DNA of 63,506 bases, filler included, from Syncephalis fuscata S228 (taxonomy: Eukaryota > Fungi > Zoopagomycota): assembly GCA_025786725.1 (NCBI GenBank). It is 4 parts of 4 records of this genome, joined end to end, with 100 filler letters (N's around TTAATTAATTAA, not from the genome) between each part and the next. Parts side by side here need not be neighbours in the genome. Positions count along the whole stretch, not along the records: positions 52,868 to 63,506 come from JAHLTZ010000292.1; 3 more parts are not named here. One strand, given 5' to 3'. A model generated the notes under the pieces. The model had not been told where the DNA came from. It worked only from the letters and a program-made list of their open reading frames with translations, and ran no database searches. A program made the translations under genes and the position numbers. Positions 1 to 63,506 of this stretch are shown in pieces; positions within the stretch are counted from its first letter, which is position 1; each line of letters begins with the position of its first letter.

Positions 1-519
1 TCTATAATAATCAATAAATGTTAGTGTTAGTGTCCGGTATCTAAAATTTAAAACAATATATGTATAAAGTTAGTATGTTGCAATGTTGTGTAGCCGGCCG
101 CTAGCACACTAAAACAATTTGGTGATTTTTATTTATGATATAAATTTGTAATTATCAATACAGGTTAGTAAGTTAGTAATCTAAATCTAAAGTCATCAAT
201 ATAACATTGGTTGTTATATTGCTTGGTAGCCGGCCGCTAACACACTAATCGCCATTGTCCTTGAACTTGATACTTGATGGCTTGTAAATCTAAAGCATTA
301 TATGCAGAGTTAGTGACTGATTTAAGTTAGTTACTTACCATTGCATAATCAGTGCACCATAAAGAAGGACCGGTAAGTGGTTTGTTAAAAGTGAAAAGGG
401 AAAGAGAAGAAGAGCTGCCAATGCAACATCGTGCTAGCAGGTGTTTACAGGTAGTGCATATAATGGCACTGCTGTATGGCCAGTACAGAGTGCCACCATA
501 TGCTACTACCATAGCTAAA

Positions 520-862
520 CACACTATTGCTAGCACGGTGAGCAATGGAAGATATAGAGATAATGATGAGGAGAGGGTGAGGAGAGGGTGAGGAGAGGGT
601 GAGAAAGGAACAGTATATGCTTGGTAGCATATATCCAGCATACACTGTTGCTAGTACGGTAAGTAATGGAAGGTTGGTGAAAAGGATAGGGAAGAAGGAG
701 TGAAGAGAAAGAGATGAGAACAGTGTATGCTTGGTAGCATATAGCCAGCATACACTGTTGCTAGTACGGTAAGTAATGGAAGGTTAGTGAAAAAAGGATG
801 AAGAGAAAGAGGAAAAGAAAGATAAAGAGAAAGATAACCGTATATGTTTGGTAGCATATATT
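520..862 (+). repeat. ~110-120-bp tandem array: hairpin repeat plus purine-rich variable spacer (3 spacers)
   Basis: AACAGTRTATGCTTGGTAGCATATAKCCAGCATACACTGTTGCTAGTACGGTAAGTAATGGAAGG at 609 and 719, separated by GA-rich tracts. Confidence 0.9.
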
Positions 863-3536
863 GCCATAGTTAGCATACTAGCAGCTGCCCACAAGGTAAA
901 ACGATACCGCTAGCACTGCTGTATGGCGCCATACAGCAGGGCGGTATGTAGTACCAAGACTAGGCATGCTTATACTAATAGACTAACAATGACATATAGC
1001 AAGCAAGGCATATACTGAACTTATGGAAACAAGTGCAAGTGGGAACGTGGCTAGTGGATAAATGCTGTCAAGTGTGGTGGATGAGAAAGAGGAACGTGTG
1101 ACGCAAATCGTGTGCTATGCGATCGGCAGTCTGTTTTTATAGTGTGGGTGCAAGTGCTAATGTAATATGAATAAACAATTATTATGATTGGTGCCAATTG
1201 ACTTGTTTGACAGCACTCGCCCAGTCAAACTAAACGTTTATTTTATTGAATAATCATTTTATTAAATTATCAAATCATTAGATTATATTATGATTTGGGG
1301 GTCAAATGACTATATTGATAACATTCGCGTAGTTGAACTGCACATTCAATGTATTGAACATGATGGTGGATGGTAAGTGACGTCAATCATCAAATACTCA
1401 TTGTTGTAAATGTATTGTCCAATATGCATATATCCTCTATTTACTTGCATTATTCACACTGTTTATGCTGTACACTTTTATAATATAATGTCGTTGTACA
1501 TCGTTATACAGTATATTGACCACACTCTATCGATTGGCGTTGTCCATTTGACCATAGCTTTATAGTTGAATTGGACATTCATTACACTCATTTGCTAATT
1601 ACCATATTACGCAGTCACAATTGGACACACTAAAATATTAATAGTAAATTAACGAAAAAATATACAGCAAATCCGATTGGTTCTGCGTACTCAGACGACA
1701 ATTCTGGTTATAATAAGCCAATAAAATGCGATGTGTAAATATTTATTGTTTTTATTCAGAATTGTATATGCATATCATAGCAATATTGGTCAAATATTGG
1801 TAAAAATAATAAGTATACAAATAAATTTGTTTATTTATTGCTATAATTTGTTTATTATGATAGTGTGTTGATTGGTGTATGGTATACTGGCTACTGGGGG
1901 TCAATTCGGCCTATTCTAGTGCAGTCATTGCAGTCATTGCAGTAATTTCAGCTAATGACCAGTCAGTATGGTTCTTGCAGGTCATTACTCGTAGTTCAGC
2001 TACGTATTTTGTTTGTTTTACGTAGTTTTACGTAGTTTACGCATCACTCGCTTCCCCGCGTTGTTTTTACGTATTTATCTATGTAATGGTCACTTTATCG
2101 TTCTATTTACTCATATTGGCCTCAATCTACGTAATTCACACAGCACTCTTCAAGCACCTTCCTAATATGAGCATTAGCGGACGTTTGAATCCAATATAGG
2201 CCGTGGTGACCTTTGTTGTCTCTCTTCTCTTGTTGTTGTGTTGTTGTTGTTCTATTGTCGTTGTTCTTGTTGTTTTTAACTCGCTATCGCTCGTATAGTT
2301 GTTCTGTAACTTCTTGTTCATTTTCCTTCATTTTTCATTTTTGTCTTATTTTTCTTATTTTAGCCCTATTTTATCAAGCCCTATCTTCATTAGCCCTAAA
2401 TATTGTCAAATAATTGTCAAAAATATTTTCAAAAAAATAAAAAAATCGTTGTCTGTTTTATTGTTGTTTCTTCATCTCCTGTTCATTCTGTTTCATTGTC
2501 ACCTACTCTCATATCATTTGAGCTATTATTTATCGAGTTATTCATTGTTATATTTAACTGGGGTGGCCAGAGTTCACTTCAACCAATATAAATCATTGCA
2601 TGTTATAAGTACTATAACATACTGACGTGAATGAGTCGTGTATATTGCTTTCTACAATTAATATAATATACACACGATATCATACAATGATATATGTAAA
2701 TAATGGATGTATGCATATTGAGTATATACACATTGGATATATGCTTACTGGATAATACTTCTACATTGATGTCTATTTTCTATTTTATTTATTCATCATC
2801 CATTATCATGGGCAGTACATTAAATGCTTTTAAAATATTGCCATTTGATCTGCTGATCATACTATAAGCATTGTTAAATTGTTTAATCATTAGTTAGTAT
2901 GTGCAACACATACTAATTGTATAATATTTATTGTCACAATTCACTTGATTAAATACAATAAACTATATTGTATTGATTTTTTGATTGAGATGCAAAAGTA
3001 TAAAGCTTTGCATCTACTTATTTAGTAGCTATGTGCTTTTATTTAATGCTTTGCTTGGATATTGTTTGGTAATATCAATTACTAATCACTTGGATATTAC
3101 CAATAAATAATATATTATTAATTGATCCAATATTTTTTTTAATCTTGCTGTTAATTGATAGCAATAGTATCAATTAATCTTGATGATGTCACATCAAGTA
3201 CTTGTGAAGTTGCTATTGTTGCTATTGTTGCTATTGTTGTGATGGTATACCGCCGTTTATTGGTGACAGTATACCACCACATACAAATTATGATGGATAC
3301 TGCTACAACTGCTATATCACATTACTTACTTATTTAAAATCGCGATTAGTGTGTTAGCGGCCGGCTACCTACAATTCTAAAACAATAAATACAATGTTAA
3401 TACGTTAGTAGACAATTGTCTTGAATTGATATTGCATATTTGGTTTTAGTGTGCTAGCGGCCGGCTATGTATAATAATAATACATACGCTAGGTGTCCAT
3501 GGCCGGCTACCTACGGATCTAAAATAATAAATACAA

Positions 3537-4512
3537 TGTTAGTGTTAGTGTTGATGCCAATGTTGATGTTGTTACTAATGTTGGTGCCGGTGCCGGTGCC
3601 GGTGCCGATGTTGATATTGGTACTGGTGCTGGTGCTGATGTCGGTGTTGGTACTGGTGCTGGTGTCGATGTTGGTGCTGGTGCTGATGCTGGTGCTGGTG
3701 CCGGTGCCGGTGCTGGTGCTGATGCCGGTGTTGGTGCTGATGTTGGTGCTGATGCTGGTGTTGGTGCTGATGCCGGTGCTGGTACTGGTGCTGGTACTGG
3801 TGCTGGTACTGGTGTTGGTACTGGTGCTGGTGCTGGTGTTGGTGCTGGTGCTGATGCTGGTGTTGGTGTTGGTGTTGATGCCGATGCTGGTGCTGGTGCT
3901 GATGTCGGTGTTGGTACTGGTGCTGATGCCGGTGTTGGTGCTGGTACTGGTGCTGGTACTGGTGTTGGTACTGGTGCTGGTGCTGGTGTTGGTGCTGGTG
4001 CTGATGCTGGTGTTGGTGTTGGTGTTGATGCCGATGCTGGTGCTGGTGCTGATGTCGGTGTTGGTACTGGTGCTGGTGCTAGTGTTGGTGCTGGTGCTGA
4101 TGCTGGTGTTGATGCCGGTGTTGGTGTTGGTGCTGGTGCTGATGTCGGTGTTGGTGCTGGTGCTGGTGCTGGTGTTGATGTTGGTGCTGATGCCGGTGTT
4201 GGTGCTGGTACTGGTGCTGGTACTGGTGCTGGTACTGGTGCTGGTGCTGGTGTTGGTGCTGGTGCTGATGCTGGTGTTGGTGTTGGTGTTGATGCCGATG
4301 CTGATGCTGGTGCTGATGTCGGTGTTGGTGCTGGTGCTGGTGTTGATGTTGGTGCTGGTGCTGCTGCTGATGCCGATGCTGGTGTTGATTTTGGTGCTGG
4401 TGCTGCTGCTGATGCTGGTGTTGGTGCTGGTGCTGATGTCGGTGTTGGTGCTGGTGCTGATGCTGGTACTGGTGTTGGTGCTGATGCCAGTGCTGGTACT
4501 AGTGTTGGTGTC
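3537..4512 (+). repeat. GGTGCT/GGTGTT/GATGCT hexamer minisatellite
   Basis: About 1 kb of degenerate 6-mers with a 150-bp higher-order duplication (3841 vs 3991). It explains the spurious poly-VL ORF 3467..4549. Confidence 0.95.
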
Positions 4513-5040
4513 CGGCTATCTAAAATCTATAATAAGCAATAAATGTTAGTGTTAGTATCCGGCATCTAAAATCTAAAATAATACATATAAAGTTAGTATG
4601 TTACAATGTTGTGTAGCCGGCCGCTAGCACACTAAAACAATTTGGTGCTTTTTATTTATGATATAAAGCTGTAATTATCAATACAGGTTAGTAAGTTAGT
4701 GAACTAAATCTAAAGTCATCAATATAACATTAATTGTTATATTGTTTGGTAGCCGGCCGCTAACACACTAATCGCCATTGTTCTTGAACTTGATACTTGA
4801 TGGCTTGTAAATCTAAAGTATTATATGAGAGTTAGTGACTGATTTAAGCTAGTTACTTACCATTGCACAATCAGTGCACCATAAAGAAGGACCGGTAAGT
4901 GGTTTGTTAAAGGAAAAAGGGAAAGGGAAAGAGATGTGCTGCCAATGCAACATCGTGCTAGCAGGTGTTTACAGGCAGTGCATATAATGGCACTGCTGTA
5001 TGGCCAGTACAGAGTGCCACATATGCTACTACCATAGCTA

Positions 5041-5475
5041 AACACACTATTGCTAGCACGATGAGCAATGGAAGGTATAGAGGAAAGATGAGGAGAGGAT
5101 GAGAAAGGAACAGTATATGCTTGGTAGCATATATCCAGCATACACTGTTGCTAGTACGGTAAGTAATGGAAGGTTGGTGAAAAGGATAGGGAAGAAGGAG
5201 TAAAGTGAAAGAGGATGAGAACAGTGTATGCTTGGTAGCATATAGCCAGCATACACTGTTGCTAGTACGATAAGTAATAGAAGGTTTAGTGAAAAGGATG
5301 GAAAGAAGGGGAAAGAAAGAGAATGATAACAGTGTATGTTGGTAGCATATATCCAGCATACACTGTTGCTAGTACGGTAAGTAATGGAAGGTTAGTGAAA
5401 AAAGGATGAAGAGAAAGAGGATGAGAAAGAGGATGAGAAAGAGAAAGATAACGGTATATGTTTGGTAGCATATAT
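5041..5475 (+). repeat. Hairpin repeat/purine spacer array, second copy (4 spacers)
   Basis: Same repeat at 5109, 5220 and 5328. Confidence 0.9.
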
Positions 5476-6029
5476 TGCCATAGTTAGCATACTAGCAGCT
5501 GCCCACAAGGTAAAACGATACCGCTAGCACTGCTGTATGGCGCCATACAGCAGGGCGGTATGTAGTACCGAGACTAGGCATGCTTATACTAATAGACTAA
5601 CAATGACATATAGCAAGCAAAGCATATACCGGACTTATGGAAACAAGTGCAAGTGGAAAGGTGGCTAGTGGATAAATGCTGTCAAGTGTGGTGGATGAGA
5701 AAGAGGAACGTGTGACGCAAATCGTGTGCTATGCGATCGGCAGTCTGTTTTTATAGTGTGGGTGCAAGTGCTGATGTAATATGAATAAACAATTATTATG
5801 ATTGGTACCAATTGACTTGTTTGACAGCACTCGCCCAGTCAAACTAAACGTTTATTTTATTGAATAATCATTTTATTAAATTATCAAATCATTAGATTAT
5901 ATTATGATTTGGGGGTCAAATGACTATATTGATAACATTCGCGCAATTGAACTGCACATTCAATCTATTGAACATGGGGACAAGTGGTGAGTTTGATTTA
6001 ATCGTCACATCATCACACTTATTGCTTTT

Positions 6030-6820
6030 TGGGGACAAATGACTATTTTAATAACGCCCAATCTATTGAACATGATGATGAGTGGTGAGTGACATCAGTC
6101 ATCAAAATACTCATCAGCATAGATTCGTTATCCAGTATGCATATATTAGTAAATATATATATTTATTTACCTATATCATTCCTGTACTATCCCACACCAT
6201 TGTATCCCATTCTACGATAGACTAGACACACTTTATTGTTTATATACACCAACAAACTCCATTCAGTCTACTCATTGCGCTATATGCGCTATAGTTTTAA
6301 CTTTATTTTATATGCTTTTTCACCGTACATTTATTATTCTATATATCATTCTATAATCGCTTAGCCTTCCTCTATCCAAATCTGTTTATACTTTTGTTCT
6401 AGCTTTATTATTAATAAATGTCGACTAATGTCGATCATCTGCTCATGCATATATGCTCAATAACATTAACATTGCTAATCGTTACTGCGTATTGCATATT
6501 CTTTATATTATATGCCGTTTTATTGTCTAATGACTACTGGCTATTTATTGCGGCTGTTCTTTTTGTTTTAGCTCTATTATTAACAAAGTTGACTAATTTT
6601 GCTCAGTTTGCTTAATAGACTATATATTTATTTATTTAAAACTCATAACAAATAGAATGTATTCAATATGCCATATAATGGTAATGATATAGGTGAATGG
6701 AGAGTATATGTGTACTGGATAACGAATCGATGCTGATAAGTATTTGATAACTAATGTCACTCACCACCCATCATCATGTTCAGTAGACTGGATGTTATTA
6801 AATGTTAGCCATTTGACTAC
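6030..6820. mobile_element. MITE-like foldback block with ~150-bp imperfect terminal inverted repeats
   Basis: 6040-6180 (ATCTATTGAACATGATGATGAGTGGTGAGTGACATC...) is the reverse complement of 6683-6815. There is no coding capacity and no TSD could be identified. Confidence 0.55.
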
Positions 6821-9065
6821 CGTCACAATAAATGCTTACTCAATTATTTCACCACTATGTCTTACAAAAGCGGTTTACTGATTGCATAGCATACAATCTA
6901 CGCCACACGCTTTTCTTTCTTTTTCTTCACACTTGACAGCATTACCCATTGCATATACTTATACGCTCCATACATGCTACTTAGCTGGTGTCAGTAACTA
7001 CTGACTACCAGACAACTGCAAACACTTTTGCATTAATCTCTTGCATTGCTCTTCTTTAATCTGAGCTTTTTTACAAAGCATCCTTTCACTCCAATCATTG
7101 GTATTGGCAGCCTATTTGACACGATAAGCGCATTTCTGTCTTGTTTCTATGCTATGTTGAATATACGCTATATTTTGCTATAGATTGCCACTACAGGTCA
7201 GCTGGCAACAGCTTTACTATTTCAACAGCGGCAGTGCAATCTACTACTGTCGAGACGGTACAGGCTGCTGTCAGTACGATCTGCGGCGGCAATCTATAGC
7301 AAAACAGTGTATATAGTGATTCTGGCAGCATATAGGTAGCATAGTCTTCAGGTACAGCTGCTGTATGCATACACCACCAATATTAGTATATCGAACTGCT
7401 AGTATAGTTGCTAAGTAAGTCTTCAGCACCAGTACAACAGCGCGAGTTGCTACTGTTGCTATTACTGTATGTACACAGCTGTCGGTACGATGACTGTGGT
7501 GACTATATGCGCTGTTACTTCTCTACCTGAACATTCTCGCTCAACACTACTTCTTTTTAAACATCAGTGTTTTCAAATGCAACAACTAATGTAAGACCTA
7601 ACACGCTAACTGTGTAGACTGTAGTATATTTGAGCAAATGTTGCTATTTGATCATTGTCACCAACGGCTACAGGCTCTGTATTCTGTGAACAAACATTGG
7701 TGTATATGCTGTCGTTTGATTAACAGCGTCTTCCATAGCATCCTGCTTAGTATGTAGTCAGTGGTGCTTGTGCAGTGCTTTATTTACATTCTAATTATCG
7801 CATTAGTTGTCCTGAGCCAGTACTGTAACTGGTGTCAATGTTTATGACAGGTCGCTATTTGACAGCCTCTGACTATGCTCTATCAGTCTACATCTGAAGC
7901 ATTTACCGCTTCTTTGAAGTTACAGGTAAGCATTGTTATGTTTTATTGAACTATGTATTATTGTGCGGATAAAGACAGTATAACACAAATAGCCATGTAC
8001 GCTCTTATAATCAGCTGTTTACTATGATAAGACAACTGGTACTGCTATATAATAAATATTTGCTTATTTTTACTTCAAACTACTTACCGTTTAATCAGCT
8101 AGTATTCTTGCGTAAATATTTGCATATGTCGTGTTAGTGTTGCTGTTTGCATTCATGTTGCTATACTTTGTTTCCAAATAATCTATGTTTGCAGTAGTGC
8201 TTTGTTATGCGCGTGCATACATACTTGTACCATACAGATGCACCATTGCCTACTGTGTATTGTATGGCTGCTTATTGTTTTGCATGTGCGCTGTAGAATA
8301 CATATTATAGCAAACATATCTGATATATGTTGCTGTTTATACAATTGTGGTACCTTTTCATTCAATGTGCTATCCATTGCGATACAACTTGTCATCCGTC
8401 ATTCCAGCCTACTGAATACTGTGTGGCCAACTGCATTTGCATGTATAGACTTTTGGCTACCCAATATGCTATGGTATGTACGCTCTATAGTGTTATTGCA
8501 TATACCACTGTATATTATTGTATAAACATACTATGTGCCGTTATTATACTATCCTATATACTGCCCGCCTATTTACAACCATGTTTTTGTCTTTTTACTG
8601 TTTTGTGTGTGCTAACGTGTACTTTGACATGATATGATATCAAATAAACGATCGATCCGCTATAAACATTAAAATATACAGTTGTTTAGTTCTAATACTC
8701 ATGTTAGATGCAATAGACAGTTACAGCACACAGTATAATGTTTAATAGCTCTATTACCGTTATTTATGTTTTGCCATCCATATATTCATTATATAATACT
8801 ATTTATTATATATTGGCTATGCGCTATTTAAAACCGTTGTCTGCTTGTTTCTAGTTTTTTTATTAATAAAATAGACGCATCTTATTTGTTTTTGCTTACT
8901 GAGTTGTACGGATAGAACAAAAGATACAAGTATTTACATTTGAGGATACATGTTTACTAAATAATAAATTTATGATGACGAGTATTACTATCATTAACAT
9001 TGCTATTGCTGTTATTTTATTGTTTTTATTAAGCTATAATTACAAAGCGCAAATATACCTATTAT

Positions 9066-10388
9066 TTATTGTGGATGCTGTATAAAATAAGTAGATGGGT
9101 CCCAGGACCCAGCCAGTTTTGCTTGATCCCATTCACGTACTGGTGCATTTACTGTTTTAGCCGGCTTTTGACTAGGTTTTGAAAATGAATCAGATGAAGA
9201 CGAATAGTCCGTGGATGATGTTCGACGATGGCGACGATGGCGCTTTCGTTTTTTCTTCTGCTCATCGCCATCTTTATTACTATTGTTGTCATTGCTATCG
9301 CCGTTTTTATAATCTTCACTATCTTCCGTATCGTCGTCGTCAGTATCATATCTTTTTCGATGTTTATGTTTACGCTTTTCTTTTCGCTCTTTCTTTCGTT
9401 TACGCTTCTTATCTTTTTTGGATCGTTTATAAGAGCGTAAACTATCTTCATCTGAAGATATAGCCTCTTTACCAGTACGACCAACCGTACTTGTGACATT
9501 GGATGCATATTCAAGCGAATCACCAAAATCGGGTATTAAACCATTTGCAGAAATACTATCTGCAATGTCAAGACGTGGATCGTAGTCTTTACTAAAATAA
9601 CGATCCATACGTGATTCATCAGTCTGTCCACGTCCACGAGGTTTAGTTGAACTGGATCGCTGTTGTACGTCATTATCAGATTCAGCGTAGGTAGTAGAGG
9701 GTGATATTGAACGTCGACGGTTTCTAACATGATTATTCGAATGAATAAATATAATTTAATTAATAATTACTACACAATTACCGGCTATTTCTTTTAGCGG
9801 ATAAATCACGTCGACTATTTATACCGGTGTCTTTAGAGCTAGTTCTATGATTTACACGATCTTTATAATCCAAGTCGGTAATTGTTGACGTTTCTTTTTG
9901 TGTAGATTCATCGCTATCAATATATTCTTGGAATAAGTATGATATGTATTTTTTGTAGCAGCAATACTTAATGACATACCTAAAAGCACGCATTCTACCG
10001 TGCTGCTTTGATCGACGCCTACTTGCCTCAAGCGCTTCCTGGCGTAGTACTACTTTGTTGTGCGAATCAACCTGGCGCATAACATTGACCAAAAATCGTT
10101 TGTCCGCTCTAGGTTTGCTATATACAAAGAAAATACCAGCTGTTGGTTTAGTATTTAACAAAGTGTCGTATAAAGTTACCGGTTAGGATGTAAGTAGGCC
10201 TCAACACCCACAGAGTTATAGCGATGCCGAAATTCGGCGGCTTCTTTCAACATCAGTTCGGCAGCCTCGCGCTCCAAATCTAACGTCGTTTCATCGGGAT
10301 TGGCAACTGATTGGGCTGGCAAGTTTGATGTAGAAGCCAGAAACTGTGCCAGTCCATCTATTACAGAGCGAGGCTTTTTATTTGCCAT
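9066..10388 (-). CDS. Conserved fungal hypothetical protein, Lys/Arg-rich and probably nuclear; spliced (~4-5 exons)
   Basis: Linked ORFs 10176-10388, 9778-10161 and 9066-9608 with GT-AG introns. Motifs GVEAYL, KRFLVNVMRQVDSHN, RGRG, MDRYFSKDYDPRLD, VREWD and a basic KKRKRKK tract. Confidence 0.75.
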
Positions 10389-10609
10389 GATGAGTGGCCT
10401 AAAGATGGAAATAAAGATAAAAGTACTACAAGTATAGACAAAGTAAATAAGTTGGAAAGAGATAAAGACTATCTTCCATCGTCTGTGCCAAGTATATCAT
10501 GCTAACTCAAATTGATTTAGGCCAAGTTAAAACTGAACCACCATAGTTTAGTATTGCTTAAGTAGCAGATGATTCAAGTGGATTTTGTTAAAAACTATCA
10601 TGCTATTTA

Positions 10610-11130
10610 TAATAAAGCATTTTTATTAGCAATTTATTAGCAATTTATTAACAATTTATTGTGATTTAGTGATCAAATGACTACATCTAATAACATCCAA
10701 TCTACTGAACATGATGATGAGTGGTGAATAACGTCAGGGTCCAAAATACTCATCATTGTAGATTCATTATCAGTATGCATATATCCACTATTTACTTATA
10801 TTATCTCCATTTTATTCCATACTACTATATATCACACTATATGATATACTAGACACATTTTATTTATTATATGCAGCGATACACTTTGTTTATTCCACTA
10901 ATTACGTTATATGCACTATAATTTCAACATTATTTATCATATTCTTTTCAGTGTGTTTATTATATTTTATATTATTTTATATTCCTTTAGTCTGTTTTAT
11001 CTAAAACTGTTGTTTGCTTGCTTTTAGCTTTAATGGTTATAAAAATTTTGGATTATTATAGCTCAATGAGTCAAAGTTATAAATAATAAGGCTAGCAACA
11101 AACAAACGACAGTTTTAAATAAAACATGGC
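10610..11130. repeat. Dispersed diverged copy of the foldback terminal motif plus a local inverted repeat
   Basis: 10670-10800 resembles 6040-6150 and 59030-59150. 10990-11035 is inverted relative to 11085-11125. Confidence 0.65.
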
Positions 11131-11422
11131 CAAATAACGAATAGAATATGTCTAGTATACTATATAATAATATACATTAACTTAGAGGTACAGTAAAAAT
11201 GTATATGCAGACGGAACGTATATGTATACTGAATATACGCGTACAGGATATATGCGTACTGAATACCAAGTTTATAGTAATAAAATCCTATTTCATCTGT
11301 AATTTAGTGTTTATTTTCAAAAAGTGTCGATTCCGCTTTTGTCTACTCTTTCTTTTAGTATTATTTATCCTCTTTTCTAAAAGACACGACAAAGAAAATA
11401 GCTTATTAGTTGACTAGACGTA

Positions 11423-12203
11423 ATGGAAGACGCAGCAAAGAAACGCAAAGAGCGATTGCAAGCATTACGCGCTGCAAAGGAGGCGGTTGACGCAGGCGAA
11501 CGTCCTACTGCAAAGTAAGATGCTTATAATCTTTTGATTCATCGTGTATTCTATTGTTTATTTATGTTTTACTAGACCATCGCTGCGCTTCCGTAACTAT
11601 ACGCCGTTAAATGAGGATATTGCCACTATTGCCACTGCTACTGGTGCAGATAGTGCCGATTCCGACGTAATAATGGAATCAGGTCAAACACTACGCAATC
11701 CAGTCGATGATAATAATAGTAAATTCATGGATACAGAAGAAAGTGAGGCGCTAAAACCACGAAAACGCGGCCCATCCGATCTTGATGCAACAGTAGAAAA
11801 GGCCATGGCAGGCATTACTGATAAGACCATTGCCGAGGAGGCTGAGCGTAATAAAGAAGATATGGTGGGTTGCGTAAATACATACACACGATAAATAATG
11901 ACATTTAACCGATGTATGTTTATTATTATAGGATCTATTTCATTTAGCACCAAAGAAAGCCAATTGGGACTTGAAGCGAGATGTAGAGAAAAAGCTAAGT
12001 AAATTAGAACGACGAACACAAGCTTCTATTATCGAATTGATTCGTGAGTATATACGTGTATATCAACACAATTAACCAACACTCAAATAGGCCAACGACT
12101 TCAAGGGGGCAGTGATAATGACAAAGCGGCCAATCTAGCCGATGCAGTAGCCGCACAACAACGCCAGGACGATGCATCTTTGTCGGGATCAGAAGAAGAA
12201 TAG
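11423..12203 (+). CDS. cwf18: Pre-mRNA splicing factor Cwf18/CCDC12 family (4 exons)
   Basis: MEDAAKKRKERLQALR...LRFRNYTP...DLFHLAPKKANWDLKRDVEKKLSKLERRTQASIIELIRQRL across GT-AG introns; TAG at 12201. Confidence 0.9.
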
Positions 12204-12632
12204 CCATATACTTACGATAGATGCCTAGCATATGCTTTTTGTCATATATTAATTTAATTAGCTGTCTATTTAAAAGAATAGCGTCCAACATCAACCTCTA
12301 GAAGAATAATGATAATACAAGAATAGGCTATTATATTACTAGTTGCTAGATCGATGGATGGCCATTGTTATATTCACAGTAGAGTTCAATGGCTGATGAG
12401 ACAGTTTTCCCTTAATAAATAAAAACGGCGCCCTTGCTTTACTTGCCTAATTGGATTGATGATACGTGGCGGTCATATTAGTGGATAGACGTGGTATTCA
12501 CCTCGTTCTTTTGTAACTCAACTATTGAATTAGTTTTATACGCCTATATTCTCTTTCTCTCTCTTTCGCGCCTATTTCGTTGAGCTGATTTACTACCATT
12601 GTTGACTTTAATCATCTTAACGCTATCATAAT

Positions 12633-12935
12633 ATGGCGCGTAAAGGAGCAGGTCGCCAAACGTCAGACAATGTACTGACTAGCAATAGAGCAGGATGCTG
12701 GATTCAATTTCTAACCGATAAAGCGGGCGAGTCTACCGTACTGCCAACTATTCTGCTTATTGCTTTGTTAGTGCGTTGGGTCGTGTCTTTGGGCCCGTAT
12801 TCAGGTTAGTTATATCTAGGATAATTAACTTATAGCTTATGGATACGGATACGGATATGGCGATGTATAGGAGAAGCTATACCACGGTATTTGGTGACTA
12901 TGAGGCACAGCGACACTGGATGGAAATTACACTTC
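12633..12935 (+). CDS. ALG6: Dolichyl-P-Glc alpha-1,3-glucosyltransferase ALG6, 5' fragment truncated at contig end
   Basis: LLVRWVVSLGPYSG, an intron, then FGDYEAQRHWMEITL (ALG6 signature). One apparent 1-bp deletion near 12884. Confidence 0.9.
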
Positions 12936-13035
12936 NNNNNNNNNNNNNNNNNNNNNNNNNNNNNNNNNNNNNNNNNNNNTTAATTAATTAANNNNNNNNN
13001 NNNNNNNNNNNNNNNNNNNNNNNNNNNNNNNNNNN
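12936..13035. other. Artificial contig linker N44-TTAATTAATTAA-N44
   Basis: Exactly 100 bp with stops in all six frames; identical at three places. Confidence 0.98.
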
Positions 13036-13998
13036 CATACGTAGGCCACCATCATCTGGTCGGCTCTGCTTAATAGGTTTGCCATCAACATCGGTCAAAC
13101 AAACGGCACCACCATAGTGCGAAAAGTGGTCATGGCCGCCTAGAACCAAATCGACCTCTTTATCGAGCTCACGGGCGCAGACTTGGTCATTAGGTAGACG
13201 CATATGTGTCAATGCAATGACAATATCGCATTGACCACCCTCGGCTGACCTTAGATGATTGGCAAGTTTTTTGCCAATTTCTACGTAGTCACGATACTCG
13301 ACCGTTGGTGGTAAGCTAATGCATTAATAAGCTAATGGTTAAAAAAATAAACAGCAACACAGCGACTTACTCTGAAATGGTCTGTAGCCATTCTCTAATG
13401 CACATTAATTATTATTAGCTGTGTTGTTATAAATGCTATATTAATATATTGAATCTTACTTTTCAACCAAACCAATAACACCGATCTTTATGCCAGCACG
13501 CTCTACAATAATATACTCTTTTCCATTGGCTAGAGGCATATTGGTGCTTGAGTCAAAGACGTTGGAAAGCACCATGGAAAATTGCACAAAGCAGCCAGCT
13601 TTTCCAAATTGGCTACACCAAAATCAAAATCCTATTTATAATATGTAAGTAAAATATTCAATACTGAATATTAGTTAACAGCTTACATGGTTTCCGTAGC
13701 AAGCAACATCGATATTTAGTTTATTAACTACTGGCACCATATGTTTGCCTTTTGTAACGGAAGACTCGATACTGGGATTGAAAAGATCGCCGCTGAATAG
13801 AATCAGTGCATTATCCAACGGAGCCTGGCCATCCACTTGCTCAGTAAATGTACGGGCTTGTTGTAAAGCGGTGTAGAAACGAGCCGCGCCACCGACCGGC
13901 TCCTTTGCTTGTTCATCCAAATGATAAACATCGTTGAAATGAACAATACGCAACACCGTCTCTCCGTGCTCGTTGGTCCAGCTGTTATCGGCGGTCAT
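13036..13998 (-). CDS. 5'-nucleotidase / calcineurin-like metallophosphoesterase, 3'-truncated
   Basis: Motifs HFNDVYH, GGAARF, FSGDLFNPS, GNH|DFDFG, LSNV, ALTHMRLPND and LVLGGHDH; spliced. Confidence 0.9.
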
Positions 13999-15347
13999 AG
14001 TGGCTATGTGAAGGGTGCTAATTCTTTACAGGTGAATAGGATGAATGAGTGTGCGTATACGTACACGTATACACGTAGAGGATAGGTATGCACGCGCATG
14101 CCTACAAAGGAATGTGGCTGTTCTTGGAAATCCAAACTAGTTTCGATAGCACCATTGTACTACTTAGTCTTATGGGTCCAGTGTTAGTTTGTTTGCTATT
14201 TTTATATTTACATATATATTAATGCATCACTGTTCAAACACAGCTTAGTTGATCCAACTCATTAATTGCAGTCTTTTGTTTTAAAACTGGTGTTGAGCAG
14301 CATATTTTATTAAATACAAATGTTGTAAAACACGAAATAAAATACAGCTGCTAATTATAAGCAGGTTGCGGAATTACTCATTAATTGTAGATAATGCTAT
14401 TTAAATTACACTTACCACATTTGGTAATTATAAATTATCTAAATCTTCCCACAGTTAGAATTGTAATATATGCATTTTTTACCATATTCCAGACCTTATT
14501 TTCTACATAAATAGAGAATAGCTATTTAATTAGCTACTTTTTATTCGCAATAACGTACAGATAAGTTGTTTTAATTTATATCTCTACGTATGTATATATT
14601 TATAACTGTTATCGTGTTTTCACAGCAATTTTATAATTTACTACAAATATATTGTATATTATATGAAAGCAATATTAAAAATATATTAATTAGCAATATT
14701 GTTACTGTTCCACAATTACGGTATATTCATAATTACATCAAATATGTCACATGATTAACTATTCTACCATATGAATTAGCGATTATATGACACGGCCGAG
14801 ACATATGGTCCCATGATATTATTTACATACATGCAAATAGCCACAAGTATACAATAACACAAACAATATTTTATATCTACAATAATACAAGTAATATTTA
14901 AGCTATCTTGTTAGTCGGCTTACGTGATTGGCTATACAAACTAATAAGTATCACATGAAGAAAGAAGAACAAGCAAGATGTTTAATTTTATCATTAAATA
15001 TTATTTAATGTCGACGCGATATTTTTTATATAATTACGCATATATTTTTATTATCAAAATAAGCCACTATCATTTATTCTAATCTCAATTTTTAGTTTAT
15101 ATTCAAAAATTTGTCCCAATTTATTTTATTGTCTAAACGGTGTCAATACGCTGAATGACCACTAATTAGCTGCTCTAACATTTTACATATTTTGTTTGAC
15201 TAAGGTAAGCTTCTTATTGGCCACGTATTCAAGTACTTATTTATAGTGAACCATTATCTCATAACTAATTTTTATTTCAGGTATAAAGTTAAGATTAGAT
15301 ATTGCATAGCCGACTAATTGCTGTGTCTAATTTGCATAACAATAGCA

Positions 15348-17305
15348 TTGTTAATAAACATATGTCAACAACTAATAACTGTTGTTAGTTGTTTATCGAT
15401 AATAGTTAGTGTTGATATTATATATATGTACTATCCTTGTGATTTAGTAGATTTTTCTAATTGCCTAATGTATTTTTAGGCACACTGTTATAACAATACT
15501 GACATAATATCGGAATGCTAGCAATACTATGGTCGTGAAAAAATAACATTTTTATTTCTAATAGTTATAATTGTAGTAAACATATCTTGAAAAGCCGATA
15601 AAGCGCTAGTTTACAGATTTAAACCTTCAATTATCATTTCAATTCTATGCCAGTATGCAACCGTATTAAAAGAGCTATTGTAGTGTAATTAGATGATAAA
15701 AGGCAATGGAATGCGAATTAAAGGCAATATTAATCATTTAATTAATAAAATGTTGTCAGTATGATGTATACCTTTACGTAAAATCAAGCAAATTGCCTAA
15801 TATTTTGCACAGTTATGCATTTGATATATAAATAACTATTGGCAAAGTATACCGTTATTGCATTGTGTGATGATGTAGTAATTGTAGTAATACACTAATA
15901 AATGTACAAAAATAGCAGTTTTTAGTCATTCATGGCATATATACTTGAAATACAGTAAAACGATTATTGGATTCGGGTTCTGCATGCTTAGTTATACCGA
16001 TTGGTATGATTTATAGAACAACGATTTTTGCAAAAAAAGTTGGTCAAAAATGCAATTTACGTGTTTTTGATTTACTTAGTAAAGCGTTGATATTACTACG
16101 TATACCTTTACGTAAAATCAAGCAAATTGTCTAATATTTTGCGCAGTTATGCATTTGATATATAAATAACTATAGGCAAAGTATACCGTTATTGCATTGT
16201 GTGATGATGTAGTAATTGTAGTAATACACTAATAAATGTACAAAAATAGCAGTTTTTAGTCATTCATGGCATATATACTTGAAATACAGTAAAACGATTA
16301 TTGGATTCGGGTTCTGCATGCTTAGTTATACCGATTGGTATGATTTATAGAACAACGATTTTTGCAAAAATAATTAGCTAAAAGTGGAATTTACCTGTAA
16401 ATACTATTAATGAAAACGGTTAAACTTTATAATTTTAATATAAAAAATAAAATTTGGTATAAAGTAAATTTAAAGTACTTTACAGCACAAAAACAAAACA
16501 TAATAGCAATTTAGTATACAAAAACATTAATACACAGTGGTAATTTATGCTATTGGTATATATATAGCAGATTTTCATTAAAATATTTACAGATAAATTC
16601 CACTTTTGACTAACATTTTGTGCAAAAATCATTGTTCCATTTCTTATACCAATCGGTATAACTAAGCATGCAGAACCCGAATCCAATAATCGTTTTACTG
16701 TATTTCAAGTATATATGCCATGAATGACTAAAAACTGCTATTTTTGTACATTTATTAGTGTATTACTACAATTACTACATCATCACACAATGCAATAACG
16801 GTATACTTTGCCAATAGTTATTTATATATCAAATGCATAACTGTGCAAAATATTAGGCAATTTGCTTGATTTTACGTAAAGGTATACATCATACTGACAA
16901 CATTTTATTAATTAAATGATTAATATTGCCTTTAATTCGCATTCCATTGCCTTTTATCATCTAATTACACTACAATAGCTCTTTTAATACGGTTGCATAC
17001 TGGCATAGAATTGAAATGATAATTGAAGGTTTAAATCTGTAAACTAGCGCTTTATCGGCTTTTCAAGATATGTTTACTACAATTATAACTATTAGAAATA
17101 AAAATGTTATTTTTTCACGACCATAGTATTGTTAGCATTCCGATATTATGTCAGTATTGTTATAACAGTGTGCCTAAAAATACATTAGGCAATTAGAAAA
17201 ATCTACTAAATCACAAGGATAGTACATATATATAATATCAACACTAACTATTATCGATAAACAACTAACAACAGTTATTAGTTGTTGACATGTGTTTATT
17301 AACAA
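15348..17305. repeat. ~2-kb foldback (inverted arms ~700 bp) with an internal ~270-bp direct duplication
   Basis: 15348-~16040 is the near-perfect reverse complement of ~16610-17305. 15766-16035 is repeated at 16100-16370. Confidence 0.95.
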
Positions 17306-18097
17306 GAGCCAACAATTTTGCGTTAATGATTAAATAGTACAAATTATTTAGGTTCTAATAGTTTTGGTCACTGAAAAGTAATAGCTCTATTCAATATTAA
17401 TAAAATAATAATTTTTTCTAGTTTAATCTTATTTTTACTCAGTGGCATACATGCTATTCAATTTACTATAGTCAAGCTGTGCTAACTAATGATCAATAAA
17501 AAATAAGTTTATTATTGAATTAATACGACTAAACAACAAATTGTATTCTAAGCATTAGATAAGCGTTAATAAGCATTATAAATTAACGTTACAAGATAAT
17601 TTCAAAATAAAGTATTGCTTGGCCATTTAAGTCGCAGTTTCTAAAAGTAAAACCGTAACACCATGTTTAGCTTTTATACGATATTTTGCAATACGGATTT
17701 CTGTAACTGCTTGTTTCCATATATCAAAAATAAAATTTAACGAATGAGTTATTTGTCTATATACCGTATTTGTACGAGGGCAATACATTCTACTACAACA
17801 ATACACATACAAATAGTATTTCTACTTAGTTTAAGTCTAGTATATACTTTGCGGTCATGCATTTTATTTACTCGTCTAATAATAACAAATAATATGGCAG
17901 AATAGTTGGTATAAATTTGTAATAATTTACATAAACAATAAAATGTCTTTTGTTCTATCCAACATAACATAAAAAAACAATAGCGTTATTATTAACGAAT
18001 TAAAATATAATATATCATTATTATTACACCAATACTAATAAAAGTTTAGAAATAGGTAATCAGCTGATTTACTAAAAAAACGATTTAAGCTCATAGC

Positions 18098-19306
18098 TTA
18101 GCCACGAAAATTGTTTTTCATTTCGCGTAATTGAGCCATAACATTTACCAAAGAGGTTTGACCTGTTGCTTTTTGTAAAGCCATCTCTCTATAATAGACC
18201 ATTAATAACACCATTCAACTCTATATTACTAATTACTTACTGAGTGCGCATAAATGGATTGCAAGCCAGTTCTGATGCAATGGTGCTTGGTACGGTACAA
18301 TCGTGCTTTTGCGCAAAACTCAATTTCTCCTATTAATAGCGATTAGTTTATGTTATATAAATGGTAAATCAACCTACTTGAAGTGCTTTATTATCCGGAT
18401 CGACAGAAATAGCAAACTATCATAATTTGTTTGTATTATTTTCATACCCACTTATTATTGTACCCACTTTAAGATTGGCAAGTGTATATTCATGGCCGCA
18501 GTACACCTTTGTATCCTCTGGCAATGCAGCTAACTTGCCCAAAGAAGAAAGCATTTGTTCTGCCGTACCTTCAAAGAATCGACCACAACCGCCAATAAAT
18601 AGCGTATCACCGGTGAAAACAACACGCTGATGCTCTTCATCTGCAGCCGAAGGATCGACAACATAATAGCAAATATGACCAGTAGTATGGCAAGGCGTTG
18701 CTATAGCGCGTACCTTTAATTGACCAATCTACATCGAATAAAACAGATGCCGTAGTGGTGTTAATAAGCCACACAATAGATTTGTATCAATCTAACTTAC
18801 TGTAAATTCATCACCATCGCCAACATGATGGTTAAGAGCAGCAATACGATCATCGCCACCAAATACACGCAGATCTGGCCGCTCTTTAAAGATCGTCCCG
18901 TTTCCACCCGAATGATCTCTATTACATTAGCATTAAAATTAATACAATTTATTAATCAAAGCATCAACTTACAGGTGATGATGCGTTGTAAGTACCGTTG
19001 TAAGCTTGCATTCATGTCGCTCAACCGCAGCTAGTAAACGCTCTGGCTGTACAGGATCAATGACCGCCGCTATCTATCTATTAATAAAGCTACTTTTAAG
19101 CAGCAATAGTAATCTTTACCCTCTTGCGTCACTGGATCAATTAGTAGGTAGGCATAGTTGTCGCCTAAACAAGGTACAGGTTCTACCTTCATAATGCGTG
19201 TTGTGTTTGTTGAATAAGCGTAGTGCCGAGTACTAAAAGACCACCTAGTATTGGCTACAAGTGATTGCTTGCGTAGTAACCTAAAGCGACAATAAAGTGG
19301 AATCAT
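18098..19306 (-). CDS. GLO2: Hydroxyacylglutathione hydrolase (glyoxalase II) with probable mitochondrial presequence
   Basis: Motifs DNYAYLL, THHH|[47 protein letters not shown] and the C-terminus [10 protein letters not shown]. Confidence 0.93.
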
Positions 19307-22006
19307 GAACAAATAAGCAATGTGGTGATCACGTCTAGTTTCATCAAGGCGACTTTCTTTAAACAGCCAATTCATTGATACAGTTATTTGGTATAATCAT
19401 ACACTATTAGCAGTATCCATCTATTACTAGCATTACAAGTAAAAGCCTATGTATTTTTATTAAATGGGTTATTCTATTCATTTAGAACGCTGTGGCGGAC
19501 CTTTAAGCCACTGTCATAGCCTTGTCAATGCGATATACGGCAATCATGGTGGGTGGATTCGTTGGTTGGTTGTGGGACCGTTTTTGACTGATCCGCTTAA
19601 GCACAAGCCATCATGTGTTCTACACCACTACTATTGCTGCCTATGCCGAAATAGCAATAGTATCGCCGACAAGACCAAGTTGATGGGGATGCGGATAAAT
19701 ACATTCACAGACTATACAAGTGACAGGAATGGTGGCTTTATATAGAGATATAGCCATTTCTATAGGTATCTATCGGCCAGATTCGGACGAGAAGTGAGAG
19801 AAACGACCTTGTCGCCACACCACACTCATTCACTCACACCACACTCACAATAGCACTTACACACACACACACACTTGCCCATCCTATTGTGGATATCACT
19901 ATTTCCCATTGATACACACACACACACACACAGAATAAAGTGGTCAACCTTTTCTCATTCCTCCCACACACACACAAATATATTTGTTCTCTATTACAGA
20001 TCGATATCACTTTTCTTTCCCATATTGTTCTTTCTTCAACACAGTTCTACCTGGTTAATGATACTTGTTCAAAGGAACAAACTATCACTACTATCACACC
20101 ATCATTCATTAGTATCGCTTTAACTATTGAATCTACATCAAGTATCACTTTTAACCAATTGATTGAGTGACTGTGTTCATCAAGTGCAGTGACTGTGTTC
20201 ATTAAAGACTTGTAGCTAGCCTCACATACGATTTTGACCGCCATCACACTGTTTTGTTTAATTCAACGGTAAGTTAAAGAAGTCTAGACACTGGTATAGA
20301 CCATCTATTGTCAATATCAAACTCTTTATTATTTGTTATTATTCTATTATATTATGGTTATACTGTTTGTTTCAAAATGCTGTCAAGGTAGTTTTGGTCA
20401 GACTTACTAAAGCTTGCTTCTCCATGTTTAGCTTTACAACTTGATAAGCTGGGACGCATGCTATTGCGACATGGACGCACTTCTCCCTTTTGTATCATCT
20501 TTGTAGCATGCGTATATTGTTGTGTGTAGACATTGATATCTATGTGTGTGTTTGTGTGTGTGCACGTAGAATGTGCGGGGATATGACAATGGCCATAACA
20601 CCACGTCCATGCTGCAGCACCTCAGACCAACACTCCTAAGCATGGCATAGCATAGCATAGGAGAGAGTGAACGAGGTACAGGGTGGTTGGTGTGATCATA
20701 GTTGTTGCCACCAGTTGTCATAATATGAATGATAATAGAATAATAGCAACCATTTATATCATAACAATAATACTATATAGTTTATATGACCTCTATTTCC
20801 CCTTTTTGTTGTCCATCTCCTTGTCATAATGGTCGATAGAAGGGCCGTAGAGGATGAGTGGTGTCTATTATGTATGTAGTATGTATGTAGGTGTAGGTGT
20901 GTGTGTATGGTCTCGCCTTTTGTTCTTATGCCAACAATACTTGCACGCTTTTTTGTTAATGGTGTGACGATGTCTCGTAGAATGTGATCCCCTTTTTCTT
21001 CAATCCATCAATTAATGTGTGTGTGTGTGTAAGTCATGGCTTGCATGCGATATGACACATACACATACCATACACATACACATATACACCTATAGACACA
21101 CATACACATATAGATAGATAGACACATTAGTAGATAGATACCCTCATTCTATTTGGCACACCGTCTATCTCGTGGTCCTATGATGACCTACCATTGGATT
21201 TGTTGTATTGTGTTAATAACATACACTTTGTATTCAATGTATCATGATGTAAACGAGAACATTGCTCGCGCTCTTTACGACTACCATCCTTGAAGGGAGT
21301 TTCTATGACCTATTTTGGTTGACGACCTGTTATTCCTCTAAATGATGATGATATGATCGCACACTTACCACGACTACTCTCATTCTCACTACATCCCATT
21401 CACACTCTATTCCTTGTCCTCTCTTATCTACTCTCCTCTCTTTCTCCTCACACACAAACTCAATATTTACCACTCACTCACAGACGGCTTTTTCTTTCCG
21501 TTCTTATTTCATTCCCGCTTTTCAATTCTCTTCTCCTTCTTTTAACTACTACAACACTCTTTGCACTCGTTGTTGCACCCGGCCTGGTTGTTATAGGTGC
21601 TTGTTCTCTCTTACTACCACTACCACGCACTCACTCACTCTCTGTCTGTCTGTCTCGTGTCGCTGTTCATTTCTTTGCTTTGCTTTGCTCTGCCATATTG
21701 GTTTGCTTTATTCATTTCATTTCATTCACTTGTTCTTTCACCGGCTTTGTGTTTTACGCATACAATAGTAGTGCCAATTGTCGTCGTTTAGCGTGCTTAA
21801 AATACATTACGCTTTTACTTTTCGTTCAATTCATCTCCGTTGTGTTACTGTCTTTGTTTCGCCACCCACCTTCTTCTATTGTTTGGTCGCTTGTCTTCAA
21901 TCTTGACTAACCAGTCCTTTTCGCCGTTGTACTACAGATTATACTGATTCGCACGACTTTGCTGTGTTTTGCCATCCCCCGTTATACACCGTGTCCGTCT
22001 TTCAAT

Positions 22007-22876
22007 ATGCTTAAAGAAATCACCGTTGCCATCGAGTTCTTTGCTCGTATCTTCCGTCTACAGCCACAGACACAGCAGTATGATGCGTTTGCTGCCCGCG
22101 CTTAGACCTCATTACAAGAACGATGTGAAGGTCGCTGGCATCCGACGCTGCACTCTGCTCATCGTGCAGTAACTATTTTTGGCGGTGTCGCCGACCAAGC
22201 ATTGTTGGCTGCATTACGGGTGGCCGGTCTTGCCGATGATTTGGACAAACTATCAGAGTGTGTCCCTAAAGAGTTGGTCGTTTGGGTAGATCCAGGTGAG
22301 GTGGCCTTCCGTATCGGTGATCGTGGTCAGCCGTCGACCCTTTACAAGGAGAATAGCCATGGTAGTGACTCAGACTCAGATAGCGGCATTTCTGAGGGAA
22401 GTGATTTTATGAGCTGTCGTTCACCGTCCCCAACGAGTAATAGTCTCGGCTATTCGCCACCTCCTTCTCGCGCTGTACGCATCACAGCTCCTGGATCTGC
22501 CCCAACGATCCAGGCACCCGTTTCAAACGGTACAAAGCCGGCTGCACTTTCTCCACTTGGACAGGCCGTCATGAATGCATCACGATCACATGCGCAAATG
22601 TATAATCCCATTGCTGCCGCTGCCTCAGTAAATGCATTTTCACAACAGCAACAGCAGCAACAGCATTTTATTCAACAACAGCAACAGCTATTTCATCATC
22701 AACAGCTAATGCAGCAACAGCAGCAGCAACAGCAGTTTTATCATGCTCAGCAGTCGCAGTTCCGTCGTCATCACCACCAGCATCAGCATGCTATGATGAT
22801 GAATAGTGTCCAGCAGCAACGCCCGCGTGCCAACAGTCCAACAAAGTCTATGGTACGCTATGTTGAGGCTCGCTAA
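22007..22876 (+). CDS. BTG/Tob antiproliferative family protein with poly-Gln C-terminal region
   Basis: MLKEITVAIEFFAR...LQERCEGRWHP...SAHRAV...VPKELVVWVDPGEVAFRIGD (BTG box B). In-frame TAG at 22103. Confidence 0.85.
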
Positions 22877-24227
22877 TGTCTACGCTGTACACACCGACCC
22901 TTACTTGTGTACACGTACGTGACATTGGCTGGCATTATCGCGGCGACTATTTTATCATTTGCGTTTGGCGTGGCTATTGATCATAGACACAATATATACG
23001 ACATTCTATTGCATCGTCGGTCAAGTCACTGTTATTCTAGTCGTAGTATTAGTATTAGTAGTTTATACTGCCATTCTTTTTGCTTTCTTTTTTTGGTCGT
23101 TTCCGGCTACTTTATGACGTGATCTATTTCGTCGTAGATAGTAGCTGGCCATTCGACACTGCGTGTACACTTGTATTTGTCGCTTGTCTCTGTGACGTTA
23201 CCTCTTTTCATTGTTTATCTCCGTATTTTCACGGCTATTCGTCCTTTTATATTTTGCATGCATTATCTCGTTGTTGTTCTTGTTGTAGTTGTCGCTATTA
23301 ATATACGGCTATGGCTACCGTGTTGCTATTATGAGTATTATATTAGCATGGTCGGCATTAATAACAATAGCTACTTCTATCCGCCTGCTTCTTATTACAT
23401 CTACTCTCTCTACTCTCTACTCACACACTCTCTACCCTTTATATTCTCCTTTTCGTTCCATTCCGTTTGTTGTCCAATCTTTTCTTTTACGCTGTGTTTT
23501 GTTTAACCTGCGGTTTTATCACTCTCTGTCTTTTATTTGCAGCGGATGTTGATTCTCGTATGCGAGCTATTCTTCTTGTTTGCTTTTCGCTTCTTCTATT
23601 CTACCGGTACACAAAACACTTGGTAATAGAATTTCTATTCAATTTATCTATACACTTTTATTAAGCTTAACCACCATTGCAACTATTGTGTATTCATTTA
23701 TTCTATATATATAATGCTCTAGCAATAATAGTTGAGACCAAAGTAAATTAAGATTAATTTTGCACTAAATATGAAAGATAGAAAACGTGTAAATATTATA
23801 GCAGGTCCATTAACGATCAAATGATATCATTAATTGTAATAATAACAGTAATTTGACATTTCATCTATCCAATTGGCATAATGGTCATCCATATAAATAT
23901 ATAAATGTATAAATATATAGATATAATATGTATGTGTTGTGTGTGATGATCTGCTGACAATTGACGTATCATGTGCCTCACACATCATTCTATAATGATG
24001 ATTATTACGATAATAATGATGATAGTGGACCATTTAAAGACTATTCATTTATTTCATTGCTGTTACGTAGTAGTTTGATTATAGTTAACACTTTCTTCGT
24101 TATACTATTTTACATCAGTTCCGTAAAAACATCTTGCACCAAAATTAACTGCTCTATCTCTACTACTCACTTCAGAAAAGCTTACGTGTCTTGAATAACC
24201 TGTATCGCGTGTGTATTATCGGTTAAG

Positions 24228-25324
24228 ATGAGTAGTAATGCACAACGTCCTTTTCCAACTCGAATGTAAGTACTATAGTGAGGCCGGTGATAGACCAAGC
24301 GGATTCTACGTAGATGACGGCTAATCTGTAGCAATATTGCTATAACGACTATATAGGACCCTAACGGTCGTGAAGAGTAAGCTAAAAGGTGCACAGACTG
24401 GTCATAGTCTATTGAAGCGAAAGAGTGATGCGTTGACCAAACGGTTTCGAGATATTGTCAAGCTTATTGAAGAGGCAAAAATGAAAATGGGCCGTGTTAT
24501 GCAAACTGCTTCATTCTCACTGGCTGAAGTTACGTATATTGCCGGTGATGTTAGGTGAGTAATTGATACTTTTATGTTACTGCTTGATTATTCATACGAC
24601 AATACTACTAGTATCAAGTACAAGAAAGTGCCTCTACAGCTCAGCTTAAGGTGCGTACACGACAGGATAACGTATCCGGTGTAATGTTGCCAGCCTTTGA
24701 AACGTTCCAAGAAGGTGCCGATGGTAAGTGGTATAGATACATGATTTGTAACGTTGTTTTAATAGTATCAATACTGCTGCCACTATTAAATCACTTCTAT
24801 CGGTATAGCCTTTGAACTTACGGGTCTTGGTCGTGGTGGTCAGCAGATACAACGCTGCAAGGAAACGTATATTAGCGCAGTAAAGACTTTGGTAGAATTA
24901 GCCTCGTTACAAACGGCCTTCGTTATTCTCGATGAAGTCATTAAAGTGACAAACCGACGTGTCAATGCCATTGAACACATTATTATTCCACGACTTGAGA
25001 ATACCATTTCGTATATTGTTTCCGAATTGGATGAACAAGATCGTGAAGAATTCTTCCGGTCAGTAACATTGATAGGATTAATATGAATTAATGACATTTA
25101 ACATTATTATTATTGTTATTATTAGATTGAAAAAGGTACAAACAAAGAAGAAGGAGTCACGTGAACGTGAAGATAAGAAGCGTCATGAATTATCTCTTCA
25201 AAAAGGTAGGCTATATTAATAATACGAGTTAATTAACTAATGTGATTGCTATTTATTAGAAGAAGCGGTCAGTCAACCACGTGATATTTTGCAAGAAGAT
25301 GAAGACGAAGATATTATTTTTTAA
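24228..25324 (+). CDS. VMA8: V-type ATPase V1 subunit D (6 exons)
   Basis: FPTRM|[57 protein letters not shown] and C-terminal DEDIIF*. Confidence 0.96.
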
Positions 25325-27351
25325 CATTATCACTGACCATAACAACAATAGCCATCATCATCACCACCACAATCAGAACTACAATGATAACAGCAGTAAC
25401 AACAGCGGTGATGGCAATGATATTTGTCACAAATTATACATAAATTACTGTTGTTACAAAGTATAGTAAATGATACTGCTTGCTTGATCATTGACCGTGC
25501 ATAGTCGATAAAGTAAATGGTCTGTGTTTTATCGAGAGATTAAGCGGGGTTGGAAAGCGGTTTGATGTCACGTATAACTCCATGTTATGCTGTAGACTAC
25601 GAATACGTATGCACTCCTGAGTTCAAGCCAGATGCTGCACATTGATAATATGCAGAATGGTTCACAGGACCCAGAAAATAGTATTTTTATTATATTAGTT
25701 ATCAATTTAAATAATAACTGTCATTGCGTATGCTGAGTGTTAATAGATAATGACGACTATTATTGAGTATTATTATGAGTTATATAGTTATTGTTAAGCT
25801 TAATTAACTATACAGTATTGAGTGAATTAATCAATGAGTAATCGTATTGGCGTTATCTAACCTTTGACATATAAGTAAACAGGTGGTACAGTCTTTGCTT
25901 TTTAGGTATTCTATTAAGAGAAGGTGCCATTTCGGCCTTTAAAGCACGGTCATGCGTGCAGTCAGAGTCGACGCTTGGTGGGAAAAGTGTGCTTTATCTG
26001 TATGGTAGTGCATTCTATTGCAGCTATATACACAACTGACACCTTGAATCTGCTATCGATAATGTTGACACGGATAGATAGTGTTGGTTATTGCTAGCTA
26101 CAACATGATCCTTACCATTTGACATGTTAATAAACGATAGAATTAATTATAATTAAATACTTGATTATTAATAATAATAATAATACGTAAAATAGATACA
26201 ATACCCAATAGAATTGCAAATCTTTTAATTTTATTATAAATGTTATAAAGATAGAATTAATCAAGTGCAGATTAATGTCAACACACATTTGCACAAGTTC
26301 TGTTGACATCGAATAATGATGATACTGCACGGTATTAACCTTGGTTTGGGAATTATATTACTGATTGCTGGTATGGAGTGCAGCTATTGACTTCCACGAT
26401 GCTTGTCAGCGAGTGCATGCAGTATTACTCGGCCAACAATCCGCTTATAACAACAATAAAGCTATCGGCAAATTAGTGCCACAACTCTGTCCATATCTAT
26501 GGATTATTTCCTCTTCTATTCTCTTTCTATTCAATACTAATAACACTAATACCAATACTCACCGGTGGTTACTGTTGACAGTGACTCGTCTAATTTGTCC
26601 CATCACAAAACATTCCATTATCGTATATCCTATTGCTCCTCTCCTCATCATTTACATTTTTGCTACGGCAGTCTCGTTTATTGCCATCCATTGATCAATT
26701 AAGAGCGAGGAAGAGATAGAAGGCGACTAAATATTATAGTGTTTTGTGGTCGTACAGCGTATTGGTGGTTGGTTAGTGTTGCTATACATTAGAGCCAGTA
26801 ATAGCCGTTTTAAAAAAGCATTGTATTCATTCTAGTTACACGGTTAATCTTCAAGTAAGTCATTGGTTCTAATTAGAACAAAGATGTTTCTATAAATGTA
26901 TTACGACTACGACTAGCCAAAGTGTTTGATTATGGACTGGATCCAACTAATGATTGGTTATTAATGCCTATTTTATTATGATTATTCAGGAATAACAACG
27001 TGGCTCGTACAGAATTGTGCGTAAATACGAACAAGTCGTTGTCCCTCGCCCGCTTGTATTAGCAATAGTGCCATTGATTATTGGTATTGGTATTGGCATT
27101 GCTATTATACAGCTAGACAAGTGCCGTTGTCCCTTTTGTGACAACAAGTACCATTTGTTCGCTCACTATTTCGTTATTTTGCTATTTTGTTATTTCGTTC
27201 AATTGGCCATCTGTCCACTCGTACGTTGTTCGCTTCTTTATTCATCCGTTCATGCGCGCACAGTCCTGTGCACCAATGAACCAATTCGACTTGTCTTCAC
27301 TTTGCATATTCTACACGCCCTCATACAGGTACACACAGAATTATTCACATC

Positions 27352-30300
27352 ATGCCGCCAGCTAATTCGGTGAGTTCCTAAAGTGGCATGTTATACAAAA
27401 ACACGGCATCAATGGATTACTTTTACTGATCATCACGCACGCACACACACCCGTACCTTTCTACTACTTCTTTTACTTTTTTGTTATCAACGTATAGACA
27501 CTCGTTACCAACGATTCTTTTTGTAGCTCCTCCTCCTCTTGTTGTTGCTGTTCTATCCATAACCGCGACAATATCGGCGTATCTTGTCAAAGCCATCCTG
27601 CTATAGCTGCATCTGCCGACCAACACACTGTGCAGCTATCTAGTACAGCACCGCCAAGCTGTAATCGCTCAACAACGGATACAGTCCCATCGATCTGCAA
27701 TTGTAACTCTAACGACGTAGAATTAACAGCTGCTGAACCATATCATTCTTTTGAACAACAACCGCATCTTATTGTCGTACCTGACAACATTGCTGATATA
27801 TCCAATTTAACCAACAACAATAACAACAACAACAGTCATCCTTCTCACACTACTCTTCCCGCTGCACACTCTAGTGGTCATAGGCTAAGTTATAGTGGCC
27901 GTGATAGTAGTGAACATAGTAGCATTGTGCCATATCACTCTAAATATCATTTGCATTTGCCTTTTCTACAACATCACTTTCAACTGCCCGATTCAGTACA
28001 GAATCTGACGATTTGTACAACCAATCATCATTCAATTCGTCATCGAGACAACTAGACGACACATCTCAGTTACCACCAAACGCGTCTCATCCTTATCGGG
28101 ATCGTTCTGGTGTATTTTCCGCTTCTACACAAACCGTAGACTATTCTCGTCGCGGTATACGCGGTAAAATCAGTGAGCTTGGCCTAAAGAAAGGACTTGA
28201 AACAGTGACCGCCAATTTGCGATCCCGACTCCGACGACCGTTATTTCAAGAACAGCAAGTATTTGATCACCAGATAGCTGTGCTGAAGCAAGTAATATGT
28301 CTCGTCCTTCTTCGTACATCTTGTCTACGCCAAATGAACAGAATATGAATACAAGCAATGCTGTGACACTGGCAAACAATGGCGACAAATTACCTGCCAA
28401 AAAAACCAGTCGCGTTAAAGCTATGTTTTCAAAGTTAAAGCCAAAGGGCCGGCGTGGACAAACGGCCGCGGCCACATCCAACACATTTAACGCTGGTCAT
28501 TCGGTACCTTCATTACACCATCCATACGCCCGCGCCAGTATGGCCTCTACGATTAGTGCTAGTGAATCAGATGTCGTCTGTATTCAAGATGATATAGATG
28601 GGCAAGGTCCATCGATGGCTGGTCCACCCACCATGACCGAGGACAATTTATCTGGTCGTCAACGCGATGCTACATTTTTGAAGCTAGCAATTCAAAGCTA
28701 TCCACTGGCGAACAGCACCGTGATGACAATCAAATGTCCAGTACATACACGCCTTCTTCTAAAAGTACTTCAACATCAGCCCATTCAGCAGTTGGTATTA
28801 GCTTGTCACCACCGGCTAATAAACTACGTGTGGCCATTCCTAATAGCTTTAAATTGAATGAAATCAATGCTGCCTCTGGCCTGCCATCGCCTATATCACC
28901 TGGCATTGATTTGCAACAACGTGAATTACATACAGCGGCCGATTCATTCGATTCAATGCCACCCGTTGTTGATCCAAATACTCATCTTCGCGTTCCTAAT
29001 ACGCAGTATTTGTCTATTAATAGCGATCAAGTATCGATAGCCCAATCTGAATCACCATTAAGGTCTGAATTCGCTACAAATGGCGATATTTATTCGGACG
29101 AGGACGATAACGACGACGAAGAAGCAATGTCATTGGCTGCTGCTGCTGCCGTTGCAGCTTCTGTTGTCGCTACGGCATCGACAGTTGTAGCTGCTGCTTG
29201 TGAACCTCTTCGTTCCAATGGCAGCGACAGCGATAACGACGTCTTTCCCGAATCTAGTAGTGCTACACCTAGCTATAAAGCTAGAGAACTGTATTTGGCA
29301 AATAGAAAAACTCCATTTGTTCAAATCAATGGAACTAATGTCGTCGGTGATACTTCTAGGCCACGTCCTATTGTTAATGCCGATCATCGTTCAGCCAACA
29401 ACAATGATTGGTCAAAGACTGTGCCTACTACTGCTACTGTCACTATTGCTACTACTACTATATCCGACAATGTTCGTCAGCCACCTACCGTTTTTACTTC
29501 GACATTAACACCTGGTTGCACTCCGCCAACATCAGTTGCTAATACACCACAATTAACGGTTCGTACTATGGCTCGGCCAGCCATTGAATCCGGCCTTAAT
29601 CGTTCATTGTTCGATGGCAATATTGGCCGTATTCTTGTATCCGAACATGTCCATGGCCGACTATTAGAACGTGGCGGTGCTTCTTTAGTCAAGTTACTTG
29701 ATGTACATGTTGTTTGGAGTGCTTCTCCTCCTTTCAATCCCAGCTTTGATATTATGTGGCCATTTTCATTCACCGGACAGCAAATTAACCAATATGGCGA
29801 TTTACCAAATGGAGATAATATTACTCCAGAATCACTACAAGAACTACGTGGCGATGCTACTATTGCACGTGTTATCCATGCCATGACACTGGAACGTGAC
29901 CGTCGTATGTTAGTGGCGGCACTATGTGTTCGTCAACGATTTGTTTCTACATATGACTTACTTCGTTTATTGGTACTGCGCTATCTTGAACCATTCTGCC
30001 AATTATCGACTGCAGAACAGCTTAACTCTGAAGATGATGACTGCCTTAGCGATGATAGCCAATATAGAAATGGTTCATTTGGCCAACGTTCTTTTGGTGG
30101 CCTATGTGAACCAGGTACTGGTATTGATGCAGTTCGTGTATTTGATACTTGGCTGCGTGACTTTCCTGATGACTTTGCAGGCAAATCTGCCAGCTCAGCC
30201 AATCAGTATAAGCCAGATATTATTCACTGTCATCAATTGGCCATTACTTGGATGGATTTGGTTTGCCAACTGGATGGCGTACGTGGAGCTGAAGTAGCCC

Positions 30301-32805
30301 AGACTGTTCAGGATCGTTTACGCAGCTGTTTTGCACCTGAAGGATCTACTACAGTGCATTCGCCTATGGCATCGCCTACTGAGCATAGCTCATCTAGCAA
30401 TCCATTGAAAGCGACCGAAGTAAGTGGCGATACACCCGCAGAAGATCGCCATGTACGCGATGCAAGTCGTATTTCGCTAGAGAATATACTCAACATTGCC
30501 CGACCGGCGTTAAGCGATATTTTCATGACCGAAAAAGGCAGTGCATGGCTAAAAGAACGCCAAAGCAACGAGCTAACAGCATTGCTAAACTTGAAGCCAC
30601 TGCCTTTAAACGTGATTGAAGCGACGACTCAAAATGAATGTGTATCGCCTGGTGGCACACAACGGACTTGTTACGAAGAAGATCCACAACTTGGTGAATA
30701 TCCATTTGATTATGCTGGTACCGATCTTAATCAAGAAGCAGCCAATAATGGCAACGATCCATTTGGTAGACCATGCAATAATAGTATAAACATCGATTTA
30801 TTCAAAACAAAGCATTTGACCGCATTGCCTGGTCAATTGTCTAGTCAAGCACTGTCACTCTTGTCGGAAAATACACTTATTTGGCCGTTTATTGCGTATT
30901 GCCCGCGTAATACGAGTCCACGTGCTTCTCGTGCCGTCACATTGCCTTCGGTGCTGGCTGATCTAGTTTGGACGCGTGAATCTGGCACGGATCGTTTGCA
31001 GAGATTTGTCGGTGCTGCGCCTTATCTGTTCCACGAGGACGACATTGCACGCACTATTGTACTTCTATATTTGGAAGCACTTTATATGCGTGATACAAGT
31101 GGCGCCGATACTACCATTGCTCGTCTACGTCTTGTCAATCTTACCCGCAAGTGGATCGAGCATAGATCACTTGGAAGCCATGCATGCTGTCTTGTAGACA
31201 CATTACTACGTGTTGTCGTTACACGTGATCCAGATACCGCGACATTTGCCTATCCAGTGTTAGACAAGCTGCACAAAAAGGCACAGCAGCAATGATCACT
31301 ACTAGCAATTATACTGGCGAAGCAGCTAACCAATCGTCACAGCAAACGACGAATACGGATACTGAGCAGTTGACTTCTATCTCAGCGAATGCCTAACGCC
31401 ACTTGAGCTTGGCGCATTTCCAATTAGAACTGCATCAGCACTGGCTTACCGATTATTACACGCGGATCCAGAACAATTGGCAGCCCGACTTGTACGATTG
31501 GACCATGCACAGTTTATTGCCATTCCATTGCGTGATCTCGTTCCACCTGCCAAAGGGCAGCCACGGCCAGTAGCTTTAGAGAAGCATGCACGCTGGTTTG
31601 ACGCTTTGGCCTACAATACTGCTGCTGCTATTTTGGCACCCGACAATATTGCCCATCGAGTCGATGTACTTGAACGAGTTATTGTCTTGGCCGGTGCATG
31701 TCTAAAACACCGTGCATTTAATGCTGCATTTGCATTAAGAGCTACATTATCACTTTCAGCCATTGAAAGGCTGCATTCGACATGGAACATGCTTCCAACA
31801 AGCGTAGTGCGTATTATGACGCAATTAGAACATAGCTGCAGTACAAGCGATAACTATGCCACCTATCGAACTGAACTTCGTCGTGCAGAAGGCAAAGCTA
31901 CTGTGCCATATATCGGCCTCTGTCTCAGCGATATGATGCGGCTCTATGAAGGCTCGCAAGTCATTCCTTCTACAGTAACGGCCACTGCTATTTCGCAGTC
32001 CAATTCATTGCATGGTCCTTCAAGTCCAACTAGTCCAGTCATGGCCAGAGGTGAAAGTGGCGATCGATTTGCCAATTCAAATACATTTAGCCGACGTCGT
32101 GCTAGCATTACCGAAAGTGTCAAGGCATGGATGGCCAGTAACTTAATTGTTGACTCGGACGAACCACGTCTTGAGCCAGCTCATATCGAGCCTAATACAA
32201 CCACAGCTACCACCGTTTCAACGCCTGTTCATGGCAAAGAAAACTCTGGTGAAGGCCCGATGATTCGCTGGCAGTATTGGAAACGTGTAGGCATTCAAGT
32301 TGAACGATTGCGTGGCTGGCAGCATATTAGCTATCGTAATTTAGGCGAAGCTACAACAGCACATAATAGCGTAGATCATAACGGCTCATGTCGTTGTATT
32401 GCTACGACACCTGCTGCAGCACCCGCTGTACCTGTTCGTCCACAGCGACAACGAGCCAATACAACGCCCAATGATTGTATTCGTGAAATTATGGCTGTAA
32501 ATCCGAATGCAGTAAGCGATGCTAAATCTTCTTCAGTTGTATCGTTGCCTCAACAACAACAACAACAGTCACAGCAACAACAAAATCGTTGCCGTGCTGG
32601 TACACTTCATTCTACTAACGTATCCAATACCAATGAACGTCATGCACCTACTGAATGGCGTTGGCGCTGGTTAACTGATTTATTATGTAATCCAGATCGA
32701 GCACCATCTCAAGAACAACTCTATGCACGTTCACAGATTGTTGAACCCGTCATAAGACGAGAATCAGCCGGCAGTGTTCTGGCCAGTATCTTACCTATGA
32801 CTTAG
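27352..32805 (+). CDS. Large RasGEF (CDC25-domain) protein, broken by several apparent frameshifts
   Basis: Micro-exon ATG 27352-27369, GT-AG intron 27370-27497, then overlapping same-strand ORFs. C-terminal CDC25 motifs: FNAAFALRATLSLSAIERLHSTW, NYATYR, VPYIGLCLSDM. Confidence 0.8.
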
Positions 32806-33495
32806 TGATGCATTGTGAATTCTGATATTATCTTTTCTTTTTCTTCTCATTTATATTATTTGTTCTTTCTATGATGAATATTTTGCTGAATTAAATAAAT
32901 TCATCCACGAAATAGTTACTACTAATGAAGCTGGCCAACTATAATTTATTATACTTTATAATTGTCGTTGTAAAATAAAATTATTTTAAAACAACTATTT
33001 AATGCCATTATTTTATTGAATAAAGGGTGATCGTTTCAAATTATGTAAGCATAGTCTAGCATGGATCACGGCAACTATAATAGCTAATGACCAGCATAGA
33101 AAAAGAAAAAGCTTCATATTTGCACGATGATAATAGTGGTAACAATAAAGAAAAAACTATTCGGTACGGTATAAAGACCGGTTGCTTGGTCGTATAGAGA
33201 TCATTGTAGAATATTTAGGTGTAATAACGCACAAAAGGGCATGCTCAAAAACGTTTTCTTTTCTTTTTAAAGTAATAATGTAAAGTAAATCAATGAAATA
33301 AACGATTTCCAATAAGGGAATCATGAACCAACTTAATAAAAATAGTCAGCCCAATGCAAACACATTATTTTATGTGTTGGCCATGCAAGAAATGTTTAAA
33401 AATAAGCAAAATTGGACTGATTTATGAATCAAGCAAGCAAAAAAAAGAACATAGGTAAATATATAGATAAACGTATCTATATAAATATACACGCA

Positions 33496-35462
33496 TTATT
33501 CGTCGCCATCTATTAATATAGCCATGTCCGCGGTATCAAGTGGCTTGTTAGATCTTGATTCATACGAATGGCTAGGACTGTGATCGCTATCAATTGGACT
33601 ATTTTTCTGCGAACGATCCTCTAGGCCAGAATGCATAAAATGTTGTTGCTGTTGTTTTAAAGAGTTATCGGGTGTGGCCGAGCAGTGGCGTATTGGTGAA
33701 TTGGATGCACTTTTATTACCAATACAGCGTACTTGACCATGGTTAATTTGCTCCAATTGTGCATAGGCCAGACCATTGGATGTTGTATCGATTACATTTT
33801 GATGTGCAATATCAATAAATATGATAACACCATGTCGCAAATGAATAGAAGCAGGCTCATCCAGCTGTGAAGCCAGTAATAAAACGTGCTTTTTTGTCTG
33901 TGGATGAGTACGAGCAATAACAAATCGTTGTGGCAATACACTGCCAAATAGCTTTTAATATAATAATATTAAGCATTATTATAAATACGGCAACAATAGT
34001 AATAATCATTATTATTAAACAACCAACTAATAGACTATTACTTACCTCGATGCAAGACTGAACTACAGAAATAGTATTTGTATGACTTGGAATAGGAAAT
34101 GCACCAATAACATCATCGTCTTGACTCATGACCAATAAATCTAATAGTATTCAATAATAGTATTCAATATACTATTTGTTATACTATTCATTCAGCTTAC
34201 CAATATCCGAGTAGGAGAATGATGTATCTTTTAGGAATCATTAGTATCAATTAAAATATTTATTAAATGGTTATAATAACTTACCACTTTGAGATGGCCT
34301 TTGACTGAACTGTTCAGTCGATTCAGTACGTGCACGCTTTGATTTTGATGAGAATGGTGAAGCAATAGACATTGAATCATCAGCATTTTCACTGTGGCTG
34401 TTCAGAACTTGTGACGGTAATGGGTTACTATCGTTTGAAGACATAAGAATAGCTTCAGGTGCTGCAGTTGAAGAGGGTAGCGATGACATTACATTGACAG
34501 GGAAATTAGGACCAGAGCCTGAACCTGTTGAATAGGCAGCACGATCATTAACTGGCGACGAGCTATGTCCTGTTTGACGCGTATCAGATAGCCAAGCAGA
34601 GCCAGGTGTATCCGACATCGAACGTTTCTTCTCCTTAACGGCCAATTGACGAATACGTTTATTATTGTTATTGATCCAATTCTAATGAATAGCATTAACG
34701 ACAATATCGTCATATTAGCTACTAATTATCAATTACCTTGACTCGATCATAGCTAATATTCAATTGGTTTGCTGCGGCTTGAATTTCTAAATGACAGCTG
34801 GTGCGTGTGACACCGCTCGAATACAATTGACGCAAAAAGGTCAATTGCTCGGGCGTGAAATTCTCCCGGGCTTTAGTCACGCCACCATGATCGGTGTAAG
34901 TAGGTCTGAAATCAGCAGTGGACGCAGGATACTTACACCGTCGTGATTGTTGATCCGGTGACTGCGCCGATGGCACATCTTGCGACAACAGTCCCGATGC
35001 AGCCCATGGAACAGTGGCCGGTGTACTTGGCTCCGACGATGGCGCATGTTTACTTGGTGAATACGGCGATGCATCAACAGATAATGGCCCAGTCTTCATG
35101 GACGTGTTATTAAAGCCGACCGAAGATGGAAAGGGCCGATTGGTATGATTAGGGGTAATCTCCGTCACCATATCTTCACTGTGCAGCAATTGTTGGTGTT
35201 GTTGTTGCTCTGGCGTCTCCTCGTGCGTGTGGATCTGCGTCGACAAACGCTGCGAATAGCTTTTAGCCTCAGTATGATTATGGGCCATATTGGCCATTAT
35301 GGGCAAATGTGTAGCTCTTAGTGGAGCTGAATCGTTTGATACCAGTGTAACTGCAGTTGTTGACTCGGCCGTAGGTGTTGGTAGAAAGGTGGGCCCAGTT
35401 TCTGATGGCTTGGAATAATCAATGTTAACGGAAGAATTGAAAAATGAATGGTTTGATTGCAT
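33496..35462 (-). CDS. Homeodomain-like transcription factor, spliced
   Basis: ARENFTPEQLTFLRQLY...AAANQLNISYDRVK|NWINNNNKRIR (helix 3 joined across an intron), flanked by S/P-rich low-complexity regions. Confidence 0.7.
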
Positions 35463-36146
35463 TTTAATCACAACTTAATACAAATGATTAAATATCATTT
35501 GACAATTGATCAGTAAAATAAACACGGCTACCCTCGGGGTAAACAGCTGGCAATCAATTTAGTGCTAATGCTCAAACAGGGATAGCTAAGAAAGTCTAGT
35601 AAATATGTTTCCTATACTAAATGGGATGATAATGATGGGTGACACAACAGATTAGTAAAAAGTCGATCTCGCATTTACGTCATTTACATCACCAACTATA
35701 AATTAGTGTTCAAAAGAGCCAGTAGCAAATAAAAAAAGGCTAAACATTAGATTATTAGTTACGATGAATAATCGATGGCTTTACATACTTATAAATGGAT
35801 ACAAAGGTTAGATAACGCTCCGAATACTTAATAGCCGGGACAGAAGGTCAATAAGCAACAATGGCTAATTGGAGCGTTTATCAAATTGGGAATGGAGTGA
35901 AAAGCGCGTAAATGAAAGTAAAGGTTATGGAAAGAAGACAGTGCAGAAATGAGGCCGATTGCGCTACTTATAAACTGAAATACATTGCATAAATACGAAT
36001 ATGTCTGTCACTTGAGTGACTAATGCTAACAGCCGGTGTGTGCAGGAGCACAGCTCGGTCTTACCGCCTCAAAACAGGGTGCAGCAATAATCGAGCTGTG
36101 GCGCTAACCGAATATTCTCAATATAGTGGGGCGTGTGTACCAGCAC

Positions 36147-36246
36147 NNNNNNNNNNNNNNNNNNNNNNNNNNNNNNNNNNNNNNNNNNNNTTAATTAATT
36201 AANNNNNNNNNNNNNNNNNNNNNNNNNNNNNNNNNNNNNNNNNNNN
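36147..36246. other. Artificial contig linker
   Basis: N44-TTAATTAATTAA-N44. Confidence 0.98.
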
Positions 36247-36977
36247 GGCGACATTATTAAAGTTCGAGGTAAGTAATAAGGGAATAAATGGCTTTTATTT
36301 AACTATAGTAAATAGCCGGTTATATGCGTAACTTTCTATTCGCTATGGTAAAGCAAAATACATACCACACGAACGCGTTATTCTTCCATTGCCGATAAAA
36401 AAGCTATGCTAGAAGAGAATGCAGTTAAGCAACAACAGCAACAAGCATTATTAGAACAGCAGACAAGCATTTCAATGATGGTAAGTCGCAATAGCAACAA
36501 ACTTAAAGAAATGAATGACTACGATGTGTAATCTATAAACAATACCATTATATTTACTTATATATATGCACTGTGTCTGTTATAGGAACAAGAACGCACG
36601 ACACAAGTGCTACGACAACGCTTGGAACAATTACGACGATTATCACCATTGAAATTTACACGTAAGGCACGTGGAGCCGCTCCATCAGCCGGTACACCAG
36701 ATCGACGAGCCATTTTCGGCTCAGTAAGCATTGATGATGTATTGCTACGTTTGCGTGAAGCACATCAGATTGCCGTTGAACGGCCTGGGTTAGTTTGGCA
36801 TCGACCGACGTCGATAGTGGCAGTAACGATCGTATTCGCCAGTTGGGCGGCGCACGTTTTGCTATACAAATACCTGGTGTGGGCACCACCACACTACGTG
36901 TTATGGTAGAAGCCGAACAAGAAGCTGGGGAAACTGAAACCAATGCCACAACGACAACTTCCGAGGAGACATCATAA
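36247..36977 (+). CDS. Mitochondrial ribosomal protein bL9, 5'-truncated
   Basis: GDIIKVR|AGYMRNFLF (L9 N-domain) and LKFTRK...IFGSVSIDDV...IRQLG (L9 C-domain). Frameshift near 36797. Confidence 0.8.
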
Positions 36978-37278
36978 GCAAACACTCATAAATAAGTAAA
37001 ATAGATGGCCATCCTCGTTAATAATACATAATATATATCTATATATCTATATAGTTGTCTTGGTTATTTCTATTTAACAATTATACAATAATATTGCCAC
37101 TACATATGTTCAGGTTGAACTCGTACAAATGAATATATTTAGATGGCAAAAAAGAATCAGTAAAATACGGCAAGTTCAACAGGAAAAACAAATGCAATAG
37201 AATGAACGAGCATCAGTCATCGGTCGTTGTATTGTTGTTGTTATTGTTGTTGTTATTGCTATTGTTATAATAGTAACT

Positions 37279-37311
<33 letters not shown>

Positions 37312-37466
37312 ATGGTTTGTTCTAAGCAGTTTCCCGCTATCGGCAATAATGGCATCAATACCATTTAAAGCCATATCATGGATGGTGTACAATGATTCAC
37401 ATATAATCATCAAATAGAACACGATCCTTTTACCCTGCACGCCTTGCTCTTCTTATTTGGCCTTTC

Positions 37467-38660
37467 CTAATTGGATCGGCTACCGTGTAGTGTACTTGTG
37501 TCTTTTCCATAGTTCTTCTTGCCAATGTTAAAGGGTACATACCGATATTTGATCATATGTCGGATTTGACGACGCATTGTAACGGCTGCCAAAAATACAA
37601 AGTAAATAAGAAGAATTGGCCAGAACACAGGAATGTCAAACACATCAAACAACGTGCACGCAAGAGCAATAACTGTCGCCCGTGTGGCCGATACCCTGCC
37701 ATTAGAACATATAATATAAGATAATATACAAATTGTTCATTAGCTACTCAACACTATATGAATACCATACGCCATAACTTACCAAAACTTGAATTCAGGC
37801 AATCGACGAATAAATGGACGGAATTCAGCATCGTTCCGTGTAGGCAGTACTGGCGTATTGTCAATCATAAGATCATCTTCACCCTCAGCCGTGCTTGTAA
37901 GAGCCGGATCAAACTTTGGCTGAAGAAATAGTAAGAATAAACTTAACAGATAAATACCAAGTGCATAGCAAATGATATACCATCCATGAGTTATGAAAAT
38001 ACGCAGCATAAATGTCACCAATAATAGACCAAAGACGCCCCATCGTACACTTGTGTGTGGTGTTGTAATATCTAGAAATGTTTGATACCGCTAATTATAT
38101 AAAATATTTGGTTAATATAAAATATTGTCATTAACATTATTAAGCCATCATAATGCTGTTTAAAGAACCGATAAGATCGTATTAATATTTTACCCCCAAC
38201 GCACCAATAATTGACACGTGATAATTAATAGTCGTGTTCAATGATCAGTAGCAGCATGCTTGTTATTGTTATTGCTATACTGATCTGTTACCATGCCACT
38301 CGTACACTTCCCACCTTGCACACACACAGACACACAAGGCCCACACATACAAGGCCCAATACACAAACACACACGCCCACAACATATATCTATATATGTA
38401 TATGTATATACGTATATACGTTTACATGCATAGACATGCACATAAGACCGTTAAATAAAAGTCAATACTATACACTCTATACTGCTCTGATGTATAACGT
38501 GTATTATAGCCTTTACTGAATGAATAATCATCGCTAGCATACTTACTCGGTCGAGGTAGTGTTTCCAGCGTAGAACATTGGAGACGGCCGTGTCAGGCGC
38601 ATCTACACCGGCACTTGTCATGCCAGCGCCGAAAGCAGCAGCCGAAGTGGAAGCAGACAT
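37467..38660 (-). CDS. RER1: Rer1 ER-retrieval receptor (3 coding exons)
   Basis: GWYIICYALGIYLLSLFLLFLQPKFDP, EFRPFIRRLPEFKFW, FDIPVFWPILLIYF and TMRRQIRHMIKYRYVPF. Confidence 0.96.
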
Positions 38661-40760
38661 GCTATAGATCAATAATGGGTCAATCGATGAATCGTCGCTG
38701 TACACGTTTGCCACTTACCTTTATAAAGGGATCAGCAGTGTAGAAAGTTAATGATTCTTAAAAGTAGCGAAAGCAGTAGTCGCCTTGTGATGTGTTTAGC
38801 AGTAGTGGATAGATAAAAGAAAGGAAGAAAGGAAGTCTGTGTGTAGTGTCGTTGGCAAGCGCTATTATTATACTGGTTGGTTGATTGGCTCCTATTTAAT
38901 GATAAAGCTTTTAGTTTGAGAATACCCTTATGAATTACAGGCACAATGCACATGCACACACATACCACGTGGATATAATGTTTATTGTTTATTGGTGGTG
39001 AAGTAGTGATCAAAAGGCAATAGCCCAATCGGTTGGGGCTGTGATCAAAGTGCCAGCAAAGAGGACTATGAAATAAAATAATTCTGAAGTGCGCCCACCT
39101 TGAGTGTCGCAGCAGTTGTGCCAATATGCCGGCTTTGATGTCATAGGATATAGCCAGGAATCCAAAGGATGGGTAAAAAGTGATGCAAAAAAGTTTATGA
39201 TCAGCATGGGTAAGTAGATCCTTATCTTTAAATTCAGTGAGCTTTTACTATAATGTTTTAGTTTGTATAAATGCTGTGTATATTTTCGATAATCATTGCA
39301 TCACAAGTCTATATTGCATTGCAGATAAACATTCCGCGTAAATAAAAAACAAATAAAATAATATTTAGTTGAGTATGCAATTCACACTGGATTGTATTTT
39401 TTCAATGATTATATTAGACTATAACATACCCACGATATCAGGATGGTAATAGTACAATATAAATCGCATTTAATTGTAAATAATTAGCTAAAGTACTAAA
39501 ACATAGAATAGAATTAGCTTTATAACTAAACAAGATGAATTAGATGCTATTTATAAAATAGTCGTTATGTATAGCAGTTTTATATGTAGACAAGAATAGA
39601 CTTGCATAGATCAAGTGACCATTGTATAAGCTTTTACAAAATAGTAATTCAAATGGTAAGATTGCCAAAATAGCGTATTTGATATAGTAAATGGTTTTGC
39701 ATTTGATACCATAGTATTGGGTTGAACAGTGCAATTACAATATTTACCAATAATAGTTAGAAATTGTTAGGTTTTATAATTTAGTATTATTACTTTAAAA
39801 GTTTATTAAGTTCTTATGACCATGTATAGCCATAGATAAAAAAGAATGCATCTTTTCCTGAATTTAATAAACCTTTAGTAAAACTATCGGCATAACTAAT
39901 GCAGCCTATATACTCTGATTTACTATGTCGTGTGTCTCAGTAAAAGTTATGCTATAAATTTCATGTATTTGATGAATAAATACAATGAAGCATTTTAAAT
40001 CTTTAGTATTATTGTTAAATCAGTAGCTGATACTTGTGTGCATATGCAATATATTTAAATAACGTGCATCTAGTGCCACCAAATCCACATAAAAGCATAA
40101 TACTTTGTTTTAGTATTGATGGATTAGCAATCAAAACTGGTCATACGGATTTTATGCTATTTTATCTGTCTAGCATTAGCTGGTTTTATTCTACATAATA
40201 TTCTGTATTCTGTGGTATAAGCTACAACACCACAACCTACGCAGTATTTTTAATATAAAACCTAACTAACTAAATGGCATGTTGGACAAAAGCACGCCAT
40301 GACAATGTTGGAGTATAGTCATTTAACAATCAATATTGTTTTGTGTAATGATTATACAAAGTCTTTTATTTTAATAATGCAAATATCAAATATAATCGGT
40401 TAAATTGGAAATATGAGTGATGATGTACTCTACTAACTTTGATAAACAATCAAGAGAACAATTCAGCAACAATATATATATATATATAGTAGCAATACTA
40501 AAAGCGGATTAAAGGCATAAATTTAAACTAACAGACTAATCAACGGATGTGCTGGTTGCTAAGAAAAACAATTATTAAGAATCCACAAATCTAATCTAAT
40601 GGTTTTATATTACTATTCTAATTAGATGATTCGTTTTGACTATTTAAACCATATTATAATTTATTGATTTAGTATAACCATTATTGTGCACATAGCAGTA
40701 AAAAAATAGTTGAACTAAATATAAATTATATGGATGTGGCATATTCGATTATAAGCCTTT

Positions 40761-42047
40761 TTAGCTAGTAGGGCCTTCAAATCCTCCTCGTTCATAACGC
40801 GGTAAAGTCTCCGATTCATTTATATTGTTTGATTGTTGTTCATAAGGTGGTGGAGCTACCAATCGATTTCCATTATTTGATGAGCCCACTTGATGATTAC
40901 GAACAACCGGAGCATTATTTCCGCGTAATGGAGATAAATAAGCTGGTGGTGCCACCACAGGATACCCATCGGTTGATAAAGCCATTTGACGATTACGGGC
41001 AATATTAGCCATATATATGCCGTATAAAGGACTAGAAATAGACGGATTATCTACCATTATTCCCAAGTTCCAGTATATATTTTTAATATAGCGTAGTGTT
41101 TCACCAAGTCCACCAGTAGCTTGAGTCTTCATATAAAACGCTGCTAATTTCTCCCATAGTATATTATTTATATTGTTAATTTCTTCACCATTTGCTCGAT
41201 CAGAAATGAGATTCTTTATAGAGCGCACACGATCAACGGTAGTAAATACTATGTGATTATTTGTGATACATGCATCTGACAATTATATTAGTATATTACT
41301 AGTGTAAACAATTAAAATGTAACTAACCACTTTCAATAGCTTCAGAAATTGTCCAATCTTTTGCCTTCATGTTGCGTATAACTATTCAATTATGCATTAA
41401 TAGCTTATTAGTATAAATAGTATTTACTTACTTGTTACAAGTTCTGAAAATAGAAATGATGCTGTTTGTCGGCTGAAAAAGCCATGATCTATACGATCAG
41501 CAAGTTTCCCTTCACATTCTGGCTTAACAATGAAATAACATTTATCTCCTTTCTTGGTGGGAAACAGCTTAATAGCATGATAGAATGGCTGTGACGGAGA
41601 AATATCTTGAGGAATGTTATGATTTCCCGTATACAGCGTCTATCAATAAAGTTATTATGTCAACAACTCAAACTAGCAATAAATTTACATACATCGTATA
41701 AATTAAAGGGAAAATAATTAGCAGCTTCCTTCTTTCTACATATAACTTCACCGGTAAGTATACGATTATTCTCTGCAAAATATTTTGCTTTCATCACATA
41801 TCCATTGCTATGTTCTGTTGGACGTGATTTGATGATAAGGCCCTTGTCACCAAATGCACCAGGTTGATTTAATTCATATTCACCAACTAGAGTTGTCGCT
41901 ATAATATAAAGGTTATTGGATTGATAGCAAATTTACTAAACTGTTACCTTTTTGTTTATTAAGTATGCGTGGCAATACAGCCATACTCTGGCCAACTGAT
42001 AGTAGTACCAGTAGCGGCAAAATAAGATTGATTCTAGCTAGCATCAT
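40761..42047 (-). CDS. Secreted, degenerate kinase-like protein with C-terminal PY motifs (candidate effector; 5 exons)
   Basis: Signal-peptide-like MMLARINLILPLLVLLSVGQSMA. Spliced frame includes PGAFGDKGLII, GEVIC, KCYFIVKPECEGKLADRI, ASFLFSELVTIIRNM, and the tail PPAY/PPPY/LPRY. Confidence 0.7.
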
Positions 42048-42739
42048 TAATCTTTTAAAAAAAATCTAGATATTTGTAATTTCGTAAAATATTGGTAGTT
42101 GCAGCAATAAGAGCTATTAAAAGTAGAGCAAATTTTATGCGATAAAGCAATAAAAAATTAACAACTTATTCAATTATTTATAGCCAATTGCAGTACAGAG
42201 TAATCAATGCAAGATCTACTGTTTAAGCGAGAAAGTGCGCATTTGGTGATGGCCGGCATGAAAGTAAAACCAATTAATGACTTGATAATTCAAAATAGTA
42301 TAACATAGACTTTTATAACAATCAAAATGCTAGACAAAATTTAAATGTAGTTTTTTTCTCGAATACTCGAATTACCATGTTGATAACTCGATATAAATAT
42401 AGTAGTAAAAATCATCATCACTAAAAAAAGAATAATCGGAGTTAATAACCAATCTAGATTTCTATTCAGATTCTTAATTTATGGATTTGGCCATTAGATA
42501 TTAGCATTAGTTATTTGCACATGTAATTGCTATTTTTTCTTAATTCACTATTTATCAGTTTTAATGTTTAGGTTATTCATAAATCTACAAATAATTACTC
42601 TATTTTATTACAAACACACCAACTAAATAACAATACAATTAATTACGACTAAATAAGTATATTTATTGCTTCTTTTTCCACTCGTACTCCTAGTCTCCTT
42701 TTCCTGTTTGCGGGTTAGTACATGCTAATAATGACTATC

Positions 42740-45118
42740 TCACCGACGACGTGAATGATGGTAGGTAGATGGCGGTGGCACGTTATGATATCCATTATCA
42801 GCACCGGTATCCTTGTAGCCCGGCTCTAACGGATCATCTTGACGACGACTCCGTTGGCTGCTTTCCTCCTTGCCACGACCCTGTCCATTAGTGGCCGCAC
42901 CCGTACCCGATGCATCTTTATTATAGCTGCCTTGATAATATCCCTGCTGATTATATCCACTACCGTAATTATAATCTTGACCATAGCCTTGTTGTTGATG
43001 TTGCTGTTGATAGTAATAATTACTGTCGTAGTATTGGCCATTCTGACCATAATAATAGGCATTAGCATCGGTTGTGCCTGATTTCGATGCATCATCGGCA
43101 GTTGAAGATTTGCTAGGATTGGTAGTTGTAGCAGTACCATCAGCAGGCGCATCAGATGACGGTGGTGGTGGCGGAGAAGAAGGCAGTGGCGGTGGGGGTG
43201 GTGGCGCTCCTTCTTGAGCTCCATCAGCTCCTGCTGTTTGGTATCCTTCGCCGTAGTTCTAAAAAAATAGTTCATTATCCATACTGTAATCGTCACTCTT
43301 TTATTATAAAACTTACACCATACTGTCCATAGTGTGCATCATAACCACCTCCATAATTATAATAATTGTTATTATAATAGCCACCACGTCCATAGCCACC
43401 ATAATAAGATCCTTGCGGATTATTAGACACACGCTCAAATTCTTTTTTGACAGTTTCTACCAAATCCTTGGCCAATTGAACCGCTTCATCTAGCGCTTCC
43501 TGTTTCAAATGTCTGTATAGCATCACAATAGTTATCATTACATTGATTAACTAAACAATAAATTCGCCATTTACTTACGTCACTACTAGATGCATCGGTT
43601 CGTCTGCTTCTTTACCAGTTGCTGCCTCTATATAACCCGATCCCAACCCTCTAATGGTAACACGTGCACCTGTCTCGTTTTGAATATGCTTTACATACGC
43701 TCCCTAGATAACATATCAATCTCATAAATATGTAACCAGTATAAACCATCGCTTTGTCAATTACCTGTGGTCCAATAAGTTTAGGCTTGGCATAGAATCC
43801 AGGTGTTGGTTCAAAAGTAAGATAGACCTTTTCAGCCAAATAAGTTTTCTAAATAAACCATAGTGTATGTATATATATCATTATCATTATCATTACACTC
43901 TACAGATAGCCATCATTACTTACTTCGCGTGGTTTAAATTCACGTTGTGGTGCTATTGTCGGTGTATATGCACCTGGCTCTTCAGACATCAAGTCATCGA
44001 TACGCTTAACTGCTGCATCCAAATCCGCCTGAGTAGCTGCCGTGATATGTAAATGCAAGGCTGGCTCATCAGGTGTGGCCCGACTACGATCCGGATAATA
44101 TTTGCCGCGTGTTGTCACATCTATATACATACGCGTATATATAAGCACAAATACACTACACTAAGCCAAACTGTCCATTACCTGCACCAAAGTCTTTTTT
44201 AATCTGCTGTTGCGTAATACCCTTAGTAATGGCATATCGGTTACGACAATCATTAATGTCGATATCCTTGACAAATTCATGATTTGCGCTACTACTTGTA
44301 CTATAAGAATCTGCTAGAGGTGACTGTAGAACATGAAATGTTAATGATTAAATTATGCTTATGCCTATGGATGGCCATCATCTTTTCCTAGAGACTGTCT
44401 ATCCAGGAAGCGTACTTGGCATTGCCATAGTCGCCACAACCGTATTGCTCGTTGGTCGGCAATATACAGCCCGCATCGATGCATTAACGTCAATAAATCA
44501 ATATATCGTATATGCATATGCATATATATATAAATAGTTGTGTGTGACTTATGTCTTTTTTGTTCATGAGCTCATACGGCATATCATTTTAATAGCGATG
44601 AATGCATACTACTTACGGGTTCATTAGTTGTTGAACGTGAAAGAGGCATTGCTGCCTTCACCATCGGTTTAATTCCTTGTCGAGCAAGCATAGCTTCAAC
44701 CTTGGCCGCTGCCGCCGCTTAAAACAGTACCAAAAACATCAATAAGCTACATGCTATTTAGTTTGTTTGTTCGTTGTGAATTACCTGCAATCGCGGTCGG
44801 ATCGAGTATACCCGCATGAATCGGTGGTGGTGGTGGTGGTGGTGACGACGGTGGCGGTGGCGGGGGACGAGCAGCTTCAGCAGGCTGATCCCACTTGCGC
44901 TTCCGACTAGCAAAGTAGTTGATAGCGTGTATATATATAGTGGTGTGTTAAGGTTAATGGGTAATGCATGTATTCTATAGTACTTACGTTCGCGATTCCT
45001 CTTCCGATCCTACGCCATCTGGCTTAGGTGGCGGTGGTGGTGGTGGTGGTGGCGGTGGCGAGTCGGGCGGTGGTGGTGGTGGCCCGTAAGGAGGCGGTAC
45101 AGGTGGCGGAAAAGACAT
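42740..45118 (-). CDS. KH-domain RNA-binding protein, KHDC4/BLOM7 family
   Basis: Poly-Pro N-terminus, RKRKWDQP, VKDIDINDCRNRYAITKG, DVTTRGKYYPD, LIGPQ|GAYVKHIQNETGARVTIRGLGSGY. Confidence 0.9.
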
Positions 45119-45302
45119 ATAGTATGTAGTATATATATGTGTGTATAACTCGTAACAGCTGGAAACAATTAACCAAGAAATAAAAAAAGGAATGTGTACA
45201 TGTAATAACAATAATGATTTTTGTTAACTTTTCTGTCAATTAATTTCAACCACACGTGTGAAATTATGTCAATGACACATAGAACATATTAACTTTAGAT
45301 TG

Positions 45303-46121
45303 AATCGTACTTTGACTCCCACATTTGGAGTTTTCAAGGTAAAATTCGCTCCAATTGAAATTTACGAGGCCTATCATTATTGTTGTTGGTCATGCGTAGA
45401 AAGATTAATCGAATATTAATAGAAGACATATGATTGCAATTCCATGTCATTTTGCAGTCGTTGTTGTTGCATCTATGTACAGCATGGATTATTGCATCTA
45501 ACTAGTCTCTTCTATTTCCTAATATTGTACTATTGTATTTTGGACATATTTGTAATGTAAGATCAAGACTAGTATAATTATTATAAATGCTGTTTATTAA
45601 ACAGCCACTTTTCTATAGCCAATCTGACTAAATAAATGGCATTTGAATAATTAATATCATAACGACAATATATATTAAAGCAATAATAAAGATAATTAAT
45701 TAATTACATTATTGTACTGATAATTACATATGGATTAACTAATGTTGGATGTAATATTATACATGTTATAGTAACGAGTGAATGTTTAATTATCGATACA
45801 ATAATGTAATCAATTAGTTATTTTTATTATTGCTTTAATATATATATTGTTCTTATAATATTAACCATTTAAATGCCATTTATTTAGTCAGATTGGCTAT
45901 AGAAAAGTGGCTGTTTAATAAACAGCATTTATAATAATTATATTGGTCTTGATCTTACATCACAAATATGTCCAAAATACAATAGTAGAATAATGATAGG
46001 CTTCGTAAATTTTAAAGTAGTCAAATGAAAACATTATAACTATGTTTGTTGTACATAGCAGTACAACAATTGAAGCGAATTTTACCTTGAAAACGCCAAA
46101 TGTGGGAGTCAAAGTACGATT
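45303..46121. repeat. ~820-bp foldback / MITE-like hairpin
   Basis: 45303-45357 pairs with 46068-46121, 45358-45382 with 45989-46012, and 45527-45710 with ~45810-45987. Confidence 0.9.
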
Positions 46122-47291
46122 TAACCATTATTACAGGGCCACATCCCTTGAATTACTAAATAATAATTAAATATTATTAAAAATGTATTAATGCCATCTA
46201 CATACTAATAATAACAATAATAACAATGTAAAACTGCAACATTTTACACTTGTCTATTAATATTTACATATATTTATAACACTTTACACCAAACATACAT
46301 CTTTATACTAATATGTGTATGTATTACAACAAAACCTCTATATATCTACCAATCTAGTGGACGACATAATACCTTTTAATTATTAATAGTCGACAATATT
46401 AATGCTGGCACCGTTTAAATAAGTCAATGAATATTTGAATAAGCACTGTTATTTTATATCAACTTGCATCCTTTTGCTCTCTCTCTCCCTTTCTCTCCTT
46501 GCTCTGCCATTCTATTTAACTGAATATAATATAGTATATATATATACAAGTGTATTAATACATACAGTATTTGTTGACACTCCTGTAATATCCAATAACC
46601 ATTTGTGTGTACAATGATCCATAACACAAACCAGTTCAATTAATCTTTTGAGAACACACGCGTGTGCCTATCCTTATCACACTCTGTTGGTGACTAGTGT
46701 CTATCCTTTTAACACTTATTCTCTTTCTTTTTTCTCTTTAAAGCTAACTATAGTTCTTTGGGCTGTGGCGTATAACCGATAGTATACCGTGCTATCCTGC
46801 CCCCTACTCGGTTAGTTCCATTGACTACTGCCATAGCGCCACCTGTCCACAGCACTTTCTATCGGCAACTCGGTGGTTGTGAAGCTGCACTAGAGCCAAC
46901 AACCTTTTTCCCTTCTCATAACAACAACAACAACAACAACAAGACCAACATCAGGCAAGTTAAAAGATGACGAGCTTCAAGTGTTTAAAGATGACTATGG
47001 GCACAGTATAAGCCATCTTGGTTGTTGACCATTTAAAGGTTGGCTCTAACCTGTTGCAAACAATAGTGGTTATAGATGTGTACTGTGGGTGGATGGGTGT
47101 ACTGTAAAGTGTACGTTTCTATCTAAACTAAAAGTCTTTATGGGAATGGCTTTATAACCTGCATAATGTATCACATTTATCCTATTGATTGGAAAGGGTT
47201 TCCTTATTAATGAATAGAATTATTGTAAACAACTATCTAACATTAAAATGATTAGATTAATATACTGTGTAATAATAACAATATATTTACC

Positions 47292-48897
47292 ATGGCGATC
47301 AACGAAATTGAACAATTCGAAGACATTTTGAGTGCCGAGGTACTCGTCGATATGGAGAAATTGAAAGATATGGCACGCTCAGGTGTACCCGATTCAGTCC
47401 GTGGTGTAAGTATCAGTGTATTGAATATACTATTTATTTAACCATTACTATTTGATGCTAGGTGGTTTGGCGTTATTTATTAGGCGTTGAAAGTGCAGAT
47501 CGATGTAGGTTAATCGTTATATTTACTATTCTTCTTCTTCTTAAATACTTATAATAACATTAATGATAGCACGTGAGCAGACCGATTCACGACGTCATAT
47601 AGAAGAATACGAACAGTTGGACAAGGAAAATATGGAGATTTCAAAACGAGTACGCGGTGATGTACAACGGTATCAGCGTCGATTGGCCGCTGTTAATGCT
47701 GGCTACTCAGTAAACACACTAACTAGTAATAAAAAAGAGCCGGATACACCTGCAGTAACTACTGCGACAACAACAACAACAACACCAGCTACTGCTGATT
47801 TTACAGCCAATACTACTACTACTACTGTTACTGCTAGTACTACACCGATTGATAGTGATGCTAGTAGTCATGATAGCAAAGATAAACATCACCACCACCA
47901 TTATAATAATAGTAATAATATAATAATAATAATAATAATAATAATAGCCATCAATATGGTCAAGCATCAGGCCAGAATAATAGTTTGGCCGAACAATTGA
48001 CCAATTTTGTGACTAGACACGATCTATCGGCGGTAGTAGAACGTATTCTCGCTGCGTATATTAATGGCAATAAGCATGTAGAATACTCACCGGCTCTCGT
48101 CTCGTTGTGTATGCCATTTGTATTTGTTTGTCAAGCCGAATCGGATATGTATCATTGTTTCTCCCGTCTTATGAGTATGCTAGGTAATAGACCCACCGGT
48201 ATAATAGCCACCATCTATACCATAAAACAAATAAGCTAACCATTTCTAATTACTGCTACGGCATTATTAGATTATTATCTTGACGAACAAGGCATTCGCG
48301 AACGGATGGCCAATTTCATGACCCTATTCCGTGCACTCATTCCAGACCTGTATCCTTTAATCGGATCAACAATAGTTATATATCTATTGTTATTGTTTAT
48401 TGATAAATTATACTTGACTAATTACTGCCCTAATCTAACCTATAGACATAACTACTTTATTGAAGAAGAGGTCGATGTCAATGAATGGGCCACTTCATGG
48501 CTACAATTCTATTATCGAAAGAGCTGCCCCTTCCTTGTCTATTACGACTATGGGATATCTATTTCTCATTAGATGGAGTATTAGAAAACCATGTCTATGT
48601 CTGTCTTGGTAAGTCATTCATTATTGTATTTTATTACTATTTATTAATGTTGGATTACATTGTATTATATAGCATTGTTACGACATTATAAAGATGCATT
48701 AGAAGAATTGGAACAATCAGAGATCCGCACGCTACTACTCCGCATGCCTGTATTAGACATCAACGAGGTAACTAGCTAATAGTATATACTGGATATAATG
48801 GATATTTATCAATATACATAATTTATAATAGGTCATTCATCAAGCACTGAATATCCGCAGTGAAATCCTACAACGTCAAGTCTCTGAATCACTTTAG
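47292..48897 (+). CDS. Rab-GAP TBC-domain protein (about 7 exons)
   Basis: VDMEKLKDMARSGVPDSVRG|VVWRYLLG, VRGDVQR, FMTLFRALIPDL, WATSWLQ, LLRLWDIYFS. Frameshifts in the (AAT)n tract and near 48508. Confidence 0.88.
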
Positions 48898-49255
48898 TAA
48901 CAATATTATTAATCGAAAGGCCATGGCAACAATAACATTAATAGCAATTAGTAGCAGTTTATACAAAGAGTAGATTCTATTATCATTAATGACTATTATG
49001 ATCAATATTCGTATTTGTATTATTAGAGATGTTTAAGTTTTTCATGATCTCTTTTTGTGTCATTATCGGATAACATTGGAACATGTATCCATGTCAATTA
49101 TTCTATAGTTATTATAGTTATAGTTATACGTAATTATGTGGTTATAGGTGACATCATCACTATCATTCTCTTTTAAATACTGGTCATAGTAAACGTATTC
49201 CTTTTTCTTTCTCTCTTTACTACACTTCTTTCTTTTATCAATCACTATTAACAAA

Positions 49256-50293
<1,038 letters not shown>

Positions 50294-50577
50294 AGCATTA
50301 CATTGAATAAAGCAACTCGATATACACACACTAATATTGATATTGATATACACTAATTAATGGTAAACGCAATATTATTTCATTATAGAAATTGAAACGA
50401 ATGACAATGCATATCTAATAATCAACAAGTATTATTAGTGTTATGCCTTGATATGCCGTAAATGATTTAAATGGTCTTTGTTAATACCAAAAGTGAACCA
50501 ATCTATACTTACTATACTATCTATACTATACTATACTAGTTATAGTACTAGTACCAGTACTAGTCTAGACAGATCCC

Positions 50578-50900
50578 TTAATAGAATGATATAGAAGATG
50601 TACCACCTGGTGCTTGTTGTGGTCTAATCATAACAATTATTAGAATAAGTATATAATATATATATTAGAATATATATATAATATGAATACATACTTGAAT
50701 ACTGGGGCCCGTGTCTTCTCTTCATTCGTTGTATTAGGATCACGTATATTACCACGTGAACCATTAGAACGATGGTCTTCTTCATAATATTCTTTACTTA
50801 ATTCACCCAGATTAGGATTACGCATACCGCCACGTCCTGCTACACTCGCATTAGCCGGTCTTGGTTTAGCCAAATCATCATCTTTATCCACTTCAAGACC

Positions 50901-50949
<49 letters not shown>

Positions 50950-52303
50950 TAGTATTTAATATAGATATATATATGTATATAGTATCTTAATTACCAACTG
51001 AAGTACGGTCATCACAGAATACTAGACTTGATTTAGACGCATGGGTTATCCGTTGTTGCTTATCACCATTAAATGTTGAATGTTTATCAGTCATCGACAG
51101 TTTATTAACACCTATTTATGTCACTCATTAACTAGTATTCTACACTTTTAGTAGATTACAACTTACCTTTAGTGGCGGTATCAACATCATGGTCACCATC
51201 ATCACCAAAAGCAATTTGAGACTTGCCACCTGTACTACTTGAATCCACAACTTTAAAAACTGGTCTATACTTATTCGTTGGTACATCTAAATAACCATAT
51301 ATATAATTAACACAATCAATACACTATAATATACTATACCATCTATCTACCACTTACCGGCATGTCCATTGAATTCAAGGGTAGAATGGTTATTGTATCG
51401 TCCATTAGAGTCACCCCGAGTAATCCCTGTCACATCACTCGGTGTCTCTCCTTCATTGGTAAGCATAGACACATGGGTGGCGTGACTTGGATCGAGTACC
51501 CGAGAAGTAAGTTCAGTAGCACCAGGATCATGATCATCAGGATCATTACTCAATGTTAATTGAGATCGACCACCTGTACTGCTATGTGTCTCCAATATAC
51601 GCACCGATGACACCGATCCCTTTTGATTCAATTCAGAATCAGAGTCAGATTCATCCCCGAATTTAAGCTTTGATTTACTCATGGGATGCACAGGACGTGT
51701 CGTTACCACTGAACCATCATCATCATCATTATCGGCATTAAAATCAATACTCGATTTACCACCCGTACCGCCAGAAGGTGGCATATATTTACGCTGTACC
51801 ATGGCTGCCTTCTTCCGCTTCTCCTTCTCTTCTTCATCATCGCTATCAATGTCGCCTGATCCAAAACTGATACTTGATTTACCGCCTGTTCCACCGGAGC
51901 GTGAACCATTCACACTAGGCCGCCAAGCACTATGCGCATCTTCTCCGCCCTCATGTTCAGAGAAACTAATACTTGTGTTGCCTCCTACATTATGTCTAGT
52001 CGATCCTCTACTCGAAGGAGGCTGTCCCGCACTAACCGGTCCCTCTACAACCAACCAACCAACCACTATAAGTATTGACGGGTATTCAGTAGTGGTCGCC
52101 TCTTACCAGTACGACCAAATGAAATACTTGATTTACCACCACCACTGGCATGTGCACCACCTGCACCACCCGTAGATCTCACATAGGTGTCCGCGTCATC
52201 ATCACCTCCAAACGATATACTTGAATGGCCTATTAACAACAGTAATAGGTGTTATATGGTCATCTAATAACTAGGTGTACCACTACTTACTAGTTCGACT
52301 CAT
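50578..52303 (-). CDS. Low-complexity protein with ~8-10 GGKSSISFG-type repeats (Jupiter/HN1/SPIRAL1-like, putative microtubule-associated)
   Basis: Spliced frame with SSISFG, GGKSSISFG (x2), GGNTSISFS, GGKSSIDFN, GGRSQLTLS and GGKSQIAFG, ending QQAPGGTSSISFY*. Confidence 0.75.
50902..50947 (+). repeat. (GTATAT)n intronic microsatellite
   Basis: About 7.5 perfect copies. Confidence 0.9.
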
Positions 52304-52767
52304 TGGTATAAAGTCAACTGGCTGTATTACTGACCACAATAGAAATAGTAGAGAAGTAGAGTCAATAAGATGAAAGAAGAAAAGAAAAGTGTTAATAAAG
52401 AAGACACAACGTGTGTGTGTGTGTGTATTTGTGTGTATTATAAATGAATGGTTCATGGTTAATGCCATGCTCTATTAATTAGGCAATGACTTGTTCATTT
52501 CCGGTCTGTGCCACGCATAGAATAGGCAAGTCATGAACATCCATCACTTGTAATTGATAGGATAGTAGAAGGGTTTAACCACGTGGTAAAATACTCGTAT
52601 GTATATTAATAGAGATATGGATCATTAAATATAGACAAAGGGTTTCATCCTCGCATGACATGATACAGTCATTGTTATAATAGACAAAGAATAGAACATA
52701 TAACATATAACATATAATATATAATATATAATATATAATAAGGCCAATAGTAACACTATGTATCATT

Positions 52768-52867
52768 NNNNNNNNNNNNNNNNNNNNNNNNNNNNNNNNN
52801 NNNNNNNNNNNTTAATTAATTAANNNNNNNNNNNNNNNNNNNNNNNNNNNNNNNNNNNNNNNNNNNN
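52768..52867. other. Artificial contig linker
   Basis: N44-TTAATTAATTAA-N44. Confidence 0.98.
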
Positions 52868-55340
52868 GATAATGGATGATGAATAAATAAAATAGAAAAT
52901 AGACATTAATGTATTATTATTATCCAGTAAGCATATATCCAGTGTGCATATACTCAATATGCATACATCCATTATTTACATATATCATTGTATGATATCG
53001 TGTGTATATTATATTAATTGTAGGAAGCAATATACACGACTCATTCACGTCAGTATGTTATAGTGCTTACAACATGCAATGATTTATATTAATTATTAAC
53101 TCACATATATGATGTATTGCATCGGTAGATTGACACTCACATATTGAAGAATAGAATTTAGCACTCATTACCATAAGAGTTATGTACGTTTACATGCACA
53201 GATGTAACATTAACTAAACAATAACATTGAATTAAATATATTGTTATAGGACATATATTGACAGACATATACTAATTGAATAATGGAACAAATAAATATG
53301 GAATTAATTGAATAAATGAGTGATTGACTAATTGACGGACAAATTGAATAACTAAATAAGCAACTAATTGCCCAACTGAACAACTAAATGATCAACCAAT
53401 TGAATAAAGACTAACTAATTGACCAACTAATTGACCAACTATTGACTAACTAGTTGGCATAATTTCCCAACTAATTGACTAACAATATTACAGACTAACG
53501 AGCAGACTAATTCGTAGACATTAATAATCAACAATATAAGAAGTAGACAAACAATGGCATAAATGATTGAACAATAGACTAAATAACAGAATGGTTGACA
53601 GATTGACAGACTGGTCAACTAACGGATTGAGGGTTGAAGTGAACTTTAAGCCACCACATATTGACTTTAACAATGAATAACTCGATAAATAATAGCTCAA
53701 ATGACATGAGAGTGGTTGAAATGAACTTTAAGCCACCACATATTGACTTTAACAATGAATAACTCGATAAATAATAGCTCAAATGACATGAGAGTAGGTG
53801 ACAATGAAACAGAATAAACAGGAGATGAAGAAACAACAATAAAACAGACAACGATTTTTTTTTATTTTTTGAAAATATTTTTGACAATTATTTGACAAAG
53901 ATTTAGGGCTAATGAAGATAGGGCTTGACAAAATAGGGCTAAAATAAGAAAAATAAGACAAAAATGAAGAATGAAGGAAAATGAACAAGAAGCTAAGAAC
54001 AACTATACGAGCGATAGCGAGTAGAAAACAACAAGAACAACGACAATAGAACAACAATAACAACAACAACAAGAGAAGAGAGACAACAAAAGGGTTCTAC
54101 CACTACGGGACCTAGTATTGGAGTTCGAAAAACGGTCACGCTAATGGCTTCATATTAGGAAGGTGCCACTCAAGCAGTAGTGCTGTGGCAATGTGCTGTG
54201 CAGATTGAGGCCAATATGAGTAAAATACAACGAGTAAAGTGACCATTACATAGATAAATACTTAAAAACAACGCTGGGGAAGCAAGTGATGCGTAAACTA
54301 CGTAAAACTACGTAAAATAAACAAAATACGGTAGCTGAACTACGAGTAATGACCTGCAAGAACCATACTGACTGGTCATTAGCTGAAATTACTGCAATGA
54401 CTGCAATGACTGCACTAGAATAGGCCGAATTGACCCCCAGTAGCCAGTATACCATACACCAATCAACACACTATCATAATAAACAAATTATAGCAATAAA
54501 TAAACAAATTTATTTGTATACTTATTATTTTTACCAATATTTGACCAATATTGCTATGATATGCATATACAATTCTGAATAAAAACAATAAATATTTAGA
54601 CATTTTATTTTATTGGCTTATTATAACCAGAATTGTCGTCTGAGTACGCAGAACCAATCGGATTTGCTGTATATTTTTTCGTTAATTTACTATTAATTTT
54701 TTAGTGTGTCCAGTTGTGACTGCGTAATATGGTAATTAGCGAACTGAGTGTAAGGAATGGCCAGTTTCAACTATAAAGCTAGCGTAAAATGGACTGCGCC
54801 AATCGATAGAGCGTGGCCATTATACTGTATAACAATATACAACAACACGCTATAAAATAAAACACATATGGTATACAACGTCAAATTTACAGTGATAAGT
54901 TACAGTGTACCACTATGGCCATTTCAAGTGCCCTCACAAAAGGGTTTAACATTAAGGTACGTTTTTGTTATAAAAAGCCCTAAAACATAAACACGCGCTT
55001 ATTTAATAATAGATCTAGAAGCAAAACAGCAATGGTGTTGCATAGCTCTTACGCATTATACAATAAATGGCATACAATATAATGAATGTACAGCGTAATA
55101 AGTGGATTAAGTGAGGTGTGTTGCCGCATATAATAAACAAAATGTGTCTAGTGTATCATATGATGCTATATAGTAGTGTTTCAATAGAATTATAGTGATA
55201 TATGTAAATAAAATATAGATGTGTACTGGATAATAAATCCACGATAATAAGTATTTTGACAGCTGGTACCACTCACCACCAGTTCTATATCCAATAGAAC
55301 GAATGGCAGGTTTTAATGGGACAAATATTATTAAATTAGT
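52868..55340 (-). repeat. Composite repeat modules, reverse complement of ~1300-2810
   Basis: 52868-53090 matches rc 2590-2810, 53750-54850 matches rc ~1490-2550, and 52868-53240 is directly repeated at 62427-62800. Confidence 0.9.
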
Positions 55341-55934
55341 CATTTTATTATAAATCGGATTGTAATTAAATGGCTTGATGATTGATGTTATTCATCACCT
55401 AGCATTATATTCAATGAAATAAGTATTATTAAATGTAATGATTTGATTACCAAATTATTAACAGCTTATTAAATATTAACGTAACACAATATAAATGACG
55501 TTTAAATAAAATACTAGTACTATTGTTAAATGAGTGGTGGTGTTGAAATATGTTATTATTATTTTAGCAAAATAACATGCGCATACACCTTCATTTTGTT
55601 ACAGTAACATTGTAACAAAGTGGCCATTTCCGTGGCCACTAAATTACTAGTCAGTCACACATGGCAAATACTATTTTTATTTATTTTTTATTTTTTATTT
55701 TTATTTTTATTTTTATTTTTATTTTTATTATTTTATTTTCTTGTATATTGTTCTACTCTAATACTAGCTATCAACTAGAGCAATATATAAACACACCAGT
55801 TATCACAAATAAAAACATGATCAATTTTTATACAAATTTACGTTTATTTCTCTCTAACTTGTGCTTTGTCACTTGTCCAAGTAATCTGCATACTCAGTGT
55901 ATCTCATCAGGTTACATTAAGCAAAAAATACCAA

Positions 55935-58830
55935 ATGTTCTCTCTCATTACTACGTATTTTGCCAAGCGTGCTCGCGTTGAGCAACCAGCTTCTAGTGTA
56001 GCTGAGCAATCTACTTCTAGTGTAGCTAATCAGCCTAATACTACTTCTTTATTCAAGCGTGCTCGTGTCAAACAATTGAATAGTAGTCCCGTGCCTATAA
56101 CCTCTGATGATTCAACATGTAAGTATCATTTTAATCTGTATATTGTACAATTTGTAGCAACGACTCTAACTTCAGCTTCACTATAGGCAGTATGAATATC
56201 AGCGTGTTTGAGGGATACACTCAAGAGCATGATCATAAGCAAAGCGATGCCCCTTATCATCTTAGAAATATTAATTATGTCCGTACACATATTCAAGGAG
56301 TGTCTGGTGATTTAAAAGACAAATATTGTGTTAAAAACTTTTCTGATGAATCCCCCAAAACTAAAATACGTCGAGACATTGATTCAATTGCGATAGTTTG
56401 CGATGAAATTAAAACAATACCTGTCACATCTTGTGACATCGATATAATGGTCAGGGCCAATTACAATTTCTCTTACAAGTCTGATACCGGCGTTGTTTAT
56501 AATCACCATACATTAACAAAAGGTGAAGACGTTAAAATATTCCATATACCAAATTTAAATTTTGCTAAATTCGGTAAATTACAGGTAATGTATACAAAAA
56601 TACGTTTTATTTAAGCTAATCATTGGTGCTTTTACTATTGTTTAATTATAGGTTGTAATATGTTTTCCCGCCTTGTATTATAAGCGATCCTTGAATCAAA
56701 CAAAGCATACATATGCTGTTGATCAAGCTACTCATAAGCTTTTTGTGGATTCGGTACTTATACCTGCCCTTAATAATTTATCTGACAGTGAAGTTTTGTC
56801 TGTTCCTTTATCATACGATTCTACTCAAGTAAACACTAGCGTTAGTTTATATTCCGATACAGTAGACGAACTTCTTACGCAAATGCGTAGAATAATATTA
56901 AATAATCCTGATACCAAGGACTTTGATTCATTTTTTTTCATCGTTTGGGGACTAGGATTTAAAAAAAGGTACCCTGATGAAGGTATTATTTCACTGCATT
57001 CGCCTAGAAAAATATTAGAAACTTTCAACTTAAATTGGGACATTATCCCTTTAGATAAAACATATATTGATGTTGGATTTTCTATTTTACCTATCGAATG
57101 TAATTATCCGTTAACTGGTTTTGTTAAAGACCATGATGACATTGCTTTTCATTTTTTTAGTGATGATCCCATCCGTTTGGCTAGTGGTAAGCTAGAATAT
57201 ATATATATATGCGTTTTGCCAAATCATATTTTATTGTTTACTGACTTTTTCACCTATATTCATAGCAACTCGTCGTTATGATAGTTTTTGCAACTTTGAA
57301 AATTTTGGTGGTTTTAAACACACCAACACTGTTCGCTCGAGGCTGATAAATATGCAAGTCTACAGCCTGAGCAAACACGCCTTCTATACACGAGCTTCAG
57401 GCAATTCTGATCGTCATGGACGTGATTTCAGCCCAAATGAAGTACTTGAAAAAGGCAGAGGTGCCATTAAGTTTATAGTAAGTGCTTGCAAAATTATGGT
57501 TAATTATTGATTTGTAATTAATTTCTTTTTAGAAATTAATCGAAAAAAATATCGAATTGATGAAAAAGAAGAATTATGGTGTTCGTTTTGAATTTCGGTT
57601 AATTATGCCGAGTTTAATACCGACATTCAAAACATAGAAGACAAATTTGGGTAATATATAAATTTAAATTACTATACTTGCTAACATTTTTATTTATAGA
57701 CTTGAAGTGTACGAAAAAGTTGTTTGGAATTATTCTGATCAGCTTTGGTCCTATGCTGGCAATAGAATTAACGCTTTGTGGTATCTGGTAGAGACAAATT
57801 ATCTTTCGGTCAGCAACAGATACTCAGATCAACACCTGTCTTTTATTGCCCAGCTTAGCTATATGTTATCGGCAGTATTCCACCGCCCGATGGACAGATC
57901 TCAGTGGCGCGACACTGTCGGCCAAACGTTAAAAAACCATCGCCGTCTAGATTCTAGTGCTTGTTTTCTTCCTAACCTTATCGAGTCTAATTCAGATGAT
58001 AATCGTTGGTCAACAAGTGACATTTATACTGTTGATAAACTGAAAGCCATTTTTGAATTTAGCCAATTCGAAACTGACAGGATTACTGTAACTTTAACTA
58101 ATACCTCTGATACTGATACTTTTACTGATGTAGCCGAATCATTGCCTATCATTAATAGTCTGCCGAGTGGCCCAGTTTATAAATTCAACTTAGAAGTGGA
58201 TGATGCCAATATCACAAGCATATTAAGACTGAACACTATCATTTTGATAAAGCCTGTCAATATTTCTGTACTCATCGTCTTGGACCAGGAAATGTGGCGC
58301 CTTTTGTTGACCTTTATATGGATGAAGTGTTTACTATGTACAAGTGGATGAATTTGTAAAGGAGGAACATAAAGAAGGCTTTAATAGATTTGGACGACGA
58401 ATATTCTCCAACGAAGCGGATTTTCACCTTAAGCTGATTGTAAATATTTAAGCTGTTTTGTTTAATACTTCATTGAACATAATTAACTTTGCTATTTATT
58501 CATTTAGAAAAAAAGCGTTCAATTAACAACATCTAACTATTACGAGACCTGGACAGAGAAATGGTATTTTCCCTCCCATGCTGTTATTGAAGAAGATCCC
58601 ATTGACACGAGCCATCCACATAAAAGCGGGAGATGGAGCAAGCACGGTGCAAGAACAGCATACATAATACTCGCACGCCAGAATGATGTTAAAGAGGAGT
58701 TTATAAACTTTCGTTTGGCGTGTCTTGAATATCTTAGAAGCCACTATCCTATTATCCTAAATGTGCTAAGAGCAAATTATACGTCGTGGCACAACGAAAA
58801 ATGCAGTTTGTTCAAACAGCCAATAATTAA
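55935..58830 (+). CDS. Unknown multi-exon protein embedded in the repeat unit (candidate element-encoded protein; frameshifts in 3' half)
   Basis: Exons 55935-56118, 56187-56584, 56652-57186, 57266-57477, 57533-57650 and 57700-... join through phase-compatible GT-AG introns. Apparent frameshifts at ~57600 and ~58220. The 3' end is uncertain. Confidence 0.75.
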
Positions 58831-58889
58831 AAATATTTTTGAATAAACTTATTTTATAATAAAGTTTATTACATTTATAGCAATTTATT

Positions 58890-59960
58890 AATAATTCAAT
58901 ATGATTTGGGGGTCAAATGACTAATTTAATAACATTCGCGCAATTGAACTGCACATTCACTCTATTGAACATGGGGACAAGTGGTGAGTTTTATTTAATC
59001 ATCACATCATCACACTTATTGCTTTTTTGGGGACAAATGACTAATATTTAATAACGCCCAATCTATTGAACATGATGATGGGTGGTGAGTGACATCAGTC
59101 ATCAAATACTCATCATTGTAGATTTATTGTCCAATATGCATATATCTACTATCTACCTATATCATTACCATTATATGACATATTGAATACATTCTGTTTG
59201 CTATGAGTTTTAAATAAATAAATATATAGTCTATTAAGCAAGCTAAGCAAAATTAGTCAACTTTGTTAATAATAGAGCTAAAACAAAAAGAACAGCTGCA
59301 ATAGATAGCCACTAGTCATTAGACAATAAAACAGCATATAATATAAATAATATGCAATACGCAGTAACGATTAGCAATGTTAATGTTATTGAGCATATAT
59401 GCATGAGCAGATGACCGACATTAGTCGATATTTATTAATAATAAAGCTAGAACAAAAGTATAAACAGATTTGGATAGAGGAAGGCTAAGCGATTATAGAA
59501 TGATATATAGAATAATAAATGTACGGCGAAAAAGCATATAAAATAAAGTTAAAGCTATAGTGCATATAGCGCAATGAGTAGACTGAATGGAGTTTGTTGG
59601 TGTATATAAACAATAAAGTGCGTTTAGTCTATCGTAGAATGGGATACAATGGCGTGGGGTAGTACAGGAATGATATAGGTAAATAATATATATATGTGTA
59701 CTGAATATATGCATACTGGATAACGAATCTATGCTGATGAGTATTTTGATGACTGATGTCACTCACCACCCATCATCATGTTCAATAGATTGGGCGTTAT
59801 TAAATATTAGTCATTTGTCCCCAAAAAAGCAATAAGTGTGATGATGTGACGATTAAATAAAACTCACCACTTGTCCCCATGTTCAATAGAGTGAATGTGC
59901 AGTGCAATTGCGCGAATGTTATCAATATAGTCATTTGACACCCAAATCATAATATAATTT
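58890..59960. mobile_element. Foldback block with ~250-bp near-identical inverted arms
   Basis: 58900-59145 (ATGATTTGGGGGTCAAATGAC...) is the reverse complement of 59705-59950. Confidence 0.75.
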
Positions 59961-62900
59961 AATGATTTGATAATTTAATGAAAATGATTATTCAATAAAA
60001 TAAACGTTTAGTTTGACTGGGCGAGTGCTGGCAAACAAGTCAATTGGTACCAATCATAATAATTGTTTATTCATATTACATCAGCACTTGCACCCACACT
60101 ATAAAAACAGACTGCCGATCGCATAGCACACGATTTGCGTCACACGTTCCTCTTTCTCATCCACCACACTTGACAGCATTTATCCACTAGCCACCTTTCC
60201 ACTTGCACTTGTTTCCATAAGTTCAGTATATGCTTTGCTTGCTATATGTCATTGTTAGTCTATTAGTATGAGCATGCCTAGTCTTGGTACTACATACCGC
60301 CCTGCTGTATGGCGCCATACAGCAGTGCTAGCGGTATCGTTTTACCTTGTGGGCAGCTGCTAGTATGCTAACTGTGGCAATATATGCTACCAAACATATA
60401 CGGTTATCTTTCTCTTTCTATTCCTCTTTCTCTTTCTTTTCATTCTTTTTTCACTAACCTTCCATTATTTATCGTACTAGCAACAGTGTATGCTGGATAT
60501 ATGCTACCAAGCATATACTGTTCCTTTCTCACCCTCTCCTCGCCCTCTCCTCATCATTACCTCTATACCTTCCATTGCTCACCGTGCTAGCAATAGTGTG
60601 TTTAGCTATGGTAGTAGCATATGGTGGCACTCTGTACTGGCCATACAGCAGTGCCATTATATGCACTGCCTGTAAACACCTGCTAGCACGATGTTGCATT
60701 GGCAGCTCTTCTTCTCTTTCCCTTTTCAATTTAACAAACCACTTACCGGTCCTTCTTTATGGTGCACTGATTATGCAATGGTAAGTAACTAACTTAAATC
60801 AGTCACTAACTCTACATATAATGCTTTAGATTTACAAGCCATCAAGTATCAAGTTCAAGGACAATGGCGATTAGTGTGTTAGCGGCCGGCTACCAAACAA
60901 TATAACAATTAATGCTATATTGATGACTTTAGATTTAGATTACTAACTTACTAATCTGTATTAATAATTACAAATTTATATCATAAATAAAAATCACCAA
61001 ATTGTTTTAGTGTGCTAGCGGCCGGCTACACAACATTGCAACATACTAACTTTATACATATATTGTTTTAAATTTTAGATACCGAACACTAACACTAACA
61101 TTTATTGATTATTATAGATTTTAGATAGCTGGACACCAGTACCAACACCAACATCAACACCAGCACCAATACCGGCACCAACATCGGCACCAGTACCAGC
61201 ACCGGCATCAGCACCAACACCAACACCAGTACCAACATCAACATCAACACCAGCACCAATACCGGCATCAACACCAACACCAGTACCTGCACCAGCATCA
61301 ACACCAACACCAATACCGGCATCAACACCAACACCAACACCAGCACCAGCATCAGCACCAACACCAACACCGGCACCAACATCGGCACCAGCACCAGCAC
61401 CAGTACCAGTGCCAACACCAACACCAGTACCGGCATCAACACCAACACCAGTACCTGCACCAGCATCAACACCAACACCAGTACCTGCATCAGCATCAAC
61501 ACCAACATCAACACCAGCACCAATACCGGCACCAACATCGGCACCAGCACCACTACCTGCACCGGCATCAACACCAACACCAGTACCTGCACCAGCATCA
61601 ACACCAACACCAACACCACCACCAGTACCTGCACCAACATCGGCATCGGCACCGGCACCAACAATAGTAACAACATCAACATTGGCATTAACACTAAACA
61701 CTAACATTGTATTTATTATTTTAGATTTGTAGGTGGCCGGCCATGGACACCTAGCGTAAGTATTATTATTATACATAGCCGGCCGCTAGCACACTAAAAC
61801 CAAATATGCAATATCAATTCAAGACAATTGTCTACTAACGTACTAACATTGTATTTATTATTTTAGCATTGTAGGTAGCCGGCCGCTAACACACTAATCG
61901 CGATTTTAAATAAGTAAGTAATGTGATACAGCAGTTGTAGCAGTATCCATCATAATTTGTATGTGGTGGTATACCGCCACCAATAAACGGTGGTATACCA
62001 TCACAACAATAGCAACAATAGCAACTTCACAAGTACTTGATGTGACATCATCAAGACTAATTGATACTATTGCTATCAATTAACAGCAAGATTAAAAAAA
62101 ATATTGGATCAATTAATAATATATTATTTATTGGTAATATCCAAGTGATTGTTTATTAATATTACCAAACAATATCCGAGCAAAGCATTAAATAAAAGCA
62201 CATAGCTACTAAATAAGTAGATGCAAAGGTTTATACTTTTTGCATCTCAATCAAAAAATCAATACAATATAGTTTATTGTATCTAATCAAGTGAATTGTG
62301 ACAATAAAGATTATACAATTAGTATGTGTTGCACATACTAACTAATGATTAAACAATTTAACAATGCTTATAGTATGATCAGCGGATCAAATGGCAATAA
62401 TTAAAAGCATTTAATGTACTGAACATGATAATGGATGATGAATAAATAAAATATAAAATAGACATTAATGTATTATTATTATCCAGTAAGCATATATCCA
62501 GTGTGCATATACTTAATATGCATACATCCATTATTTACATATATCATTGTATGATATGGTGTGTATATCATATTAATTGTAGAAAGCAATATACACGACT
62601 CATTCACGTCAGTATGTTATAGTGCTTATAACATGCAATGATTTATAATAATTATTACCTCACATATATGATGTATTGCATCGGTAGATTGACACTCACA
62701 TATTGAAGAATAGAATTTAGCACTCATTACCATAAGAGTTATGTACGTTTATATACACAGATGTAGCATTAACTAAACAATAACATTGAATTAAATATAT
62801 TGGGAGCATAGGTAGCCTGTCCCCACCAATTTTAAAATTTTTATTTTACCACCATTTCCCACCAAAGTATATCTATGTTTATATACATAGATACAGCATC

Positions 62901-63497
62901 AACTAAGCAATGTTTTGCAAGTTATTTGAATGTACTAGCTTGTATATTGACGGACTTTTACTGGTAGGCCAATTTACTCAATATTTGAGTAAAAATGGCA
63001 ATAAATAGCCGATAATTGTCCAATAGACTAACTAAATGAATAATGGACTAAACAACCGAATAATTGACCAAGTTACTTAACAATAGCGTATTTGCATAAT
63101 GTAATAAGTAGTTTAAGCAATAAAAGGTTGAAGTGAACTTTAAGCCACCACATATTGACTTTAACAATGAATAACTCGATAAATAATAGCTCAAATGACA
63201 TGAGAGTAGGTGACAATGAAACAGAATAAACAGGAGATGAAGAAACAACAATAAAACAGACAACGATTTTTTTTATTTTTTTGAAAATATTTTTGACAAT
63301 TATTTGACAAATATTTAGGGCTAATTGAGATAGGGCTTGTTAAAATAGGGCTAAAATAAGAAAAATAAGACAAAAATGAAAAATGAAGGAAAATGAACAA
63401 GAAATTACAGAACAACTATACGAGCGATAGCGAGTTAGAAAAAACAAGAATAACGACAATAGAACAACAACAACAAGAGAAGAGAGAGACAAAAAAA
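59860..63497 (-). repeat. Composite repeat copy in reverse orientation (array, palindrome, minisatellite, AT-rich blocks)
   Basis: 59860-61117 matches rc 1-1360/4526-5975, 61130-61700 is the CCA-strand minisatellite, 61700-62650 matches rc 2590-3540, and 63160-63497 matches rc 2210-2550. Confidence 0.93.
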
Positions 63498-63506
63498 GGG
63501 TTAGGG
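63498..63506 (+). repeat. Possible start of a (TTAGGG)n telomere tract
   Basis: The sequence ends in GGGTTAGGG exactly where homology to the internal copies stops. Only 1.5 repeats are visible. Confidence 0.45.

Follow-up and report, generated by a model that had tools for sequence, protein, structure and literature searches.

The gene-bearing subtelomeric units known so far encode helicases or reverse transcriptases, and rolling-circle transposons of the Replitron, Helitron, and Helentron types form head-to-tail arrays. The Y' element of Saccharomyces cerevisiae occurs in 0 to 4 tandem copies, with forms of 6.7 and 5.2 kb and ~2% divergence (PMC11042809), and in TLH subtelomeres a conserved gene family lies just inside the telomeres amid tandem repeats and transposons (PMC12857005). 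Pyricularia has subtelomeric tandem repeats bounded by interstitial telomere words (PMC8381367), and short telomere words likewise mark the boundaries of tandem units in MoTeR, FoTeR, and the 4-kb Pyricularia repeat (PMC8381367, PMC12857005). Replitrons and Helitrons have short direct-repeat ends, a subterminal hairpin, and non-autonomous partners (PMC10288648). The telomere repeat of Mucor is TTAGGG (PMC11258239). In the literature that we searched, we found no report of a Syncephalis telomere repeat and no description of Zoopagomycota chromosome ends.

Syncephalis fuscata is a zoopagalean fungus with a mycoparasitic habit. The window, i.e., the whole stretch of S. fuscata S228 DNA (63,506 nt, filler included), ends in a piece from record JAHLTZ010000292.1 (52868 to 63506), which the analysis covered and in which an earlier note had described modules recurring with a period of ~9.4 to 9.6 kb and one spliced gene between them. 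The period holds, with the two copies of module A (376 nt, 52868 to 53243 versus 62427 to 62802) 97% identical at an offset of 9559 and the two copies of module B (53714 to 54096 versus 63126 to 63502) 93% identical, with gaps, at an offset of ~9410. A second assembled copy (L001), which is distinct from the window copy in both sequence and structure, makes up the last 18 kb of the 669-kb S. fuscata contig JAHLTZ010000013.1. It begins with a foldback arm, D1, the minisatellite segment, D2, A, spacer 1, spacer 2, and B, continues with four head-to-tail 850-bp copies of module C, the upstream region, the gene, and the foldback, and then repeats D1, the minisatellite segment, D2, A, and the spacers up to the contig end. 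Because this independent copy shows the identical order, the fixed-order tandem unit is confirmed, and in both assembled copies the gene lies inside it. The features of the unit in the window are as follows.

52868-53243, unstranded: module A, first copy, incomplete at the piece edge; 97% to 62427-62802 and 95 to 98% to the two L001 copies
53244-53631, unstranded: spacer 1, degenerate 12-bp tandem repeats; present in both L001 units
53632-54096, plus strand: 82-bp tandem duplication and module B, ending in AAAAGGGTT at 54088-54096
54097-54946, plus strand: module C, ~850 bp, ending in a small hairpin and AAAAGGGTT (54938-54946); one copy here, four head-to-tail in L001
54947-55934, plus strand: gene upstream region, with a diverged (65 to 77%) foldback-family arm at 55089-55434; 1 substitution in 969 nt relative to L001
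58844-60010, unstranded: foldback/MITE-like segment with inverted arms (core 58900-59106 / 59745-59951, 97%)
60011-60860, plus strand: module D1, ~110-bp subrepeats, with a perfect 12-bp-stem hairpin of ATGGC..GCCAT core at 60302-60325
60863-61905, unstranded: minisatellite-bearing segment flanked by inverted repeats of 32 bp and 25 bp
61906-62426, unstranded: module D2; 87% with gaps to two L001 copies
62427-62802, unstranded: module A, second copy; 97% to the first copy
62803-63125, unstranded: spacer 2; 86 to 88% to both L001 units
63126-63502, plus strand: module B, second copy, ending in AAAAGGGTT
63497-63506, plus strand: terminal telomere-phase 10-mer AGGGTTAGGG, G-strand toward the piece end; other copies continue into module C

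The unit period is 13.6 kb in L001 versus 9.4 to 9.6 kb in the window, where the unit has one module C instead of four, shorter minisatellites, and one spacer per copy. The two window spacers between modules A and B are non-homologous, and each window copy lacks one of them, since the L001 unit carries both in series. The unit is a composite of separately abundant repeat families, including the foldback arms, found in four diverged copies, and the minisatellite segment, and this composite makeup is equally well explained by a passive segmental repeat. No target-site duplication was seen at the foldback/MITE-like segment. The minisatellite itself (61134 to 61660) has a 6-bp period and a variable length; across 61095 to 61776 there are open frames on both strands, encoding 107 to 224 aa of simple repeats, which are probably not genes because none is present in the protein collection. 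A circular contig overlap was rejected, as the two ends of the piece are 3 to 7% different and have different spacers, and an rDNA spacer, a tRNA, or a structured RNA was likewise rejected.

The gene at 55935 to 58830 is spliced, as the earlier note had claimed. It runs from an ATG at 55935 to a TAA at 58828 to 58830 in seven exons, and every intron is GT-AG.

55935-56118, plus strand: exon 1, with the ATG and two KRAR basic motifs and without a signal-peptide-like stretch; intron 1 joint seen in run X5
56187-56584, plus strand: exon 2, DIDS motif
56652-57186, plus strand: exon 3, GxK and YxD motifs; 100% to P0001 (KAI9595941.1)
57266-57477, plus strand: exon 4, RxD..GGF and QxYxxxK motifs
57533-57650, plus strand: exon 5, RxEFR motif; the window copy lacks one base near 57608
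57700-58439, plus strand: exon 6, HRP motif; single bases missing near 58204 and 58346 in the window copy
58508-58830, plus strand: exon 7, GAR motif and stop (58828-58830); base missing near 58756 in the window copy

Run X5, which is probably an RNA run, joins the exons precisely across introns 1, 5, and 6; the gene is therefore transcribed and spliced. Its L001 copy is intact, with phases that join without a stop over 837 codons. The four bases that the window copy lacks relative to L001 are probably consensus errors, because read contigs have matching numbers of gaps (1 plus 2 in the RNA-like run and 4 in run X2, as counts without gap positions). Five of the six coding substitutions between the two copies are synonymous. 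The upstream region and gene are 0.1 to 0.3% apart between copies and the flanking modules 1 to 4.4%, a pattern to be expected if sequence is exchanged with units that lack the gene and are more numerous. Reads, which were compared with window positions 52868 to 58867 (6,000 letters), agree with L001 at five variant sites and carry variants of neither assembled copy at 56850, 58091, 58104, and 58284, so that at least three gene haplotypes are present. For comparison with Y', which occurs at several chromosome ends, the observations here are two assembled copies and at least three haplotypes. Contig depth was 7 to 12 on most of the gene and mostly 90 to 970 on the modules; depth here is not copy number, and the much deeper modules are compatible with gene-less units, the kind that the earlier note had described at 1 to 5975 (period of 4525 bp).

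In run X10, from another sample with the same species label, nothing of the gene was detected at 85% identity, and diverged modules were present. Most differences of the X10 module copies over 52868 to 55667 are G>A (97) or C>T (39), a strong transition bias that suggests deamination of methylated repeats. Run X5 contains a relative of module C (window positions 54151 to 54847) that is ~12% diverged and has a depth of ~244, possibly an abundant non-coding transcript.

The window gene was searched exon by exon, and stored database proteins served as multi-exon queries. A profile search with exon 3 alone gave a 100% match to P0001 (KAI9595941.1), a partial hypothetical protein of S. fuscata and the one annotated protein of this gene model in the databases. 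It belongs to a family with fourteen representatives at an E value of 0.001 and 22 to 33% identity, whose alignment spans the whole length, from the exon 2 DIDS motif to the exon 7 GAR motif, with the conserved motif order DxDS, GxK, aromatic-x-D, RxD..GGF, QxYxxxK, RxExR, HR, and GAR. These eight motifs, made up of acidic and basic residues, occur in the same sequence throughout; seven loci have a nearly complete set and one more has part of it. The family proteins, of 840 to 1,100 aa, are encoded by intron-containing genes, and the family is undescribed, old, and patchily distributed in fungi. Named members come from Rhizopus delemar and an Albugo candida assembly; the rest are spliced genes on metagenome contigs, which we take to be fungal. 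The member in the A. candida assembly (L002, on a 7.3-kb contig) has 69% DNA identity to metagenome locus L024 and reflects either fungal contamination of the oomycete assembly or transfer. A 1.3-kb contig of a human-skin metagenome assembly (L013), which matches exon 4, was left out of all comparisons.

Single exons, stored proteins, and alignment members gave no credible match in Pfam, PHROGs, or NCBIfam; word-seeded homologue searches with exon 2 and P0001 returned nothing beyond self; a PDB sequence search gave no match and structure-atlas feature searches no usable match; and no relative was found among viral contigs and plasmids. Two AlphaFold2 models were poor (pLDDT of 43 and 52), and fold searches with these low-confidence models were all at background; weak matches to TBP-like and helix-grip folds (Z of 3 to 4) are a lead only. 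The earlier note had recognized no RT, DDE transposase, or helicase motif, and Pfam and motif searches agree with it, as there was no RVT match, no conserved YxDD, and no Walker A or DExH. An HxH pattern of the HUH type is not conserved across members and has no Pfam match. A Rep_trans initiator was considered for its loosely similar motif order and rejected, with an hhalign probability of 0.4% against pT181 RepC (single sequence); among the fold matches of the low-confidence model there was no Rep chain. A secreted or membrane protein was rejected as well: the N terminus is of low complexity, with basic motifs and without a signal-like stretch, there is no clear signal-like or membrane-spanning stretch, and the top 19-residue hydropathy is 1.1 in P0001 and at most 1.75 in its relatives. 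Judged from its motifs only, the protein has about an even chance of being a nuclear, metal-dependent enzyme that acts on DNA.

Modules B and C both terminate in AAAAGGGTT, which is followed by module C, by the gene block, or, at the window end, by AGGG. In L001, AAAAGGGTT occurs five times, at junctions only, versus 0.19 expected, but four of these occurrences repeat a single end; one AGGGTT word is found at every junction, in two independent contexts. The end of the final copy that the earlier note had described is confirmed: the piece terminates in AGGGTTAGGG, the sole perfect telomere-phase word of at least 8 nt in the piece, and L001 has none. A 10-mer like this arose anywhere in 9 of 500 resamples. 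Module B normally ends in GGGTT, so that only the last four bases of the 10-mer are new, and these free bases, AGGG, have a composition probability of 0.0014 and sit exactly at the junction nucleotide in the right polarity. Telomere evidence in the window is confined to these 10 terminal bases; on thin evidence, the window end fits telomere addition at a one-unit seed. Internal telomere tracts were found neither in the window nor in L001, the L001 contig end has no TTAGGG, and none of the read loose ends listed (those outside 54020 to 54081, by the module B end) carried telomere repeats.

Among the relatives, there is one clear case only of a family member within a few kilobases of a telomere tract. 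Locus L015, at one end of a 3.55-Mb contig, carries the gene for P0014, with its stop near 12180, and a perfect (TTAGGG)n tract extends from 16549 to the contig end. The subtelomeric reading is supported by this locus, since P0014 ends ~4.4 kb from the tract and is transcribed toward it, in the same polarity as the window gene. Its surroundings include Ty3 and Harbinger-like elements. On the other side, contig breaks occur in any long tandem array. Given the 10 terminal bases, a second copy that sits at a contig end but lacks TTAGGG, and a single homologue next to a genuine telomere in a different fungus, we consider a subtelomeric position of the repeat likely. The earlier note's interpretation is partly supported: the tandem unit has a fixed order, and the gene lies inside it and exists in several haplotypes. 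That the unit is autonomous, with a 4.5-kb non-autonomous partner, is hypothetical.

Like Y', the Syncephalis repeat is a gene-bearing tandem unit with size classes and a few percent divergence between copies, and, to judge from the terminal 10-mer, it may likewise lie beside telomere repeats. Unlike Y', it has no helicase motifs (no Y'-Help), has six introns, lacks telomere tracts between units beyond one 6-nt word, and shows much larger internal copy-number variation, in module C and the minisatellites. As in TLH subtelomeres, a member of a conserved gene family is found just inside a telomere, at L015, but the protein lacks a RecQ domain, Walker A, DExH, and any helicase match in Pfam, and its sequence is unrelated. 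In operation the unit would resemble Y' and TLH, but it belongs to neither family, because the helicase test failed. A tandem arrangement with telomere words as boundaries, which the single AGGGTT word at each junction may represent here, is also that of MoTeR, FoTeR, and the 4-kb Pyricularia repeat; in contrast to MoTeR, FoTeR, and SART, the unit has no reverse transcriptase, and the six introns kept in the DNA argue against an mRNA intermediate. Short direct-repeat ends and a hairpin, as seen in module C and, for the hairpin, downstream of some family genes, may be features in common with Replitrons, Helitrons, and Helentrons, as may non-autonomous partners and head-to-tail arrays, but the family has neither a conserved HUH motif nor a Rep/helicase domain, no canonical TC...CTAG ends of a Helitron were recognized, and no insertion events were observed. 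A MoTeR-type or HUH element is ruled out by the missing reverse transcriptase and HUH Rep signature. A DDE TIR transposon was also rejected, with no DDE Pfam match, arms around the gene that are only 65 to 77% alike, and no duplication seen.

The reading that we favor, about as probable as all else combined, is a Y'- and TLH-like subtelomeric tandem macro-repeat in which a new gene resides and which spreads when chromosome ends recombine. The unit would comprise one to four copies of C, the upstream region, the gene, the foldback, D1, the minisatellite segment, D2, A, the spacers, and B (9.4 to 13.6 kb), and, as with Y' and TLH, ectopic recombination or break-induced replication may copy units from one chromosome end to another and reshuffle them. 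Abundant modules would be traded with a more numerous set of diverged copies that probably lack the gene, and the rarer gene block would stay nearly identical. AGGGTT, a one-unit telomere word at module ends, may serve both as a junction and as a seed for telomere addition, which would give the window its end, and the gene would be a resident of the subtelomeric compartment. This reading is supported by L001, which fills the last 18 kb of its contig with the identical module order, by the near-identity of the upstream region and gene between copies, the mostly synonymous coding substitutions, the haplotypes, the deeper modules, the position and polarity of the P0014 gene, and the restriction of AAAAGGGTT to junctions, and it has a documented parallel in the Pyricularia repeats. 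Repeat and gene together may represent a new kind of chromosome-end or mobile element. A protein that mobilizes the unit would amount to a new type of transposase; otherwise it would still define a new telomere-linked gene family, conserved over long distances and with a testable role in end maintenance.

Such mobilization is the substance of a reading that we regard as possible but doubtful, in which the unit is an autonomous mobile element of an undescribed class and the protein is its own strand-nicking and transfer enzyme, working by a copy-and-paste, rolling-circle-like route. The downstream hairpin and short direct-repeat ends, the head-to-tail arrays, telomere-word targets, and gene-less partners like module C would all belong to it. 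L006 and L024 carry members of different clades with no coding DNA match and nevertheless share their 5' (85%) and 3' (80 to 99%) flanks, and the homologue at L004 is enclosed by direct repeats of ~300 bp that are 5.67 kb apart, the contig ending in one of them. A hairpin with an ATGGC..GCCAT core is found 0.5 to 1.5 kb 3' of the gene in three independent settings of about seven (window/L001, L004, and L006/L024), once per L001 unit, in both L004 repeats, and in L006 and L024, versus 0.00 to 0.13 expected per locus for a motif picked after the fact. Copies of module C are joined exactly head to tail, with a 9-bp direct repeat and a hairpin at their bounds, run X10 has modules and no detectable gene, and the eight motifs keep their order across loci. 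That homologous loci have termini and a downstream hairpin in common is more easily reconciled with an element that has ends of its own than with a passive passenger. However, no transposase, HUH, RT, or Rep_trans match was obtained, the low-confidence folds matched nothing above background, the hairpin is missing in L002, L005, L015, and L018, neither an empty site nor a target duplication was seen, and the L015 copy has no flanking unit repeat. The remaining family members are on contigs of less than 8 kb. We propose only tentatively an undescribed telomere-associated DNA mobile element of early-diverging fungi, with a new mobilizing enzyme that would act at a downstream hairpin and at telomere-word junctions and so build tandem arrays of units with and without the gene. 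Recombination between ends and spread by an enzyme of the unit's own can coexist.

Two further readings seem improbable to us. The repeat could be an interstitial macrosatellite or MITE-like nest with a captured host gene, its terminal AGGG arising by chance or as a consensus artefact of a low-coverage contig end; a unit composed of separately abundant families, an imperfect window consensus with four probable indel errors, and the lack of internal telomere tracts in the window and L001 would suit this account, but AGGG is an improbable ending, at the exact junction nucleotide and in the right polarity, and the independent homologue at L015 adjoins a telomere. It is similarly hard to credit a single gene locus at one repeat-rich chromosome end, with the window and L001 as alleles (a haplotig) of an ordinary fast-evolving host gene. 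The gene block is indeed 99.7 to 99.9% identical between the two copies, the runs give long gene contigs whose depth is even and low, and the databases hold one annotated protein of the model. Against a single locus stand the four read variants that belong to neither copy, the structurally different flanks (one C versus four, and spacer deletions), and runs that assemble ~5 Mb in tiny records and yet contain 1- to 2-kb gene contigs at a depth of ~10, which suggests more than a single copy.

Several observations concern the surroundings of the relatives. Degenerate CCCTAA-like clusters downstream of three homologues were rejected, being of opposite polarity and only partly significant. Segments that look tRNA-like by eye lie downstream of the gene, on the opposite strand, in L004 (~6270 to 6340) and L018 (~3840 to 3910), with no ARAGORN or Rfam call. 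An intronless 556-aa ORF at L015 (247 to 1917, plus strand), in a subtelomeric region of a probably fungal contig, has motifs recalling pT181-type Rep_trans initiators (DISID, IKIYNK, and TRIE) and no Pfam, PDB, or phage match; a Rep_trans reading of the family was unsupported against this ORF as well. Ty3/Gypsy LTR retrotransposons with identical or near-identical LTRs directly adjoin family members in two different fungi (L004, 6426 to 12433, and L015, 2690 to 9100). Also in L015, a Harbinger-like element with a DDE_Tnp_4 and chromodomain gene (13351 to 14847, minus strand) lies between 254-bp direct repeats at 13031 to 15309, 1.2 kb from the telomere, and from 15300 to 16549, ~1.2 kb of strand-biased, decayed telomere-like sequence leads into the perfect tract.
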